64,000 nucleotides of DNA from Candidatus Latescibacterota bacterium (GTDB taxonomy: Bacteria > Latescibacterota > UBA2968 > UBA8231), in assembly GCA_022825835.1 (NCBI GenBank), contig JAJDVZ010000156.1, forward strand, positions 17,825 to 81,824, written 5' to 3'. A program made the translations under genes and the position numbers. How positions within the stretch are numbered: position 1 is the stretch's first letter; every line of letters starts with the position of its first letter. The notes below the pieces were generated by a model. The model searched no databases and was not told where the DNA came from. It saw only the letters and a list, made by a program, of their open reading frames with translations. Positions 1 to 64,000 of the stretch are shown one piece after another.

Positions 1-515
1 ACGGACATGTCTATCCGCAGCTAGACCAAAGCTACGCCGATTTGCGCTATGCGCAGCGCAATTTGCTCTACCGCAACGAGGGCGGGCGGTTCAGGGAGGT
101 GGGAGAGCAAAGCGGGGCCGTGTGGAAGTTGCAGAAGGTGAGCCGCGCCGCGGCAGTAGGCGATTACGACAACGACGGCGATGTCGATGTTTTCATTATG
201 AACTTGAACGATACGCCGACCCTGCTGCGCAACGACAGCGAGGTCGCCAATCGCTGGTTGGGGCTGCGGTTGGTGGGGGCCGAAGGGCGGATTGCCATCG
301 GTGCTGAGGTGCGAGTGCGCGCTGGCGGCAGCGAGCAAGTGCGAGAGGTCCATCGAGGGTACAGTTTCCAAGCCCAAAACGACCCGCGCTTGTTGTTCGG
401 CCTAGGGCCGGTAGCAGCGGTGGAACAGGTGGAAATCCGCTGGCCTTCTGGGCGGCGGCAGGTTTTGTCGAGTCTGCCGACCGGGCGCTATGTGGAGGTG
501 GTGGAGCCGCCTTGA
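1..515 (+). CDS. CRTAC1-type FG-GAP / ASPIC-UnbV family protein, C-terminal part (5' end outside window)
   Basis: Frame 3 is open from the window edge (GHVYPQLDQSYADLRYAQRNLLYRNEGGRF). A DYDNDGDVDVF Ca-loop is followed by NRWLGLRLVG...EVRVRAGG...QAQNDPRLLFGLG...VEIRWPSG, as in the ASPIC/UnbV C-terminal domain. Paralogous to 16596-18410. Confidence 0.8.
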   Translation, partial: GHVYPQLDQSYADLRYAQRNLLYRNEGGRFREVGEQSGAVWKLQKVSRAAAVGDYDNDGDVDVFIMNLNDTPTLLRNDSEVANRWLGLRLVGAEGRIAIGAEVRVRAGGSEQVREVHRGYSFQAQNDPRLLFGLGPVAAVEQVEIRWPSGRRQVLSSLPTGRYVEVVEPP

Positions 516-2215
516 CTCGAAGGCGCGGGCGGGTCGAGCTGAATTTGCGGAATTGCCTCTGCAAAGATGTGCACCTGATCGGCGTATTCCTCTCGGTAGC
601 GGGCGACCAATTCATTGAAGCGCCGTTCTTGCTCTATGACGCGCAAGATCGCCGCTATGCGCTTGTGCACTGCTGCTAAGGGGGGAATTTCCCCGCCGCT
701 GCGCTCTTTGAGGCGGAAAATGGAATACCCGTCGGGCACTGCTACCGGGCCGACCAAGACGCCGATTTCGGCTGCCATAGCATGGTCCACCAACGCGCCG
801 TAGATCGCCTTCTGATACGAGTGCAGGTGAATCTTTCCCCGACCTTCTGGACCGCCGTGGCGCTGGCTCAGGGAGGCCAAATCGGCTATGGTTTCGCCGC
901 GGTCTAGACGCTGGCGCAGGGCCTTGGCTTGGTCGTGGTCGTCGATTAAGAGTTCGTCTAACCACAATTCTACCGGGGTGCGAAGTTGTTCCTGATGGTC
1001 TTGGTAATACTGGGCCACGGCCGCATCGGTTATGGTTATTTTGTCGCCAATCTCGCTTTGGCGCAGGGCGAGGATGAGCATTTCCTCGGTCTTGCGCTGC
1101 TTCCAGTAACGCATGGCCGGGCTCTCGGTGTAGCCGGCCTCTTTGGCCGCGTGCCAGACCAGCGATTTGGGAATGGGCAATTTCCAGGCCGCGCGGATTA
1201 TCTGCAAGCTGTCGCCCAAGGCCGGCACTTGGCGGCTGCGGCGAAAAGATTCAATGTAGTGCGTCGCGGTTATGCGGCCGCCGTCAAACATGAACAGTGG
1301 TGCCGCGCCTTCTTTGGGGGCGAGTTTGGGATAGGGTTCGACTGCGGGGTCTTGGGCCATGAGAACCGCCAGACCAGCGGAGTGCAGACGCAGATTTAAG
1401 GAAGTCGCCAATTCTTCGATCAGAGCCTGATGCTCGGCGACGAAGCGCTCTTTCCACACATTTTTGTACAGGTCTTGGCGATACTGAGCGAAATCGGCAC
1501 GGCGTTCAGCGGTACAAAAAATTAGCTGGTAATTTTTGCTCAGGGGCAGGATTTCGGACAGGGAACCTATCTCTAAGTTGGCAAAGGTTTGAACGGGAAT
1601 GCCGTGATTGGCGGCACCGACGCGGTTGACATAACCCAAATCGCCGCCATGCTCGGCGGATTGCAGGTCGAGTGAATGGGCCCGGGCCAAGGCGGCGAAA
1701 TCGTCGGCCGTGGCGATCTGCTGGCGCAATTTCACTGCTTTGTCGCGGGTGTTGACCAAAAGGCGGAGCAAGCGCTTTTCGCGCTGGAAGTCGCCGGCGA
1801 CAAATAGGTCCTCAAGTGCTTCGTCGGAAATCTCGATCTGGGCACTTACTTTGACGCTTTGGTAGGTGTTGATGACCTTTTCGCGAAATTTCCAGGCGAG
1901 TTTGTTCTTGAAGGTCAGCACCGTGTCCAAACCTTGGGCACGGGCCGCGTGGGCTAGCAGCTTCTGGTCTATGAGCGATTGCAGATAGTCGCGGCGCGCG
2001 GCATCGCCGCTCTCTTTGGATTTTAGACCGGGACCTAACGAGGCAATGAGACGCTCTACTTCAACCACGAAAATAGAATCGCTGCCGACTTGGGCGACGG
2101 CGATCTCCGGCGCGGAGGGAGGTTGTACAGCGGCGGGGGATTGGTCCTGTGGCGCACAGGCAGACAGAGCCCAACTAAGCGCTAAATACGGTATGAAAAC
2201 AATGGTGCGATACAT
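488..2215 (-). CDS. SurA-like periplasmic chaperone / parvulin-type peptidyl-prolyl isomerase lipoprotein
   Basis: 575-aa ORF with a signal peptide and lipobox-like LSAC. Parvulin motifs GGDLGYV...QLIF and a second degenerate PPIase-like segment. AAGGAA SD upstream of the ATG at 2215. Confidence 0.7.
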   Translation of the reverse strand: MYRTIVFIPYLALSWALSACAPQDQSPAAVQPPSAPEIAVAQVGSDSIFVVEVERLIASLGPGLKSKESGDAARRDYLQSLIDQKLLAHAARAQGLDTVLTFKNKLAWKFREKVINTYQSVKVSAQIEISDEALEDLFVAGDFQREKRLLRLLVNTRDKAVKLRQQIATADDFAALARAHSLDLQSAEHGGDLGYVNRVGAANHGIPVQTFANLEIGSLSEILPLSKNYQLIFCTAERRADFAQYRQDLYKNVWKERFVAEHQALIEELATSLNLRLHSAGLAVLMAQDPAVEPYPKLAPKEGAAPLFMFDGGRITATHYIESFRRSRQVPALGDSLQIIRAAWKLPIPKSLVWHAAKEAGYTESPAMRYWKQRKTEEMLILALRQSEIGDKITITDAAVAQYYQDHQEQLRTPVELWLDELLIDDHDQAKALRQRLDRGETIADLASLSQRHGGPEGRGKIHLHSYQKAIYGALVDHAMAAEIGVLVGPVAVPDGYSIFRLKERSGGEIPPLAAVHKRIAAILRVIEQERRFNELVARYREEYADQVHIFAEAIPQIQLDPPAPSSQGGSTTST

Positions 2216-2568
2216 GACGGTTCCTTTGCAGACTTAAGTAGGTGACAGCCGAGCGATCTGAGCCGTGGTTGAGCAAATTATAACCAATCGAAGGCGGCAG
2301 CAAACGAGCGTTTTAGTCGTGGTAAAGCGCTAGCCGGTGCATGCTTGGTTTGGCTTTTGGTTCCGCCTGCTCAAGTGCCCGCCTTTTATTTTGCTTGATT
2401 TTTAATTTTCAAATTTCGTACCTTGCAGTTAGAGGAGTAAAAATTGGGAAATTTTAGTAGAATCGGCTTTTGTCCCACTCAATCGCGGAAAGGAGGAGAA
2501 CGCATTAGGCTCAGAGCAGTATTTCAGTTAGAACGCAAACTTCATCGTTTTACGAGAAAGGAACTCAC

Positions 2569-3459
2569 ATGACTCGTCGCATCACAACGGCTGCTGTGGC
2601 TCTTACGTTGGGCCTAGCGGTCAACATTTCGGCGCACTCGCCCGAGGGTGCCATTTTTCCGGCCTTCCAGTGGCCAGCCGGCCTCGAGCCCGTCCTAGAC
2701 GGCGTCGGCAGCGAATACGATATCGTTCCCGAAGCGTACTGGCAGACCACCGAGCAGTTTCCCGATACCCAAGGTGGACGGGAAATAGACGCGTCCAATT
2801 TCGACGCCAAAGCCACGGTGACCTACAGCTTGGGGACCAACCGGCTCTATTTTTACAGCGAAGTATTCGACGATATCAACCGACCAGGCGATACCTGGCA
2901 AATTCTCCTCGACGCTGATCACAGCGGTGGTGAGTGCTATCCGGGTGATGAGCGCTTGGACGGCTCTCAGTGCTATCAGACCGAGACCTACAACAATATC
3001 GGCGACACGCTGTTGGGGTCGGAAATTGTCCACTTCTTCTGGGGCGCAGCGACTTGGCTGCCCGAGGAGGGCTGGTACAATGCGGTGGCCACCTTTGAGG
3101 GCGACCACTACGGTCCGGGGACGACCTGGCTAGAGATTCGTTTGGCTCCCACCGACGACATCAATCCCGCCGGTCCTGGAGAGTCGATCCTGCACGAGAT
3201 GCAAGAGAACAATATAATCGGCATCCACTACAACTGGATGGATTACGACGTCGGCTGCCGCCAAGCACGCGAAGGCGAAGAGTGCGGCGGTTGGGACGCT
3301 TTCTACAACCTGAGCCAGAGCGACATTGGCTTTAGGAACGCCGATGGCTGCAGCGACTTCTTCTTGTCGCCCGTTGATGAGAGCGTTGACTTCGGCGCTA
3401 TGACCACTTCGGTTGAAGCCACGACTTGGGGGCGGCTCAAGGCCGGTTTCGTCGATTAA
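2569..3459 (+). CDS. Secreted CBM9/DOMON-like putative carbohydrate-binding protein
   Basis: Signal peptide MTRRITTAAVALTLGLAVNISA. PVLDG...W...ATVTYSLGTNRLYFYSEVFDD resembles CBM9-like domains and the paralog at 54024-54845. The C-terminus ends in TTWGRLKAGF. SD GAAAGGAA. Confidence 0.55.
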   Translation: MTRRITTAAVALTLGLAVNISAHSPEGAIFPAFQWPAGLEPVLDGVGSEYDIVPEAYWQTTEQFPDTQGGREIDASNFDAKATVTYSLGTNRLYFYSEVFDDINRPGDTWQILLDADHSGGECYPGDERLDGSQCYQTETYNNIGDTLLGSEIVHFFWGAATWLPEEGWYNAVATFEGDHYGPGTTWLEIRLAPTDDINPAGPGESILHEMQENNIIGIHYNWMDYDVGCRQAREGEECGGWDAFYNLSQSDIGFRNADGCSDFFLSPVDESVDFGAMTTSVEATTWGRLKAGFVD

Positions 3460-3544
3460 GCTATCCTCCTCCATTCCTAGTGTTGTTTTCGCTGCCTGGC
3501 GTACCGAGAGGGTGCGCCAGGCAGCACATTTTAACCCAATAAGT

Positions 3545-5407
3545 ATGAAAGCCGCGATGCTTCGCCTAGCGCTGCTGTCTTTGCTGATCCCGAATTTGTC
3601 TTGGGGGCTCACCATTTATCGAGTTGGTGGCTACGAGCTTCCCCAGCCCGAATTGGCGGACAATCCAGACGTGGAGTTTGTTCAGTTGAGTTGGGAGGAC
3701 TTCGCCGCTGGAGCCGAGGGCGTGATGGTCGGCTTGGAGGTCGGCAATGAGGGACGGCTCGCCCCTGTCTTCATTCCTTCGGACGAGAATATGGCGGTAT
3801 CTTCCTTTGCCCGGGGCGGCGGTCCCGGCAGTTGGAAATACAATTTTCTCACCAAGGGCGAAGAAATCGATTTGATTGCCGACGGCGACTCAACCACTTT
3901 TCTCGACCCAGCGGTTCTAGTCGCACGCTCGGAGTCGTCGCTGGTGTACCTCGACTTGGGCGGCCGCTTCCTAGTGAATCGGGTCGTCGTCTATCCCCGG
4001 CCAAACTATCCCGACCGCTTGATCGAGGGCTATACCCTGTACTCATTGCCCAAGGGGACGATAAGGCCACAGGGCAAAAATGTAATCGCGCGGGGTATCG
4101 ACAACCGAAATCCGCGGCTCGAAATCAACTTTGTCCCTCGCCTGCTCGACCAGATACAACTCAATATCCACCAAAAAGAGGGTTGGGAAATCGCCGAGTT
4201 GGAAGTCTATGGCGAGGGGTATGTATCCAGTGCTCTGTACGCTTCTGGAGCGTTCGATCTCGGCCAGCCGTCCAGTCTGGGTGAGATCCGCTGGGCGGGC
4301 TTCCAAGATACCGGTGCCAAATTGATCCTCCGCACGCGCAGCGGCCATACGGTAGATCCCAACCGCTACTGGCGTTTTACTGGCCGTGGCGAGGAAAAAA
4401 CCTTCCGCAATGCCCGAGGTGTGCCCTTGACCGCGGCGGACTACAACAATCTGAAGGGCAACAAAGCCGAAATCACCACGGATCTGGACAATTGGAGTTC
4501 GTGGTCGGGGCCCTACGATTGGGCCGACAGTCTTGGCACGCCGATTATCTCGCCGGGTCCCCGACAATTCATCCAAATGCAGTTGGACTTCGCGCCTAGT
4601 GGGCTGGATGGTGCGGCCATCGATTTTATCGAATTCCGCGTCACGCAGCCGCCGGTGGCCGGCCGGGTGCTCGGCGAGATCTGGCCGATTGAAGTAAAGC
4701 CAGGGGAAGAGACGGCCTTTGTCTATGCCATGCGGCCGGATTTTGTCGGGGGCGAAAGCGGTTTTGATCGTTTGGTGTTGGAGACTGCCGGCCAGTTCAC
4801 CAGTGTCGATTCCGTGCGCGTCAACGAGGAATTGCAGGATTGGCGACTCGCCGAGCCTTTGGCGGACCAGCGGCTGGTATTGGAAGTGGTGCGCATGGAC
4901 CGGAGCAAGACTGGCCGCGTGGTGGAAATTTTCTTCAAGGGCCGGGTGTTCCGCTTTGGCACGGTCTTCGCTGCGCAAGTCTTCGATAGCCAACGCCCGC
5001 TAGAAGTGGGGCAGTTGGTGGAAGACGGCGATGCGACCTTCCGTCTAGACAGCAACCAGCGCTCGGTGGGGATTGAATTGGACCGCGAGATCGTCAGTGA
5101 GTTGGTGCTCAGTGCACGGGTATTCACGCCCAATGGCGATCAGGTCAACGATCAGGTCCATATCGAGTACATCCTACTCGAATTGGCCGGGACCGGAGCG
5201 GTGGAAGTGGGCATATTCGATCTGGCGGGTCGCCGGGTGCGCCAGCTATACCGGGGCGCAGACACCAGCGGTCAATACGCCCGGACCTGGGACGGCAGGG
5301 GAGATGGCGGGAGCGTGGTGGCACCGGGTCTCTATCTTTACCGAGTGCAGGTGGATACAGACGAGGGACAGACCGAACGCAGCGGACTAGTAGCCGTCGT
5401 GTATTGA
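3545..5407 (+). CDS. Secreted discoidin (F5/8 type C)-like domain protein with FlgD-Ig / T9SS type-B-like C-terminal domain (paralog 1)
   Basis: Start moved to the ATG at 3545 (MKAAMLRLALLSLLIPNLSWG signal peptide). Discoidin-like block ends in WEIAELEVYGEGY. Shared WSSWSGPY...SPGPRQFIQ block. C-terminal FTPNGDQVND...WDGRGDGGSVVAPGLYLYRV. Confidence 0.8.
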   Translation: MKAAMLRLALLSLLIPNLSWGLTIYRVGGYELPQPELADNPDVEFVQLSWEDFAAGAEGVMVGLEVGNEGRLAPVFIPSDENMAVSSFARGGGPGSWKYNFLTKGEEIDLIADGDSTTFLDPAVLVARSESSLVYLDLGGRFLVNRVVVYPRPNYPDRLIEGYTLYSLPKGTIRPQGKNVIARGIDNRNPRLEINFVPRLLDQIQLNIHQKEGWEIAELEVYGEGYVSSALYASGAFDLGQPSSLGEIRWAGFQDTGAKLILRTRSGHTVDPNRYWRFTGRGEEKTFRNARGVPLTAADYNNLKGNKAEITTDLDNWSSWSGPYDWADSLGTPIISPGPRQFIQMQLDFAPSGLDGAAIDFIEFRVTQPPVAGRVLGEIWPIEVKPGEETAFVYAMRPDFVGGESGFDRLVLETAGQFTSVDSVRVNEELQDWRLAEPLADQRLVLEVVRMDRSKTGRVVEIFFKGRVFRFGTVFAAQVFDSQRPLEVGQLVEDGDATFRLDSNQRSVGIELDREIVSELVLSARVFTPNGDQVNDQVHIEYILLELAGTGAVEVGIFDLAGRRVRQLYRGADTSGQYARTWDGRGDGGSVVAPGLYLYRVQVDTDEGQTERSGLVAVVY

Positions 5408-5432
5408 GCGGCATCCCACGGGAGGAAATAAT

Positions 5433-6302
5433 ATGGACAGCATTTATCTGCGATGGGCCGGATGTGGACACTTTGAGGCGTTGTTGGGCGATATCAACGT
5501 GTGTTTCGATCCCTATCTCTTCGGCGAGGATCTCGAACGGGCCGAGCCGATATTCGACTATATTTTTATCAGCCACGAGCACTTCGACCACTGTCATCCC
5601 AAGACCCTGCGCAAGCTCTGCGCGGGCGATCGCTGGAAAAAACTCTTCGTCCCCATCGGCTGTCTGACGCCCAACGAACCCGTTGACGAAAAGTACGGCG
5701 ATGCCGCTTTTGCGCGCGACCTGCCCATCACCAAGCACATCCCCGCAAACAAGGTCCAGGTGGTTTATCCCAAGTACCAGGATGTCGAGCGCTATGGCCG
5801 CCGCGAATTTCCCGGCCCCTTTGAGTTCGATTTGGGGCCGATTCAGGTTGAAGTGTACGAAAGCGGCGAAAGCGCCCGGCCGGACCTGCCCACTTGCGCC
5901 TATCTAGTTACCCATGCTGCAAGAGACGTAGCCATTTTTCACACCGGGGATTTGCACGGGGCCTATCCGCCGCTGGAGAATCTGCGCGGCCGCGTCGATT
6001 ACCTGGTACACATGAAGACGCCGATGGAGCCGCTCATCAAGGCGGTGCAGCCCAAATTTGTCGTTCCCACCCACTACCGCACCGACCGCCAGGCCGAGCC
6101 GATTCCAGCCGGTCATTGGCCGCCCAATCTGACCGACGTCAATGCCTTCCTAGAAGACTTGCGGGAGCAAATTGACGGCAAGGCCCAATTGCTGCCTTTT
6201 ACCGCGCCGATTCAATACGAAGTGGAGATGCCGGCCAAGAAGGTCAAGTGGAAGTGGGAATGGTACAATTCATGGGATGTTCCGGCTTGGCGAGAAGAGT
6301 AG
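5433..6302 (+). CDS. MBL-fold metallo-hydrolase
   Basis: 289 aa with SHEHFDHCHP (a variant of HxHxDH) and downstream His/Asp ligands (HTGD, PTHY). No signal peptide. SD GGGAGGAA 7 nt upstream. Confidence 0.8.
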   Translation: MDSIYLRWAGCGHFEALLGDINVCFDPYLFGEDLERAEPIFDYIFISHEHFDHCHPKTLRKLCAGDRWKKLFVPIGCLTPNEPVDEKYGDAAFARDLPITKHIPANKVQVVYPKYQDVERYGRREFPGPFEFDLGPIQVEVYESGESARPDLPTCAYLVTHAARDVAIFHTGDLHGAYPPLENLRGRVDYLVHMKTPMEPLIKAVQPKFVVPTHYRTDRQAEPIPAGHWPPNLTDVNAFLEDLREQIDGKAQLLPFTAPIQYEVEMPAKKVKWKWEWYNSWDVPAWREE

Positions 6303-6324
6303 GGGCAATCCCTTGTGGTTGCCC
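6302..6324 (+). repeat. REP-like hairpin GGGGCAATCCCTTGTGGTTGCCC directly after the MBL stop codon
   Basis: 8-bp stem with a 6-nt loop. The same motif family recurs at 42970-42991 (same orientation) and at 43006-43027 and 43079-43100 (reverse orientation). Confidence 0.6.
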
Positions 6325-6459
6325 AATCCCCTATGGACGGTGTATAGCCATCCTAAATCCTTCACCAGACGATCCGCAGATGGACGCAGAATAGTAGAAA
6401 CAAGACGATCCGCAATCTGAATCGTTTAAGTCATGCAGGACTGTTATAAAAAGAAAAGT

Positions 6460-8580
6460 ATGAGTAGGAAAATGTACGGCCTGCTCGCCTTGGCGTTGCT
6501 GTCGTTGGCAGCCGATGCCCCAGCGCAGACAATCGCCTTGGGGGGAGAGGGGCGTGCGTGGCCGGGTGGTGGGGAAGAAATCGACCCGCAATTCCGCTTG
6601 TCCAATACTGAGTTGGCCGTTGGCAATACGCCGGGCGGCGTCATCGACTTCGCATTTGCCGAGGGGTGGATTTTTCCGCAACAGATCGACACCGGGCGGA
6701 ATCTGGCACTAGGCGCGGCCGACAGAGGCGGCGGCATGAGCTCGCCCCTGCCCTCGATCAGCCAAGAGTCGCTGGCGGCCATCATCGACGAGGATGCAGA
6801 AACGGCCTTTCGCCGCAAGGCCAGTGCCGCCGGGGAAGTGGTCATCGCCCGCGGCATTATTATGGACTTGGATTTGGGCGCGCGCTTTGGTGTCAACCGG
6901 ATCCGGTTTTTTCCGCGCAACACGGTTCGCGCCAATGAGGAGTTCAAGTTCGAAAACGACTTTATGCGAGGCTATTCTCTAGAACTGAACGACGGCAGCG
7001 AAGAGACGTCCGTAGAAGGCCGCCCGCAGTACACTACCTTCGTCCGGGTCGAGGACAATACGGATGCAGTCGTCGATTTGTCTTTGCCCCTGCAATTTGT
7101 GCGCTATGTGCGGCTGGTATCGCTGTCCAATATCGGCTTTGAAGTCGATGAGTTGGAAGTATTCGGCGCGGGCTTTGTGCCCGAAGCCCAGTACCTGTCG
7201 GATATCTTCGACTTAGGCGATCTGGCCAACTGGGGCAACCTGCGCTGGAGCGAGCGGCGCGAGGGCATAGCCGGCTTGTCGGATATTCGCGTCTTCACCC
7301 GTTCCGGCCGCGACACCACGCCCTTTGTCTTCAATCGCTTTAACGCCGATTTGCAGGAAGTGCCCTGGAAGGCGTCGGCCGAAATCAACGGCGTCTTGCT
7401 CGATGACTTGCCCATTGACGGGGCTTTTGACCAGTTCAATTCCCAACCCGAATCCGTCCGCCAGGCCCTCACCCTCTCCCAGGCCGATCACGCCAGTCTC
7501 CCCCTCCAACAAAAAGCGCCCATCCGGGACGACCTAATCAACTGGAGCAATTGGTCGCCCCCCTATCCGTTAGAGGGCACGACCCCGGCTGGTACGCCTA
7601 TTGTCTCGCCTGGTCCGCGGCAGTACTTCCAGTTCAGGATCGATTTTGTCAGCCGCGATTTTCTCGCCGCGGCCGGAGTCGGCACCCTGTCCTTTGATGT
7701 GGCCAGACCCGTGCCAGCCGAAAAAATTGTCGGCGAAATCTTCCCCCGCGACGTCGCCGCCGGAGAGGTGGTGGAGTTCACCTATGGGGCGCGGGTGGGA
7801 GTCCGGCCGCAGGATACGGGTTTCAATCGCTTTGAAATATCCTCGCCGAGCATCTTTGAAAAAATCGGTCGCATAGAGGTGCTCAACGCCCGGGACGAGC
7901 TTATCGCGGGGGAGGATTTTGACGTGGCCCTCGCGGCGGCGCAATTGCCGCTGCACAAGGGCGAATTCAGCATTGAAAGCGCCGAGGATGGCCGCTTTGT
8001 GGTGGGCTTTCCACCTGTCGGCGATGGCGATTTGCTCAAGATCACTTTTACGACCTCGGTCCTGCGCTTTGGGCAGGGATTTGCCGGTCGGGCTTGGCTG
8101 GTCGATCCCAGCGTGGCAGACGAAGGGCAATTGCCGCAGTTGGTCGTGCCGGGCAATGCAGCCCAACTGGGAGCCGCAGATGTGGATCCCAGGCCGGTGG
8201 GCAGCGAGGACCTAACCGCGGTGGATAACAATCTAGCGGTGCGCATTGCCATCAAGGGATCGCTGCTGGGCCAGCTCCAAGTGACCCCCGAGATTTTTAC
8301 TCCCAACGGCGACGGAATCAACGATGCGGCTGCGGTCCATTTCGAGGTGCTGCGGCTGGGCGTAGGTGCTCCGCTGAGGGTGGAGATTCGCGATCTAAGC
8401 GGGCGTTTTATTGCCGCGGCCTTTGCTGACGACCGAGCTAGCGGTCGCTTTACAGCCACTTGGGATGGGCGGGATGGCAACGGCGCTGTGGTGGCACCTG
8501 GCATCTATTTGGTCCGCGTCTTGCTCGATACCAATGTCGGCTCCGAGGCAAAAACCGGCCTCGTTAGCGTGGTGTACTGA
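6460..8580 (+). CDS. Secreted discoidin-like domain protein with FlgD-Ig / type-B-like C-terminal domain (paralog 2)
   Basis: Signal peptide MSRKMYGLLALALLSLAADAPAQ. The start could also be 6433 or 6472. Discoidin-like block ends in VDELEVFGAGF. WSNWSPPY...SPGPRQYFQFR block. C-terminal FTPNGDGINDAA...WDGRDGNGAVVAPGIYLVRV. Confidence 0.8.
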   Translation: MSRKMYGLLALALLSLAADAPAQTIALGGEGRAWPGGGEEIDPQFRLSNTELAVGNTPGGVIDFAFAEGWIFPQQIDTGRNLALGAADRGGGMSSPLPSISQESLAAIIDEDAETAFRRKASAAGEVVIARGIIMDLDLGARFGVNRIRFFPRNTVRANEEFKFENDFMRGYSLELNDGSEETSVEGRPQYTTFVRVEDNTDAVVDLSLPLQFVRYVRLVSLSNIGFEVDELEVFGAGFVPEAQYLSDIFDLGDLANWGNLRWSERREGIAGLSDIRVFTRSGRDTTPFVFNRFNADLQEVPWKASAEINGVLLDDLPIDGAFDQFNSQPESVRQALTLSQADHASLPLQQKAPIRDDLINWSNWSPPYPLEGTTPAGTPIVSPGPRQYFQFRIDFVSRDFLAAAGVGTLSFDVARPVPAEKIVGEIFPRDVAAGEVVEFTYGARVGVRPQDTGFNRFEISSPSIFEKIGRIEVLNARDELIAGEDFDVALAAAQLPLHKGEFSIESAEDGRFVVGFPPVGDGDLLKITFTTSVLRFGQGFAGRAWLVDPSVADEGQLPQLVVPGNAAQLGAADVDPRPVGSEDLTAVDNNLAVRIAIKGSLLGQLQVTPEIFTPNGDGINDAAAVHFEVLRLGVGAPLRVEIRDLSGRFIAAAFADDRASGRFTATWDGRDGNGAVVAPGIYLVRVLLDTNVGSEAKTGLVSVVY

Positions 8581-8597
8581 ACGGGAGGGCGTTTTCT

Positions 8598-11327
8598 ATG
8601 TATGGCAAATACGGGTTGGTTTTCCTGCTCCTCAGCAGCTTGATGAGTCCAGATTGGCTCCAGGCGCAGGATTACGGCTCTCGCCTCGGAGTGCAGCGCG
8701 GTGGTCGGGTGTCGTATGAACCTCGGGGCCCAGGCGTCCTCTTTGACGCTCTCGATCCAACCCTCAAACGCTGGTACGTGCCCCAGGAACTCTACAACGA
8801 GTACCGCTGGCGGCCTTGGCAGTACAACAACTACGCCCGCGAGAATTACCAGCGCTACGTCAATACAGCCATAGAGGGCAACTACTTCTACGACCTATAC
8901 GGCAATTTTGTCACCCAAGGTTGGCTGATATACGACATGCGCCGGCAACAACCGGCCGAGTTCGGCAGCACCGTATTCAAGGACAGCCGCTATGGCTCGT
9001 GGTTTAACAACGTCTTGATCGCCTCCGACAGCAAGGGCCAGAATCACTATGCGGTGACCATTGGCAATAGCATCCGCACGACGCTGACGCCGCTGACTTT
9101 TTCCAAGCCGGCCTTCAACGGCATCCAAGCCGATTTTGCCTCGGACAAGTACCAAGCTACGGTGCTGATGTCGCGCATTAGTGCCCCCAATCAAGTGGGC
9201 GTCGCCGTTGGTGCCGTGCCCACGGGCGTGTCGAATACCACCGACTTTCTCGGCGGCCATTTCACTGCCCAAGTGGGCGATTTCGTCACCTTGGGGACCA
9301 CCTATATCAACGCCCATCAGTCCAATACGCTGTTGGAGAGCTTTTTAGGCGGTCGTGCCCAAGGCGATTTGACCGTCGATCAAAACAGCAGCGCCGTCAC
9401 CCGCATCGAAATCCTGCTCGAAGACGACTCGCCGGCCGACGGTCGGGGAGGGGCGGCGCTGTTTTCGCAAAATATCATCATCACGGCGATCCGGGATTTC
9501 AATACCGGCGAGCGCGAAACCGTCACGGGCAAGGAGATCAACTTTGCGCCTCTCGTCCAGGGCGGTTTCCAGCGGCAGGGGGGCTTTTTGGCTGCGGACG
9601 GGGACGAGACCATTCGCCTCATCTACGACTTTTCCGACCGCGCCTATCTGGGCCCCGATCCCTCGACCATTGTAGAAGTCACTTTCGAGTTGGTGCTGGC
9701 CAACGACTACAAGGTGTCGATGGCTTCCAATCGCCAACTGAGCCGCGCCGGAGAATTCCATCCCCTGCTAATCGCCCGGGCCGACGGCAATGTGCGCGAC
9801 ACTTCGAATCAGCGGCTCGTGCGCTTTGACTACGGTCTGCCCACAGCCAACCAAATTTTTGGTTTCCACCTCGCCACGACGAGCTTCTTGGGCTTTGATA
9901 CCTATGCCGAGTACGCGGTCAACCACCAGTTTAGGAAGTACCCCAACCCCAATGTAGAAGGCGACCACGAATCGGCTTCGCGGCGCGCCGACGCTTGGAT
10001 GCTAAACGCGGCGAAAAACGCCTATCCGTGGTTTGTCTATGGCGAGGCCTTCAGCATGGGCAAAGACTACGCGACCAGCATTTTTCTCAGCGACCAGCGG
10101 GGCGTAATCGACTATGCGACCCAGAACCGATTCTTCGAGTTCGTCGAGGACAACGACGACCAAGACCGCACCCCCGACTGGGGGCGCGCCTTTCAGGCCG
10201 GTCCCGATATCGAGGTCTTTCCAGGCTGGGACGAGAACAACGATTTCATCAACGACTTCAACCAAAATGACAACCGCACGCGCGAGAATCAGTTGCCCGA
10301 TTACGAAGAACCCTTCCTGCGCTATCACAGCGACCGGCCCGAGTTTCTCTTTGGCATTGATCTCAACAACAACGGCTGGATCGACCGCTTTGAGAACGAC
10401 ACCGAGCCAGACTTCCCCTACAAACGCGACCATCGGGGGTACAATGCCTATGGCGGTGTCCATCTGACGCCGGAGACTCGGCTGACTGCGGGGCGCACCC
10501 GGCAGTGGTTGATTGCGTCTGCGCGGCGCAGCGAGACCAGTTACGCTCTCTTCACCTTTGACAAGGATATCGCCGACTTGGGGCGCATCCGGGTTTTTGA
10601 ACATCTGAAACGGGCGCACGACAATATAGCCGACGACCGCATTGCGCCCCTGCCCTTTTTCCGCGGGCCGCAGCTACCCGTCCAAGATGTGCTGTCGGCC
10701 CGAGACACTTGGATCAACACCGTGTGGCTGGGCTTCAGCTACACGGGCACGGCCAACCTGACGGTGGAAAACAAGCTCAAATACGAATTTTTTCATCAAT
10801 TGCTCGATGATGAGGTGCTGGCAGAGTTGGGCGCTCGGCGGGACTCGCGCTTTTTCGGGCTAATCAATAAAGCCGAGTATTCCCTCAATGTAGCAGGGGT
10901 GAAATTGATGCCACGGGTCAAAAGCGAGTACCTGATTGACTCGCCCTTTCTGCGCTCCGAAGACGAGCGCAAGCAGTGGACTCCGAGTTTGTTTTTCATC
11001 ACCCGCCTGCCGCTGATGCCGCGCACCCAGATCGAAGCGGGCTTGGAACAGAGCTACCGCTGGGAGTTGCTAAGCGACGAGAAGGCCCTAGTTGAGACTG
11101 GGGCCGAAGGAGTGGGTACCGGGGATCAGCGCGAGACGATTTTGGCAATTCAGGCGACCAATATCACCGACTATTTGGGCTATAAACTGATTACTCAGCT
11201 CGGTTTCCAATACGAGCGCCGGGCCGCGGAAATCGTCGAAAAGAAAAACACTGATTTCGGCTTGGGAAACAGGACCTCGACCGGTTTCACAACCTTTATC
11301 ACGGTGTACGCCGGTCTGGGTCTCTAG
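8598..11327 (+). CDS. Large (909 aa) signal-peptide protein, putative outer-membrane beta-barrel with EF-hand-like acidic insert (paralog A)
   Basis: N-terminal signal peptide ends in LQAQ. Long stretches of alternating hydrophobic/polar pattern. Acidic block at 10138-10458 includes DLNNNGWIDRFE. SD GGGAGGG. I recognise no named family. Confidence 0.75.
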   Translation: MYGKYGLVFLLLSSLMSPDWLQAQDYGSRLGVQRGGRVSYEPRGPGVLFDALDPTLKRWYVPQELYNEYRWRPWQYNNYARENYQRYVNTAIEGNYFYDLYGNFVTQGWLIYDMRRQQPAEFGSTVFKDSRYGSWFNNVLIASDSKGQNHYAVTIGNSIRTTLTPLTFSKPAFNGIQADFASDKYQATVLMSRISAPNQVGVAVGAVPTGVSNTTDFLGGHFTAQVGDFVTLGTTYINAHQSNTLLESFLGGRAQGDLTVDQNSSAVTRIEILLEDDSPADGRGGAALFSQNIIITAIRDFNTGERETVTGKEINFAPLVQGGFQRQGGFLAADGDETIRLIYDFSDRAYLGPDPSTIVEVTFELVLANDYKVSMASNRQLSRAGEFHPLLIARADGNVRDTSNQRLVRFDYGLPTANQIFGFHLATTSFLGFDTYAEYAVNHQFRKYPNPNVEGDHESASRRADAWMLNAAKNAYPWFVYGEAFSMGKDYATSIFLSDQRGVIDYATQNRFFEFVEDNDDQDRTPDWGRAFQAGPDIEVFPGWDENNDFINDFNQNDNRTRENQLPDYEEPFLRYHSDRPEFLFGIDLNNNGWIDRFENDTEPDFPYKRDHRGYNAYGGVHLTPETRLTAGRTRQWLIASARRSETSYALFTFDKDIADLGRIRVFEHLKRAHDNIADDRIAPLPFFRGPQLPVQDVLSARDTWINTVWLGFSYTGTANLTVENKLKYEFFHQLLDDEVLAELGARRDSRFFGLINKAEYSLNVAGVKLMPRVKSEYLIDSPFLRSEDERKQWTPSLFFITRLPLMPRTQIEAGLEQSYRWELLSDEKALVETGAEGVGTGDQRETILAIQATNITDYLGYKLITQLGFQYERRAAEIVEKKNTDFGLGNRTSTGFTTFITVYAGLGL

Positions 11328-11329
11328 TC

Positions 11330-14062
11330 GTGGCACGTGCGGTTATTATCACACTCGCCCTATTGGTACTCAATCCTGGCGATCTCCGCGCCGAGGAATA
11401 CGGCAATCGCTTGGGGCAGGGGCACGGCGTCGGACTGCAATATGTCACGCGCAGCCGCAGCACGCTCATCAACGCCATCGATCCAAGGGTGCAGAAGTGG
11501 TACATGCCCCAAGAATTGTACAGCGAATACCGCCTGAAGCAGTGGGAGTACACCAACTATTCGAGGAATTTCTATCGCAGCTATTTATCGGCGACGCTCG
11601 AAGGAGATTACTTCTACGATCTGTTTGGTCGTCGCGTGATGCACGGGTGGTTGGTCTATGAGGCGCGAAAAGAACAACCGAGGGCCTCAGAGGGCAATAG
11701 TTTGCTCAAGGGCCTGCCCTACGGCGGCAATTTCCAGAACCTGATCATTGCCTCTGACTCCAAGGGACAGCACCATTTCTCTTTGACGATAGGCGATGAG
11801 ATCGCTACGACGCTCACGCCGATGACGTTCCGCAAGGCCGTCTTCAACGGCGTCCAGTTTCACTATCTGCGGGATCGCTACGCTGGTACGGTGCTGTTGT
11901 CGCGGATCAGCGCGCCGCTGGTTACTACCTCGTCGTTCGACGTGGGGCTGACCAATGCCACGGAATTGACCGCTGGGCGTCTCACCGCCGAGGTGGGCGA
12001 ACACGTCACGGTCGGCGGCACGTACGTCAACAGCCACAATAGCCGCGCCACCTTGGAGCGCTTTGCCGGCAATATGTTCAAGGGATTTCTCACCACCGAC
12101 CAAGCCGGCAACGCCGTTACTTTTGTCGAGGTGCGCCTCGGCGACGATTCGCCCGAAGATGGCGAGAATGGGGCCGTACTTTTCGCCGAGAACATCATCC
12201 TAAAGGATGTAAACGGCCATCAGTGGAATGGCGCACAGGTCGGTTATGTGCCGTCGCGCACAGGCGGTGAACTGCGCGACGGTTTTGCAGTGGCAGACGG
12301 CGGCGACCGCATTGTGCTGCGCTACAATCTCGAAGCCTTGGCCGCGGCACGGGTCGTGGAGGTAGAAGGCGAGCCTATGTGGCTCCCAACTACGGTCGAT
12401 TCCCTCGCCGAGGTGGGCTTTGAATTGGTCTTGGCCAACGATTATCGAGTTGAGATCGCTTCGAATCGCCAAACCAATATAGAGGCGCAGCCGGTCTTCC
12501 TCTTGGTCGAGAGCGCGCCGGGCAATGTCGGCGATACTTCCAACCGGCGCACCGTGCGTTTTGACTACGGTCTGCCCACGGCTAACCAGATCGCTGGCCT
12601 CACCTTGGAAGTGCGCCAAGTGTGGGGTTTTGACCTGTACGCCGAATTAAACGTCAACCACCGCTTTGCGCAGTACCCCAGCCCTTTGCTGACGACCCAC
12701 CGAACGTCCGCTAGACAGGCCCAAGCGTGGATGGTCAATCTAGCGCAAATACGCGCGCCCTATTTTTTGCACGGCGAAATTTTCAGCATGGACCCGGATT
12801 ACACCACCAGCGTCTTTATGACCGAGACCAACGGACGGGTCGATTACGTCGATCAAGAGTCCTTTTTGTACGACTATGTTGATGACAACGACGATTTGGA
12901 TCGCTTGCCGGACCAAAAACGCCGGTGGCAGTCATCGTGGCTGGGAGAAACTATTTCTACTGGTGAGGGGGCAGCCGATCCGGCCGTGTTCCCCGGTTGG
13001 GACGAAAACGGCGATTTCATTTCCGATTTCAATCAGAACGATACGCCGACGCGCCGCAATGCACTGGCCGATTACGAAGAGCCCTTTTTGCGCTTCAACG
13101 TCGATCGACCCGAGTTCCTTTTTGGCGTTGACATGAACAACAACGGCTGGATCGACCGCTTTGAAGACGATGTTGATCCCGATTATCCCTACGACCGGAA
13201 TCTGCGGGGATACAATGTGTACGGCGGCGTCGATGTCGTGCCCAAAGTACGCCTGACCGTGGGCCAGACGCGGCAATGGCAGTTGTCAACTAAGCGGCGC
13301 AGTGAGGCTGCGTATGGTCTTTTCGTCTTGGAACGGGACTGGCCCGGCATTGGTCGCCTGCGCGTCTTTGAGCATTTGAAGAAAGTGCGCGACAATATAG
13401 CAGACGACCGCTTGGCGGCCTCGCAGGCCATTGGCGCTCAGCAGGCCGTGGTGGAAGATCCGCTAGCAGCCCAGAACACTTGGATCAACACCGTGTGGCT
13501 GGGGTTCGATTACACCGGCCTAGGCGCTCTGCAGGTAATCAACAAATTCAAGTACGAAATCTTGCACCAGCGCGCCGAGCAGCAGGTGCTCACCGAGCGC
13601 GGTGCCCGCCATCGCGGGCGTTTTTTGGGTGTGGTCAACAAGGCCGATTACGGCCGCAATATTGGCCGAATACACATCCGGCCGCGCCTTAAAAACGAGT
13701 TCTTCTGGGACGTTCCCTATCTCGAACGGGCAAGCGAGCGCCAGTGGTGGAAACAGATGCTGTCGTTCAGCGTGCGCTTCCCCATTCTCAAGGAGTCGTG
13801 GATTGAGACAGGCGTTGAACAGGTTTTTATCACTGACCTAGCGACGGACGCAAAGCAAATGGCTGCGGGCGAGCGCACGGGCGATGGCCAACAGACGATC
13901 CTAGCGCTCCAGTTGACTAACTACGGTACGTACATGGGCTACCGCTCGATCATGCAGTGCGGCTTGCGCTTTGATCGGGACCAGTTTGAGCGCGTTGACT
14001 GGAAGTCCGAAACCAAGACGGGCAGCCTCGTCTTTGTCTCGTTCTACGCTGGTCTGGAGTAG
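11330..14062 (+). CDS. Large (910 aa) signal-peptide protein, tandem paralog B of 8598-11327
   Basis: GTG start 2 nt after the upstream stop. Collinear similarity to paralog A from the N-terminus (EEYGNRLG vs QDYGSRLG) to the C-terminus (FYAGLE vs VYAGLGL). Acidic block at 12875-13228 includes DMNNNGWIDRFE. Confidence 0.75.
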   Translation: MARAVIITLALLVLNPGDLRAEEYGNRLGQGHGVGLQYVTRSRSTLINAIDPRVQKWYMPQELYSEYRLKQWEYTNYSRNFYRSYLSATLEGDYFYDLFGRRVMHGWLVYEARKEQPRASEGNSLLKGLPYGGNFQNLIIASDSKGQHHFSLTIGDEIATTLTPMTFRKAVFNGVQFHYLRDRYAGTVLLSRISAPLVTTSSFDVGLTNATELTAGRLTAEVGEHVTVGGTYVNSHNSRATLERFAGNMFKGFLTTDQAGNAVTFVEVRLGDDSPEDGENGAVLFAENIILKDVNGHQWNGAQVGYVPSRTGGELRDGFAVADGGDRIVLRYNLEALAAARVVEVEGEPMWLPTTVDSLAEVGFELVLANDYRVEIASNRQTNIEAQPVFLLVESAPGNVGDTSNRRTVRFDYGLPTANQIAGLTLEVRQVWGFDLYAELNVNHRFAQYPSPLLTTHRTSARQAQAWMVNLAQIRAPYFLHGEIFSMDPDYTTSVFMTETNGRVDYVDQESFLYDYVDDNDDLDRLPDQKRRWQSSWLGETISTGEGAADPAVFPGWDENGDFISDFNQNDTPTRRNALADYEEPFLRFNVDRPEFLFGVDMNNNGWIDRFEDDVDPDYPYDRNLRGYNVYGGVDVVPKVRLTVGQTRQWQLSTKRRSEAAYGLFVLERDWPGIGRLRVFEHLKKVRDNIADDRLAASQAIGAQQAVVEDPLAAQNTWINTVWLGFDYTGLGALQVINKFKYEILHQRAEQQVLTERGARHRGRFLGVVNKADYGRNIGRIHIRPRLKNEFFWDVPYLERASERQWWKQMLSFSVRFPILKESWIETGVEQVFITDLATDAKQMAAGERTGDGQQTILALQLTNYGTYMGYRSIMQCGLRFDRDQFERVDWKSETKTGSLVFVSFYAGLE

Positions 14063-14072
14063 GAGGATTTCT

Positions 14073-16586
14073 ATGACGAGCAGACATTGGGCGAGCTGGA
14101 TTTTAGTCGTCGCGCTCGGTTGCCGAGCCGCAGTGGCTCAAGAGGGGTACGCGATCCAAGGCAACCGCATTGTCACCCAAGGTGCAGACCAGTGGCACCA
14201 ATGGATTTTTCCCTTTGGCACGGTCGATATCGCCTCCGAAGGCGCTAGACCGCACTTTGTGGCGTCGGAACTCAATGCCTGCCTCAATGCGCACCGCTTT
14301 CCCCTATGGGCCGACGAAGATGAAAAGGAAGGGGGGATCTTGTCGGCTGGATCGGGGCTGGCTGGAGCAGTGCGCATCCTCGACGGCAATGTAGATACCT
14401 ACTGGGAGCCCGATCTAGACGATCCACAAGATCTGTGGTGGGTGGCGATTGACTTGGGGCGGATCGTATCGGCCAAGCACATTGTTTTGCGCTTTGCCCG
14501 GGAAGGTGAAGGCGATCCGTTTTACCAATTTCGCCTGATGGTGGCCGACGGCGAAGGCAAAGTAGGCGATAATCTCGATTATCACTTGGTCGGCAAGACC
14601 GAGCGGCCCAATGTCGATCAACGCGAATTTTCGTTTGATCTACAGCCCTTTCAAAGTGCCGATCCCCATTTTACCGGCGATGCCTTTCGCTTTGTGCAGG
14701 TGGTGATGACGGACAGCCGCTTGGGCAAGGCCGAGGAAGTGGACAGCTTGGCCTATCAGAGTTTGCCAGCGGCTTTGCAGGGCGCAGTGGAGTACTTCGG
14801 TCGCAGTCGCAGCGGGAGCGAGTGGCTTCTCGACAGGGAGGCCTATGAACTGCTCGATCAGTCCGAGCGGGGTTCAATCCGCTATTACCGCCGCGAACAA
14901 CCGCGCCTCGCCGAGGTCGAAGTCTGGACCTTGGGCGAGAATATATCGCTGGGGGCGATCCAGCGGGGCGGCACGGTGGAAGGGCACGGCTTTAATCCCA
15001 CCCGCAGCCTCGATGGGGACTACACAACTTGGTACGGTCTGCAGCAGAGTTACACCCGCGAGGCGGCCGAGCCCGAGCGGCAAGTCCTCTTTGACCTAGG
15101 GGCTTTGTACTGGCTGGATCTATTCCACTTTCTGCCGCCAGCGGCCCGCAGCGCCGGCGGCACGCTGGGCAATTATCGGATGAAACTGTCGGACGGTTCG
15201 CTCGCCCCGGACGGGAGCTTGCAGTGGGTGCAGGTCGAAGAGCGGCGCGTCTTCCGCCAGCCTCGGTTCCAAGAGGTGCGCTTTGAGTTGCAAAAGGTCC
15301 GCTACATCGCCTTCGACTACCTAGTGGGTAGGGGGGGCAACAGAGCTGGATGGTCCGAACTCCAAGCCTACGGCGAGGGCTATCAGCCGGAGGTGGTGTT
15401 GGAATCGCCGTTGATCGATTTGAGCAGTAGCATGAATTTGACCACGCTCCACTGGGAGGCCGACGTCCCGCCCGGTACGCGCATTGAGGTGGCCACCCGC
15501 ACCGGCGATCAGACCAAAGTCAACACCACGTATTATCGGAGCGACGGCGCCGAGGTGGACAAAAAAGCGTACCATAAATTGATTGCCGCGCTCAAGGGGG
15601 ATTCGCTCAATGTGTTGGTCGTTGACGAAGAAACTTGGAGCCCTTGGAGCAAACCGCACTTGCTGTCAGGCCAAGTCATCACTTCGCCGTCGCCGCGCCG
15701 CTTCCTCAAGACCCAGGTGCGGTTGAGTAGCGACGACCCGCAAAATGCCGTGCTATTGCGGCGCTTGGAGGTGTCGTTTTCTCAACCGTGGGTGGGTAGA
15801 GCTTTGGGCGAGGTATTCCCGGTGCAAGTGGAACATCCGGGAGAGGACACGCGGCTGACCTTTTTCGTGCGGCCTGTGCGGCGGGCGGGCGATCCGGGCA
15901 TTGACGAGGTGTTATTGGTCAGTTCAGGGGAGACGCCGCTGGCGCTACGGGAGGTACGTCTTGGCTCGGCAGCAGAAGTAGCTGCCGGAGGTGGCGAAGC
16001 GCTGGGCCTAGATGTGGTAGAAGTGCTCGAGACCGCGACCGATTCGCTGTGGGTACGCCTACCCGACGCGGTTGACCGCAACGAGGTCCTCGCGGTTGAT
16101 GTATTGACCGCGCTATTTGGCCACGGCGTTTCCTTTGCCGGACGGGTGGGCAACCGCGATGATTCGGGAACTTGGCAATTGGTCGAAGCCGATCAAGAGG
16201 CTGTGGCCGAAGTGGAAAGCGGCGTCCTGCGGGTGTTGGTGCCCTCGGGTCAGGTGGGTTTGGCAGACCTGACGCTGGACACAGCGGTTGTGACGCCCAA
16301 TGGGGATGGGATCAACGACGCAGCGCGGATTGGCTTTGAAGTGCTGCGCTTGGATGGAGCCCAGGTGGTGATCGTCTCGGTGCACGATCTGGCCGGTCGC
16401 CGCCTTTGGACCCTGGAGCAGGTGCGCGAGCGGGCGAGCGGGCAATACGAGGTGGTTTGGGAGGGGGTGGATGATGCGGGCGAGCGGGTGCCGCCGGGGA
16501 CGTATATTTTGCGGGTGGAGGTGGATGCGGATGCGCGCAGCAATGTGCGGACTAAGATAATGCGACTAGCTCACGTGGTGTATTGA
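14073..16586 (+). CDS. Secreted protein with two discoidin-like domains and FlgD-Ig / type-B-like C-terminal domain (paralog 3)
   Basis: Start moved to the ATG at 14073 (SD AGGAGGA at 14061; signal peptide MTSRHWASWILVVALGCRAAVAQ). LDGNVDTYWEP...WWVAIDLG... and LDGDYTTWYG...SELQAYGEGY. WSPWSKPH...SPSPRRFLK block. C-terminal VTPNGDGINDAA...WEGVDDAGERVPPGTYILRV. Confidence 0.8.
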   Translation: MTSRHWASWILVVALGCRAAVAQEGYAIQGNRIVTQGADQWHQWIFPFGTVDIASEGARPHFVASELNACLNAHRFPLWADEDEKEGGILSAGSGLAGAVRILDGNVDTYWEPDLDDPQDLWWVAIDLGRIVSAKHIVLRFAREGEGDPFYQFRLMVADGEGKVGDNLDYHLVGKTERPNVDQREFSFDLQPFQSADPHFTGDAFRFVQVVMTDSRLGKAEEVDSLAYQSLPAALQGAVEYFGRSRSGSEWLLDREAYELLDQSERGSIRYYRREQPRLAEVEVWTLGENISLGAIQRGGTVEGHGFNPTRSLDGDYTTWYGLQQSYTREAAEPERQVLFDLGALYWLDLFHFLPPAARSAGGTLGNYRMKLSDGSLAPDGSLQWVQVEERRVFRQPRFQEVRFELQKVRYIAFDYLVGRGGNRAGWSELQAYGEGYQPEVVLESPLIDLSSSMNLTTLHWEADVPPGTRIEVATRTGDQTKVNTTYYRSDGAEVDKKAYHKLIAALKGDSLNVLVVDEETWSPWSKPHLLSGQVITSPSPRRFLKTQVRLSSDDPQNAVLLRRLEVSFSQPWVGRALGEVFPVQVEHPGEDTRLTFFVRPVRRAGDPGIDEVLLVSSGETPLALREVRLGSAAEVAAGGGEALGLDVVEVLETATDSLWVRLPDAVDRNEVLAVDVLTALFGHGVSFAGRVGNRDDSGTWQLVEADQEAVAEVESGVLRVLVPSGQVGLADLTLDTAVVTPNGDGINDAARIGFEVLRLDGAQVVIVSVHDLAGRRLWTLEQVRERASGQYEVVWEGVDDAGERVPPGTYILRVEVDADARSNVRTKIMRLAHVVY

Positions 16587-16595
16587 GGCGCAGGG

Positions 16596-18410
16596 GTGGG
16601 CCGCCAAGTCCAACGATTGACAGCTATCTTGGCGCTTGGCTGGTCTATGGGCTGCCAAAGCGAGCCGCCGCCGGTGCGTTTTACCGACGCCACCGACCAA
16701 GCGGGCCTTTCTTTTATCCACGAAAACGGTGCCGCCGGGCAGTACTTTCTCATCGAGACTATGGGTGCAGGTGGGGCGCTGGCCGACTTTGACGAGGACG
16801 GCGACTTAGATATCTATCTGGTCAACGGTTTCGATTTAAGAGGCTTGGACGCCCCGCCGATCAACTTGGTGCATCGAGAAGACGGCCTCTATTGGGTGGC
16901 CCCATCGGCCCCCAGTGCCGCGGACCGCTCTGCGGACCCAGCCGATTACGCGGTCGCGCTGGCCCCCGTAGCTGGGGTGGAACCAAGGGGCAATGCGCTC
17001 TACCGCAACGAAGGGACTGGTACTTTTGTCGAAGTGCCCAATGCTGGTGGGGCTGCGGACCTAGGTTATGGCATGGGCGTGGCTGTGGCCGATGCCGACA
17101 ACGACGGCGATCAAGACCTGTACGTGACCAACTACGGGCCCAATGCTCTCTATTGCAACCGAGGGGACGCCACCTTCACCCGCAGCCGTGGCGTCGAGGC
17201 CCCCCAATGGAGCGCCAGCGCTGCCTTTTTCGACCGCGACAACGATGGTGCGCTCGATCTGTACGTGGTCAATTATCTCGATTTTACCCTAGCTACCAAC
17301 AAAATCTGCGGCGGCTTCATCCGCACCGACGACGCGGGCTTGCGCGCGATTGGGGAAGATACGCGCTCGTACTGCGCGCCCAGCGAGTACGGGGGCGTGC
17401 CCGATGTGCTCTATCACAACGAGGGGGAAGGCACTTTTACCGATGTATCCATTGCCGCGGGTATTGCCAATTCCAATGGCAAGGGCTTGGGCGTGGTGGC
17501 TTGGGACTGGAACGAGGACGGCTACCAGGATCTATACGTGGCCAACGACGGGGTGGCCAACTTCCTCTACCAAAACGCCGGCGATGGCACCTTCCGCGAG
17601 ATAGCCCTACAAGCCGGGGTGGCCTACAATGTGCGCGGCCAAGCCGAGGCTGGCATGGGGGTGGACATCAGTGATTGCGACCGCGATGGCGATTGGGATC
17701 TGTTCGTCACCAATTTCTCCCGCGAAACCAATACGCTCTACCGCAATGAAGGAACCTACTTCAAAGATGTGACTGCGACGTCGGGCTTGGGCCGGCCGAG
17801 TTGGCTCTATTTGGGCTTTGGCACTGCGTTTTTCGATTACGACCACGACGGCGACCAAGATCTGTACGTGGCCAACGGCCACGTCTTGGACCGCGTCCAT
17901 ATACTGCAACCTGGGGTGCGCTACGCCCAAGAGCATCAGCTATTTCGCAACGACGGCTCCTGCCGCTTCGCCGATGTGGCAGACAGTGCGGGGAGTTGGT
18001 TCGCGCAAGAGCAGATAAGTCGAGGGTTGGCCCAAGGCGATTGGGACGGTGACGGCGATTTGGACCTGCTGGTGACCAATTGCGGAGGCCCAGCCAAGCT
18101 AGTGCGCAATCACGACGGCAACGGGCGCAATTGGATCTCAATCAAGCTGGTGGCTACAGCGGCCAATCGGGATGCGGTGGGAGCCGAGGTGCGGCTGGTG
18201 ACTGGTTCGTTGGAACAGCGCCGCCTAGTGAGAAGTGGGAGCAGCTATTTATCGGCTGGCGACCGGCGACTCCACTTTGGCTTGGGAGGCCACGAGCGCA
18301 TTGACCTGCTGGAAGTCCAATGGCCGGATGGGACCATTGAGGGATTTCGGGATCTATCCGCCGAACAAAATTTGCTAATTGAGCAAGGACGGGGTGTGCA
18401 GGATGAATAG
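16596..18410 (+). CDS. CRTAC1-type FG-GAP/VCBS repeat + ASPIC/UnbV domain lipoprotein
   Basis: GTG start with a lipobox-like GWSMGC. Repeated DxDxDGDxDLYV loops (DEDGDLDIY, DNDGDQDLY, DRDGDWDLF, DHDGDQDLY, DGDGDLDLL). C-terminal NWISIKLV...GAEVRLV...GSSYLSAGDRRLHFGLG...VQWPDG. Confidence 0.85.
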   Translation: MGRQVQRLTAILALGWSMGCQSEPPPVRFTDATDQAGLSFIHENGAAGQYFLIETMGAGGALADFDEDGDLDIYLVNGFDLRGLDAPPINLVHREDGLYWVAPSAPSAADRSADPADYAVALAPVAGVEPRGNALYRNEGTGTFVEVPNAGGAADLGYGMGVAVADADNDGDQDLYVTNYGPNALYCNRGDATFTRSRGVEAPQWSASAAFFDRDNDGALDLYVVNYLDFTLATNKICGGFIRTDDAGLRAIGEDTRSYCAPSEYGGVPDVLYHNEGEGTFTDVSIAAGIANSNGKGLGVVAWDWNEDGYQDLYVANDGVANFLYQNAGDGTFREIALQAGVAYNVRGQAEAGMGVDISDCDRDGDWDLFVTNFSRETNTLYRNEGTYFKDVTATSGLGRPSWLYLGFGTAFFDYDHDGDQDLYVANGHVLDRVHILQPGVRYAQEHQLFRNDGSCRFADVADSAGSWFAQEQISRGLAQGDWDGDGDLDLLVTNCGGPAKLVRNHDGNGRNWISIKLVATAANRDAVGAEVRLVTGSLEQRRLVRSGSSYLSAGDRRLHFGLGGHERIDLLEVQWPDGTIEGFRDLSAEQNLLIEQGRGVQDE

Positions 18411-20418
18411 CCCGTCCTCGGCAGCCTCTATGGGCCGGCGCGAGTTGGGGATGGCAGGCGGTCTCTTGCTCTTGGCTTTGGTCGTGCGGCTGGTCTATCT
18501 GGAGCACAGCCAAGACAATCCCTTTTTCTCGGCACCGGTAGTGGACGCCCACTCCTATGTGGCGCAGGCGCGGCAGCTCGTTGAGGTGTCTTGGGTGGGA
18601 GACAAGCCCTTTTGGCAGCCGCCTTTATACCCCTATTTTCTCGCCCTGATCTACGCCGTTTCCGGCGACTTGTTCTGGACGCCCCGATTTATTCAGTTCC
18701 TCTTGGGGGTAGCCTCCTGTGCCTTGGTGTTTGGCATCGGTCGGCAGGTATTTGGTACCCGAGTCGGTCTCTTAGCTGGGGCTATGGCCTGTCTATACGG
18801 ACCCTCTATCTATTTTGAGGGAGAGTTGCTACCCACCGCGCTGGCCGTTTTTCTCAATCTCCTGTTGCTCTTTGTCCTGCTCCAGCCCGACTGGGGACGG
18901 GGACAGGCTCTAGTCTCGGGCCTCGTCCAAGGCTTGGCCATAGTCGCCGTGCCCAATGCGGCCCTGTTGGCTCCTTGCGCCTGCCTGTGGTACTGGAAAA
19001 GCACCGAGCGAGCCGTGCGGAGCAAGCTGGTCTGGTGCCTGCTTTTTGCGGCGACCGCCAGTGCAGTGGTCGGCGCAGTAACGGCGAGAAATTGGGTGGT
19101 CAGTGGCGAGTTCATCCCCTTGTCTTGGAACGGCGGTGTAAATTTCTACTTGGGCAACCATCCCGATTACGACCGCTTGGTGGGGATCCGCCCAGGGCCG
19201 GAATGGGAGGGCTTAATGGAGCAGCCGATGGCAGCGGGCTATGAGGGATACGCCGAGCGGTCGGCCTATTTCTACCGACAAGCCGGCGACTGGATCGCCA
19301 GTGCGCCTGGGGATTTTGTGCGGTTGTTGGGGTACAAGGTGTTTTTGTTGGCGCGGGGCGAGGAGATCAAGCGCAACCAAGACGTGTACTTCGCCCGCAC
19401 CTATTCCTCGCTGATGAGCGTCTTGCTGTGGAAAACCCACCACTTTGCCTTTCCTTTTGGGCTGCTGGGGCCCTTGGCTGCTGTGGGTATAGTGCTGGCT
19501 TGGCGGCACCGACCCGAGGCGAGTTTGCTGCTACTCTGCACCGGCGCGTACAGCGCCTCGCTCCTGCTCTTTTTTATAACCGGACGCTATCGCCTGCCCT
19601 TGGTGCCGCTGCTGCTGCTCTTTGCCGGGTACGCCCTGATCTGGCTGGTGCAACAGGGGCAGGCCCGACAGTGGCGTCCCTTGGGGATCGGTGTGGCTTT
19701 GGTCGTCTTGCTGGGGATCGCCGCCAACGCTGGCCTGCGTCCGGTCGATCCCTTGGCCGACGCGGAAATACACTTTGATTTGGGACGCGTCCAAGCCCAA
19801 CAGGGACAGTATGCGGCTGCGGTGCACTCCTTTGGGACAGCCGTGCAACTCGATCCAAATCACCTGCGCGCCCACCACAATCTGGGCGCGGCGCTGGCGG
19901 TGATGAAGCGCTACGACGAGGCCGAGGCAGTTTATCAGCAGGCCCTGGCGCAAGCGCCCGAAGATCGGGGGCTGCACCTCAACCTGGCGGCTCTGTACCG
20001 AGCTACGGGACGCTACGAGCAAGCGGTGGAGCACTACCGCCGAATTTTGGCAATAAAGGCCGACGCAGCGGTTTTTCTGGCGTTGGGAAGGGTTTATAAG
20101 AGAATGGGGGTAACAGAGCAGGCCCGGGAAGCCTTTGCGGCGGCGCTACGTGGCGACGAAGTGCGGGCGCAGGCGGCCAATGAACTGGGCTTGATCGAGG
20201 TCCGACAAGGGGCGTTGGAGCGGGCGGTTGATTATTTTGCCATGGCACTAAAAGCCGCGCCCGGCAATCACTTGATTGCCTTTAATTTGGGGGCGGCCTA
20301 CCACGACTTGGGCCGATTCGACAAGGCGGCCGAGTTCTATCGCCTAACCCTGAGCTTGGCCCCTGAGTACGCCAAAGCCCAGCGCGCGTTAGCGCGATTG
20401 CAGCGGCATCAGCCCTGA
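18403..20418 (+). CDS. Polytopic GT39/ArnT-like membrane protein with C-terminal TPR repeats
   Basis: The ATG at 18403 overlaps the upstream stop (ATGAATAG). The N-terminal half has many TM helices plus PLYPYFLALIY and FGIGRQVFG, typical of GT39/PMT_2-like proteins. The C-terminal third has at least 5 TPR-like A/Y/L-rich repeats. Confidence 0.7.
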   Translation: MNSPSSAASMGRRELGMAGGLLLLALVVRLVYLEHSQDNPFFSAPVVDAHSYVAQARQLVEVSWVGDKPFWQPPLYPYFLALIYAVSGDLFWTPRFIQFLLGVASCALVFGIGRQVFGTRVGLLAGAMACLYGPSIYFEGELLPTALAVFLNLLLLFVLLQPDWGRGQALVSGLVQGLAIVAVPNAALLAPCACLWYWKSTERAVRSKLVWCLLFAATASAVVGAVTARNWVVSGEFIPLSWNGGVNFYLGNHPDYDRLVGIRPGPEWEGLMEQPMAAGYEGYAERSAYFYRQAGDWIASAPGDFVRLLGYKVFLLARGEEIKRNQDVYFARTYSSLMSVLLWKTHHFAFPFGLLGPLAAVGIVLAWRHRPEASLLLLCTGAYSASLLLFFITGRYRLPLVPLLLLFAGYALIWLVQQGQARQWRPLGIGVALVVLLGIAANAGLRPVDPLADAEIHFDLGRVQAQQGQYAAAVHSFGTAVQLDPNHLRAHHNLGAALAVMKRYDEAEAVYQQALAQAPEDRGLHLNLAALYRATGRYEQAVEHYRRILAIKADAAVFLALGRVYKRMGVTEQAREAFAAALRGDEVRAQAANELGLIEVRQGALERAVDYFAMALKAAPGNHLIAFNLGAAYHDLGRFDKAAEFYRLTLSLAPEYAKAQRALARLQRHQP

Positions 20419-20517
20419 GAAGCTGAGCGCCACACTTAGGGCTATCAGACATTTGATGCTGCGGCTGGTGCGGGCCGGAGTTGCCTCGGGCAGTTGACTA
20501 AGGGACTACTAGAACCA

Positions 20518-20934
20518 CTAACACTTAGGAAGCCACTCAATGGCGACGAGGGATTCGACCCGGCTAAATTCCTCGTCGCCGGTCACGAGAGGGACGCTCT
20601 TGGTCTGAGCCAGAGCAGCAGCGAAGGCATCGGCGTAGGAGAGCGGGAAACGGGCCTTGATATGGGCGGCAGACAGGGTATGGGTGCGGTCGGCTATTAC
20701 CATGTCCACCGGCAATTGTTCTACAGCCGCTAGAACGTTGCGGCTGTGGGCTAATCCCCGTTCGCGCTCGGTGATGTAGAGAACTTCCCCCAAGTTGACG
20801 ATGGACATCCACAGGCGGCTTGGGCCTGTTGCTGCCTGGCTGAGCAGGGATTTAACCTGAAGGGCACCCGCTTCATTCTCCAGATAGGCTAAGAGCGCGT
20901 AACTGTCGAGCACGCGGTCTCCGGGATCATTCAA
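20518..20934 (-). CDS. vapC: PIN-domain toxin (VapC family)
   Basis: VLDSYALLAYLENE...NLGEVLY...SYADAFAAALA...LVTGDEEF places the conserved PIN acidic residues. Overlaps the upstream antitoxin gene by 8 nt. Confidence 0.85.
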   Translation of the reverse strand: MNDPGDRVLDSYALLAYLENEAGALQVKSLLSQAATGPSRLWMSIVNLGEVLYITERERGLAHSRNVLAAVEQLPVDMVIADRTHTLSAAHIKARFPLSYADAFAAALAQTKSVPLVTGDEEFSRVESLVAIEWLPKC

Positions 20935-21160
20935 TACGACGGTCCTCGGCGCGCTGGGTGAGGAGGGCTTCCACTAGGGATGTTGGACCCGCGAGCATTC
21001 CTTGGGCTTCTTCGATGGGATCGCCGAGGGCGGGCACGAGGGCTAAGCCACCGCCGTAATCGACAATACGCACTTGGTCGCCGGGCTGCAGGCGGTATTT
21101 CTTGCGCAGCGGTGCCGGAATGACGATCCAGCCTTTGGCCGATATGCGGGCCGATGCCAT
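20927..21160 (-). CDS. vapB: AbrB/SpoVT-type antitoxin (VapB family)
   Basis: Start moved to the ATG at 21160 (MASARISAKGWIVIPAPLRKKYRLQPGDQV is an AbrB swapped-hairpin motif). Translationally coupled to vapC. Confidence 0.8.
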   Translation of the reverse strand: MASARISAKGWIVIPAPLRKKYRLQPGDQVRIVDYGGGLALVPALGDPIEEAQGMLAGPTSLVEALLTQRAEDRRIE

Positions 21161-21206
21161 ATTGCTCCGTTCTGTTGGGTTAATCCATCGATAGCGGGAT
21201 ATAGAT

Positions 21207-21233
21207 GTTATACATTTCACAAAAAAGTATAAC
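21207..21233. promoter_or_regulatory. Inverted repeat GTTATAC-N13-GTATAAC upstream of vapB (candidate operator/promoter)
   Basis: 7-bp perfect inverted arms in an AT-rich stretch 47-73 nt upstream of the vapB start. TA antitoxins commonly autoregulate through such sites. Confidence 0.3.
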
Positions 21234-21345
21234 AAACGACGAATAGAGTCAATGAGTGCAGTTGTTGAGCAAGACAGTATGGCCCGCTACATTTATGCGG
21301 TCTTTGGGTGGGATAACTCTTGCTAACGGGCCAAATTGGAGAGCT

Positions 21346-22059
21346 ATGAACTTACTGCGAAAATGCGCCGCCGAATTCATCGGCGCGTTTGCCATTGTCT
21401 TTGCTGGCTGCGGCGCTGTGGCCATTGACCAGATTTCCGGAGGGGCGGTTAGCCACGTGGGTGTTGCCGCCACGTTTGGGTTGGTCATTATGGTGATGAT
21501 CTATGCCACCGGCCACATTTCTGGGGCGCATTTCAACCCGGCGGTGACCCTTGCATTCGCGCTGACTCGACATTTCCCGAAAAGGGAGATTGCGCCCTAT
21601 ATCTTGGCTCAGTGCGCCGGGGCCGTGGTGGCTAGCTATATACATGTGGCGAGTTTGTCGTCGGTGCTGGCCGTCACTCAACCTAAGCAGGTACTGAATT
21701 TAGGGGTCACCCTGCCGGTGGACGGCCTGTTCACCACGGCTCTAGTGTGGGAATTCATGCTGACTTTTTTGCTGATGCTGGTCATTATGAGCATGGCGAC
21801 CGATTTTCGCGCTGTGGGACCGGCGGCTGGTTTGGCCATTGGCGGCACTGTGGGGCTGGAGGCCATGTTCGCCGGGCCGCTGTGCGGGGCCTCGATGAAT
21901 CCAGCCCGCAGCTTGGGTCCGGCCCTAGCGGCCGGCGAATGGACGGCTTTTGCTGCATACATCATTGGCCCAGTGCTAGGAGCTGCGGCTGGTGCGCTAT
22001 TCTACGAATTCATTCGCTGCCAAGCGCCTTCCGACCAAGAAGTGAAGGGCTGTTGCTGA
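21346..22059 (+). CDS. MIP-family channel (aquaporin/glyceroporin-like)
   Basis: Two NPA boxes (HISGAHFNPAVTLAF and GASMNPARSLGPA) and six hydrophobic helices. Start set at the ATG at 21346 (MNLLRKCAAEFIG). Confidence 0.9.
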   Translation: MNLLRKCAAEFIGAFAIVFAGCGAVAIDQISGGAVSHVGVAATFGLVIMVMIYATGHISGAHFNPAVTLAFALTRHFPKREIAPYILAQCAGAVVASYIHVASLSSVLAVTQPKQVLNLGVTLPVDGLFTTALVWEFMLTFLLMLVIMSMATDFRAVGPAAGLAIGGTVGLEAMFAGPLCGASMNPARSLGPALAAGEWTAFAAYIIGPVLGAAAGALFYEFIRCQAPSDQEVKGCC

Positions 22060-22082
22060 AGCCGATTAGCACAACATAAAAA

Positions 22083-22115
22083 GCCCTGCATCCCTCGACG
22101 GAGTGCAGGGCTTTT
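22083..22115. terminator. Bidirectional intrinsic terminator hairpin between convergent genes
   Basis: GCCCTGCA-N13-TGCAGGGC, flanked by AAAAA on the 5' side and TTTT on the 3' side. Confidence 0.7.
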
Positions 22116-22134
22116 GGTCTTAGGGCCGCTAGCG

Positions 22135-24918
22135 CTATAGATCGAAACTCAAGCGCCCGTAGTAGAATCCACCGTTGGTGCCAAACTGCGTCACTCGTCG
22201 GCTGTACACAAAACCACGAGAGCCGATATTGGCGTCTTTTTCATGTTCATCTGGGAAGGTATTCAACAGATTGTTGGCACCTACCGACAGACGCAGACCC
22301 GGCAACATTTGGTACGACACATCTACATCGAGTAAGGTTTTAGCCGAGAAGGTCTCGTCGTTGGCTTCATTGTTGGGCTTGTACTCGACCGGCCCGTAAT
22401 TGGTGGCCCGGATTAGGGCGCTAAATTCATCTTGGGAATAGCGCGCCGACAAGCTGACCTTGGTGCGCGGCAGGGCGTCTTCGAGGCGGTTGCGCGCCTC
22501 CCGATCGAATAGCAGGCCTTCGATGGCCGTGCGCTCTTCAGCCGTGGCTTGCCGATTGTTGGCCTTCTCAAAGGCCGCGATAAGCCCCTCGGGAATCATG
22601 ATCTCGTCCACTGAGGTCTGGGTGAAATTGGCCGCTGCCGATAGGCCTAGGGCACCTGCCCCCACGGGAGCGCTATACGAGGCGACTAAGTCCACGCCGC
22701 TGGTTGAGGTGTTTACAGAATTGGTAAAGAACTGGGCTGCTGTCGCCCGGAAAGGGGCCAAAATGGCGGCGTAGCCCTCGTTGCTATCGGAGAAGCGCCC
22801 GGTCAACACGATCCGGTCTTCGATGGCAATCTGGTAGTAGTCGGCAGTAAGTGAAAAATTGTCCATCAGTTGGGCGGTGATGCCCGCGCTGGCATTGACC
22901 GAGGTTTCTGGCTCCAGCGCCCCGATGCCGAAGGCTTTGGCAACGGGGCTGCTGTTGTTGGCGGTAAGCACCTCGCGAGGCACCAACTCGCCGGTGACCT
23001 CATCGGCGACGAATTGGGTACTGACGCTATTGAACCACACTTGGTGCAGGGATGGGGCGCGGAAGCCGTTGCTGGCAGTCGCGCGCAGGGCCAGCGCGTC
23101 GCTCAGGGCTAAGCGCAAGGCCAGTTTACCGGTGGCTGTGCTGCCAAAGTCGCTGTACTGCTCAAAGCGTCCGCCCACATCGACCGTCAGCATGGCCGAC
23201 GCTTGCGTTTCCAAGCCGGCGTAGGCGCTGATGCTGTTGCGGAAGCGATTGAGCGCGCTGGCCGGGGAAAATCCCCGAAATACCTGTGCACCGGAGGCTT
23301 TGCCCTCTTCAAAATTGGTTCCGTCCACTGGCCCGCGACCATAGGAGTAGGACTCGAACTGGCCAGCTTCAATCTGGTAGTTTTCGACGCGGAACTCGCC
23401 GCCGAGCACCAGGGAAGTGCGCTCGAACATGTCTGTGTCGAGGGGCCGCACCAAGTCCAAGTTCCCCGAGGTCTGGTTGAAACCAAGCCGCCCGGCGTTG
23501 ACGGAGGTAGGGCTGTCGGCCCCCATGGAAGCGTTGTTGGTGTTTTCGATATTCCACTTGAAGCCGTTGCCGCCTTGGGTCACGCTGAAGTCCACGTCCC
23601 ACTTCCCCTTAGCCCCGCGTACGCCCGCGCTGAACGAGCGGTCTTCGATGTCTGGATTGATCTGGGGCAGGAAGCCGTTGGGGTACAGCTCAAAGACCAC
23701 CCGATTCGGCTGGCTTCCCGGCAGGCGATAGAAGCCCGTCGCCTCGCCCCGGCGGTACGACAGCCCGCCAAAGCTGTAGAATTCGGCATCGCCAGCTAGG
23801 GGATACGCGGCGTTGTAGAAGGCCCCACCCACCGTGGCTTTGCTCTGGCCGATGTTCATATTGAAAGCATCGTCCGGCAAGTTGTTGTCTTTGATCCACT
23901 GGATGTTGGCGTCATCCGCGTCTGCGGTGTACTGGCCGCCGCGGCGCGTGCGATCGCGCTTTAAAAATTCGCCGGTGACGTTGATGTAGCCACCGTCGCC
24001 CAGACCGAAGCCATAGTTTACATCGGTCTTGACTTGATCGCCATCGCCTTCGCCCGTAGTGCCGACCAAGTTGTTGATCTGGATTCCTTCGGTGTCGTCT
24101 TTGAGGACGATGTTGATCACTCCGGCGATGGCGTCCGAGCCGTACTGGGCTGCGGCACCGTCGCGCAGAATCTCAATGCGCTCGACCGCGGCTTTGGGAA
24201 TGGAATTGAGATCGACGCCCACGGTGCCGCGACCGAAGGTGCCGTTGACGTGTACTAAGGCGCTGGAGTGGCGGCGCTTGCCGTTGATTAGCACTAGCAC
24301 TTGGTCAGGCCCCAAGCCGCGCAGGCTGGCTGGGTTGATGTGATCGGTGCCGTCGGAAATCGTCTGATGCGAGGCGTTGAAGGAGGGAGCCAATTGGCGC
24401 AGCGTCTGGTTGATCTCGGTTTGGCCGGATTGGCGAATCTCGAGTTCGGAGATGACATCGACCGGGGCCGGCGTCTCAATAGCGGTGCGCACCGTCCGCG
24501 AACCGACGACGACGAATTCTTCGCCCAAGGCGACGGGGCTAGCATTCAGGGAAAAATCAACAGTCGATGTCTCCCCGACAGTGACTTCGACGCTTTGCTT
24601 GGCGGCTTGGTAGCCGATGAAGGTCGCTTGTAGGGTATAGGAGCCGGGCGGGACCGCTAGGAAAAAGGTGCCGTCGTCGCCGGTCATCGTGCCCCGCACC
24701 GTGCCTACTAGGTTTAAATTGGCGTTGGGCAGCGGCGTGGCGTCTTCGCCATCGGTCACCGTGCCACGGATAATGCCCTGTTCTTGTCGCGCCGCTATGT
24801 CGAGTGCCTTGAGGACGTCGGTCACGGCGTCTTGGATGGTACCCTGTTGGGCCCAGGCAGGTAGTGTCGCCAGCAGCACTGCGCCCAACGACGCGCGGAA
24901 AAAGGATTGCAAATTCAT
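22135..24918 (-). CDS. TonB-dependent receptor with N-terminal carboxypeptidase-regulatory-like domain
   Basis: Start moved to 24918 (MNLQSFFRASLGAVLLATLPAWAQ; SD GGGAGGAC). GTVTDGEDATPLPNANLNL...YTLQATFIGY matches CarbopepD_reg. Plug motifs (VVVGSR, LRGLGPDQVLVLINGKR, IEILRDGAAAQYGSDAIAGVINIV) and a long beta-barrel. Confidence 0.9.
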   Translation of the reverse strand: MNLQSFFRASLGAVLLATLPAWAQQGTIQDAVTDVLKALDIAARQEQGIIRGTVTDGEDATPLPNANLNLVGTVRGTMTGDDGTFFLAVPPGSYTLQATFIGYQAAKQSVEVTVGETSTVDFSLNASPVALGEEFVVVGSRTVRTAIETPAPVDVISELEIRQSGQTEINQTLRQLAPSFNASHQTISDGTDHINPASLRGLGPDQVLVLINGKRRHSSALVHVNGTFGRGTVGVDLNSIPKAAVERIEILRDGAAAQYGSDAIAGVINIVLKDDTEGIQINNLVGTTGEGDGDQVKTDVNYGFGLGDGGYINVTGEFLKRDRTRRGGQYTADADDANIQWIKDNNLPDDAFNMNIGQSKATVGGAFYNAAYPLAGDAEFYSFGGLSYRRGEATGFYRLPGSQPNRVVFELYPNGFLPQINPDIEDRSFSAGVRGAKGKWDVDFSVTQGGNGFKWNIENTNNASMGADSPTSVNAGRLGFNQTSGNLDLVRPLDTDMFERTSLVLGGEFRVENYQIEAGQFESYSYGRGPVDGTNFEEGKASGAQVFRGFSPASALNRFRNSISAYAGLETQASAMLTVDVGGRFEQYSDFGSTATGKLALRLALSDALALRATASNGFRAPSLHQVWFNSVSTQFVADEVTGELVPREVLTANNSSPVAKAFGIGALEPETSVNASAGITAQLMDNFSLTADYYQIAIEDRIVLTGRFSDSNEGYAAILAPFRATAAQFFTNSVNTSTSGVDLVASYSAPVGAGALGLSAAANFTQTSVDEIMIPEGLIAAFEKANNRQATAEERTAIEGLLFDREARNRLEDALPRTKVSLSARYSQDEFSALIRATNYGPVEYKPNNEANDETFSAKTLLDVDVSYQMLPGLRLSVGANNLLNTFPDEHEKDANIGSRGFVYSRRVTQFGTNGGFYYGRLSFDL

Positions 24919-25121
24919 GGGTCCTCCCGTTAAAAATGAATGGATTTTGCGCCTCCAACGGCGCAAAAAGGTCAAACTATAGACCATAGGGAAATACGTG
25001 GTTTTAGCAAGAGCATTTGGTAACAAAATAAAGGCTATGACGTTTCGGTTTCAGCACTATCTTATATGCCAACGATTGCATCCTTGAAATTCACATTCCG
25101 ACGATTTGAGGAGAACGAATA

Positions 25122-25937
25122 ATGCGCGTGTTGATCATGTCCGACATGGAGGGCGTAAGTGGCATTGTGGTGTGGGATCAGGTCAGCGGTGGTGCCGCGA
25201 TGTTTGAAGAGGGCCGACAGCTCTACACGGAAGAAATCAACGCCGCGGTGCGCGGGGCCAAAGCCGCTGGCGCGACGGAAATTGTCGTGGTCGATTGCCA
25301 CGGTGCGGGCAAAGGATGGAGCTTTAATTCGCTCATCCCCGACAAAATTGATCCCGATTGCGAATGGGTCGCCCATCATGGGTGGGGACGCTACGACGAG
25401 TTGTGGGAGCAAGGATGCGACGCCTGCCTGCTCATCGGCATGCACGCCCGCGACGGCACCCCCGACGGGGTGCTGTGCCATACCATCTCCAGCGTCCAGT
25501 ATCGAAATCTTTGGTTCAACGACGATCTCGTCGGGGAGACCGGCGTCAACGCCGCGCTCAACGGGCACTATGGGGTGCCGATTGCCCTCGTTACCGGCGA
25601 TGAGGCCGTCTGCCGAGAAGCCAAAGTCCTGCTCGGCGAAGCGCTGCCAACCGTGGCTGTTAAAAAGGGACTGAGTCGGTTTAGCGCGCGCCAGCTACCA
25701 CCCGTCCGCGCTCGTCAGTTGATCGAAGACGGGGCTAAAAACGCGCTTGCCGATCTGACCCAGACTAAGCCGTATGTCCCGGCAAAGCCAACGACCATAA
25801 AAATCGAACTCGCCAGTGTCGATCAACTCGCCGAGTTCAAGGGACGACCTGGCGTTGAGATTACGGGGCCGCTCTCGGTTGAAAGCCGCGCAGAAGATTG
25901 GCTGACCGCGTGGAATCAATTCTGGCCTCATGCTTAA
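25122..25937 (+). CDS. Peptidase M55 (DppA-type D-aminopeptidase) family protein
   Basis: N-terminal MRVLIMSDMEGVSGIV resembles Bacillus DppA (SxDMEGxxG). 271 aa. SD GAGGAGAA. Confidence 0.8.
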   Translation: MRVLIMSDMEGVSGIVVWDQVSGGAAMFEEGRQLYTEEINAAVRGAKAAGATEIVVVDCHGAGKGWSFNSLIPDKIDPDCEWVAHHGWGRYDELWEQGCDACLLIGMHARDGTPDGVLCHTISSVQYRNLWFNDDLVGETGVNAALNGHYGVPIALVTGDEAVCREAKVLLGEALPTVAVKKGLSRFSARQLPPVRARQLIEDGAKNALADLTQTKPYVPAKPTTIKIELASVDQLAEFKGRPGVEITGPLSVESRAEDWLTAWNQFWPHA

Positions 25938-25998
25938 GCGAAGACACACTGCGCGATCTGTTCGGGATTGGAACGAGGTTTAAACGAGGAGCTGAGCG

Positions 25999-27006
25999 AT
26001 GTCGAGTGAAGCGAGAAAGGTTTACGACGAGGCGATTGTCATAGACGGTTTGAACGTCAGCAACTGGGAGAGCGACGCGGTGTTCGAGCGTTTGCGAGTC
26101 GGCAATATCACCGCCATCAACGCCACGGTGGCAACGTGGGAGAATTTCGTGCAGACCATGGCGCACCTAGCGGCGTGGATGCGGCGTTTTCGCGAGCGCC
26201 AAGACATCTTGCAGGTGAAGGAGACGGCCGACATTTACGCCGCTAAGAAACTCGGCAAAACCGGGATCATCCTCAGTTTTCAGAACGCCTCGCCCATCGA
26301 GAACGAGTTGGATCGCCTGGGGTTGTTCCTCGCCCTCGGGGTGCGGGTGATTCAACTGACCTATCACGAGACCAATCTGCTGGGCAGCGGCTGTTGGGAG
26401 CGGAACGATTGTGGCCTGAGCAACTTCGGCGTCGATGCAGTGCGCGAGATGAACCGGCTTGGCATTGTCATCGACTTGTCGCACGTCGGCCCGAAGACGA
26501 CGATGGACGCCATTGAGATGTCCGAGCAGCCGGTTGCGATCACCCATGCCAATGCCCGCAGTTTTTGCGGCCACCCGCGCAACAAGGAAGAAGAGGCGCT
26601 CAAGCTCCTCGCCGAAAAGGGGGGCGTCGTGGGTGCCACGTCGTTCGCCAACTTTCTTCCCAAGGGATTCGATTCGACGGTCGAGGATTTCGTCGATGCC
26701 ATCGACGACATGGTGGAGCGGATCGGCCTCGATCACGTGGCCATCGGCACGGATTCCACCCACGATCAGCCGCTCGAATTCTGGCATTACATCGTATCGC
26801 AGCAGGGCACGAAATTCCCCTCGACCTTTGCCGATGGGTCGGTGCCGTACACGGAGCTGAGTTTTCAACCCAAGGGGATCGACAGCCCAGCGGAGTTCCC
26901 CAATTTGGCGGAGACCCTCGCCAATCGCGGGTACCGGGCCGAGGAGATCACCAAGCTGTTGGGCGGAAACTGGATGAGTCTCTTCGAGCGGGTGTGGAAC
27001 GTCTGA
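25999..27006 (+). CDS. Peptidase M19 (membrane/renal dipeptidase) family protein
   Basis: DLSHVG...PVAITHANAR...HPRNK, GGVVGATSF and DHVAIGTDS match the M19 core. The N-terminal motif reads IDGLNVSN rather than the canonical IDGHND, so it may belong to a divergent subfamily. Confidence 0.75.
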   Translation: MSSEARKVYDEAIVIDGLNVSNWESDAVFERLRVGNITAINATVATWENFVQTMAHLAAWMRRFRERQDILQVKETADIYAAKKLGKTGIILSFQNASPIENELDRLGLFLALGVRVIQLTYHETNLLGSGCWERNDCGLSNFGVDAVREMNRLGIVIDLSHVGPKTTMDAIEMSEQPVAITHANARSFCGHPRNKEEEALKLLAEKGGVVGATSFANFLPKGFDSTVEDFVDAIDDMVERIGLDHVAIGTDSTHDQPLEFWHYIVSQQGTKFPSTFADGSVPYTELSFQPKGIDSPAEFPNLAETLANRGYRAEEITKLLGGNWMSLFERVWNV

Positions 27007-27077
27007 AGGAGGAGGGCACTCCAGTGAGCAGGGCTATAGCAGTGGCCGTCGCCGCACAGCCGACCTGTGGGACGCGG

Positions 27078-28010
27078 TCAGGGCGCGAACTCGTGTAGAT
27101 CCGCAATCCAGTTGTATCCCTCTCGGTCCTCCCATTTGTGGGCCCCGCCCATGACGAACGGTCGCTTGTCCACTACGCAGGCCGACAGCCAGGCCTTGCC
27201 CACTGGCATGGGCGCGTCTTCGAACCAGCGGTCGGCTTGGATGTCGTAGATTTCGGTGGCTGCTGAGTAGTGCGGGTCTTTGCCGCCAAAGGTGTAGAGC
27301 AGATCGCCCAATACGCAGGAGCCGGACGATTCGCGTCCAGTAGGCACCGGTGCCAGCGCTTCCCAGCGGCCCACCGCTGGATCGAGCACATAGGTCTCGC
27401 TGCGGCAAGGCCGCTGTGGATCTTCGTCGCTGATGCCGCCGGTCAGGTAAATGCGGTCGTCGTGAGTCACTACGGTGGGACCCTGCGTGGGACGGGGTAG
27501 GGCCGGCCCTGGGGCCCAAGTGTCAGTGGCGATGTCGTACACTTCGACGCGGTCGAGGATGCGCTGGTCTTCGCGGAGCATGGTGTTGCCTCCGATGGCC
27601 CATATCTGGTCCTGACAGGCGGTGACGGCCAAGCCGGCGCGGGGTCCGCCGGGCATGGGTGCCAGCGCCGACCAGGTCTGCTCGTCCAAGTCGAGCATTT
27701 CCAAGTTGTCGCGGGAAGTGAAATGATAGTCGTGGCCGTAGGCTTTCTTTTCTTCAGGCGTGCGGATGGTTTTGCCGCCGGCCACGTAGATCCTGCGGTC
27801 GATGCGGGCGGCACCCAGCCATCCTCGCTTAGTGGGAATGGGCGGTCCTTGGGTCCAGGTGTCGCTGGCCACATCGTAGATCTCGACCGCATCGACCGTG
27901 AGATCGTCGGCACCGGAAATGGCGTAGATGGTGCCGTCGACCGCAATGGACTGTAGGTCGTGGCGGGGGGTGGGCATAGGGGCGCGTTGAATCCAAGTTC
28001 CCATGGTCAA
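27078..28010 (-). CDS. Kelch-repeat beta-propeller protein
   Basis: Six repeats of the R..h..a.....IYv.GG......v..YD...d.W pattern. No signal peptide. Confidence 0.8.
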   Translation of the reverse strand: MTMGTWIQRAPMPTPRHDLQSIAVDGTIYAISGADDLTVDAVEIYDVASDTWTQGPPIPTKRGWLGAARIDRRIYVAGGKTIRTPEEKKAYGHDYHFTSRDNLEMLDLDEQTWSALAPMPGGPRAGLAVTACQDQIWAIGGNTMLREDQRILDRVEVYDIATDTWAPGPALPRPTQGPTVVTHDDRIYLTGGISDEDPQRPCRSETYVLDPAVGRWEALAPVPTGRESSGSCVLGDLLYTFGGKDPHYSAATEIYDIQADRWFEDAPMPVGKAWLSACVVDKRPFVMGGAHKWEDREGYNWIADLHEFAP

Positions 28011-28092
28011 CTCCTAATGTCGGTTCGGTTTAGTGTGGTGGCGCAGCCAATTCTGCCGGGAAACCGCTCTCTTGTCTGTCGTCCTCGGGCTT

Positions 28093-29079
28093 CTACCGAG
28101 CCAGCGGCAGCGCGACTTTTGCGTTGTTCTGCCGCTGCGATTGCAGGCAGGCGATCATCATCTCCACAACGGTCAGACCATCGCGGCCGGTACACGACAG
28201 CTCACCTTCGCCGTCGAGCGCGCGCACGAGTTCGTGCACACCCGCGGCGATTCCATCGACTTCCCACGGGCGCGGTTCAACCAACTCTCGCTCTCCGTCT
28301 CGCTCGATGTACGCATCGCCTTCCCGCTCGATGAAAATATTCCCCGTGGTGCCCGATATGGTGAAGTCGAGTCGGTTGGGGGCTTGCTTTTCTCCGAGAT
28401 AGACCCCGCGCACGCCGTTGGCAAAGTGGATGTAGGCGTTGGCGCTCGGCTCGGTGGCGGGGTCGTGCCCGCCGTCGCCGCGATACTCGCTGTAGTCCTC
28501 GTACCCGTCCTCTAGCTCGGCGACGAGCCACGCTGGGTTGCTGCCAGCGTACCACATGATGGCGTCGAGCAGGTGGGTGCCGTTGCGGAACAGCATTGAG
28601 CGCGTGCCGTAGTGTTCGCACAAGACCGCTCTCACGTCGCCAATCTCGCCCTCGGTCACTAGCTCGTGGCAGCGATGCCAGACGGGCATCCAGTGGCGAG
28701 TGTGGTCGACGGACAGCAGGGTGTTGTGGCTTTCTGCGGCCGCCACCATGCGGTCGGCGTCCTCCACGCTGGTGGCCAGCGGTTTTTCGCAGAAAATCCC
28801 CTTGGCACCGGCGTCGGCTGCGGCCACCACTAGGTCGGCGTGTCGGTTGTCGCCGGTGGCTACCGTGACGATGTCGAGCTGTGCCTTTTCCAGCATCTCT
28901 CGGTAATCGGCGTACATCTCTAGCCCGGGATTGGTCGCCTTGAACTGCGCGGCAAATTCGTCGCGTTGCTCTGGCACGAGGTCGCAACCGGCCACGACCT
29001 CGGCGTTTGCTAGGCTCTCGGCCCCTTGGGCGTGCCGATTGCCAATGCCTCTACAGCCGATGACTCCTACTCTGTACAT
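28093..29079 (-). CDS. Gfo/Idh/MocA family oxidoreductase
   Basis: MYRVGVIGCRGIGNRH Rossmann N-terminus and the EKP motif (IFCEKPLA). Start set at 29079 behind AAGGAGGCA. Confidence 0.85.
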   Translation of the reverse strand: MYRVGVIGCRGIGNRHAQGAESLANAEVVAGCDLVPEQRDEFAAQFKATNPGLEMYADYREMLEKAQLDIVTVATGDNRHADLVVAAADAGAKGIFCEKPLATSVEDADRMVAAAESHNTLLSVDHTRHWMPVWHRCHELVTEGEIGDVRAVLCEHYGTRSMLFRNGTHLLDAIMWYAGSNPAWLVAELEDGYEDYSEYRGDGGHDPATEPSANAYIHFANGVRGVYLGEKQAPNRLDFTISGTTGNIFIEREGDAYIERDGERELVEPRPWEVDGIAAGVHELVRALDGEGELSCTGRDGLTVVEMMIACLQSQRQNNAKVALPLAR

Positions 29080-29099
29080 GATGCCTCCTTTGAGCAATT

Positions 29100-29172
29100 G
29101 GGAATTAGGAATTAAGAATTAAAAATTATCTCTTCGCAATTCCTAATTTTTAATTTTTAATTTTTAATTCTA
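29100..29172. repeat. AT-rich composite inverted/tandem repeat
   Basis: AGAATTAAAAATTA (29115-29128) pairs with TAATTTTTAATTCT (29157-29170). Three tandem AATTTTT units. AATTAGGAATT has its complement AATTCCTAATT. Confidence 0.6.
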
Positions 29173-29874
29173 AGATCGCACCGCGTAGAGTCTGTTTACT
29201 GCCGCTAGGGACACCAGCTTGGAATAGTGATACACCTGCTCGTCGCCTACGCGGGTCGGCGCTTCGAGGACGAAGTCGGCAAAGTGCGGTGCGTTGAAGA
29301 CCACAAAGGCTAGGGATAGAGAATCGACGTGGCGGGCGTGGCGCTGGCTCAGGTCGGGGAAGGCCACCGGGCCGGTGTCCACTTGGTAGATATCGTTGGC
29401 GCGATTGGTGTTCATGGTTTTGACCGGGCACTCCATGATCGCCTGTAACCCGGTGTCCTCGTTCTGCACTTGGGTCTGCGCGACGATTGGCACTAAGTCG
29501 TAGGTTGCTTCGCGCACTGCCGCATCGCTGGTCAGTTCCTCCACATCGCTTCCGACAATCAAATGATACTGCTGTCCGTTCCACCACTCCGCTGAGCGGC
29601 GGATTTCTCGATAGCTGTCGCGTAGGTTGGCATGACGCCGATAGACGACCGACCACTCCGGGCCAAAGACGGGCAGGAAGTCGTAGTTGTCCTCGTGCAG
29701 GAGATTGTCTTTGGCAAAGGTGTGCTCGCTCTTGCACGACCCCACCTGCACGTAGTCCTCGCTCTGGCCGGAGGTTTGGTCGATAATGCGCGTCCGCGAC
29801 TCGACCCAAAACCGCACTTCGTTTTCCGGGGCATTGCCGATTAGAAATGATCGCCCGTAGTCTAGTGGTGTCAC
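29170..29874 (-). CDS. Hypothetical protein (234 aa), no family recognised
   Basis: GTG start 7 nt after AAGGAGG. Non-repetitive composition typical of a real protein. Co-oriented with the downstream oxidoreductase. Confidence 0.6.
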   Translation of the reverse strand: MTPLDYGRSFLIGNAPENEVRFWVESRTRIIDQTSGQSEDYVQVGSCKSEHTFAKDNLLHEDNYDFLPVFGPEWSVVYRRHANLRDSYREIRRSAEWWNGQQYHLIVGSDVEELTSDAAVREATYDLVPIVAQTQVQNEDTGLQAIMECPVKTMNTNRANDIYQVDTGPVAFPDLSQRHARHVDSLSLAFVVFNAPHFADFVLEAPTRVGDEQVYHYSKLVSLAAVNRLYAVRS

Positions 29875-30027
29875 AATAGCGCCTCCTTTGGAAGCTGTCT
29901 GAAAGTCCCCGGTGGCAAAAGTATCCGCAGATAACGCAGATGAGCGCAGAAGCTCTACGGTGGAAGGTTGGGACGCGAGAAAAATAAGGCTACATTAAAG
30001 CGGCTCCAAACAAGAGAAACGATTCCC

Positions 30028-30813
30028 ATGACCTTAAAAATCACCGACGACGTATTCTTAGATCAGGACGGTCGCCCGCGGCGGATACGCGGCGTCACTG
30101 TCAACAGCGCCTCGCCCCTGCTCGTCTCGCTGGCGGCGCAGGTTGGTTTTGAAGCGGTGTGGATCGAAAGCGAGCACGGTCCGGTCGGCTTTGAACGGGC
30201 TGAGACCTTGTGCTTGGCCGCGGAGGCCGGCGGCATTTTTCCGCTGATTCGCCTGCCCGATGGCGAGCGCCACCACGTGCTGCGAGCACTCGAAATCGGG
30301 GCGCGAATCATTCTCGTCCCGATGGTAGATGATGCGGAGTATGCGCGCCGCATCGTCGAGGTGGGCAAGTACCCGCCGTTGGGCCGACGCGGCTTTAATG
30401 TGCGCACGCGCGGCATGGGCTTTGGCATGGAGAACCTGCCCGACGTCCTAGCCCGCGCCAATGCGCGCACCCACCTCTTTGTCCAGATTGAGACCGTGGA
30501 GGCCGTGGCGAATGTCGATGAGATACTCGCCGTGGAGGGCCTCGCTGGGATCTTCATGGGGCCGGGGGACCTAGCGGTCGATATGGGCTGCACCGGCCAG
30601 ATGGGCGATCCTCGTCTGCGCGAGGCCGTGCTCTCGTGTTTAGCCAAGGCGCGGGCCGTCGGCAAGCTGAGCGGCATCTTCACCTTGCCCGGGCCACTGC
30701 TTACGGCCGCGATGGATGCGGGCTGCGACTTGGTAATCTGCGGCGGGGACGTGATGAATCTGGGCGCGGCTTGGAGCGAATTGCTGTGCCAGATCCCGGC
30801 CGAGCGCGGGTGA
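30028..30813 (+). CDS. HpcH/HpaI family (class II) aldolase
   Basis: GFEAVWIESEHGP...IRLP...LEIGARIILVPMV...YPPLGRRG...VQIETVEA...IFMGPGDL is the typical HpcH/HpaI motif series. Start set at the ATG at 30028. Confidence 0.85.
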   Translation: MTLKITDDVFLDQDGRPRRIRGVTVNSASPLLVSLAAQVGFEAVWIESEHGPVGFERAETLCLAAEAGGIFPLIRLPDGERHHVLRALEIGARIILVPMVDDAEYARRIVEVGKYPPLGRRGFNVRTRGMGFGMENLPDVLARANARTHLFVQIETVEAVANVDEILAVEGLAGIFMGPGDLAVDMGCTGQMGDPRLREAVLSCLAKARAVGKLSGIFTLPGPLLTAAMDAGCDLVICGGDVMNLGAAWSELLCQIPAERG

Positions 30814-30848
30814 GGTCTGGTCCCTTCGACAAGCTCAGGGATCAGACC
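30814..30848. terminator. Hairpin between convergent genes (GGTCTGGTCCC-N13-GGGATCAGACC)
   Basis: 10 of 11 arm positions pair. Lies directly after the TGA at 30811-30813. No clear U-tract, so it may be REP-like rather than a canonical terminator. Confidence 0.5.
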
Positions 30849-30878
30849 CGGTCGAGCGCAGGTGAGGGCGCGGCGCGG

Positions 30879-31610
30879 TCAATCGGAGCGCACCGGCACT
30901 CCTTCCAACAATCCGCTCTGGTGCATATCGACCCACTCGTCCATAAAGGTCTTGTTCCACTGCGCGGTTAGCGGGTGATCCATCATGTCGCGGTACACCG
31001 TCCACATGGTGACGAGTTCGTCGGCCCCGTCGCGGAAGGCGGCGTGCGCGGTTTCTACCGAGCGGATGAGGGCGGCCATAATGAAGGGACGCTGGCCCCA
31101 GCCGCTGAACACTTGGGCACACTCGCGGATCAGCTTGGTCGGCTCGCCGCCTACTTCCTTGACCGGCTCGCAAAAAGGCAGGATGTGGTTAGCCCCGGCT
31201 TGGGCGACGGCTACAGCTTGCGTCAGCGAGAACACCGTGGTGCAGAAGGTCTCGACGCCTTGATCCTTGAGGATGCTAAATGCCTTGAGTCCGTTGACGT
31301 TGCAGGGGATCTTGAGGATGATCTGCTCCGACATGTTGGTAAAAACTTGCCCGACTTCTAATAGCTCTTCAACGGAATGGCCGTCGATTTCCATCACCAC
31401 GGGCTTGTCGGTGAGCTTGAGATATTCCTCTATCAGGCTGATGACCGAGCCGTATTGTTTGGCGTATTGGTTGAGCACTACCGTATTGGTGACGATTCCG
31501 GCGATTCCGAGGGGCATCCACTCCTTGAGCTCGTCGGGCGAGCCAGCCAGCCAGATGGTGGGGCCGCGGCCTTGGGCGCGGGCGGTGGGAACGGGTCCAT
31601 TTGCTGCCAT
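30879..31610 (-). CDS. Transaldolase-family protein (Fsa/TalC-type, short form)
   Basis: Start moved to 31610 (SD AGGAGA). GIVTNTVV (cf. GVTTNPS). ILKIP contains the Schiff-base Lys context. TTVFSLTQAVAVAQAGANHILPF. Confidence 0.8.
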   Translation of the reverse strand: MAANGPVPTARAQGRGPTIWLAGSPDELKEWMPLGIAGIVTNTVVLNQYAKQYGSVISLIEEYLKLTDKPVVMEIDGHSVEELLEVGQVFTNMSEQIILKIPCNVNGLKAFSILKDQGVETFCTTVFSLTQAVAVAQAGANHILPFCEPVKEVGGEPTKLIRECAQVFSGWGQRPFIMAALIRSVETAHAAFRDGADELVTMWTVYRDMMDHPLTAQWNKTFMDEWVDMHQSGLLEGVPVRSD

Positions 31611-31706
31611 GACAGGTCTCCTGTGGTTTTGCAATGGGCGTTGATAGGTGGGCCAATATAGAAAAAACGCCCTGCAAAAGCGAGTAGGTAGAAGAGAGGA
31701 GAGTCC

Positions 31707-32870
31707 GTGAAAACCAATCAGACCAAGGCCGCCCTGCTCGGGGGAGCGACCGTAGAAATAGTCGAAGTCAACCGGATCTTTGACCCGGTCGTAGTTGAGC
31801 TCGCGGCGCAAGCGGGCTTTGGCTGCGTCTGGATCGACATGGAGCATTCCCATCTCGGGCTCGACGGGCTGTCGCAGTTGATTTTGGCGGCGCGGGCCAC
31901 GGGGGTCGATACAGTGGTCCGCATCCCCAAGGGGCCGTACAATCAGGTGATTAAGCCGCTGGAGTTAGGGGCGGGAGGATTGGTTTGGCCCCATTGCAAG
32001 AGCGCCGACGAAGCGCGGGCCTTCGTGCAGATGGCCAAGTTCCGGCCGCTGGGCTTGCGCGGCTTGGGCTGTGGCCGGGATTCGGACTACGGGACGTTGG
32101 ACTTCGCCGAGTACATGGGCCGGGCCGATGCCGAGACTATACTGGGCGTGATGATCGAAGACGCCGAGGGCGTGGAGGAAGTGGAAGCGATTGCCGCTAT
32201 CGAAGGGATCGACTTGCTCTTTGTGGGGCCGAGCGACTTGGCGCACAGCTACGGCGTCGAGCGAGAGGGAATCCCCCACATAGACCACGACCGCGTGCTG
32301 GCGGCCTTTGACCGCGTGGGGGCCGCTTGCGCGGCCAACGGCAAGGCTATGGGCACGGCCGTCGGCCCGGGCGACTCCATGCGCCGCGTGGTCGCTAAAG
32401 GCACGCGCTGGCTCAATTGCTGCCACGATATGTCAGCCCTCACCAGTGGCTTGCGCAGTGCGCGGCAAGCAACCCTTGGGGCGAAGCAACGCACGATCAC
32501 CCAGCAGTTGTTGGACTTGTATCACCGGGGAGAGTTGGACCTCGGCGACGTATCCGGCACGGCCAAGCGGCACGACTTTAGCCGCAGCATGGTCAATCAC
32601 TTGGCCAACTTTGTCATTCAAAAGGCAAAGTGCGTCGAAGCCTTGCCCGAAATGACTCGGTTCGTCGAGCGCATGGAGCAAGCCCTCGTGGATGGGCGGC
32701 GGGGCTTGGCGTTGACCGATGCCTATTACGTCTGTCTATCGGTGCAAAATTTGCCCCAAGAGCGTTGGCTAGCAGTGCTGCAAGCGACCTTCGACCGCTG
32801 GGAGGATGCCGCCACAGGTTCCTTTAAGACGTTCTTTGACGAGGTTGAAGAACGGTTGCAGGCCGAGTAG
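31707..32870 (+). CDS. HpcH/HpaI-family aldolase with ~130-aa C-terminal extension
   Basis: GTG start after AGAGGAGAG. GFGCVWIDMEHSH...VRIP...LELGAGGLVWPH...FRPLGLRG...VMIEDAEG...LFVGPSDL. The residues after about 255 form a helical region of unknown family. Confidence 0.8.
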   Translation: MKTNQTKAALLGGATVEIVEVNRIFDPVVVELAAQAGFGCVWIDMEHSHLGLDGLSQLILAARATGVDTVVRIPKGPYNQVIKPLELGAGGLVWPHCKSADEARAFVQMAKFRPLGLRGLGCGRDSDYGTLDFAEYMGRADAETILGVMIEDAEGVEEVEAIAAIEGIDLLFVGPSDLAHSYGVEREGIPHIDHDRVLAAFDRVGAACAANGKAMGTAVGPGDSMRRVVAKGTRWLNCCHDMSALTSGLRSARQATLGAKQRTITQQLLDLYHRGELDLGDVSGTAKRHDFSRSMVNHLANFVIQKAKCVEALPEMTRFVERMEQALVDGRRGLALTDAYYVCLSVQNLPQERWLAVLQATFDRWEDAATGSFKTFFDEVEERLQAE

Positions 32871-32963
32871 GGATAGCTCTGGCCCCGCGTCAGATCGCGA
32901 CTCCGCCGCAGACGGAAATGCACAACCGGTCACTAGCGCGACCTTGTCGGTGAGCTTTTTCAT
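32769..32963 (-). pseudogene. Possible remnant of an SDR gene (N-terminal MKKLTDKVALVTG only)
   Basis: An SD AGGAAG plus ATG lies 13 nt after the upstream Gfo stop. The first 13 aa match the SDR Rossmann start, but GxxxGIG does not follow, and the ORF overlaps the 3' end of 31707-32870 in antisense. Confidence 0.3.
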
Positions 32964-32975
32964 CTTGGCTTCCTG

Positions 32976-34280
32976 TTAGCCGATGCCCAGTGCCGCGTCG
33001 ATTTCGGCTTGGTACTCATAGACGGCTCCGCTTTCTACCTCGCTGAGCTGCACCGTCCGCCCCAGCCGACTCGACTCGAAAATCGCGTACACCGCGGCCA
33101 CGTCTTTTAGGCCCTCTATTCCATCCACCTCGATTTTCCGCCCGTTGAGAATGGCCTCGGCTAGTTCAAAGTACTCTAGCGCCAACAGTTTCCAGTCGAT
33201 ATCTGGGTCGGCGACCCGCTCGGGGAAAAAGTGCTCGGCCAATGGCTCTAGGGCGAATGCTTCTGCGTCAGCCACGAGCGCGGCGTGGTCGAGCGTTGTG
33301 CCGTCGGCTCGTTGCAGGCACGCCCTAGCGCCGCGTGTACCAAATCCTTGCATCACGCCCTCGGACCCGAAAATCACCTCGCCGCCGCAAGAGCCGTAGC
33401 CCCCCAAGCCCACCACCCAGTTGACCGCGAGGCCGCTTTCCATCCGAAACATTGCCATAGAGGTGTCTTCGGCCGTGGCTTCGACTTGCTGCTCCATCTC
33501 GGCGAAGCGGGTTTGGTAAAACTCATAGGGCGAGTTGACGGCTTCGGGCTTGTGGCGCACCGGCGAGGCTAATTCGACGGCCCCGTAGGCTTCCTTGATG
33601 TCCCCGAGTTGGTAGCGAATCATGTCGGTGAAATGGACGCCGAGATCCAACAGCAGCCCGCCCCGATCCTTCATGTGCCGCCAAGGCGTGATGAACACCT
33701 CGCGATGCGGGGCTAGCGAGTGGAAGATCGCCATGTAGGGGCGGCCAATGGCCCCCTGCTCCAGCAGGTGATGCACCAGCCGCGACGAGGGATCGCGGCG
33801 GTAATTTTCCGCCACCGACAGGATGCGCTGGTTGCGCTCGGCGGCCTCGATCATCTGCTGGCAGCCCTTAACGGTAATGGCCATGGGCTTTTCCACCATT
33901 ACGTGCAGCCCCAGATCGAGCGCTTGGCAGACCACGGCGTGATGCACCGACGGGTCCACCACGACATCCACGGCCATGAGGTCGGGGACCTCGCGGTGCA
34001 TGGTTTCGAGGTCGGTGAACACCGCGGGCCGCTGGCCCACGAGTTTTTCGGCTTCTGTGGCCGCTAGCTCGGCGTTGTCGCGCCGGATGTCGCATACGGC
34101 GACTAGGTCCACATTGTCAAACGGGGTTTTGGCGAGTGTTGCTAAGCCGTATAGGTGCCGCGTTCCCATGCCCCCGCAGCCTACTAATGCCAGTCTGATT
34201 TTGTCCAAAGTCGCCTCTCTTTCTGTGGGGAGTACAACGAATGAAATGCCCGAGGGCGTTGAAATCGAGCGTCCTTGCAT
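32976..34280 (-). CDS. Gfo/Idh/MocA family oxidoreductase (long form)
   Basis: IRLALVGCGGMGTRH Rossmann motif and the MVEKPMA motif. 434 aa. Confidence 0.85.
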   Translation of the reverse strand: MQGRSISTPSGISFVVLPTEREATLDKIRLALVGCGGMGTRHLYGLATLAKTPFDNVDLVAVCDIRRDNAELAATEAEKLVGQRPAVFTDLETMHREVPDLMAVDVVVDPSVHHAVVCQALDLGLHVMVEKPMAITVKGCQQMIEAAERNQRILSVAENYRRDPSSRLVHHLLEQGAIGRPYMAIFHSLAPHREVFITPWRHMKDRGGLLLDLGVHFTDMIRYQLGDIKEAYGAVELASPVRHKPEAVNSPYEFYQTRFAEMEQQVEATAEDTSMAMFRMESGLAVNWVVGLGGYGSCGGEVIFGSEGVMQGFGTRGARACLQRADGTTLDHAALVADAEAFALEPLAEHFFPERVADPDIDWKLLALEYFELAEAILNGRKIEVDGIEGLKDVAAVYAIFESSRLGRTVQLSEVESGAVYEYQAEIDAALGIG

Positions 34281-34295
34281 GGACGACCGGGAGGG

Positions 34296-34638
34296 TCACT
34301 TGGCCCACAACGTCAAGCGTAGCTCATCGCCGAACAGCTCGTACTTTGGGCGTCGGCCCGCGTGTGCTTCGCCATCCTCTAGAATCTTCCGCACGCCTTC
34401 GCCGCGCGATTCGAGGAATACCTGTCCGGTGCACTTGCTGCGAATCCTCGATAGGAAGCTGACCAAGAGCTGATTGCGGGTGAACGTGCGGTAGGCCATA
34501 TCGGCGATCGTGATGGTGTTGGGCAATTTGCCGGGGCTGTACAATTCCAGTCCCGAAGCGCACTTCTTTGAACTCGGCGCGGCCGTCTTCGCCAGCGCGG
34601 AGTTGGTGCAGTATCTGATCCGTAGTATCGAACATCAA
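34296..34638 (-). pseudogene. Degraded AlbA_2 / HATPase_c_4-type putative regulator (frameshifted, internally deleted)
   Basis: One frame gives an N-terminal-like ILHQLRAGEDGRAEFKEVRF. Another frame gives a C-terminal-like RNQLLVSFLSRI...ESRGEGVRKILED...RPKYELFGDELRLTLW. Together they span only about 340 nt, against more than 1.2 kb for intact genes. Confidence 0.5.
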
Positions 34639-34710
34639 CCTACTCTCTTGGTTGGATGCTGATCGGGGTGCTGGGCGGCTTCTCCATCCCCCAAGTGGAG
34701 TAGCCGATTT

Positions 34711-35643
34711 TCACGCGTGCTCCTCGCGGGTGGCGCGGACCTCGTCGATGGCCTTGCAATGCCGCAGCCCCACGGACTTGGCTGGCGTTTGATAGCCCTT
34801 CCAGGCGTAGGGGTCGGTGCCGGCCACGGGCACGATGTTGCGCCGGTCAGCGCGGGCGGGCGACTCGCCTTCTTCAATGCTCCAAGGCAACAGGCTCCAG
34901 GCGTTGCAGTAGTGGTTGACTAAGACGCGGCGATAGGTGTCGCCGCGGTTTTTGTACGAGCGGTGGAGGAGATAGCCGTTGAAGAATACGAGGGCACCGG
35001 CCTCCACTTCAACCGGGATCTCGACGCTCTCGTCAAAGCCGTAGCTTTCGGGCGCGAAGTCGAACTCGTCTGGATTTTCGTGGGACCGCTGCGGGTAGAG
35101 GTACCCGGGTCGGTGCGATCCCGGAATGACGTACAGGCAGCCGTTTTCCACGGTGGCGTCGTCCACGGCGATCCACGCGCCGATTAGCGAGCGATCCCGC
35201 GTGGGGATGTAGATCTCGTCTTGGTGCCAAGCCTGCCCTTGGAAGTTGGGCGGCTTGACGAAGTACATGGACTGCATGCACTTGACGCTGCCGTCCCAAA
35301 AGGGCAGGTGCGCGGCGGTGATCTGGCTCAGGATGCCGCAGATTTTGGGGTGGCAGACGTACTTTTCGATGACTGGACTGACGTAGTGCGGCTGGTGGAT
35401 GCAGAGGATGCTCTCCAGCACCGCTTGGTCGCTCATGGTAGGATCGACCGGCTCGATGTTATCGCACTCGTAGCGGCCGCGCGCCACATCTACGAGATCG
35501 CCTTTGAGTTCGTCGAGTTCGGCTTCTTCCATCAGGCCCGGCACGACGAGATAGCCATCGTCGATAAAGGACTGCACTTGGGTGGGGGTGAGCGGCTTGG
35601 GGACTTTAATTGCCGGACTGGGATTCATCTTAATTGCTTCCAT
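34711..35643 (-). CDS. Phytanoyl-CoA dioxygenase (PhyH) family Fe(II)/2-oxoglutarate oxygenase
   Basis: FIDDGYLVVPGL..., WHQDEIY (HxD), VIPGSHR and FFNGYLLHRSYKN motifs. Confidence 0.85.
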   Translation of the reverse strand: MEAIKMNPSPAIKVPKPLTPTQVQSFIDDGYLVVPGLMEEAELDELKGDLVDVARGRYECDNIEPVDPTMSDQAVLESILCIHQPHYVSPVIEKYVCHPKICGILSQITAAHLPFWDGSVKCMQSMYFVKPPNFQGQAWHQDEIYIPTRDRSLIGAWIAVDDATVENGCLYVIPGSHRPGYLYPQRSHENPDEFDFAPESYGFDESVEIPVEVEAGALVFFNGYLLHRSYKNRGDTYRRVLVNHYCNAWSLLPWSIEEGESPARADRRNIVPVAGTDPYAWKGYQTPAKSVGLRHCKAIDEVRATREEHA

Positions 35644-35740
35644 AATTCGATTTGCTCCGTTTAAGTCGTTGGCAATTGGCCGATATTTTGATACCCTTAC
35701 CTCGCTTTGTCAAACAAATATAGAGAAAGGAGCGCGTATC

Positions 35741-36580
35741 GTGAATCTGACGTATATCGCATTTACTAAACACTTAGAGGGCCTCGATGTCCCGCAACTC
35801 ATCGACGCCTTGCAGTCCATGGGCGTGCAGGGGGCCGACCTGTGCGTGCGCGACGGCTACCCGGTCAACCCGGACAATGTGGCCACGGCTCTGCCGGAGG
35901 CTGCGCGCCGCTTTGCCGACACCGGTCTTTGCATCCCCTTGGTCACGGCTCCGGGCGACTTCAACCGCCCGGACATCGACTATGCGGAAAGGTATTACGC
36001 GGCCTTGGGCGAGGCTGGCGTGGCTCACGTCAAGTTAGGCTACTGGCACTGGGAGCCGGATACGCCCTACTGGACGCAGTTAGACGAGGTGCGCGGTTTT
36101 ACGCAGGGGTTTCAGGCGCTGTCGGAAAAATACGGCGTCAAGACCGTTATTCACAATCATTCGGGCGCGTCTATGGGCCTCAATGCCTGCGCTGCGATGA
36201 ACATCGTCAAAGACTGCGATCCGCAATACGTGGGTGTCTTTGCCGACCCTGGGCATTTGTCGGTGTGTGGAGAGCCGGTCTCCATGGCCCTCGACATCGT
36301 GCGTTCGCACTTGTGTCTGGTCGCGTTTAAGGATCTGGCCCGCCAGCGGTCTTTGAGTATCACGCAGCAGGGTAATCCCGCTACCGGCGTCGTGCGGATG
36401 GGGCAAGGTTTTGTCGATTGGCCTGCGGTGATTGCGACCTTGAAGCGGTTGGACTTTTCCGGCCCGGTCAGCTTCCACAGCGAGTACAGCGGCGAGCCGG
36501 TGGAATCCGTCATCGACTTGGCGCGGATTGATGTGCGCTTTTTTACGGCTTTGTGCCAGAAAGGGGAAGATCATGCTTAA
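35741..36580 (+). CDS. Xylose isomerase-like TIM-barrel (sugar phosphate isomerase/epimerase) protein
   Basis: GTG start at 35741 after AAAGGAG. IHNHSG..., DPGHL and FHSEY motifs typical of the AP_endonuc_2 fold. The upstream part of the track ORF overlaps the PhyH gene and was discarded. Confidence 0.75.
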   Translation: MNLTYIAFTKHLEGLDVPQLIDALQSMGVQGADLCVRDGYPVNPDNVATALPEAARRFADTGLCIPLVTAPGDFNRPDIDYAERYYAALGEAGVAHVKLGYWHWEPDTPYWTQLDEVRGFTQGFQALSEKYGVKTVIHNHSGASMGLNACAAMNIVKDCDPQYVGVFADPGHLSVCGEPVSMALDIVRSHLCLVAFKDLARQRSLSITQQGNPATGVVRMGQGFVDWPAVIATLKRLDFSGPVSFHSEYSGEPVESVIDLARIDVRFFTALCQKGEDHA

Positions 36581-37538
36581 AGCGGGATTTATCGGCGCGG
36601 GGGGCCGCGGTCAGAGCGCCCACTACCCATCGGTCCATCGCCTCGCCGACCGGGTGGAGATGGCTGCGGTTTGCGAATTGGACGAAGAGCGCCTCAAGCA
36701 AGTGGTCGCAAAGCACGGCTTTACGCGCACGTACCAAGACCACCGCGCCATGCTCGACGAGATCGACCCGGACATTGTCTATTGCGTGATGAACGAGAAG
36801 TGGCTCCTGCAACCGGCTCTCGATTGTATCGCCGCGGGCAAGCACCTGTTTATCGAAAAGCCGCCCGGGGCCAACAGCGACGAGACGCGGGCGATTTTGG
36901 CGGCGGCCGAGCGTCAGGGCGTCTGGGTGATGGTCGGTCTCCAACGCCGCTACACCGCCGTCACCCGCGAGGCTATGCGCCTAGTGGCGACCAAAGGCCC
37001 GGTGTCGCTGGCGACTACTACTTTCAACAAACAGCTTCCGCAGCGCGCCGACGAATTTACCACGACCTTGTGGAACGATTTGGTCCACATCGTCGATCTG
37101 CTGCGCTACATGGCTAGCGGCGAGCCGGTGGAAGTTACCGCCTACCAAGACAAATTCGGCGGCGAGGGCTTCAACCACTACACGGCGCTGGTGCGCTTTG
37201 ACAATCGCGCGACCGGCGTGATGCTCGGCAACCGCGCCTCTGGCGGGCGGGTGTTGCGCTCGGAGCTACACGGCGTGGGCGTTGGCTGCTACATGAAAAT
37301 TCCCAGTGAAATCGAAATCCACGAGGACAACCAAGCCCGCACCCTCGGCGGCTGGGAAATCGACGGCGTGCCCCAAGACGATGTGCCTCGCTACGAGGGG
37401 GTCTTGACTATGCACGAGCACTTCCTCGATTGCGTGGTTGAAAACCGGCAGCCGATCACCGACATTCGCGACGTGATTCACTCAATCGCGCTAGTGGATC
37501 AGATTGAGGCGGCTGAGATTATGGCGGCGAAGACATAG
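36573..37538 (+). CDS. Gfo/Idh/MocA family oxidoreductase
   Basis: MLKAGFIGAGGRGQSAH and FIEKPPG. The ATG overlaps the upstream stop by 8 nt. Confidence 0.85.
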   Translation: MLKAGFIGAGGRGQSAHYPSVHRLADRVEMAAVCELDEERLKQVVAKHGFTRTYQDHRAMLDEIDPDIVYCVMNEKWLLQPALDCIAAGKHLFIEKPPGANSDETRAILAAAERQGVWVMVGLQRRYTAVTREAMRLVATKGPVSLATTTFNKQLPQRADEFTTTLWNDLVHIVDLLRYMASGEPVEVTAYQDKFGGEGFNHYTALVRFDNRATGVMLGNRASGGRVLRSELHGVGVGCYMKIPSEIEIHEDNQARTLGGWEIDGVPQDDVPRYEGVLTMHEHFLDCVVENRQPITDIRDVIHSIALVDQIEAAEIMAAKT

Positions 37539-37570
37539 GCTATGTCGAAAATGGTGTAGTAGTAATAAAT

Positions 37571-37605
37571 CGGCCTCCGCGTCGTCGCACATGACGCGGA
37601 GGCCG
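37571..37605. terminator. Strong GC hairpin between convergent genes
   Basis: CGGCCTCCGCGTC-N9-GACGCGGAGGCCG gives a 13-bp perfect stem. A T-rich stretch lies a few nt downstream. Confidence 0.6.
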
Positions 37606-37691
37606 GTCGTTAGCTTTTCGTCGATTTTTTCTCCGCTTTCTCGAATCACCTCCGTCGGTATAATCCCCAATTCTCACAGAACACCTGCGCC

Positions 37692-38822
37692 TTAAAATTC
37701 CACATACGGTTCAGACTCAATCGGCGTAAACGATTTCGGCGGATGTTGTTCCATAACATCTTCTCGCAACTCTACGCCCCAACCCGGCCCTGCCGGTGGC
37801 ACACAGTGCCCATCGATCACTTCAATAGGCTGCGTAAGGACCTTGTTGTATCGATCAATGGACGACACGAAAATTTCCTGCATCAAACTGTTGTGAATGC
37901 AAAGATCCAAATGTAAGCTGGCGATTGTTGAAATCGGCCCATTGGAATTGTGTGGGGCGACCGTCACATAATACGTCTCGGCCATTGCGGCAATTTTCTT
38001 TAATTCAGTGATGCCGCCTGCGTGACAAATGTCCGGCTGAATAATCCCAACCGCATTCAGTTCCAACAACGCGCGAAAATCCCAGCGAGTGTACAACTGC
38101 TCACCCGTCGCAATTGGCACATTTACTTCACGGGTAAATTGCGCTAGCGCTTCTGGATTATCCCACAAAATCGGCTCTTCCATCCACGCAATGTTATAGG
38201 GTTCTAATTCTTGCGCCACGCGTCGTGCGCTCCATATATTCAAGCGCGCGCGAATGTCGATTCCTATTTCAATTTGCGACCCGGCAGCTTCGCGTGCCGC
38301 TTCCACAAGGGCGACGCCGTGCTGAATGCGCTCGATGGTGGCCACCTGTGCGCCTCTAAAAGGGTAAAACTTCAACGCCTCATAGCCTTGATCCACTACT
38401 CGTTTTACGCCCTCGGCGATCCCTTCAGGTGTGTTGTTCTTTCGCGGCCAGCCATTGGCGTACATGCGAATTTTGTCGTGCGATTTTCCACCTAACAGTT
38501 CATACACTGGGACGCCCAAGGCTTTGCCTTTGATGTCCCACAACGCCAGATCAATCGCACTGATCGCACTCGTTGTCACCGCTCCCCCTGACCACGTTAC
38601 GCGCCGATACAGCGAAGTCCAGATCCGCTCGATCTCAAATGGATTTTTGCCTAGCAGGAAACGCTTGAACGCCGCAAACTCGCCGAGCAATGCGTCGTCT
38701 TTGTATTGCAAACTCGCCTCGCCCCAGCCATGAATACCGGCGTTGGTCTCAATTTTCACGAACAGCCAATTGTTGGTCCCTTCCGACCCCATCCGCATCA
38801 CTTGCAAATCAGTGATTTTCAT
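37692..38822 (-). CDS. Enolase-superfamily dehydratase (D-galactonate/mannonate dehydratase-like)
   Basis: MKITDLQV...NWLFVKIETNAGIHGWGEASL resembles the DgoD N-terminus. MR/MLE C-terminal barrel with GIDIR..., WMEEP and QPDICHAGG. Confidence 0.85.
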   Translation of the reverse strand: MKITDLQVMRMGSEGTNNWLFVKIETNAGIHGWGEASLQYKDDALLGEFAAFKRFLLGKNPFEIERIWTSLYRRVTWSGGAVTTSAISAIDLALWDIKGKALGVPVYELLGGKSHDKIRMYANGWPRKNNTPEGIAEGVKRVVDQGYEALKFYPFRGAQVATIERIQHGVALVEAAREAAGSQIEIGIDIRARLNIWSARRVAQELEPYNIAWMEEPILWDNPEALAQFTREVNVPIATGEQLYTRWDFRALLELNAVGIIQPDICHAGGITELKKIAAMAETYYVTVAPHNSNGPISTIASLHLDLCIHNSLMQEIFVSSIDRYNKVLTQPIEVIDGHCVPPAGPGWGVELREDVMEQHPPKSFTPIESEPYVEF

Positions 38823-38853
38823 TTTTTTCTCCGTTGTATGTTAGATAGTAGTT

Positions 38854-40083
38854 TCAGACCACGCGCCACCACGGTGCGGCGAGTACGCGGTCAGTGAGCC
38901 AGAACGTCTCTTCGCCATCGTAGAGAATGATTCCACACTGCGCCATATCGGAGTACTCATCTAGGAACGTATGTAGATGTCGCACATCCCCGGGATGGAC
39001 GCTCGCGGCGGCCTTCACTTCTACGGGCAGCAGACGGCGGCCCGTTTCAATGACGAAATCGACCTCAGCACCCTTGGTAGTCCGCCAAAAGAGAATCTCT
39101 GTTCTTTCGATACGAGTAGTCGCCCAAGCGAGCAGATCGCAGAGTACCATGTTCTCTAGATGTGCGCCACGGGGATGTGCCTCGCCCGCTAAGTGCAAAG
39201 CCAACCCGGTATCACCCCAATAGAGTTTGGATGACTTAACCAGCCGTTTCGTCCTGTTGACAGAATAGGATGGCAGGCGCACCAATTGGAACGACACCTC
39301 TAGCAAGTTGAGATACCGCTGCACTGTGGAGGGGGCAAGATGCACGTCCCGAGCTAGGTCTGCTTGGTTTAATAGCCCTCCAACGCGCAGACAGGCTGCT
39401 GTCATCAACCTCCGCAGGTCGATTATGCTTGCGATAGGGGACAGACGCGGGATGTCCCGCTCCAAGTAGGTAGCCGCGTAGCCTTCGAACCATAGCTGCC
39501 TGTCGTCATCATCGCTCAACTCATGGGCTGGGACAGGATAACCTCCGCGTCGAGCAAGGGCCTGCCACGGCTCTGCTTCGGCTGGCTCCGCGAGCAGCAC
39601 ATCCCGCCATGCAGTAGGGGGCTCATCTACAAGCTCTGTCCACAGACCAGGCCTAGCCAATCCGCGTTGCTCACGACGGGTCATGGGCCAGAGCGTCAAG
39701 TAGCTAGCGCGGCCAGCCAGCGTTTCACCCACCTCCTTCATAAGCAGCAGATTCGCCGATCCAGTCAGGAGGAAACGGCCAGCAACCCGATCTTCGTCAA
39801 CGAGCCGCTTGATGGCGAGCAGCACATGCGGCACCCGCTGCACCTCATCAAGCGTGATCTGCACGGCCCGAGCAACAAGAGCATCTGGTTCGCGTTGAGC
39901 TTGTTCGAGGACGCCGTAATCGTCTAGGGTGAAGTAAGATCGGCTTGCCCCGATGGGATGCATGCGGGCGAGGGTGCTCTTGCCGGTCTGTCGTGCGCCA
40001 GTGAGAACAGCCACAGGCATAACCCGCAGCGCTCGCTCCACGCTCACGGAAGCAAATCGAGGTAGCAGTCGATTCGTGTTCAT
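38854..40083 (-). CDS. AAA-family ATPase with DUF4143-type C-terminal domain
   Basis: Start moved to 40083. Walker A GARQTGKST, Walker B/DEVQ (ITLDEVQRVP) and LLTGSANLLL. The C-terminus resembles a restriction-endonuclease-like DUF4143 (EVDFVIE). Confidence 0.8.
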   Translation of the reverse strand: MNTNRLLPRFASVSVERALRVMPVAVLTGARQTGKSTLARMHPIGASRSYFTLDDYGVLEQAQREPDALVARAVQITLDEVQRVPHVLLAIKRLVDEDRVAGRFLLTGSANLLLMKEVGETLAGRASYLTLWPMTRREQRGLARPGLWTELVDEPPTAWRDVLLAEPAEAEPWQALARRGGYPVPAHELSDDDDRQLWFEGYAATYLERDIPRLSPIASIIDLRRLMTAACLRVGGLLNQADLARDVHLAPSTVQRYLNLLEVSFQLVRLPSYSVNRTKRLVKSSKLYWGDTGLALHLAGEAHPRGAHLENMVLCDLLAWATTRIERTEILFWRTTKGAEVDFVIETGRRLLPVEVKAAASVHPGDVRHLHTFLDEYSDMAQCGIILYDGEETFWLTDRVLAAPWWRVV

Positions 40084-40096
40084 ATATCCATGATAT

Positions 40097-40133
40097 GGGT
40101 GATTATCACCCACGTCAAGGGTGATTATCACCC
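40097..40133. promoter_or_regulatory. Two direct copies of the 15-bp palindrome GGGTGATTATCACCC (candidate operator)
   Basis: Copies at 40097-40111 and 40119-40133, 7 nt apart (centre-to-centre 22 nt). They lie 14-50 nt upstream of the AAA ATPase start. Confidence 0.45.
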
Positions 40134-40143
40134 AAAAGACGAC

Positions 40144-41760
40144 CTATACGCCCGCAGCCCAGCCATTGCCTCCAGCGCGTACCTTGCCCTCGCTTTTGAG
40201 TACTTCCGCGCCGTGCGCACCGCCGGCCACGGCTTCTCTTACCAGCACCCGGTGGCCCATTTCTCTTAGGGTTTGCACAATCGCCGGGTCGATGCCGCGT
40301 TTTAGTTCGAGGGGTTCTTGGGCTTCGGCGTTGAGTCGGAGGGCTGTGGCCGCTCCCAAGGCGGTGGCGTTGAAGTCGATAATGCGCTGCCCGAGTTGGG
40401 CACCGACGCTGATGATGCGGCGACCGCCGGGTAGGCCGATGGCCACGTCGCGCTGGGGCCGGCGCAAGATCATGGGAACCACGTTGTTGAGCGGACGCTT
40501 GTGCGCGGCCACGGAGTTAGCTCGACCGGGACGGGGGTCCAAACGGCACATGCCGTGGCCCAAAATAATGCCTGTGCCCGGTACTGTGAGACAGGAGCCA
40601 AAGGCCCCGCCTTGGGTTATGGTAATGCCGACGAGATTGCCTTCGGCATCTGCAGCCGATACGTGCAGGGTTTCGGACACGGCTGGACCCGAGGCTTCGT
40701 ACACTTGCTGATCGACCTGCTCGGGGAATTGTTGCAGGGCTTCGACGCGACCGGCGGCGTAGTCCTTACTCAGCAAGCGCTCGACTGGTACATCGACGAA
40801 ATCGGGATCGCCGACGTAGCGCAGGCGGTCGCGCCAAGCCTGTTTGACGACTTCGGCTAGCTGGTGCCAGTACAGGGCTTGGTCGTCGGGTACTATGGGC
40901 AGGCATTCCAACATGTGGAGAATCTGGAGGGCAGAGAGGCAGCCGTTGGGCAAAATCGGCCCGTACACTGGCACGTCGCGGTAGGTGATTTGGTACGGCT
41001 CGGTCAGGCGCGGCGCAAAAGCAGCCATATCCTCGCGGGTGAGAGCACCGCCGCTGGCTTGGACATAATCGCCGATGGTGCGGCCCAATTCGCCGTCGTA
41101 AAAGTCGCGCCAGCCGGCTTGAGCCAAACGCGCCAGGGTGCGCTCCATGTCGGGGCGATGCCAAATGTCGTCGGGGCTAGGCAACTCGCCTTGCGGAGCG
41201 AGGTGGCTGAAAGTTGCGGGGAAGCGGCGCAGAATGGCTTCTTGGCTGCGGATGGTACCGGCTAGGGCTGGGCCGTAGGGAAAGCCGTCGGCGAGCAGCC
41301 CTTGGGCCGGGGCGACAATCGCGTCCCAAGGCAACTTTCCCCAGCGCTCGTGCAAGAAGCCCATGCCAGCCATTTGGCCGGGGACGGCTACGGACTGGGG
41401 GCCGTACACGTTGGCATCGTCGCGGACGCTACAGGCGTATTCCTTTTCGTTGGTGCACATGTTGTCGCGGCGGGCTGGCAGAATATCGTACATGTGCTCG
41501 TGGGCAGCGGCTGGAGCCACGGCATTGGCGTCGAGCGACCAGACGCGGCCAGTGGAACCTTCTAAGACGACCGCCGCCGACATGTAGCCGCCGATGCCAT
41601 TGGATTGGGGGGCCAACATGCAGCAGGCCAAACTGGTGGCCGCGGCCGCATCCATGGCGTTGCCGCCTTGGGCCAATATCTGTGCGCCAATGCGCGCCGC
41701 AGCCGGCTGCTGGGCGGATACAGCGCCGCGGTCGGCTAGTACTTGGTGTCCTTCGGTCAT
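40144..41760 (-). CDS. Gamma-glutamyltransferase family protein (no signal peptide)
   Basis: GAQILAQGGNAMDAAAATSLACCMLAPQSNGIGG, autoprocessing-site-like SETLHVSAADAEGNLVGITITQGGAFGS, and LNNVVPM. Confidence 0.85.
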   Translation of the reverse strand: MTEGHQVLADRGAVSAQQPAAARIGAQILAQGGNAMDAAAATSLACCMLAPQSNGIGGYMSAAVVLEGSTGRVWSLDANAVAPAAAHEHMYDILPARRDNMCTNEKEYACSVRDDANVYGPQSVAVPGQMAGMGFLHERWGKLPWDAIVAPAQGLLADGFPYGPALAGTIRSQEAILRRFPATFSHLAPQGELPSPDDIWHRPDMERTLARLAQAGWRDFYDGELGRTIGDYVQASGGALTREDMAAFAPRLTEPYQITYRDVPVYGPILPNGCLSALQILHMLECLPIVPDDQALYWHQLAEVVKQAWRDRLRYVGDPDFVDVPVERLLSKDYAAGRVEALQQFPEQVDQQVYEASGPAVSETLHVSAADAEGNLVGITITQGGAFGSCLTVPGTGIILGHGMCRLDPRPGRANSVAAHKRPLNNVVPMILRRPQRDVAIGLPGGRRIISVGAQLGQRIIDFNATALGAATALRLNAEAQEPLELKRGIDPAIVQTLREMGHRVLVREAVAGGAHGAEVLKSEGKVRAGGNGWAAGV

Positions 41761-41828
41761 GTTCTCCTCACAATGGGAAATTTCAACGCAACAATAGCTT
41801 TACTCGCCACGAATACAGGAATGTTCAT
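41757..41828 (-). CDS. Possible 23-codon upstream ORF coupled to the GGT start (MNIPVFVASKAIVALKFPIVRRT)
   Basis: The ATG is preceded by GAGGAG. Its TGA overlaps the GGT ATG (ATGA). It lies between two copies of a 29-nt SD-containing direct repeat. Confidence 0.2.
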   Translation of the reverse strand: MNIPVFVASKAIVALKFPIVRRT

Positions 41829-41874
41829 ATATCTAACTTCTCCTCATAACGGGGAATTTTAGCGCACCACTACG

Positions 41875-42903
41875 CTAGCCAAAACGCACGCCCGTTGGGA
41901 TAATTCCCACGTCTTCGCCGCGCCGCATGGCCTCAGCCGCGTCGAGGATGCTCGCCAAGTCGTGCTTGGGTTCAAACCCCAACTTTTGCTTGATGTTGGT
42001 CAAATCCAGTTCAAAGTAATTCCAATCCGGCCGCCGCGCATCGGCGTACCCCAATCCGAAGCGTTCGGCGAGATAGGGCACGGTCTCGCTCCAATCGAAC
42101 AGCGCGGCCCCGCCCAGATTGAACACCTCGCCCACGGCCTCGTCCCGCTCCAGCGCCAACACCAGCCCTTGGACGATGTCGCGCACGTCGGCATACACCT
42201 GCCGAAAGGGCCGCCCGTCTGGATTGCGCGATAGCAGGAACTGCTCCTCGCCCGTCCACAGCGCCTTGATCTCCTCGGCTCCCTCTCGGTCCTTGAACTG
42301 CTCGTAAACTGGCCCGAACAAAAACAGGTGCGGCAAGCCGTTTTCGTCGAGGAATTCCCCCGGCTCGATTATCGTGGCAAAGCGTGTGGTCACCGACGGT
42401 AGCCCGAACTGGAGGTTGTAGCTCATCACCAGCTCCTCGCCAATCCACTTGGTCAGGAAGTAGGGCATCGTCTGGTAGCGGGCGACTTGGTCTTCGCGGA
42501 TTGGCTCTTCAAAGCAGCGGCCGTTGTAGGGGTTCTCCCAGTAGATCGCCTCGGTGGAGGCATAGACCAAGCGGTGTAGATTGGGCGTCAGCTCGCGGAT
42601 GGACTCCAGCACGTTGATGGTGCCCATGCCGTTGATTTCGAGGTATTCGCGGTTGTCGAAGGGGCCGCCAAAGGCCGCGGCAATGTGGTACACCGCATCG
42701 ACTCCCGCGACGGCGCGGCGCACGTCGGCGAGATTGCGCAAGTCGCCTTCGATGGTCTCGACGCGGTCAAAGTCGTCGAGTTTGTGGGCACGGCTTTGGT
42801 CGCCGGGATAGACAAACGAGCGGATGTCGTGCCCTTTGTCGAGCAAAGCGCTGGCTAAGTTGGCTCCGACGCGGCCGGTGCCGCCAGTGATTAGGATTTT
42901 CAC
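41875..42903 (-). CDS. NAD-dependent epimerase/dehydratase (extended SDR)
   Basis: MKILITGGTGRVGANLA Rossmann motif and a YxxxK context (YFLTK). Confidence 0.85.
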   Translation of the reverse strand: MKILITGGTGRVGANLASALLDKGHDIRSFVYPGDQSRAHKLDDFDRVETIEGDLRNLADVRRAVAGVDAVYHIAAAFGGPFDNREYLEINGMGTINVLESIRELTPNLHRLVYASTEAIYWENPYNGRCFEEPIREDQVARYQTMPYFLTKWIGEELVMSYNLQFGLPSVTTRFATIIEPGEFLDENGLPHLFLFGPVYEQFKDREGAEEIKALWTGEEQFLLSRNPDGRPFRQVYADVRDIVQGLVLALERDEAVGEVFNLGGAALFDWSETVPYLAERFGLGYADARRPDWNYFELDLTNIKQKLGFEPKHDLASILDAAEAMRRGEDVGIIPTGVRFG

Positions 42904-42939
42904 GTTGCACCTCTCAGTGGTTAGGGACTACATAAGATA

Positions 42940-43100
42940 ATCCGCAGATGGACGCAGCCCCGGATTGTAGGGGCAACCCTCGTGGTTGCCCAGGTCCTAA
43001 AGCAAGGGTGCCCACAAGGGATGCCTCAATTAGTCTATGGCGTCCCCCACGCTACTGACATACTAGGTCCTAAAACAAGGGCGCCCACAAGGGACGCCCC
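42940..43100. repeat. Cluster of short intergenic repeats (CGCAGAT motif plus three REP-like hairpins and a 34-nt direct repeat)
   Basis: ATCCGCAGATGGACGCAG at 42940-42957. GGGGCAACCCTCGTGGTTGCCC at 42970-42991. AGGTCCTAAARCAAGGGYGCCCACAAGGGAYGCC at 42992-43025 and 43065-43098. Confidence 0.65.
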
Positions 43101-44584
43101 TACATGGGCAGGGCGCTGGCCAAAAGTTTTTCCGGCGTGGCCTCGGCCCTTTCGTACTCGGCGGCGATCCGCCCCTCGCGCATCACGTACACTCGGTCGC
43201 ACAGCCCTAGAATTTCGGGCATTTCCGAGGAGAGGACCACGATTGCCAGCCCTTGGCGCGCCAGCCCGTCTAGCAATTGGTAAATCTCGGCTTTGGCACC
43301 GACGTCTATTCCTCGGGTCGGCTCGTCGACGAGCAGCACTCGCAAGTTTTCCTTGAGCAGCCAGCGGGCCAGCAGTGCCTTTTGCTGATTGCCGCCGCTG
43401 AGCCGCGCGATGGTCTGCTCTTGGTCGGGGGGACGCAGGCGCAGGCGTGCGACGAGTGCGCCGACTTGCTGCCGCTCCATGCCTACCTGCACGTGGCCGG
43501 CGCGGCAGAATTGCTCTAAGGCCGCGACGCTCGCGTTTGCGCGCACGCTTTGCTGTGCGAAGAGGCCGTCGGCCCGGCGATCTTCCGGTACTAGGCCCAA
43601 CCCGAGGGTGCGCGCTTGCGGCGGTGCATTTGCCGGTACGGCGATTCCGTCGATGGTGATAGTTCCAGCGCGGCGGCGATCTGCGCCCATCACGGCTCGC
43701 GCTAGTTCCGTCCGTCCCGCGCCCATCAGCCCGGAAAACCCGACGATTTCCCCGGCGCACACCCGGAAGGAAATATCCTGCACTCGGTCCGTGGTCAACC
43801 CTTCCACTTCTAGCGCGCACGGCCCTGGCGTGCGATCGGCCGCGGGAAAACCTTGCCCCAACTCCCGCCCGACCATCAGGGCGATGAGCTGCTCCTCGTC
43901 GAGGTCGGTAGCCTGTTCGCAGGCGACGCGCTCTCCGTCGCGCAAGACCGTCACCCGGTCGGCCAGCGCCATGACCTCTGAAAGCTTGTGCGATACATAG
44001 ACTACGCCGACGCCTCGCGCCTTGAGCCGGGCAATGAGCGCAAAGAGCTTGTCGATCTCGCGCGTACTCAGGGCCGAGGTTGGCTCGTCCATGATGATTA
44101 TCTGGGCGTCGCACGCCAGCGCTCGCGCGATCTCGACCAATTGCTGCGAGGCCACGCCAAGGTGGCCGACCTTGGTCTGCGGATCAACTGCTAGCCCGAC
44201 CTCGGACAATAGCGTTGCTGAAGCGTCATAGAGCGCGTTCCACTGGACGCGGCCGCCGCGTCCGTGCGGCAGGCGACCGAAGAACAAATTCTCAGCCGCC
44301 GATAGCGAAGGGACTAGTTCTAACTCTTGGTAAACGACCGTAAGGCCGTGGTCTATGGCTTGGCGCGGATGGCGAATATCTACGGGACGGCCCGCAATCT
44401 GGTAGCGGCCTTGGTCGCGGTGGTACACGCCAGCCGCAATTTTGATCAAGGTGCTCTTGCCCGCGCCGTTTTCGCCGACTAGCGCGTGGACTTCTCCCGG
44501 TTGCACTTCAAAGTCAACGCCCTTGAGTGCATAGACGCCGGGGAAGCGCTTGTGGATATCCTCTAGGGACAGTAGCGGCGTCAT
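43100..44584 (-). CDS. Sugar ABC transporter ATP-binding protein (two fused ABC domains, RbsA/MglA type)
   Basis: Walker A GENGAGKST, a second degenerate P-loop GLMGAGRT, signature LSGGNQQK, and Walker B motifs IIIMDEPT and LLVDEPT. Confidence 0.9.
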   Translation of the reverse strand: MTPLLSLEDIHKRFPGVYALKGVDFEVQPGEVHALVGENGAGKSTLIKIAAGVYHRDQGRYQIAGRPVDIRHPRQAIDHGLTVVYQELELVPSLSAAENLFFGRLPHGRGGRVQWNALYDASATLLSEVGLAVDPQTKVGHLGVASQQLVEIARALACDAQIIIMDEPTSALSTREIDKLFALIARLKARGVGVVYVSHKLSEVMALADRVTVLRDGERVACEQATDLDEEQLIALMVGRELGQGFPAADRTPGPCALEVEGLTTDRVQDISFRVCAGEIVGFSGLMGAGRTELARAVMGADRRRAGTITIDGIAVPANAPPQARTLGLGLVPEDRRADGLFAQQSVRANASVAALEQFCRAGHVQVGMERQQVGALVARLRLRPPDQEQTIARLSGGNQQKALLARWLLKENLRVLLVDEPTRGIDVGAKAEIYQLLDGLARQGLAIVVLSSEMPEILGLCDRVYVMREGRIAAEYERAEATPEKLLASALPM

Positions 44585-45552
44585 GTCGGAGGTGCGAGTA
44601 AACGCCGCAAGAGGCTTTGCTTGCGGCGGGTGTCCAGATACACGGCGAGGATAATTACCGCGCCGCGCGCAATGTCGTGGTAAAAGGACGACACGTTCAG
44701 CAGCACCAAGCCGTTGGAGAGCACCGTCAGAATTAAGATGCCGATAAAGGCACCGCCGAGCGTGCCCACGCCGCCCGTCAGGCTGATGCCGCCCAAGATC
44801 ACCGCGGCGATCACCTGCAACTCAAACCCGAGGCCGGCATTCGGCTGCCCGGAGTTGAGGCGCGAGGCCAAGATGAAAGCGCTCAGCGCCGCCAGTACGC
44901 CACCGAGCACGAAGACCAAGACGCGCGTGCGATCTACGGCCAAGCCCGCGAGCCGCGCCGCTTGGATATTGCCGCCGATGGCGTAGATATAGCGGCCGAG
45001 GATGGTGTGGTGGAGGACGTAGTAAAACAGCCCCAAGAGGACAAAGGTAGCCAGCACTGGGATCGGGATCGGCCCCAAGTGTCCGGTTCCCACTTCGATG
45101 AAGCCTTCTACTTTGCCTTGGATCGACACCGCTTGGGTGCTGACCATAGCTGCGCCGCGCAAAATGGCCATCATGCCCAAAGTCGCGATCAGGGAGTTGA
45201 TGCCGGCCTTGGTGACCAACAAGCCGTTGCACAGCCCGACGAGCGCTCCGGCGGCGAGTGCGGCGATGAGTGCCAGCGTTACGCTTTCAAACTGATTGAG
45301 CACGGCCACGGCGATGATCCCGGCCACCGCTTGGGTCGAGCCGACGCTTAGGTCGATCTCGCCGAGCAGGATGATCATCACCATGCCGATTCCGGCGATG
45401 GCTACCAGCGAGGCGTCGCGCAGCACGTTCTTGATATTGACGGCGGTAAAGAAGACCGGCGTCAGCAGGGAAATCCCCACGCAGAGCAAGACTAGCGCCA
45501 ACAACAGCCCGGCCTGCTCGCTGTGGAGCATCCGCGACAGTAAGCGACTCAT
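44581..45552 (-). CDS. Sugar ABC transporter permease (RbsC/BPD_transp_2 type)
   Basis: About 9 TM helices, with GEIDLSVGS and GGISLTGGVGT motifs. 4-nt overlaps with both neighbours. Confidence 0.9.
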   Translation of the reverse strand: MSRLLSRMLHSEQAGLLLALVLLCVGISLLTPVFFTAVNIKNVLRDASLVAIAGIGMVMIILLGEIDLSVGSTQAVAGIIAVAVLNQFESVTLALIAALAAGALVGLCNGLLVTKAGINSLIATLGMMAILRGAAMVSTQAVSIQGKVEGFIEVGTGHLGPIPIPVLATFVLLGLFYYVLHHTILGRYIYAIGGNIQAARLAGLAVDRTRVLVFVLGGVLAALSAFILASRLNSGQPNAGLGFELQVIAAVILGGISLTGGVGTLGGAFIGILILTVLSNGLVLLNVSSFYHDIARGAVIILAVYLDTRRKQSLLRRLLAPPT

Positions 45553-46535
45553 TGCGGCATCAAGGCCCGCACCGCATCCACCTTGAGCGCGAAGGGCGGC
45601 TCGGTGCTCGTGTCGTAGAAGCGGCTGAGATTGTCGCGGGTGACGACGATGGTCGGCGTCTCGTAGTGGGGGGGTAGCTGTTCGCCGCGCGCTAGTTGCA
45701 CCGCCGCATCGATGAGCGCACCACCGACGAAATTGGGAAACATCGCCAGCGCCGCCGCGTAAGGCGTGTCGCCGGTGAGGGCCGTCTGTCCCACGGTGCC
45801 CTCGAAGCCGAAGCCGATTGCCGTCAGCGCTGCTTCGTCCAATCCGGCCGCCTTGTAGGCCGCCATGCCGCCGGTCATCGAATCGTCGTTGATACCGTAG
45901 ATCACGTTGATCTGCGGGTTGGCCGTCAGCGCGTCTTGCGCCACCTTGAACGCCTTTTCCTTGAGGCCCTGCCCATCGACTTCTTGGACGATCTCATGGG
46001 TCAGACCCGAAGCGGCGAGCGCGTCTTTGAAGCCATCGACCCGTTGCCGACAGTCCTCAAAGTTGGGGAAGCCGACGATGAGGATCTTGGGATCGAGACC
46101 CTTCTCCGCCGCGTAGCTGGCAAACCACTCGCCGGCCTTGACCCCACCCGCGTAGTTGTCGATTCCCACGTAGCTGACGGCCTCGGACACGGGGTTGGAC
46201 TCGGTAATCACGTGTACTCCCGCCGCTTTGGCCTGCCGTACTATCGGCCCCATTGCCTTGGCATCCACCGGCGATAGGACCAGCACCTCGACCCCTTGAG
46301 CGAGCAAGTTTTCGGCTTTGGAGATTTGCGCTGCCACGTCGAGGTTGGCATCGGCGACGATCAGCTCGACATCCAACTCGGCCGCCCGCGCTGTCGCCGA
46401 TTTGCTGATGTTTTGATACCACTCGTGCGACATGAAGTTGATGACGTAGCCGATCTTGAGTTTGTCGGGCGCGTCGTCCGGCTGTCCGCAGGCGACCAAT
46501 AGGGCGCACAGCAGCCATGTTTTAGTCTTACTCAT
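45549..46535 (-). CDS. Sugar ABC transporter periplasmic binding lipoprotein (RbsB/Peripla_BP_4 type)
   Basis: Lipobox LLVACG, followed by a type I periplasmic-binding fold pattern (KIGYVINF...VLSPVD...VITESN...IYGINDD). Confidence 0.85.
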   Translation of the reverse strand: MSKTKTWLLCALLVACGQPDDAPDKLKIGYVINFMSHEWYQNISKSATARAAELDVELIVADANLDVAAQISKAENLLAQGVEVLVLSPVDAKAMGPIVRQAKAAGVHVITESNPVSEAVSYVGIDNYAGGVKAGEWFASYAAEKGLDPKILIVGFPNFEDCRQRVDGFKDALAASGLTHEIVQEVDGQGLKEKAFKVAQDALTANPQINVIYGINDDSMTGGMAAYKAAGLDEAALTAIGFGFEGTVGQTALTGDTPYAAALAMFPNFVGGALIDAAVQLARGEQLPPHYETPTIVVTRDNLSRFYDTSTEPPFALKVDAVRALMPQ

Positions 46536-46543
46536 TTGTTCTC

Positions 46544-47392
46544 CTATCCTTTTACGGCGCCAGCCGTCAATCCCTGGACAAAATACCGCTGCAATCCCAC
46601 GAAGAGCGCGATTGGCGGCAGGCTAAAGATCAGCGATGCGGCGAATAGCTGGTCGTATTTGTTGACGTATTGCCCCAAAAACGCGGCGCGCAATCCCACC
46701 GGAATGGTCAGGGCCTGCGATTTGGTAAACACAAAAGCGAACAAGAATTCATTCCACGAAAGCAAAAAGGCAAAAGTCCCCACTGCCACGATCGCCGGTG
46801 CGGCCAGCGGCAGAACGATTCGGTAGAGTAGCTGGAGGCGGTTGCAGCCGTCGATGAGCGCGGCCTGCTCTAGATCGGTGGGGATGGCGCGGAAATAGCC
46901 GTTGAGCAGCCAGGTGCAAAACGGGATGGCAAAGCCCGTGTAGATCAGCACCATGCCCACGTGCGTGTCGAGCAAGCCGAACGAGCGAATTACCTGAAAG
47001 AGCGGGATGAGGATCGAAGAGCCGGGCAGCATTTGCGACATCACCACCACCATCAGCAACAAGGTGTTGCCGCGAAAGCGGAAGCGGGCAAAGGCATACG
47101 CCGCGCAGACGCTAAACGCGAGGGCGATTAGGGCCGTTGAAAGGGAAATTACCATGCTGTTGGCAAAGTACTTCACAAACGGCCCGGTGTCCCACATCTC
47201 GACGTACGCGTGGAAGGTGAGGGAGCGGGGGAAGACCAAAGGCGGCGTCTGCGTCATCTCGGACAGGGGGCGCACCGAAGTCGTGACCACCCATATCAGC
47301 GGCATCACCAGCGCGAGTACAAAGACCGAGCCCAAGCCGTAGGCGAGATAGGCGCGGACTTTTTCTTGGGTTTTAATCGGAATAGACATCAT
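46544..47392 (-). CDS. Carbohydrate ABC transporter permease (MalG-like, BPD_transp_1)
   Basis: EAA loop EQAALIDGCNRLQLLYRIVLPLAAPA and 6 TM helices. Confidence 0.85.
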   Translation of the reverse strand: MMSIPIKTQEKVRAYLAYGLGSVFVLALVMPLIWVVTTSVRPLSEMTQTPPLVFPRSLTFHAYVEMWDTGPFVKYFANSMVISLSTALIALAFSVCAAYAFARFRFRGNTLLLMVVVMSQMLPGSSILIPLFQVIRSFGLLDTHVGMVLIYTGFAIPFCTWLLNGYFRAIPTDLEQAALIDGCNRLQLLYRIVLPLAAPAIVAVGTFAFLLSWNEFLFAFVFTKSQALTIPVGLRAAFLGQYVNKYDQLFAASLIFSLPPIALFVGLQRYFVQGLTAGAVKG

Positions 47393-47404
47393 CTGTATGG
47401 CCTA

Positions 47405-49432
47405 TTACTTGAGCAAGAGCATCTGGCGGGTCTGCCCGCCGCCGGGGTGGAAAAGCCGCGTCAGATAGACGCCCGCGGCCACCGCCGCCCCGCGCTGGTC
47501 GCGGCCATCCCAGGGGACTTGGTAGAAGCCTGCGGGCTGGTATTGATCCACGAGGGTGCGCACCGGCTGCCCCAAGGCATTGTAAATTTTCAGCCGCACT
47601 GCACCGGGGGTGGCTATACGGTAGATAAGATAGGTGCTGGCGTTGAACGGGTTGGGATAATTGGGATCTAGGCTGCTGACGTCCGGTAGCAAGCGCGGTG
47701 CCGAAGATTGAATCGCCGTTGGTTCAGCGGGGGTGATGTAGGGCGACATATCCCATAGCAGCATTATGTTGTCCCAACTGCCACTGGCGAGAGTAGTCCC
47801 ATCGGGCGAGAACGTCACTGAATAGACCCAACTATGATGTCTTGTGAGAGTGTTTATTAGTTGTCCAGCTTCCACGTCCCATAGCCGCACTGTGCTGTCC
47901 TCACTGCCACCACTGGCGAGGATGGTTCCATCCGGTGAGAACGCCACGGAACAGACCAGATCCGTATGGCCTGTGAGAGTGTTTATTAGTTGTCCAGCTT
48001 CCACGTCCCATAGCCGCACTGTACCGTCCCAATGGGCACTGGCGAGGGTGGTTCCATCGGGCGAAAACGCCACGGAATAGACCGCATTTCCTCTATGGTC
48101 TAAGGTGTTTATCAGTTGTCCTGCTTCTACCTTCCACAACCGCACCGTGCCGTTGTCCCAATCGGCACTGGCGAGGGTGGTTCCATCGGGTGAAAACGCC
48201 ACGGAATGGACCGGAGTCCTAGTATAAGCCGGAGCCCTAGTATTACCTAAAGTGTTTATTAGTTGTCCTGCTTCTACGTCCCATAACTGCATCGTGCCGT
48301 CCAAACTGGCACTGGCGAGGATGGTTCCATCGGGCGAAAACGCCACGAAAGTCACATAATCCGTATGGCCTGTGAGTGTGTTTACCAGTTGTCCTGCTTC
48401 TACGTCCCATAATTGCACCGTGCCATCCCGAATGGCACTGGCGAGGATGGTTCCATCCGGTGAAAACGCGACGGAATGGATCGCCCCCCCATGACCTAAG
48501 GCTTTTACCCATTGTTCTGACTCCACGTTCCACAGCCGCACTGTGCTGTCCAAGCTAGCACTGATGAGGGTGTTTCCATCGGGTGAGAAGGCCACGGCAT
48601 AGACCAGATCCGTATGGCCTGCGAGAGTGTTTATTAGTTGTTCTGACTCCACGTTCCACAGCCGCACTGTGTAGTCCCAACTGCCACTGGCGAGGATGGT
48701 TCCATCGGGTGAGAAGGCCACGGACAAGACAGAACTCGTATGGCCTGTGAGAGTGTTTATTAGTTGTCCAGCTTCTACATCCCATAGCCGCACTGTGTAG
48801 TCCGAACTGGCACTGGCAAGGGTTTTTCCATCGAGCGAGAACGCCACGGAACGGACTCCACCCGTATGGCCTGTGAGAGTGTTTATCAGTTGTCCAGCTT
48901 CTACATCCCATAGTCGCACTGTGTAGTCCGAACTGGCACTGGCAAGGGTTTTTCCATCGGGCGCAAACGCCACGGAATGAACTCTATCCGTATGCTCTAA
49001 GGTGTTTAGTAGTTGTCCAGATTCCACATTCCATAGCCGCACTGTGCGGTCTCGACTGGCACTAGCGAGGGTTTTTCCATCCGGCGCAAACGCCACGGAA
49101 TAGACCGAATCCGTATGGCCTCTGAGGGTGTCTATCCATTGTCCAGCTTCCACATCCCATAGTCGCACTGTGCCGTCCCGACTGGCACTGGCGAGGGTTT
49201 TTCCATCCGGCGCAAACGCCACGGACCAGACAACACCCATATGGCCTGTGAGTAGAGCGATTTCAGCACTGGTGTTCGCATCGTCGAGCGAGACGCCTGC
49301 ACTGGTGCTCACCTTGCCCGAGCGGGCGAGGGCTTCTGCGGGCCAAGGGGTGTAGTCTTGGGCGAAACTGCTCTGCACCCATAAGGCACAGACGACCAAG
49401 AAGCTGACGTTGGACAACCGGATCTTGTTCAT
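47405..49432 (-). CDS. Secreted WD40-repeat protein (12 recognisable blades) with T9SS type-A-like C-terminal domain
   Basis: True start is the ATG at 49432 (SD AAGGAGGA; signal peptide MNKIRLSNVSFLVVCALWVQSSFAQ). Repeats read GHT..V.SVAFSPDG..LASAS.D.TVRLWDVEAGQLINTL. C-terminal NYPNPFNASTYLIY...LKIYNALGQPV...WDGRD..G..VAAGVYL...MLLLK. Confidence 0.85.
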   Translation of the reverse strand: MNKIRLSNVSFLVVCALWVQSSFAQDYTPWPAEALARSGKVSTSAGVSLDDANTSAEIALLTGHMGVVWSVAFAPDGKTLASASRDGTVRLWDVEAGQWIDTLRGHTDSVYSVAFAPDGKTLASASRDRTVRLWNVESGQLLNTLEHTDRVHSVAFAPDGKTLASASSDYTVRLWDVEAGQLINTLTGHTGGVRSVAFSLDGKTLASASSDYTVRLWDVEAGQLINTLTGHTSSVLSVAFSPDGTILASGSWDYTVRLWNVESEQLINTLAGHTDLVYAVAFSPDGNTLISASLDSTVRLWNVESEQWVKALGHGGAIHSVAFSPDGTILASAIRDGTVQLWDVEAGQLVNTLTGHTDYVTFVAFSPDGTILASASLDGTMQLWDVEAGQLINTLGNTRAPAYTRTPVHSVAFSPDGTTLASADWDNGTVRLWKVEAGQLINTLDHRGNAVYSVAFSPDGTTLASAHWDGTVRLWDVEAGQLINTLTGHTDLVCSVAFSPDGTILASGGSEDSTVRLWDVEAGQLINTLTRHHSWVYSVTFSPDGTTLASGSWDNIMLLWDMSPYITPAEPTAIQSSAPRLLPDVSSLDPNYPNPFNASTYLIYRIATPGAVRLKIYNALGQPVRTLVDQYQPAGFYQVPWDGRDQRGAAVAAGVYLTRLFHPGGGQTRQMLLLK
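47800..49230 (-). repeat. Near-identical in-frame tandem repeats encoding the WD40 blades
   Basis: Strings such as GAGAGTGTTTATTAGTTGTCCAGCTTC recur at roughly 42-codon spacing (for example near 47845, 47975 and 48750). Confidence 0.8.
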
Positions 49433-49464
49433 CGGCGTATCCTCCTTAGTCATTTTCTTGAATT

Positions 49465-49659
49465 TTAATTCGCATTCGCATCTCTCCTCTCCTCGCGGAA
49501 GAGCACGCGGATGAAGACGATGCTCATGGCCAACAAAAAGAGTAGCAGAATGAGCGCCGCGCCCGCGCCCTTGCCGAGCCGCAGGTGTTCGAAGGCGATG
49601 CGATAGACTGTAATCGGCACCACCTGCGTGGCCTTGGCCGGGCCGCCTTCGGTCATTAT
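49465..49659 (-). pseudogene. Orphan 3'-terminal fragment of a MalF-like permease gene (duplicate of 50863-51051)
   Basis: Encodes MTEGGPAKATQVVPITVYRIAFEHLRLGKG.AALILLLFLLAMSIVFIRVLFREERRD, almost identical to the C-terminus of the 299-aa permease. No N-terminal part is present. Confidence 0.75.
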
Positions 49660-50877
49660 TACGGCTAAAATCAGCCCTTTTTCGCATTCTGGATCAGCAG
49701 GGCTTCACTCGGCGGTTATCTCATCCAACAAGCGCGTGAACTCGGCCAGTTCCGCCACCTGGATGGCGGCGCGCAGCAAGACTTGGAGTTGCTCGACTGC
49801 TTCAATACTCTCCAAGCGCTCCGACAACGCCTTGGCCGCATCCGCATCAAACCGAAGCGCCAAGGCTTCTTGGATACTTTGCCGAAGCCCTTGCTCCAGC
49901 CCTTGCTCCAGCCCCTCCTCATGTCCCTCCTCACGTCCCTCCTCACGTCCCTGCTTCAGCCCTTCCTCATGCCCCTGTTCCAGTGCTCGCTTGCGCAAAG
50001 ACTCAAGTAACGGAAACTCAGTCATGATCTCCTCCGATATAAAAGAAAAAACGGTTGATTCCTCGCATACCAATGAACTCAACATCCCCATGTGTGCCAA
50101 CACACTATGCTTAACGGCACGAGATACAGCTAACTCCTCGGTCGTTTCCACACACTGACGCAACCACGCATCCACATCCATCCCTTGAGGACGCCCCATC
50201 AGCGGCGTAAAGGGCAGCACCCCCACATTGCCCGACGACAAATACGTCATCCCATCCAACGCAATCAAACGGATCACCTTATAGCGCAGCAGTACCTCAA
50301 AGCCCGTATGCTCTTGAATATAATGCCCCGGATCGCGCCGTCCGGCCTCGGGACGCAGGTAGATCACGTAGGAAAACAGGGGCAAGCCGTACTCGGCAAT
50401 GCAGCGTCCCATGTAGCTGGCCATGCGGCGCGGCATGGGCACGGCCGTGCTATCGGTAGTTTGAAACTCGCAATGAACTAACGCTTCCTCGCCTTGGATT
50501 TGCACGTGCAGTAAGCTGTCCATCACCTGCGTCTCGACGGTGGGTTGCTCCGGGTTGAGCATATCCAGTAGCTGCACCTGTGAGTGCCCCAGCAGGAAGG
50601 TCAGAAAGCTCTGCGGATGAGTGCTGAGCAGGGATTTAGAAACGCTGTCAAATTCGGCCATCGGTCCGTTCTCCTGAGAAGCGTTCTTAAAACTCGCGTC
50701 GGACGATAGGTGTATTCGTGGCTACGGACCACGGCGAATTTTAAGACAGCTTCTAAGAGTGGACGCGATGTGATGTAGAGAAATATATCCGATTGGCACA
50801 CCAAGACAAAGGGCATAGCACAGCCCACCGAGGCCATCAAGCACCTTGGCATCTGACGATTTTCAATCGCCGTCCCG
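49660..50877. mobile_element. 1.2-kb inserted segment carrying an Rpn/YhgA-like nuclease gene, bracketed by 174-bp direct repeats
   Basis: The direct repeats at 49486-49659 and 50878-51051 are offset by exactly 1392 bp with no indels and about 9 mismatches by eye. Confidence 0.6.
49705..50661 (-). CDS. Rpn-family recombination-promoting nuclease / putative transposase (PD-(D/E)XK, with DUF4351-like tail)
   Basis: N-terminal D...LVHCEFQT (D...ExQ nuclease core) and RRMASYMGRC. C-terminal low-complexity EQGHEEGLKQGREEGREEGHEEGLEQGLEQGL followed by a helical tail, as in YhgA/Rpn-like proteins. Confidence 0.75.
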   Translation of the reverse strand: MAEFDSVSKSLLSTHPQSFLTFLLGHSQVQLLDMLNPEQPTVETQVMDSLLHVQIQGEEALVHCEFQTTDSTAVPMPRRMASYMGRCIAEYGLPLFSYVIYLRPEAGRRDPGHYIQEHTGFEVLLRYKVIRLIALDGMTYLSSGNVGVLPFTPLMGRPQGMDVDAWLRQCVETTEELAVSRAVKHSVLAHMGMLSSLVCEESTVFSFISEEIMTEFPLLESLRKRALEQGHEEGLKQGREEGREEGHEEGLEQGLEQGLRQSIQEALALRFDADAAKALSERLESIEAVEQLQVLLRAAIQVAELAEFTRLLDEITAE

Positions 50878-51762
50878 CCTCTCCTCGCGGAATAGTACGC
50901 GGATGAAGACGATGCTCATGGCCAGCAAAAAGAGCAGCAGAATGAGCGCCGCGGCCGCGCCTTTGCCGAGCCGCAGGTGTTCGAAGGCGATGCGATAGAC
51001 CGTAATCGGCACCACCTGCGTGGCCTTGGCTGGGCCGCCCTCGGTCATTATGAAGATCAGCGCGAAGTCGTTGACCATCCAGATGGTGGCGAAGAGGAAG
51101 ACCACCCCGATCACGTGTTTGAGCTGCGGCAGCGTCACGTGGAAGAAGCGCCCGAACACATTGGCTCCATCGACGTGCGCGGCCTCGTACAGCTCGGCGG
51201 ACACGCCCTGCAAACCCGCTAGCAGCATGATGGTGATGTAGGGCATGAAGCGCCAGACATTGGCCACCACCACCGCGCCCATAGCCGCGTCCGGCTGCGC
51301 CAACCAGGGGACATTGGCGTCGATGAAGCCGAGGCTCAGGAGCGTATGATTGACGAGGCCGAAGCTGTCGTGGAACAGCCAGCGCCACATGTAGCCGGTC
51401 ACCACCGGGGCGATGGCCCAGGGGATGAGCAGAAAGCCGGTAAAGACGGGTCGGTACTTCTTGATCTCGTTGAAGATCAACGCCATTCCCAAGCCTAGGA
51501 CGAAGGCGACCGGCAGGGAGTAGAGCGTAAAGCGCACCGAGCTCCAGATGCTGTTGACGAAGGTGCGGCTGCCGAAGAGCTTGGCGTAGTGAGTCAGGCC
51601 GATGAACTCGTCGCCAGCGCCGCGAAAGAGCTTCACCTTGTACAAGCTCATGATCAGGTTGCTGAACACCGGGTAGAGGATGACGACCACCAAGACCAGC
51701 AGGGCCGGCAGCAAGAAATAGTACGGCGTCAGGTTTTTGCGCAGCGCACCTTTAGTAATCAC
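50863..51762 (-). CDS. Carbohydrate ABC transporter permease (MalF-like, BPD_transp_1)
   Basis: 6 TM helices and EAA loop YEAAHVDGANVFGRFFHVTLPQL. Overlaps the SBP gene by 11 nt. Confidence 0.9.
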   Translation of the reverse strand: MITKGALRKNLTPYYFLLPALLVLVVVILYPVFSNLIMSLYKVKLFRGAGDEFIGLTHYAKLFGSRTFVNSIWSSVRFTLYSLPVAFVLGLGMALIFNEIKKYRPVFTGFLLIPWAIAPVVTGYMWRWLFHDSFGLVNHTLLSLGFIDANVPWLAQPDAAMGAVVVANVWRFMPYITIMLLAGLQGVSAELYEAAHVDGANVFGRFFHVTLPQLKHVIGVVFLFATIWMVNDFALIFIMTEGGPAKATQVVPITVYRIAFEHLRLGKGAAAALILLLFLLAMSIVFIRVLFREERRDGD

Positions 51763-53020
51763 TCAATACCTCGTTTACTTCTTCGGCGGCAAAGTCCAGC
51801 GCCTCCTTGGGGCTTAGCGTGCCGGTCAGCGCCATATTGACCGCGTCGGCAATGTGCCGCTGGATCTGGGTAATCGCCGGATGGCCCGGCCAACCCAGCC
51901 CATTGGCCCCGGCGATGGCGAGTTGATCTAGGTCGATGTAATCGGACTGCACGCCTTCGGCATAGGCCGCTTTTAGCGTGGGAATGCCGCCCATGGTCGG
52001 GTTGGGGTTGCGCCAGACCGGATGGTCCAAATCCAGCGCCTTGACCACTTCCCAAGCTTCGTTGGGAACCTTGGTGTAGCCCGTTATGGCAATCATAATT
52101 ACGTCGAGCAATGTCCGCGATGGATGCGGCCCGATGTGCTCTGTGGGCGTGGGAATTTGCGCCAGCGCCAGATTGTTCAAATCGAAGTCGTAGTTGCCGT
52201 GGACGATATCCTGCCACCACGGCCCTTCAATCGATAGCGCGGCCTTGCCGGTTGACCAGTGCGCGGCGTTTTCGTCGAAGCGATAGGCCGCGCTGCCGGG
52301 AGGCAAATAGCCCTTGTTTTTCATCTCCACTAGAAACTCCAGCGCCGCCTGCCCGGCCGGGCCGTTAAAGGCGGCGGCCGACCAATCCTCGTCAAAGACG
52401 CGCCCACCCGCTTTGTACAGCAGCGGCAAAAAGCGGTAGGCTGTGTCCAGATTGACGCCCCCAGGCATGGTAAAAGGCTCGATCCCCGTGCCTGCGAATT
52501 GCGGCCCCAGCGCCAGCATCTCGTCCCAAGTCTTGGGCACTTCGAGTCCCATCCGACCCATAATGTCGGTGTTGACCGCCAGCACGAAGGGCAGCATGGT
52601 CACTGGCAGGCCGTAGTGCTTGCCGTCGTATTCGACCAGTTCCCAGACGTTGTCGAGGATGCGCTCCTTGACTTGGGGAAAATCGGGGAAATTCTCCAGC
52701 GCGTACAGCCCTCCCAACTCGCCGAACTCCACCGAGTACTTGTGATGCACTCGCACAATATCCGGCCCATCGCCGACGATGGTGGTGCTGATCAGGCTCT
52801 CGCGCTGCGTTGCCCAGTCGCGGAATTCCAACTCGATCTGGATGTCGCTGTGGGAGGCGTTGAAGTCGGCCACGGCCTGCTGCACCCATTCGCGCAGACC
52901 CGGCACGCCTCCGAACTCCCACAACACCACCGTGGTCGGCTCGCCGGGACGCGGGCGGTCGTCGCCTCCGCAGGCGATCAGGCCGACAAGGAGCGGAAAT
53001 AGTATTCGTTTCAAGTGCAT
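51752..53020 (-). CDS. ABC transporter extracellular solute-binding lipoprotein (family 1, CUT1 type)
   Basis: Lipobox LIACGG. 422 aa with a typical SBP_bac_1 pattern (VVLWEFGG..., PDIVRVH, WWQD). Confidence 0.85.
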   Translation of the reverse strand: MHLKRILFPLLVGLIACGGDDRPRPGEPTTVVLWEFGGVPGLREWVQQAVADFNASHSDIQIELEFRDWATQRESLISTTIVGDGPDIVRVHHKYSVEFGELGGLYALENFPDFPQVKERILDNVWELVEYDGKHYGLPVTMLPFVLAVNTDIMGRMGLEVPKTWDEMLALGPQFAGTGIEPFTMPGGVNLDTAYRFLPLLYKAGGRVFDEDWSAAAFNGPAGQAALEFLVEMKNKGYLPPGSAAYRFDENAAHWSTGKAALSIEGPWWQDIVHGNYDFDLNNLALAQIPTPTEHIGPHPSRTLLDVIMIAITGYTKVPNEAWEVVKALDLDHPVWRNPNPTMGGIPTLKAAYAEGVQSDYIDLDQLAIAGANGLGWPGHPAITQIQRHIADAVNMALTGTLSPKEALDFAAEEVNEVLSDY

Positions 53021-53053
53021 AATCTATCGCAACCCTACATCATTCAAGACTGG

Positions 53054-53073
53054 ATTCCCGCTTTCACGGGAAT
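53054..53073. repeat. Short hairpin ATTCCCG-CTTTCA-CGGGAAT
   Basis: 7-bp perfect stem in the divergent intergenic region. It resembles widespread REP-like GGAATCCCGC...GCGGGAAT-type elements. Confidence 0.4.
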
Positions 53074-53127
53074 GACGTATAGGTAAAAGAGACCGTGTCG
53101 ATGAACGCATGCTTGCAAATCATGTAG

Positions 53128-53143
53128 GACTGTTATAACAGTC
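53128..53143. promoter_or_regulatory. Perfect 16-bp palindrome GACTGTTATAACAGTC (candidate operator for the divergent ABC / epimerase genes)
   Basis: Self-complementary over all 16 nt. It lies about 108-123 nt upstream of the SBP start and 123-138 nt upstream of the epimerase start. Confidence 0.4.
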
Positions 53144-53265
53144 TATTTTCGCGCCGATTTATAGTAGCCAAAGCGCCAGTGGCCCACAACAAGGGCCGCG
53201 CCCGCTGGACACGTCTGGCCGTATTCCTTACTAATGAGAGCCAACCTTCACCCCCCAATAGGCTT

Positions 53266-54012
53266 ATGCAAAATATTCTCATCACAGGTGCTACGGGTCT
53301 GATCGGCACGGCCGCGGTCGCCAGCCTCCGCACCCGCTATAACTTGCGCGCCCTCAACCGCCGCCCGCTCCCAAACATCGACTGCCACCAAGCCGATATC
53401 GCCGATCTCGATGCCATCCGGCCGGCCTTTGCCGGGATCGACGCGGTCGTCCATCTCGCCGCCCATATTGAAAACGATATAGCGGCGATCTTCCGCGCCA
53501 ACTTGCAGGGGACGGGGAATGTTTTTGCCGCAGCTCACGAGGCCGGGGTGCGGCGCGTCCTCTTCGCCAGCAGCGGGTCGGTCATGGGCGGCTATGCCGC
53601 GCTCTCGCCATACAAGGAGCTGTTGGCCGGTGAGTACGACCAAGTGCCGGCTGAGTGGCCGATGCTGACTGCGCAATCGCCCCTGCGGCCAACGGGACTA
53701 TACGCAGCTAGCAAGGTCTGGGGCGAAGAGCTGGGCCGCGAGTACGCTTCGGCCCACGGCATGTCCGTCTTCTGCTTGCGCTTTGGCCGCGTCAATCCGG
53801 AAAACCGCCCGACCCATTCCCGCGAGTTCTGCGTCTGGTGCAGCCAGCGCGACGCCGTGCAGATGATCGAAAAGAGCCTTGCCGCTCCCTTTGACTTGCC
53901 CTTCGACACCTTCTTCGTCAACTCGGACAACAAATGGGGCTACCGCGACTTAGAACATGCTCGCCAGACGGTGGGCTTTGTGCCCGCAGACCAAGCCGAA
54001 GACTACCGCTGA
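53266..54012 (+). CDS. NAD-dependent epimerase/dehydratase family protein
   Basis: Start moved to 53266 (MQNILITGATGLIGTA). YAASK catalytic YxxxK. Confidence 0.8.
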   Translation: MQNILITGATGLIGTAAVASLRTRYNLRALNRRPLPNIDCHQADIADLDAIRPAFAGIDAVVHLAAHIENDIAAIFRANLQGTGNVFAAAHEAGVRRVLFASSGSVMGGYAALSPYKELLAGEYDQVPAEWPMLTAQSPLRPTGLYAASKVWGEELGREYASAHGMSVFCLRFGRVNPENRPTHSREFCVWCSQRDAVQMIEKSLAAPFDLPFDTFFVNSDNKWGYRDLEHARQTVGFVPADQAEDYR

Positions 54013-54023
54013 GGAGAAAATTT

Positions 54024-54845
54024 ATGCTGCCTTTTGCTATATGTGCGATTTTGCTCGCTGCCTCCGCCGTACGCGCGGATATGAACATCAACGCTCCCTT
54101 GTTGGAGACGGCCCCGACCATTGACGGCGACCTTGCCGAGTGGAAGGACCTCGCCCACAACGACGGCATCTGGGACATGCGCCGCATCAGCGAGGCTGGC
54201 TTCTATCGCCTCGATCGCGGTGCGCGCAACCGCCTCACCGACCACGGCGACGAGCCGCATCTCGAAGACGACTTGCGCGCCCGCTACTACATTGCTTGGG
54301 ACGCGCAAAATTTCTACTTCGGGGCCGAGGTCTGGGACAATGTCAATGATCTCGACGACCCCGATCCGGCGGACAAGCGCTGGTATTTCAAGGATGCGAT
54401 TTGTTGGTTTATGGAAGGCCCGCGCGACCGGGCCAACGAGCGCTTCGGCCAAGGCGACAATGCCTTCTGCTTTGTCGCCGATCCGCAGCGCACGCCGCAA
54501 AACGCTTGGTGGCGGCACGGCGCGCCCGGCCAGAGCTACATTGAAGAGCCGATCCCCGAGGCAGCTTGCGACTACGTGGTGCGCATGGATCCTTGGGGCC
54601 GGAGCGCGGCTGATTTTATTTTGGAGGCCCGCGTGGATATGCACGCGACGTTTGCCCACAGCGACCCTCGCTGGCAGCCGCCGCAAGTGGGCGACGAATA
54701 CAGCATGGAAATCGTCCACACCGACCCGGATGGCGGCGCATACGGCGGGCACTTCATGATCTACGGCAATGGCGATGACGACAACACGTGGGGCCGGATG
54801 ATTTTAGTCGGGCCGCGGATGCCGATTGGGCGGCTCGCCGAGTAG
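54024..54845 (+). CDS. Secreted CBM9/DOMON-like putative carbohydrate-binding protein
   Basis: SD GAGGAG, then the ATG at 54024. Signal peptide MLPFAICAILLAASAVRA. APTIDGDLAEWKD...RYYIAWDAQNFYFGAEVWDN is a typical CBM9-like start. Confidence 0.65.
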   Translation: MLPFAICAILLAASAVRADMNINAPLLETAPTIDGDLAEWKDLAHNDGIWDMRRISEAGFYRLDRGARNRLTDHGDEPHLEDDLRARYYIAWDAQNFYFGAEVWDNVNDLDDPDPADKRWYFKDAICWFMEGPRDRANERFGQGDNAFCFVADPQRTPQNAWWRHGAPGQSYIEEPIPEAACDYVVRMDPWGRSAADFILEARVDMHATFAHSDPRWQPPQVGDEYSMEIVHTDPDGGAYGGHFMIYGNGDDDNTWGRMILVGPRMPIGRLAE

Positions 54846-54855
54846 GAGAAAGAAA

Positions 54856-55392
54856 ATGCACCGTAGCGCAGTACTTCTGTCCTTGGTAACTGCGACCCTC
54901 ATCGCCCTCGTCGGCTGCAGGTCCAATCCGGTCTCCACGGGCGGTCAAGCGCCTGAATTCACCTTACCTGCGGCAGATGGGACTTCTGTTTCCCTGTCCG
55001 ACTTACTCGACAACCGCACGGCGGCGGTACTGCTGTTCTACAGAGGATTCTTCTGAGGTTCCTGTCGGAGCCAACTAGGTGAGTTGGCAGATGTGTATCC
55101 CGAGTTTCTAGAGCGCAACGTGTCACTTGCGGCGATCAGTACTGATGACATGGCCGACGCGCTGAAAATGGTGGAGCTCACCGGCGCTGAATTCGCCATT
55201 CTGTCAGATAAGGACGCCGAGGTCGCCAAGGACTACGGAGTTTACAACCTGCTGAATGACGGTGTCGCGACGCCGTCCGCCGTCATCGTCTCCCCCGAGG
55301 GAGACATCGAATGGAAATACGTAGGGAGAAGTATATCCGACCGGGCGACGCCTGATGCAATTTTGGCTCAAGTTGACCGGCTGATACAGTGA
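54856..55392 (+). CDS. AhpC/TSA (peroxiredoxin-like/redoxin) lipoprotein with in-frame TGA at the first CxxC position (candidate selenoprotein, U-G-S-C)
   Basis: Track ORFs 54826-55056 and 55084-55392 are in the same frame, separated only by the TGA at 55054-55056. The joined product reads APEFTLP...AAVLLFYRGFF[TGA]GSCRSQLGELADVYPEF...AISTD...ILSD, a continuous redoxin fold. Lipobox LVGC. SD AGGAGAA. Confidence 0.6.
55070..55088 (+). promoter_or_regulatory. Candidate bacterial SECIS-like hairpin
   Basis: GCCAACU-AGGUG-AGUUGGC gives a 7-bp stem. The loop contains GGU. The stem starts 13 nt after the TGA. Confidence 0.4.
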
Positions 55393-55484
55393 GTCGCCTT
55401 CATTCAGGCTCTGTCGATCTGAATGCTCGACAGACCACCCCCGCAAAACGATATTAAACGCGGTACTCACTCGGAAGGAGTCAA

Positions 55485-55715
55485 ATGAACCTACAACACA
55501 CAATCAAAGCGTTCATCAGGTCGGGCGAGACCCACTACATTGCCGAGTGCGTCGAGTTGGCCGTTGTAACGCAAGGCGTCACTTTGGACGAAACCTTGGA
55601 CAACCTCCGCGAAGCGGTCGCACTACATATAGAGGGCGAAGACCTCTCGACTTTCGGTCTAATGCCAGACCCGACGATCTTGGTCACCATGGAATTGGAA
55701 CCAGCGGTTGCCTAG
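55485..55715 (+). CDS. hicB: HicB-family antitoxin (UPF0150 fold)
   Basis: 76 aa. IRSGETHYIAECVELAVVTQGVTLDETLDNLREAVALHIEG is typical of short HicB proteins. SD GGAAGGAG. Confidence 0.85.
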   Translation: MNLQHTIKAFIRSGETHYIAECVELAVVTQGVTLDETLDNLREAVALHIEGEDLSTFGLMPDPTILVTMELEPAVA

Positions 55716-55953
55716 GCTAAGACGACTCTCTGGGGACCAAGTCGTTCGTATCCTAGCGAAATTCGGGTTCCGCGTTCACTCCCAGCGCGGGAGTCACATC
55801 AAACTACGGCGAACTTTAGAGGCTGGCACATCTCAAACGCTCACGGTACCTCGGCACCGCGAGTTGGACATCGGAACGCTGAATGCCATCATGCGTCAGG
55901 CGTCCCGGTTTATTCCTGAAGACGAACTGTGGCGAGAGTTTTACACAGATTGA
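55708..55953 (+). CDS. hicA: HicA-family mRNA interferase toxin
   Basis: The TTG start overlaps the hicB stop. LSGDQVVRILAKFGFRVHSQRGSHIKLRR...LTVPRHRELDIGTLNAIMRQA matches the YcfA/HicA motif with the catalytic His in GSH. Confidence 0.85.
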   Translation: MPRLRRLSGDQVVRILAKFGFRVHSQRGSHIKLRRTLEAGTSQTLTVPRHRELDIGTLNAIMRQASRFIPEDELWREFYTD

Positions 55954-55992
55954 TTAAACGCGGCAAATCTTCTTTTCGACAAGGAGCAACAC

Positions 55993-57600
55993 ATGAGTAG
56001 GGTAGATCAGATCGGCTGGCAGGCCGAGAGCAAAACCGGTGTCATTGCGGCCGGCGGCGCTGGCGCTGTAGCCGCTGGTATTGAAATTCTCGGCGCGGGT
56101 GGCAATGCGGCCGATGCCGCAGCCGGTGCGATTATAGCGCTCAACGTCACTGATCACGGGGCCTGTTCCATCGGCGGGGAAGTGCCGGTGCTCGTCTGGG
56201 ACGGGAAGGCGGTTAAGTCGCTGTCCGGTCAGGGGCGCGCGCCGTTGTCGCCGGAAGCTATTGCTTGGTACATGGAACACGGCATCCCAGACCGCGACAT
56301 CAAGATGGCTCCGGTGCCCTCGGTGGTGGATTTGTGCATTACCCTTTTGCAGCACTACGGCACGCAGAGCTTTGCCGTGATTGTCGCGCCGACCTTGGCC
56401 CTGCTCGACGAAGGCGAGGAGGCGTGGCATACCGACTTGGCGCGGACGCTGCGGCGCATGGTGGAGGAGGAGCACCGCGCTACTGGCAATCGCCAAGAGA
56501 AGTTGCAAGCGGCTTGCGATCACTTCTATGGCCGCCGCGCCGAACACGGCGATATAGCTGAGGACTTAGAGGAATTTTACATAGAGCACGGCGGGTTCTT
56601 GCGCCGCTCGGACTTGGCCGCTCATAGGACTTTGATCGAAGAGCCGGTGGCAGTCGATTACCAGGGCTACCAAGTGTACAAGTGCGGCCCCTGGACCCAA
56701 GGCCCCTATCTGTGCCAAGCCCTGCGCCTGCTCGAAGGGTTTGATCTCAAAAGTATGGGGCATTGCTCGGCCGACTACGTCCACGCGGTCGTCGAAGCGA
56801 TGAAGCTGGCCATGGCCGACCGCGACGCGCACTACGGCGATCCCCTGTTCGTGGACGTGCCTATGGACGCCCTGCTGTCCGACGAATATACCCAGCTACG
56901 GCAGCCCCTGATCGACATGGAGCAAGCCGCGCTGGACGCTCGTCCTGGAGACCCGCTCGGCATGAGGGCACTACAAGAAGGAGGCGCGTTCCAGCCCGGA
57001 GTCGGCGGCACCACCACGTGCGTAGTGGCCGATCGCTGGGGCATGGTCGTATCGGCCACGCCGAGCGCGAATGTCTATCACGCTGGCGGCACCGGCAGCA
57101 CGGGCGTCTCGTATGGCAACCGCCTGCGCAGTCTCAATACGACTCCTGGGCATCCCAACTGCATCGCGCCGGGCAAGCGTCCGCGCATCACCCTGACCCC
57201 CACGCTGGTGCTCAAAGACGGCGCGCCCGTGTTGGCCATCAGCGTGGCTGGCGGCGACTTGCAAGATCAGGCGGCCTTGAACCTCTTGCTCGACTTTGTG
57301 GAGTTTGGAATGCAGCCGGCCGACGCAGTTGTTGCACCGCGCTTTGCCACGGACCACCACGAGGACTCGTTTGACCCCAATCCGGTGCGCGAGCAGACGT
57401 TTATCGAGGCCGGCTCGCTGGCCATCAGCTCGGCTGTCGATGCAGAGGTCCGCGACGAACTGGCGCGGCGCGGCCACCAAGTCGAGGCCCGCAACGGTCC
57501 CATCGCCACCCCAGTCATGCTGTGGGCCGACGCGGGCACGTACTATGCGGCCGGCGATCCGGCTGCGGGTCGCCACGCCGCTGGGCTAGCTGGAGACTAG
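55993..57600 (+). CDS. Gamma-glutamyltransferase family protein (second copy, no signal peptide)
   Basis: GIEILGAGGNAADAAAGAIIALNVTD and nucleophile context GGTTTCVVADRWGMVVSATPS. SD AAGGAG. Confidence 0.85.
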   Translation: MSRVDQIGWQAESKTGVIAAGGAGAVAAGIEILGAGGNAADAAAGAIIALNVTDHGACSIGGEVPVLVWDGKAVKSLSGQGRAPLSPEAIAWYMEHGIPDRDIKMAPVPSVVDLCITLLQHYGTQSFAVIVAPTLALLDEGEEAWHTDLARTLRRMVEEEHRATGNRQEKLQAACDHFYGRRAEHGDIAEDLEEFYIEHGGFLRRSDLAAHRTLIEEPVAVDYQGYQVYKCGPWTQGPYLCQALRLLEGFDLKSMGHCSADYVHAVVEAMKLAMADRDAHYGDPLFVDVPMDALLSDEYTQLRQPLIDMEQAALDARPGDPLGMRALQEGGAFQPGVGGTTTCVVADRWGMVVSATPSANVYHAGGTGSTGVSYGNRLRSLNTTPGHPNCIAPGKRPRITLTPTLVLKDGAPVLAISVAGGDLQDQAALNLLLDFVEFGMQPADAVVAPRFATDHHEDSFDPNPVREQTFIEAGSLAISSAVDAEVRDELARRGHQVEARNGPIATPVMLWADAGTYYAAGDPAAGRHAAGLAGD

Positions 57601-57684
57601 CGCAGCGGAATTGCGAGTGCGGGGCATTGGAACCATATTGTCCGCGTTTAATCCCGATAAAATCGCCTCTGAAGCTGGCTTTTA

Positions 57685-59682
57685 ATGACGTCGCCGACTG
57701 CGACCCCTACATATCGAGAAGAGCATACTCGCCAAGGCCCGGCTAGCGGCCTCACGCTCCGCTCCTTGGTGCTCGGCGTCATCCAAGTCCTCGTGGTGTG
57801 CTTGGGCGCGCCCTACGCTATCTGGGTCTTGGGGTCGTCCGAAATCACGTGGTCGTTCTTTCCGATTGCCGTCGGCTTCTCGTTCTGTTGCCTCATCCTG
57901 CTCAACATCCTGCTCAAGACGATCAACCCCGGCTGGGCCTTGCGACCGGCCGAGATGATCACGGTAGTAGTAATGGGCTTGGTGACGACCGGCATCCCCA
58001 TCTTTATGATGGGCTACGTGCTGTCGATCCCCACCACGCCCTATTACTTTGCCTCGGCTGAAAATCAGTGGGGTACCTACGTGTTGCCCTACCTGCCGAC
58101 GTGGCTGTTGCCGAGCAACGACGGCTTGGCCATGACTTGGTTCTTTGAGGGGCTGCCCCTTGGTGAGCCGATGCCTTGGGGCACGCTGCTCGATGCGTGG
58201 GCCATGCCGCTGTTTTGGTGGCTGAGCTTTATCTGGACCTTGTACGCGGTTTGTTTTTGCCTCGTCGTCATCTTGCGCAAGCAGTGGGTCGAGCGCGAGC
58301 GGTTGGCCTATCCGCTGATGGAGGTGCCGCAAGCTCTGGTGGCGGATGCCGATGGTCCGGCGCGCGTGCCGGCCATTTTGCGCAACAAGGTCTTTTGGAT
58401 GGGAGCGGCGATCCCTCTGTGCATCGTATTGTGGAACATCGTCGGCTTTTTCTTTCACTTCTTTCCCAAGATCGAATGGAACCATCCCATCCAAATCGCG
58501 CACGGCTTTCCGACCATTAACATCCGCTTCTACTTTCCGGTCGTTGGCTTCATGTATTTTGCCAACCTCAACGTCACCTTCAGCATCTGGTTTTTCTTTT
58601 TGTTACTGTTGGTCGAAGAGGGTTTGTTTAACCGCTTTGGCGTTGGCGTGACTGAGGCGGACAACTTCGTGTGGGGCTTGCCTTCGACGTCGTGGCAGTG
58701 TTGGGGAGCTTTTGTGGTGCTGGTGCTGTGGGGCTTGTGGATGGCGCGGGATCATCTAAAGGATGTGTTCCGCAAGGCGTGGAATCCCGCGCATCCGGTT
58801 GACGACAGCCGCGAGCTGATGTCCTATCGCAGCGCAGTCGTCGGTCTGCTGGTCGGGATCGTCTATATGCTGGCGTGGCTCAACAAGGCCGGCATGGAAA
58901 TGTCGGTGGCGGCGTTTTTCTTGGGCGGCGTGCTGATTGCCTACTTGGGCATTACCCGCTTGGTGGTGCAGGCTGGCGTCTTTTACCTGACGACGCCCGT
59001 GGTCAGCCAAGCCATGACCATGATGACTTTTGGTACGAGTGCGATTTCGCCGACGGGCTTGGCGGCCTTGGGGATGAGCTATGGGTTCTTCAGCGATGTG
59101 CAGTCGATTTTTATGCCGTCGGCTGCCCATGCCACCCGGCTGCACGACGCCATGCGCATGAGCCGCCGCGGCCTGTGCTTGGCTATTGCGCTGGCCCTGT
59201 TGATCGGCTTTATCGCCGCCATTGTGTACGTTATTGTCATGGCCTACGAGCAGGGGGCTTCCAACTTCAATTCTTGGTTTTTCCGCGTCTCCTCGGGCGC
59301 GGGAGTGCGCTCCTTTGAAGACGCAATGAGCAAAATAAAAACCCCGGCCGATTTCCACGCGCAAAAGTTAGGCTTCTTTGGTATCGGTGCGGCAGCTATG
59401 ACGGTTTTGACGTTTATGCAGTATCGCTTTCCGTGGTGGCCTCTGCACCCGGTAGGTTTGGCGATCTCCGCGATCTGGATGGTGCGCAACCAAGCCCCGG
59501 CGATTTTCGTGTCTTGGGCGGCCAAGAGCCTGATCATGCGCTTTGGCGGCATCGAGCTATACCGCAAGGCCGCACCCTTCTTCATCGGCCTGATTCTCGG
59601 GCACTTTTTTGGGGTGGGGATCTCGTTTATCGTCGATATGATTTTCTTCCCCGGCAACGGCCACCCCATCCTCCACGGCTGA
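57685..59682 (+). CDS. Polytopic membrane protein of unknown function (665 aa, about 14-16 TM helices), paralog 1
   Basis: Long hydrophobic helices throughout. Conserved blocks include PTTPYYFASAENQWGTYVLPYLP, ERERLAYPLMEVPQAL, YFANLNVTFSIWFFF and FFPGNGHPILHG. I recognise no named transporter signature. Confidence 0.8.
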   Translation: MTSPTATPTYREEHTRQGPASGLTLRSLVLGVIQVLVVCLGAPYAIWVLGSSEITWSFFPIAVGFSFCCLILLNILLKTINPGWALRPAEMITVVVMGLVTTGIPIFMMGYVLSIPTTPYYFASAENQWGTYVLPYLPTWLLPSNDGLAMTWFFEGLPLGEPMPWGTLLDAWAMPLFWWLSFIWTLYAVCFCLVVILRKQWVERERLAYPLMEVPQALVADADGPARVPAILRNKVFWMGAAIPLCIVLWNIVGFFFHFFPKIEWNHPIQIAHGFPTINIRFYFPVVGFMYFANLNVTFSIWFFFLLLLVEEGLFNRFGVGVTEADNFVWGLPSTSWQCWGAFVVLVLWGLWMARDHLKDVFRKAWNPAHPVDDSRELMSYRSAVVGLLVGIVYMLAWLNKAGMEMSVAAFFLGGVLIAYLGITRLVVQAGVFYLTTPVVSQAMTMMTFGTSAISPTGLAALGMSYGFFSDVQSIFMPSAAHATRLHDAMRMSRRGLCLAIALALLIGFIAAIVYVIVMAYEQGASNFNSWFFRVSSGAGVRSFEDAMSKIKTPADFHAQKLGFFGIGAAAMTVLTFMQYRFPWWPLHPVGLAISAIWMVRNQAPAIFVSWAAKSLIMRFGGIELYRKAAPFFIGLILGHFFGVGISFIVDMIFFPGNGHPILHG

Positions 59683-59689
59683 GCCCGCG

Positions 59690-61657
59690 TTGTCAATCCA
59701 TCCCGCACAGCAAGAGGGCACAGGCGTCACCGTGCGCTCTTTGCTCGTGGGCTGCGCGGTGGTGGTGTTGATCAGCTTGGGGGCACCGCACTCGATCTGG
59801 ACGTTTGGCTCGTCTGAGATGACGTGGTCGTTCTTTCCGATTGGGGTGGGGTTTCTCTTTGTCTGCCTCATCTTCGCCAACGCCCTGCTGAAGACCTTCA
59901 ATTTTAGCTGGGCACTGCGCCCTGCCGAGCTGATCACCGTCGTCGTCATGGGCTTGGTCTGTACAGGCATTCCGGTTTTTCTAATCGGCTACTTCCTAGC
60001 CATACCGACGACGCCGTATTACTTTGCGTCGGCGGAGAATCAATGGGGCACGTACGTGTTGCCCTACCTACCGACGTGGCTGTTGCCGAGCAACGACGGC
60101 TTGGCCATGACTTGGTTTTTTGAGGGCCTGCCCATCGGCGAACCGACCCCTTGGGGCACCTTGCTAGCCGCTTGGGCCATGCCGCTGTTTTGGTGGCTGA
60201 GCTTTCTATGGACTTTGTACTTGGTCTGCTTCTGCGTGGTGGTCATCCTCCGCAAGCAGTGGATTGAGCGCGAGCGGTTGGCCTATCCGCTGATGGAGGT
60301 GCCGCAAGCCCTCGTCGCCAATGCCGATAGCTCCCGCCGACTGCCAGCGGTCATGTACAGCAAAGTCTTCTGGGCGGGGGCGGCCATTCCGCTTGGCATT
60401 GTCTTGTGGAACATCGTCGGCTTTTTCTTTCACTTCTTTCCCAAGATCGAATGGCAGCATCCCATCCAAATTGCGCACGGCTTTCCGACCATTAACATTC
60501 GCTTCTATTTTCCGGTCATCGGTTTCATGTATTTCGCCAATCTCAATGTCACTTTTAGCATCTGGTTCTTCTTTTTGCTAACGCTGATTGAGGAGGGTTT
60601 GTTCAACCGCTTTGGCCTCGGCGTCACTGAGGCGGATAAATTCGTTTGGGGGCTACCATCGACCTCGTGGCAGTGTTGGGGGGCGTTCGTGGTGTTGGTG
60701 CTGTGGGGATTGTGGATGGCGCGCGACCACCTCAAGGATGTGGTCCGCAAGGCGTGGAATCCGGACTACCCGATTGACGATCGGCGCGAGTTGATGTCCT
60801 ACCGCGCCGCGGTGCTGGGCCTCGTGCTGGGTGTTTGCTACATGCTAACTTGGCTGCACGAGTCTGGCATGGAATGGTCGGTGGCGATGCTCTTTTTGGC
60901 TGGCGTACTCATCGCCTATTTGGGCATTACGCGCTTGGTGGTCCAGACGGGCGTGTTTTATCTGACCACGCCTGTCGTCAGTCAGGCGATGACCATGATG
61001 ACGCTGGGCACTAGCGCCATTTCGCCGACGGGGTTGGCGGCCTTGGGGTTGACCTATTCTTTTTTTGGCGATGTGCAATCCATCTTCATGCCCTCGGCAG
61101 CGCACGCGGCCAAGTTGCAGCACAGTCTGCGCATTGCCCGCCGCGGCTTTGTTTTGGCCATTGCCTTGGCCGTGGTGCTGTCCTTTGCGGTTTCGCTGAC
61201 CAATCTCATAGCTATGGCCTACGAGCAGGGGGCTTCTAACTTCAATTCTTGGATCTTCCGCGTCTCCTCGGGAGCAGGCGTGATGGCCTTTGGCGACGTG
61301 ATGGCCAAGATCAAGGCTCCAGCCGATTTCCACGCGCAAAAGTTAGGCTTCTTCGGCATCGGCGCGGCGGCGATGTCGGTTTTGACGTTTATGCAGTATC
61401 GCTTCCCGTGGTGGCCTCTGCACCCGGTGGGCTTGGCCATTTCCGCGATCTGGATGGTGCGCAACCAAGCACCGGCCATCTTCGTGGCGTGGGCGGCCAA
61501 GAGTTTGATCATGCGCTTTGGCGGCATTGAGCTATACCGCAAGGCTGCGCCGTTCTTCATCGGCCTGATTGCGGGCTACTTTCTCGGCGTTGGTCTCTCT
61601 TTCCTCGTGGATGTGGCGTTCTTCCCCGGCAATGGGCATCCGATCCTGCACGGCTGA
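59690..61657 (+). CDS. Polytopic membrane protein of unknown function (655 aa), tandem paralog 2
   Basis: TTG start 7 nt after the upstream stop. Collinear with paralog 1 and, by eye, roughly four-fifths identical to it. Confidence 0.8.
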   Translation: MSIHPAQQEGTGVTVRSLLVGCAVVVLISLGAPHSIWTFGSSEMTWSFFPIGVGFLFVCLIFANALLKTFNFSWALRPAELITVVVMGLVCTGIPVFLIGYFLAIPTTPYYFASAENQWGTYVLPYLPTWLLPSNDGLAMTWFFEGLPIGEPTPWGTLLAAWAMPLFWWLSFLWTLYLVCFCVVVILRKQWIERERLAYPLMEVPQALVANADSSRRLPAVMYSKVFWAGAAIPLGIVLWNIVGFFFHFFPKIEWQHPIQIAHGFPTINIRFYFPVIGFMYFANLNVTFSIWFFFLLTLIEEGLFNRFGLGVTEADKFVWGLPSTSWQCWGAFVVLVLWGLWMARDHLKDVVRKAWNPDYPIDDRRELMSYRAAVLGLVLGVCYMLTWLHESGMEWSVAMLFLAGVLIAYLGITRLVVQTGVFYLTTPVVSQAMTMMTLGTSAISPTGLAALGLTYSFFGDVQSIFMPSAAHAAKLQHSLRIARRGFVLAIALAVVLSFAVSLTNLIAMAYEQGASNFNSWIFRVSSGAGVMAFGDVMAKIKAPADFHAQKLGFFGIGAAAMSVLTFMQYRFPWWPLHPVGLAISAIWMVRNQAPAIFVAWAAKSLIMRFGGIELYRKAAPFFIGLIAGYFLGVGLSFLVDVAFFPGNGHPILHG

Positions 61658-61698
61658 GAATTTTGGATTTAATGGGTTGATTCTTTAGATTCTACACT

Positions 61699-62073
61699 AT
61701 GACCACAGAGACAACCAAAAAGACCAACCAAACGCTCGAACTCGTCGTAGAGACCCTCGTCCGTGCACACCCCTTCGAGCGGATCGTTCTATTCGGCTCC
61801 CATGCCACGGGTCATAGCCAATGGGACAGTGATTTGGACTTACTCGTAGTCTGGCAGACGGATTTGTCCCCGTTGGAACGAGCCCTTGAAATGCGCCGTC
61901 TGCTTGAAGGCATCAATTGCCCCTTGGATATTGTCGTGTACACCCCCGCCGAACTGGACTATTGGAAAGAAGCTCCGTCTTCATTTGCGTCCCAGATATT
62001 GGCCGAGGGGATGACTTTATATGAGCGAAACCCCGCAAAAAATTCTAGTGCGGCAGTGGATCAGCCGGGCTGA
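61699..62073 (+). CDS. Nucleotidyltransferase-domain protein (MNT-type antitoxin)
   Basis: LFGSHATGHSQWDSDLDLLVV matches the GSxxxG...DxD minimal NTase motif. Confidence 0.8.
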   Translation: MTTETTKKTNQTLELVVETLVRAHPFERIVLFGSHATGHSQWDSDLDLLVVWQTDLSPLERALEMRRLLEGINCPLDIVVYTPAELDYWKEAPSSFASQILAEGMTLYERNPAKNSSAAVDQPG

Positions 62074-62485
62074 AAATGACCTGCTAAACGTCAGGAATAA
62101 TCTGGCGGCCCAAGAAATTCCTTGGGATACGATCTGTTTCCACAGTCAACAGGCGGCTGAAAAATACCTCAAAGCCATTCTGGTGTTCCATGCCCAGGCG
62201 GTTCCGCGTACCCACGATCTAGAACATCTGCTGGGCATGGTTGTCCAGTGGATTCCCCAAATCCAAGAGCAACAGGAGGCGTTGCGCTGGCTGACGACGT
62301 TTGCGGTTGCCAGCCGTTACCCAGTCGAGACGGTCGAAGGTGTGGATGAGCCGCAAGGTCGGCGTTCACTGGATATTGCCCAAGCCATTCGCCGGGATTG
62401 CCGCGCCTACCTGATGGAGTTGGATCCAACGCTTTTTGACCAATCGACCGCTACTGACCCGCCGCCCCCTTCTTCATCGGACTAA
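62021..62485 (+). CDS. HEPN-domain protein (HEPN toxin of an MNT/HEPN pair)
   Basis: The RTHDLEHL motif fits Rx4-6H in a helical protein of about 150 aa. It overlaps the MNT gene by 53 nt, so the true start is uncertain. The last ~8 codons run into the duplicated membrane-gene remnant. Confidence 0.7.
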   Translation: MSETPQKILVRQWISRAENDLLNVRNNLAAQEIPWDTICFHSQQAAEKYLKAILVFHAQAVPRTHDLEHLLGMVVQWIPQIQEQQEALRWLTTFAVASRYPVETVEGVDEPQGRRSLDIAQAIRRDCRAYLMELDPTLFDQSTATDPPPPSSSD

Positions 62486-62556
62486 TCGTCGGCCTCTCCT
62501 TCCTCGTGGATGTGGCGTTCTTCCCCGGCAACGGGCATCCGATTTTGCACGGCTGA
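62461..62556 (+). pseudogene. Orphan 3'-terminal remnant of a third copy of the 57685/59690 membrane-protein gene
   Basis: Encodes AAPFFIGLIVG-LSFLVDVAFFPGNGHPILHG plus a stop. Compared with 61544-61657 it is over 90% identical at nucleotide level, with one in-frame 18-nt deletion. Confidence 0.75.
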
Positions 62557-62757
62557 TTTACAGCAGATCGTACGGGATGACGAGTATTTCGTCGCGGAGT
62601 TGGGATACCTCTTCTACGGGGGAGATTATGATTCTAGGGCCATTTACAAGGTAAAATGCCTTTTTCGGCTTCCGTCCACCGCGCCCGGCCCTTGCCGCCA
62701 GCGACACCATCTTTATTCTCTCACTATTCCTTTCCACAGATTGACGAAGAGGAGCAG

Positions 62758-64000
62758 ATGAAAAATCATCAGAGCTTACTTATGGCCGCGCCTATCGCGA
62801 TTGCAGCGTTTCTTTTGGCCGCGTGCCCAACATTTGGCCAAGCCCCCCATCCCAGCGACGCTTACTACGCGCTCGACCGAGTGCTCGACGTGAGCATTGA
62901 AATGGAACCCGAGGATTGGGACCGGCTGCGCGCTCAGACGCGGACGCTTGTGGATATATTCGGCGGTGCCGACTGCCTCGACAGCCCCCCGGATGATGTG
63001 TTCTCTTGGTTCGAGGCGACTGTAACTGTCGATGGCGAAACTCACACCCAAGTCGGCGTCCGCAAAAAAGGGTTCTTGGGATCGCTAAGCAAGGTGAAGC
63101 CCTCGCTCAAGGTCCGCTTTGACAAGTTCGTCGATGGGCAGGTCCTCGGCGGCGCAATGAAGCGCCTGACCTTGAACAATGTCCAGCAAGACCCGTCTAT
63201 GCTCAATACCTGCATGGCCTACCACGTCTTCGCTGCCGCTGGCCTGCCAGTGCCGCGCTGCAACTTTGCCACTGTTGCGGTAAACGGCGAAAACTTGGGC
63301 TTGTACGTCCACGTCGAGAGCATGAAAACCGCCTTTTTGGATCGCAATTTCTCCGATCCAAGCGGCAATTTGTACGAAGGCACTGTCAGCGATTTTCGTC
63401 CCAAGTGGCGCGGTACTTTGCAAAAGAAAACCAATGAGACGGAAGCGGACTGGTCGGATATCGACGCGGTTGTCGCCGCGCTGCAGGACCCTTCCCCGGC
63501 CGGTCTTGAAGCCCTTGCCGACATCATAGATATCGACCGCTTTCTCACCTTCTGGGCTGTCGAGGTGCTCATTGGGCATTGGGATGGGTACGCTGGCAAC
63601 CGCAACAACTTTTACCTCTACCGCGAGCCGGGTGCGCCGTTTGTATTCATACCTTGGGGCGCGGATCAAGTTTTTACCTCGATCGATGGCCCCTTCGACG
63701 ATTTTGTGTCGCCGCCTTCAGTGACGGCGCACGGGGCCATTGCCCATCGTTTATACCGCGACGACGCGATGAGAGCCGCCTATGTAGCCCGCGTCAAGGA
63801 ATTGCTCGACACAGTTTGGAACGAAGAAGAACTGCTCAGCCTCGCCGACGACATGGCGGCGATCGTCCAGCAGCACATACTGGACAAAAGGCAAGCCAGC
63901 GCAGCCCGCGACGCCGAGCGGATGCGCGAGTTCATCCGCGAGCGGCGAGCGGTAATTTTGGCCGATCTCGATCCAGAGCCACCCGCTTGGCCTTGGCCGC
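62758..64000 (+). CDS. CotH kinase-like family lipoprotein (3' end outside window)
   Basis: Not in the ORF track because no stop lies in the window. My translation from the ATG at 62758 (SD GAAGAGGAG) reads MKNHQSLLMAAPIAIAAFLLAAC..., VRKKGFLGS...KPSLKVRF, LNNVQQDPSMLNTCMAYHVFAAAGLPVPRCNFATVAVNGENLGLYVHVE and IGHWDGYAGNRNNFYLY...FIPWGADQVF. The frame stays open to 64000. Confidence 0.8.
   Translation, partial: MKNHQSLLMAAPIAIAAFLLAACPTFGQAPHPSDAYYALDRVLDVSIEMEPEDWDRLRAQTRTLVDIFGGADCLDSPPDDVFSWFEATVTVDGETHTQVGVRKKGFLGSLSKVKPSLKVRFDKFVDGQVLGGAMKRLTLNNVQQDPSMLNTCMAYHVFAAAGLPVPRCNFATVAVNGENLGLYVHVESMKTAFLDRNFSDPSGNLYEGTVSDFRPKWRGTLQKKTNETEADWSDIDAVVAALQDPSPAGLEALADIIDIDRFLTFWAVEVLIGHWDGYAGNRNNFYLYREPGAPFVFIPWGADQVFTSIDGPFDDFVSPPSVTAHGAIAHRLYRDDAMRAAYVARVKELLDTVWNEEELLSLADDMAAIVQQHILDKRQASAARDAERMREFIRERRAVILADLDPEPPAWPWP

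Follow-up and report, generated by a model that had tools for sequence, protein, structure and literature searches.

The analysed window, a stretch of 64,000 nucleotides from a Candidatus Latescibacterota genome, carries two adjacent genes for membrane proteins on the + strand: copy a (57685..59682, 665 aa) and copy b (59690..61657, 655 aa from a TTG start; the public gene call uses an alternative GTG start at 59732). The two are separated by 7 nt. On the same strand, 84 nt upstream of copy a, lies a gene of the gamma-glutamyltransferase (GGT) family, GGT1 (55993..57600). The proteins had been portrayed in a preliminary description as collinear membrane paralogs that are about four-fifths identical, and the protein alignment agrees: they share 81% identity and 90% positives, gap-free over 652 residues, and all six of the invariant blocks quoted earlier were found in both. 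The 14–16 helices claimed there are best read as an approximate figure. The AF2 model has about 20 helical elements by DSSP, short broken helices included, and a crude hydropathy scan gives about 10–11 strongly hydrophobic segments; 16 (or 17) transmembrane segments define the topology of the OPT family (TC 2.A.67).

The pair is not of an unknown family, as had been stated, but belongs to one already catalogued in Pfam as DUF6785 followed by the C-terminal domain DUF6784, whose members NCBI names 'DUF6785 family protein'. Copies a and b score 375.7 and 357.9 bits against PF20581 (DUF6785; gathering score 25 bits), covering profile positions 1–498 of 498, and 91.1 and 85.9 bits against PF20580 (DUF6784; gathering score 26.4 bits). 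Both are thus full-length, high-scoring members of typical architecture and length, with no structural difference from the family. No mention of either domain was found in the literature searched, and the family is without an assigned function.

The AF2 model of copy a (pLDDT 87.1, pTM 0.88) was compared with the PDB by Foldseek. The sole significant fold match was the barley transporter YS1 (HvYS1), represented by 7wst_A (E 1.9e-8, TM 0.61/0.66) and a second entry, 7wsr (E 3.4e-7); both had a probability of 1.0 and TM values of 0.61–0.67 over about 600 residues at 11–12% identity, and the next match had a TM of 0.15. The predicted structure (pLDDT 87) thus has the three-dimensional architecture of HvYS1. 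Sequence searches gave a different picture. The OPT profile PF03169 (gathering score 25.8 bits) matched neither copy at E<=1 nor any of about 60 diverse DUF6785 family members at E<=0.01, a profile of the family found nothing in the PDB, and hhalign of 60 members against 12 canonical Latescibacterota OPTs returned a probability of 9.8% (E 0.0032, 329 collinear columns). Of the profile and structure searches proposed earlier, Foldseek on the model led to YS1, whereas PF03169 and the family profile against the PDB gave no match. The suggestion of transporter-like proteins from an uncharacterised family is borne out; the remark that they bear no OPT signature does not extend to the predicted fold, although it holds for PF03169. 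Homology between DUF6785/DUF6784 and OPT rests on this predicted fold, and sequence methods give no link. We consider it fairly probable that DUF6785/DUF6784 proteins are a prokaryotic lineage that has diverged very far while having the OPT/Yellow-Stripe transporter fold. In other Latescibacterota families a single canonical OPT gene is found alongside them, which argues that DUF6785 is a lineage separate from the canonical OPTs.

The tandem arrangement had been attributed to recent amplification, which does not agree with the divergence of the copies. Between a and b, dS is 0.99 and dN 0.12 (dN/dS about 0.12), and in the tree they fall into separate orthologue clades, a with 29 tips (support 0.999) and b with 20 tips (support 1.0); the sister of clade a is a clade in which the gene is single-copy (support 0.975 for this grouping). 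Since dS is close to 1 and the orthologues separate in this way, the duplication is old. Both copies are kept in about 20 species; in six close relatives copy b was lost and copy a alone was retained. Judged from these sequences, the genes are probably anciently duplicated tandem paralogs maintained by selection.

A 96-nt fragment at 62461..62556 (+), an orphan copy of the 3′ end of the transporter gene, had been read as the remnant of a third copy. The fragment exists as described: its last 70 nt match the end of copy b at 91% identity, and it has an 18-nt in-frame deletion. It follows an MNT-type nucleotidyltransferase gene, the antitoxin-like half of an MNT/HEPN toxin–antitoxin pair (61699..62073, +; PF18765, E 9.7e-11), and an adjacent gene for a HEPN-domain protein (62021..62485, +; PF05168, E 6.9e-25), which overlaps the former by 53 nt and whose reading frame runs into the fragment. 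In relatives, an orphan 3′ end is found almost exclusively together with such a cassette: it is clearly present in all nine loci in which a cassette abuts a transporter gene, and absent from the loci that lack one. In locus L041 the cassette stands behind copy a, and there the fragment resembles the end of that copy (96%). Because the orphan end tracks the cassette across relatives, it is probably a duplicated gene end, the insertion scar of the MNT/HEPN cassette, and a former third copy probably never existed.

Upstream of GGT1 lie two genes that accompany the transporter over longer distances. The first, up277 (53179..54012, +), encodes an SDR of the NAD-dependent epimerase/dehydratase family (PF01370, E 2.5e-26). 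The second, up303 (54024..54845, +; its longest ORF begins at 53934), has no second copy in the genome and encodes a 273-aa protein, predicted to be secreted, with the signal-peptide-like N-terminus MLPFAICAILLAASAVRA. Its AF2 model (pLDDT 76.6) resembles CBM9 modules (7nwn, 1i82_A and 7nwo; E 1e-10 to 2e-9, TMt 0.69–0.72), and its score against Pfam CBM9_1 (PF06452; 20.1 bits, E 6.6e-4) is under the gathering score of 23.4 bits. Foldseek also relates the fold to the haem-binding subunits 7b04_C and 2ivf_C; since these use the CBM9 fold as well, carbohydrate binding is only putative, and we regard up303 as a candidate for a partner that binds ligand in the periplasm or at the surface. In about 20 distant loci (50–84% identity), the gene or genes immediately before the orthologue are up303, up277 or both; up277 directly precedes either the DUF6785 gene or up303. 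The ancestral operon of this transporter subfamily was probably SDR, secreted CBM9-fold protein, transporter, and this order points to a small carbohydrate-type solute.

GGT1 encodes a 535-aa Ntn hydrolase (PF01019, 286 bits; MEROPS T03). As described before, it lacks a signal peptide. The ORF already begins at the earliest start codon past a stop, so no upstream extension is possible, and ahead of the conserved N-terminal region there are only about 16 residues, polar and non-hydrophobic. Canonical bacterial GGTs carry a signal peptide and are periplasmic. The nucleophile threonine at the autoprocessing site is intact: T340 (in the motif GGT-T-T) falls opposite residue 1 in the solved GGT small subunits 3a75_B, 2v36_B and 4ott_B. 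The substrate is uncertain, because GGT1 scores 226.8 bits against the NCBIfam equivalog TIGR00066, under the cut-off of 357.85 that marks a bona fide glutathione-hydrolysing GGT; its best PDB relatives include 2nlz, deposited as a cephalosporin acylase. The second GGT reported for the window was found on the - strand, at 40144-41760.

Copies a and b belong to a massive expansion of DUF6785 in Latescibacterota. Of 61 genomes from the phylum, 47 carry the family, as against none of 14 control genomes. A first look gave as many as 56 candidates in a single genome, and the genome studied here has 47 copies. Most of these paralogs are singletons, and tandem arrays of 2–4 copies recur elsewhere. 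Their strongest genome-wide partners are giant FtsX/MacB-like proteins with a PA/M28 ectodomain and PDZ proteins, which hint at peptide handling or a larger machine. Genes for T9SS-CTD surface proteins, FG-GAP/ASPIC proteins, SurA-like PPIases and proteins of about 900 aa without a Pfam match are also enriched near family copies. Sulfatase, GFO and enolase-superfamily genes occur there without enrichment, and no glycoside hydrolases turned up among the enriched genes.

YS1 works as a proton-coupled symporter of the elevator type (PMC9691689), and every OPT member characterised takes up its solute by cation symport (PMC3061005). HvYS1, of the YSL branch of OPT, is similar to copies a and b in size and fold; that they share its mechanism is deduced from the fold alone. 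Copies a and b would most likely be cation-coupled, probably proton-coupled, elevator-type secondary importers of the inner membrane, with direction, coupling ion and substrate all inferred. HvYS1 carries Fe(III)-phytosiderophore, whereas nothing at this locus points to metal chelates. A small carbohydrate-type solute is slightly favoured as the substrate and is a serious candidate, if not quite a probable one; a gamma-glutamyl compound or peptide is possible, with a somewhat smaller chance. In one shallow clade, a leaderless GGT-family amidohydrolase would have been inserted directly upstream of copy a; its role may be cytoplasmic processing of the compound brought in. Taken as a whole, the explanation that these are OPT-fold importers and old duplicates, joined by a clade-limited GGT and followed by a cassette scar, seems to us a probable one.

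The main alternative is that GGT1, a and b form a functional operon in which glutathione, gamma-glutamyl peptides or related amino-acid conjugates enter through the pair and are hydrolysed in the cytoplasm by the leaderless enzyme. Besides the close spacing on a common strand and the intact T340, it is favoured by the 84-nt gap, in which no terminator-like site was found, by the association of the family with PA/M28 peptidase-like proteins, fused or adjacent, and by precedents. OPT members carry glutathione and peptides (PMC3061005): yeast Hgt1p/Opt1 imports glutathione (PMC12687453), and the Campylobacter jejuni OPT carrier CptA, in the work cited in PMC7340319, imports the GGT product Cys-Gly. 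Fusions of OPT carriers with peptidases are known as well (PMC3061005), and this genome has one for DUF6785. The C. jejuni GGT, however, is extracytoplasmic and acts before transport, whereas GGT1 would act after it, and the link is here putative and confined to one clade. The co-occurrence check proposed with the preliminary description is two-sided. GGT adjoins the transporter in 25 of 55 orthologous loci, and 25 species-level genomes keep the two genes close together on one strand; yet all of these loci fall in clade a and belong to one shallow clade, so that descent alone could explain the adjacency. Orthologues below about 85% identity all lack GGT and are preceded by the CBM9-fold and SDR genes instead, and only one of the 47 DUF6785 copies in this genome, which has three GGT genes, has a GGT neighbour. 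GGT1 is therefore not a general partner of the family, and the proposed functional link stands as conserved adjacency but is neither family-wide nor deep. The nearest outside relatives of GGT1 are Caldilineaceae (Chloroflexota) proteins (73–79% identity), whose genes adjoin neither DUF6785 nor any recurring transporter, and the stretch around GGT1 itself is variable, with hicBA among its other inserts. With its sub-threshold equivalog score added, we find the operon doubtful, and it is rather a lineage-specific, horizontally acquired insertion between up303 and copy a that appears probable.

The genome-wide neighbours raise another reading, namely that DUF6785 proteins, instead of being carriers on their own, are subunits of an envelope machine with the giant, ATPase-less FtsX/MacB-like PA/M28 proteins, PDZ proteins and surface or outer-membrane modules, perhaps for export or surface assembly and not for uptake. 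A 2090-aa fusion, M28-MacB_PCD-FtsX-DUF6785-DUF6784, is encoded in this genome, and another organism has an FtsX/MacB-DUF6785-DUF6784 fusion for which no M28 match is listed. Five of the seven giants (plus one fused) and three of the four PDZ proteins have a DUF6785 gene no more than 4 genes away, at least 14 distant loci show a giant gene downstream of the orthologue, and the enriched FG-GAP/ASPIC and T9SS-CTD genes fit as well. But the giant beside this subfamily is convergent and so a separate transcription unit, no giant or PDZ gene is adjacent here or in the whole GGT-bearing clade, most of 46 DUF6785 copies have no giant nearby, and a complete OPT-like fold suffices for transport in YS1 (PMC9691689). 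This makes such a machine improbable. Equally improbable is an obligate a–b heterodimer as the reason for the pair, in place of retention for dosage or different substrates. YS1 is a homodimer (PMC9691689), purifying selection acts on both copies in about 20 species, and the tandem arrays elsewhere would suit this idea; the relatives that keep copy a alone, the single-copy sister clade and the many singleton paralogs speak against it.

A bolder extension of the importer reading, to which we give only a slim chance, is that DUF6785/DUF6784 is at once a large prokaryotic arm of the OPT/Yellow-Stripe superfamily and the main multi-paralog inner-membrane importer of Latescibacterota nutrient-acquisition loci, serving conjugate uptake here. 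The CBM9-fold protein and a downstream TonB-type receptor would capture an amide-linked (gamma-glutamylated or glyco-conjugated) solute, copies a and b, possibly as a heterodimer, would import it, and in the cytoplasm it would be cut by the leaderless GGT gained through horizontal transfer. Polysaccharide-utilisation-type loci, which combine an outer-membrane receptor, surface binding proteins and a carrier in the inner membrane, differ in having a SusC/SusD pair, which is missing here, and the inner-membrane carrier is of OPT fold rather than MFS or ABC. The likeness to them lies in the secreted CBM9-fold protein upstream, in the surface-protein and SurA-like PPIase genes enriched near family copies, and in genes for a Plug-domain outer-membrane receptor and DUF4249, which follow downstream on a near-identical contig and likewise in close relatives.

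ORF calls and alignment confirmed the three plus-strand ORFs of the preliminary description, namely a gamma-glutamyltranspeptidase (GGT) family gene (GGT1, 55993–57600, 535 aa; PF01019, 286 bits) followed by two tandem membrane protein genes, copy a (57685–59682, 665 aa) and copy b (59690–61657, 655 aa, TTG start). The membrane proteins are 81% identical in a gapless alignment over 652 residues, and all of the invariant blocks quoted earlier were found in both. They had been assigned to no known family. The Pfam search placed both in DUF6785 (376 bits for copy a and 358 bits for copy b, each match running from end to end of the profile) and in DUF6784 (91 and 86 bits). No NCBIfam model matched either copy, searches of PDB sequences gave nothing meaningful with phmmer and nothing with the family profile, and a literature search on the names DUF6785 and DUF6784 found no paper mentioning either.

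An AlphaFold2 model of copy a, built from 35 homologues, was of high confidence (pLDDT 87.1, pTM 0.88). When it was compared with the PDB using Foldseek, the only significant matches were the entries of barley Yellow Stripe 1 (YS1), 7wst_A (E 1.9e-8) and 7wsr_A, both with probability 1.0 and TM 0.61–0.67. MFS, APC/LeuT, NhaA, TRAP and ABC transporter folds, as well as membrane-enzyme folds (GT-C, ligase-like), all remained at TM ≤0.15 and E ≥0.027. The earlier impression that these are not MFS, ABC or APC proteins is therefore upheld, but the statement that they carry no OPT signature is not, since the predicted fold of DUF6785/DUF6784 is OPT-like although the OPT Pfam model PF03169 gives no match. 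The same model failed to match 59 further diverse family members, and profile–profile comparison with 12 canonical OPTs from other Latescibacterota yielded a weak, collinear alignment (probability 9.8%, E 0.0032, 329 columns). Because the relationship finds no confirmation at the sequence level, the family is called OPT-fold here and is not counted as part of PF03169. Its nearly invariant charged residues are E90, R198, E205, R355, H357, E377 and K614. Separately, a 685-aa membrane ORF of a class relative (L089, G013:C2:2099903-2100691) gave a weak PF03169 match (36 bits) in a genome search, which was not reproduced by hmmscan; the latter reported no Pfam family there. Membrane ORFs of 650–692 aa resembling it in class relatives likewise had weak PF03169 genome-search matches and no Pfam family by hmmscan. 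ORFs of this type may represent yet another divergent OPT-like lineage.

YS1 is a member of the OPT family and a homodimeric, proton-coupled, elevator-type symporter (PMC9691689). Every characterised OPT member takes up its solute together with a cation, the substrates being oligopeptides, metal chelates, or glutathione and glutathione conjugates (PMC3061005). The transporter of the window would sit in the inner membrane and, by analogy with YS1, would work in the uptake direction by a proton-coupled elevator mechanism. The OPT-fold placement thus offers a concrete, testable mechanism (proton-coupled elevator-type symport) and a starting list of candidate substrates.

The membrane proteins had previously been linked to gamma-glutamyl compound or peptide metabolism through the adjacent GGT gene. 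A set of 55 loci, orthologous or closely related and drawn from a single genome for each species, was compared, and in 25 of them a GGT gene lies directly upstream. The adjacency is real but shallow and acquired: all 25 loci belong to one clade, whose copy a proteins share 87% identity or more with copy a of the window. Almost all of the more distant relatives clustering with the window pair (58–84% identity) lack GGT, and in such loci the transporter gene is preceded by the gene for an approximately 273-aa protein and/or an SDR gene. Co-occurrence of GGT with the family as a whole was rejected, as only GGT1 among the three GGT genes of this genome adjoins a DUF6785 gene, and the pairing is missing from almost all of the deeper orthologues and from three Chloroflexota contexts.

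The nearest relatives of GGT1 outside its clade are Caldilineaceae/Chloroflexi-labelled proteins (P0294, P0312, P0328, P0354, P0374 and P0383) with 73–79% identity. This is far too high for vertical descent between phyla and indicates that the gene recently moved horizontally from one phylum to another, plausibly where the two share a habitat. Three Chloroflexota contexts of these relatives contained no DUF6785 gene and no recurring transporter. GGT1 indeed has no signal peptide, since its ORF cannot be extended upstream and only ~16 polar residues precede the conserved core. It retains the nucleophile threonine T340. Its score falls short of the NCBIfam GGT equivalog threshold, which leaves the substrate uncertain. 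GGT1 may still be functionally coupled to the transporter: the 84-nt gap between GGT1 and copy a contains no terminator-like site, and import of glutathione or Cys-Gly has precedent among OPT carriers (PMC12687453, PMC7340319).

A second GGT-family gene lies on the minus strand (40144–41760) and shares 26% identity with GGT1. It adjoins an SDR epimerase gene (41875–42903) and a CUT2-type sugar ABC transporter (ATPase 43100–44584, permease 44581–45552 and binding protein 45549–46535), also on the minus strand. A GGT-like gene, an SDR gene and an uptake system of sugar type are thus found together twice within 20 kb.

The conserved upstream partners in the window are an SDR epimerase/dehydratase gene (53179–54012) and the gene of the ~273-aa protein (54024–54845). 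The latter has a signal-peptide-like N-terminus, and a Foldseek search with its predicted structure (pLDDT 76.6) found carbohydrate-binding modules of family 9 (CBM9; E 1e-10). As it is single-copy in this genome and specific to the subfamily of the window pair, we rejected it as a general partner of the family. The stretch between this gene and copy a is variable; besides GGT1, it contains a hicBA pair and a redoxin-like ORF. The locus can be split into a conserved part (CBM9-fold protein, SDR and transporter) and recent add-ons (GGT and toxin–antitoxin cassettes), which corrects a function otherwise guessed from GGT adjacency.

As for the substrate, a carbohydrate-type solute is our leading candidate, at somewhat less than even chances. 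It is favoured by the composition of the conserved operon and by the genes for a Plug-domain receptor and a DUF4249 protein, which a near-identical contig and close relatives carry downstream; moreover, an oligosaccharide-specific OPT subcluster has already been proposed from genome context (PMC3061005). A gamma-glutamyl compound or peptide is a more doubtful choice, for which the precedent of OPT carriers, the GGT at the locus and a giant FtsX/M28 protein can be cited; at least 14 distant loci have the gene of this giant downstream of the orthologue, in convergent orientation. A substrate of some other kind is about equally tentative.

The tandem pair itself had been taken for a recent amplification, and this view did not survive. 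Copies a and b differ with dS of 0.99 and dN of 0.12 (omega ~0.12), and judged by these rates both are kept under purifying selection. In the orthologue tree, the sister group of clade a (29 tips, support 0.999) is a single-copy clade in which the transporter follows the CBM9-fold gene (support for this grouping 0.975); clade b (20 tips, support 1.0) lies outside the two. This topology makes the duplication older than the gain of GGT. Copy b has been lost in six close relatives.

Downstream of copy b, a nucleotidyltransferase (MNT) gene (61699–62073) and a HEPN gene (62021–62485) are followed by an orphan copy of the transporter gene 3′ end (62461–62556, 96 nt), with 91% identity to the end of copy b over the last 70 nt and an 18-nt in-frame deletion. 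The fragment is as real as first described, but it probably does not descend from a third paralog. Orphan 3′ ends are clear in nine loci where the MNT/HEPN cassette abuts the transporter gene (L035, L036, L040, L041, L043, L046, L055, L059 and L061), absent from the cassette-free loci of the relatives compared, and missing or weak in two loci with only a partial or displaced cassette. The cassette sits after copy a or copy b in relatives, and the orphan end matches the gene it follows; at L041 the cassette follows copy a, and the fragment there shows 96% similarity to that copy's end. A decayed third paralog was therefore rejected, as the orphan end tracks the cassette. The sequence is most plausibly a target end that was duplicated when the cassette inserted, which hints at an insertion mechanism that regenerates the end of the target gene. 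In the window, direct repeats of the transporter 3′ end bracket the cassette (61544–62556).

Latescibacterota are uncultured, and to our knowledge their uptake of organic matter is largely uncharted; judging from MAG names, the window's lineage appears to be sponge-associated. Public data contain 4,740 DUF6785 representatives (50% clustering, E ≤1e-3). What the window contributes is one more instance of the family, with corrections specific to this locus, and not a new discovery. With 47 copies in the 6.3-Mb genome, one uncharacterised family supplies ~1% of its roughly 5,200 genes. A survey of 61 genomes from the whole phylum found it in 47, single genomes having as many as 56 first-look candidate copies, and none of 14 control genomes has it. 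The 46 copies of this genome that could be called, and on which the paralog tree and the neighbour counts are based, form old, well-separated lineages (median terminal branch 0.46). In this tree the window pair, a and b, are sisters within a five-member subclade. Canonical OPTs were absent from this genome and from the sampled genomes of the class, save one of the same family, and are single-copy in several other Latescibacterota families. The distribution of canonical OPT (one copy) and DUF6785 (many) among the families is partly complementary; one family in the phylum survey (f9) has neither.

Neighbourhoods reaching four genes to either side of the 46 copies were specifically enriched in giant (~1,500 aa) FtsX/MacB-like membrane proteins with a PA/M28 ectodomain (5 of the 7 in the genome, p = 1e-5) and in a PDZ protein (3 of 4). 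FG-GAP/ASPIC proteins (21/86, p = 1e-8) and T9SS-CTD surface proteins (31/226, p = 7e-6) were also enriched, and SurA-like PPIases and two Pfam-less families moderately so. Sulfatase, GFO/IDH/MocA, enolase-superfamily and PhyH genes were rejected as specific partners (p = 0.18–0.72), being frequent near DUF6785 only because they are abundant genome-wide. One copy in this genome is fused into a 2,090-aa ORF, M28-MacB_PCD-FtsX-DUF6785-DUF6784 (locus L101, C58:2634-8906; also protein P0256), and another organism carries an FtsX/MacB–transporter fusion with no M28 match listed. Unfused giants of ~1,500 aa adjoin DUF6785 genes at 5 further loci. OPT–peptidase fusions have precedent (PMC3061005).

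Additionally, PDZ-containing or unannotated proteins of 660–1,070 aa adjoin DUF6785 genes at loci L102 (C172:4758-7964) and L103 (C32:95583-97565) of this genome, and the C-terminus of the 1,068-aa member on C172 weakly matches the final 100 positions of PF03169. At a further locus (L118, on the contig with protein P0101), genes for a TPR protein, ExbB, two ExbD and a SurA-like PPIase are followed by four DUF6785 genes and then FG-GAP/ASPIC, an arrangement that connects the family with uptake across the outer membrane energised in the TonB manner.
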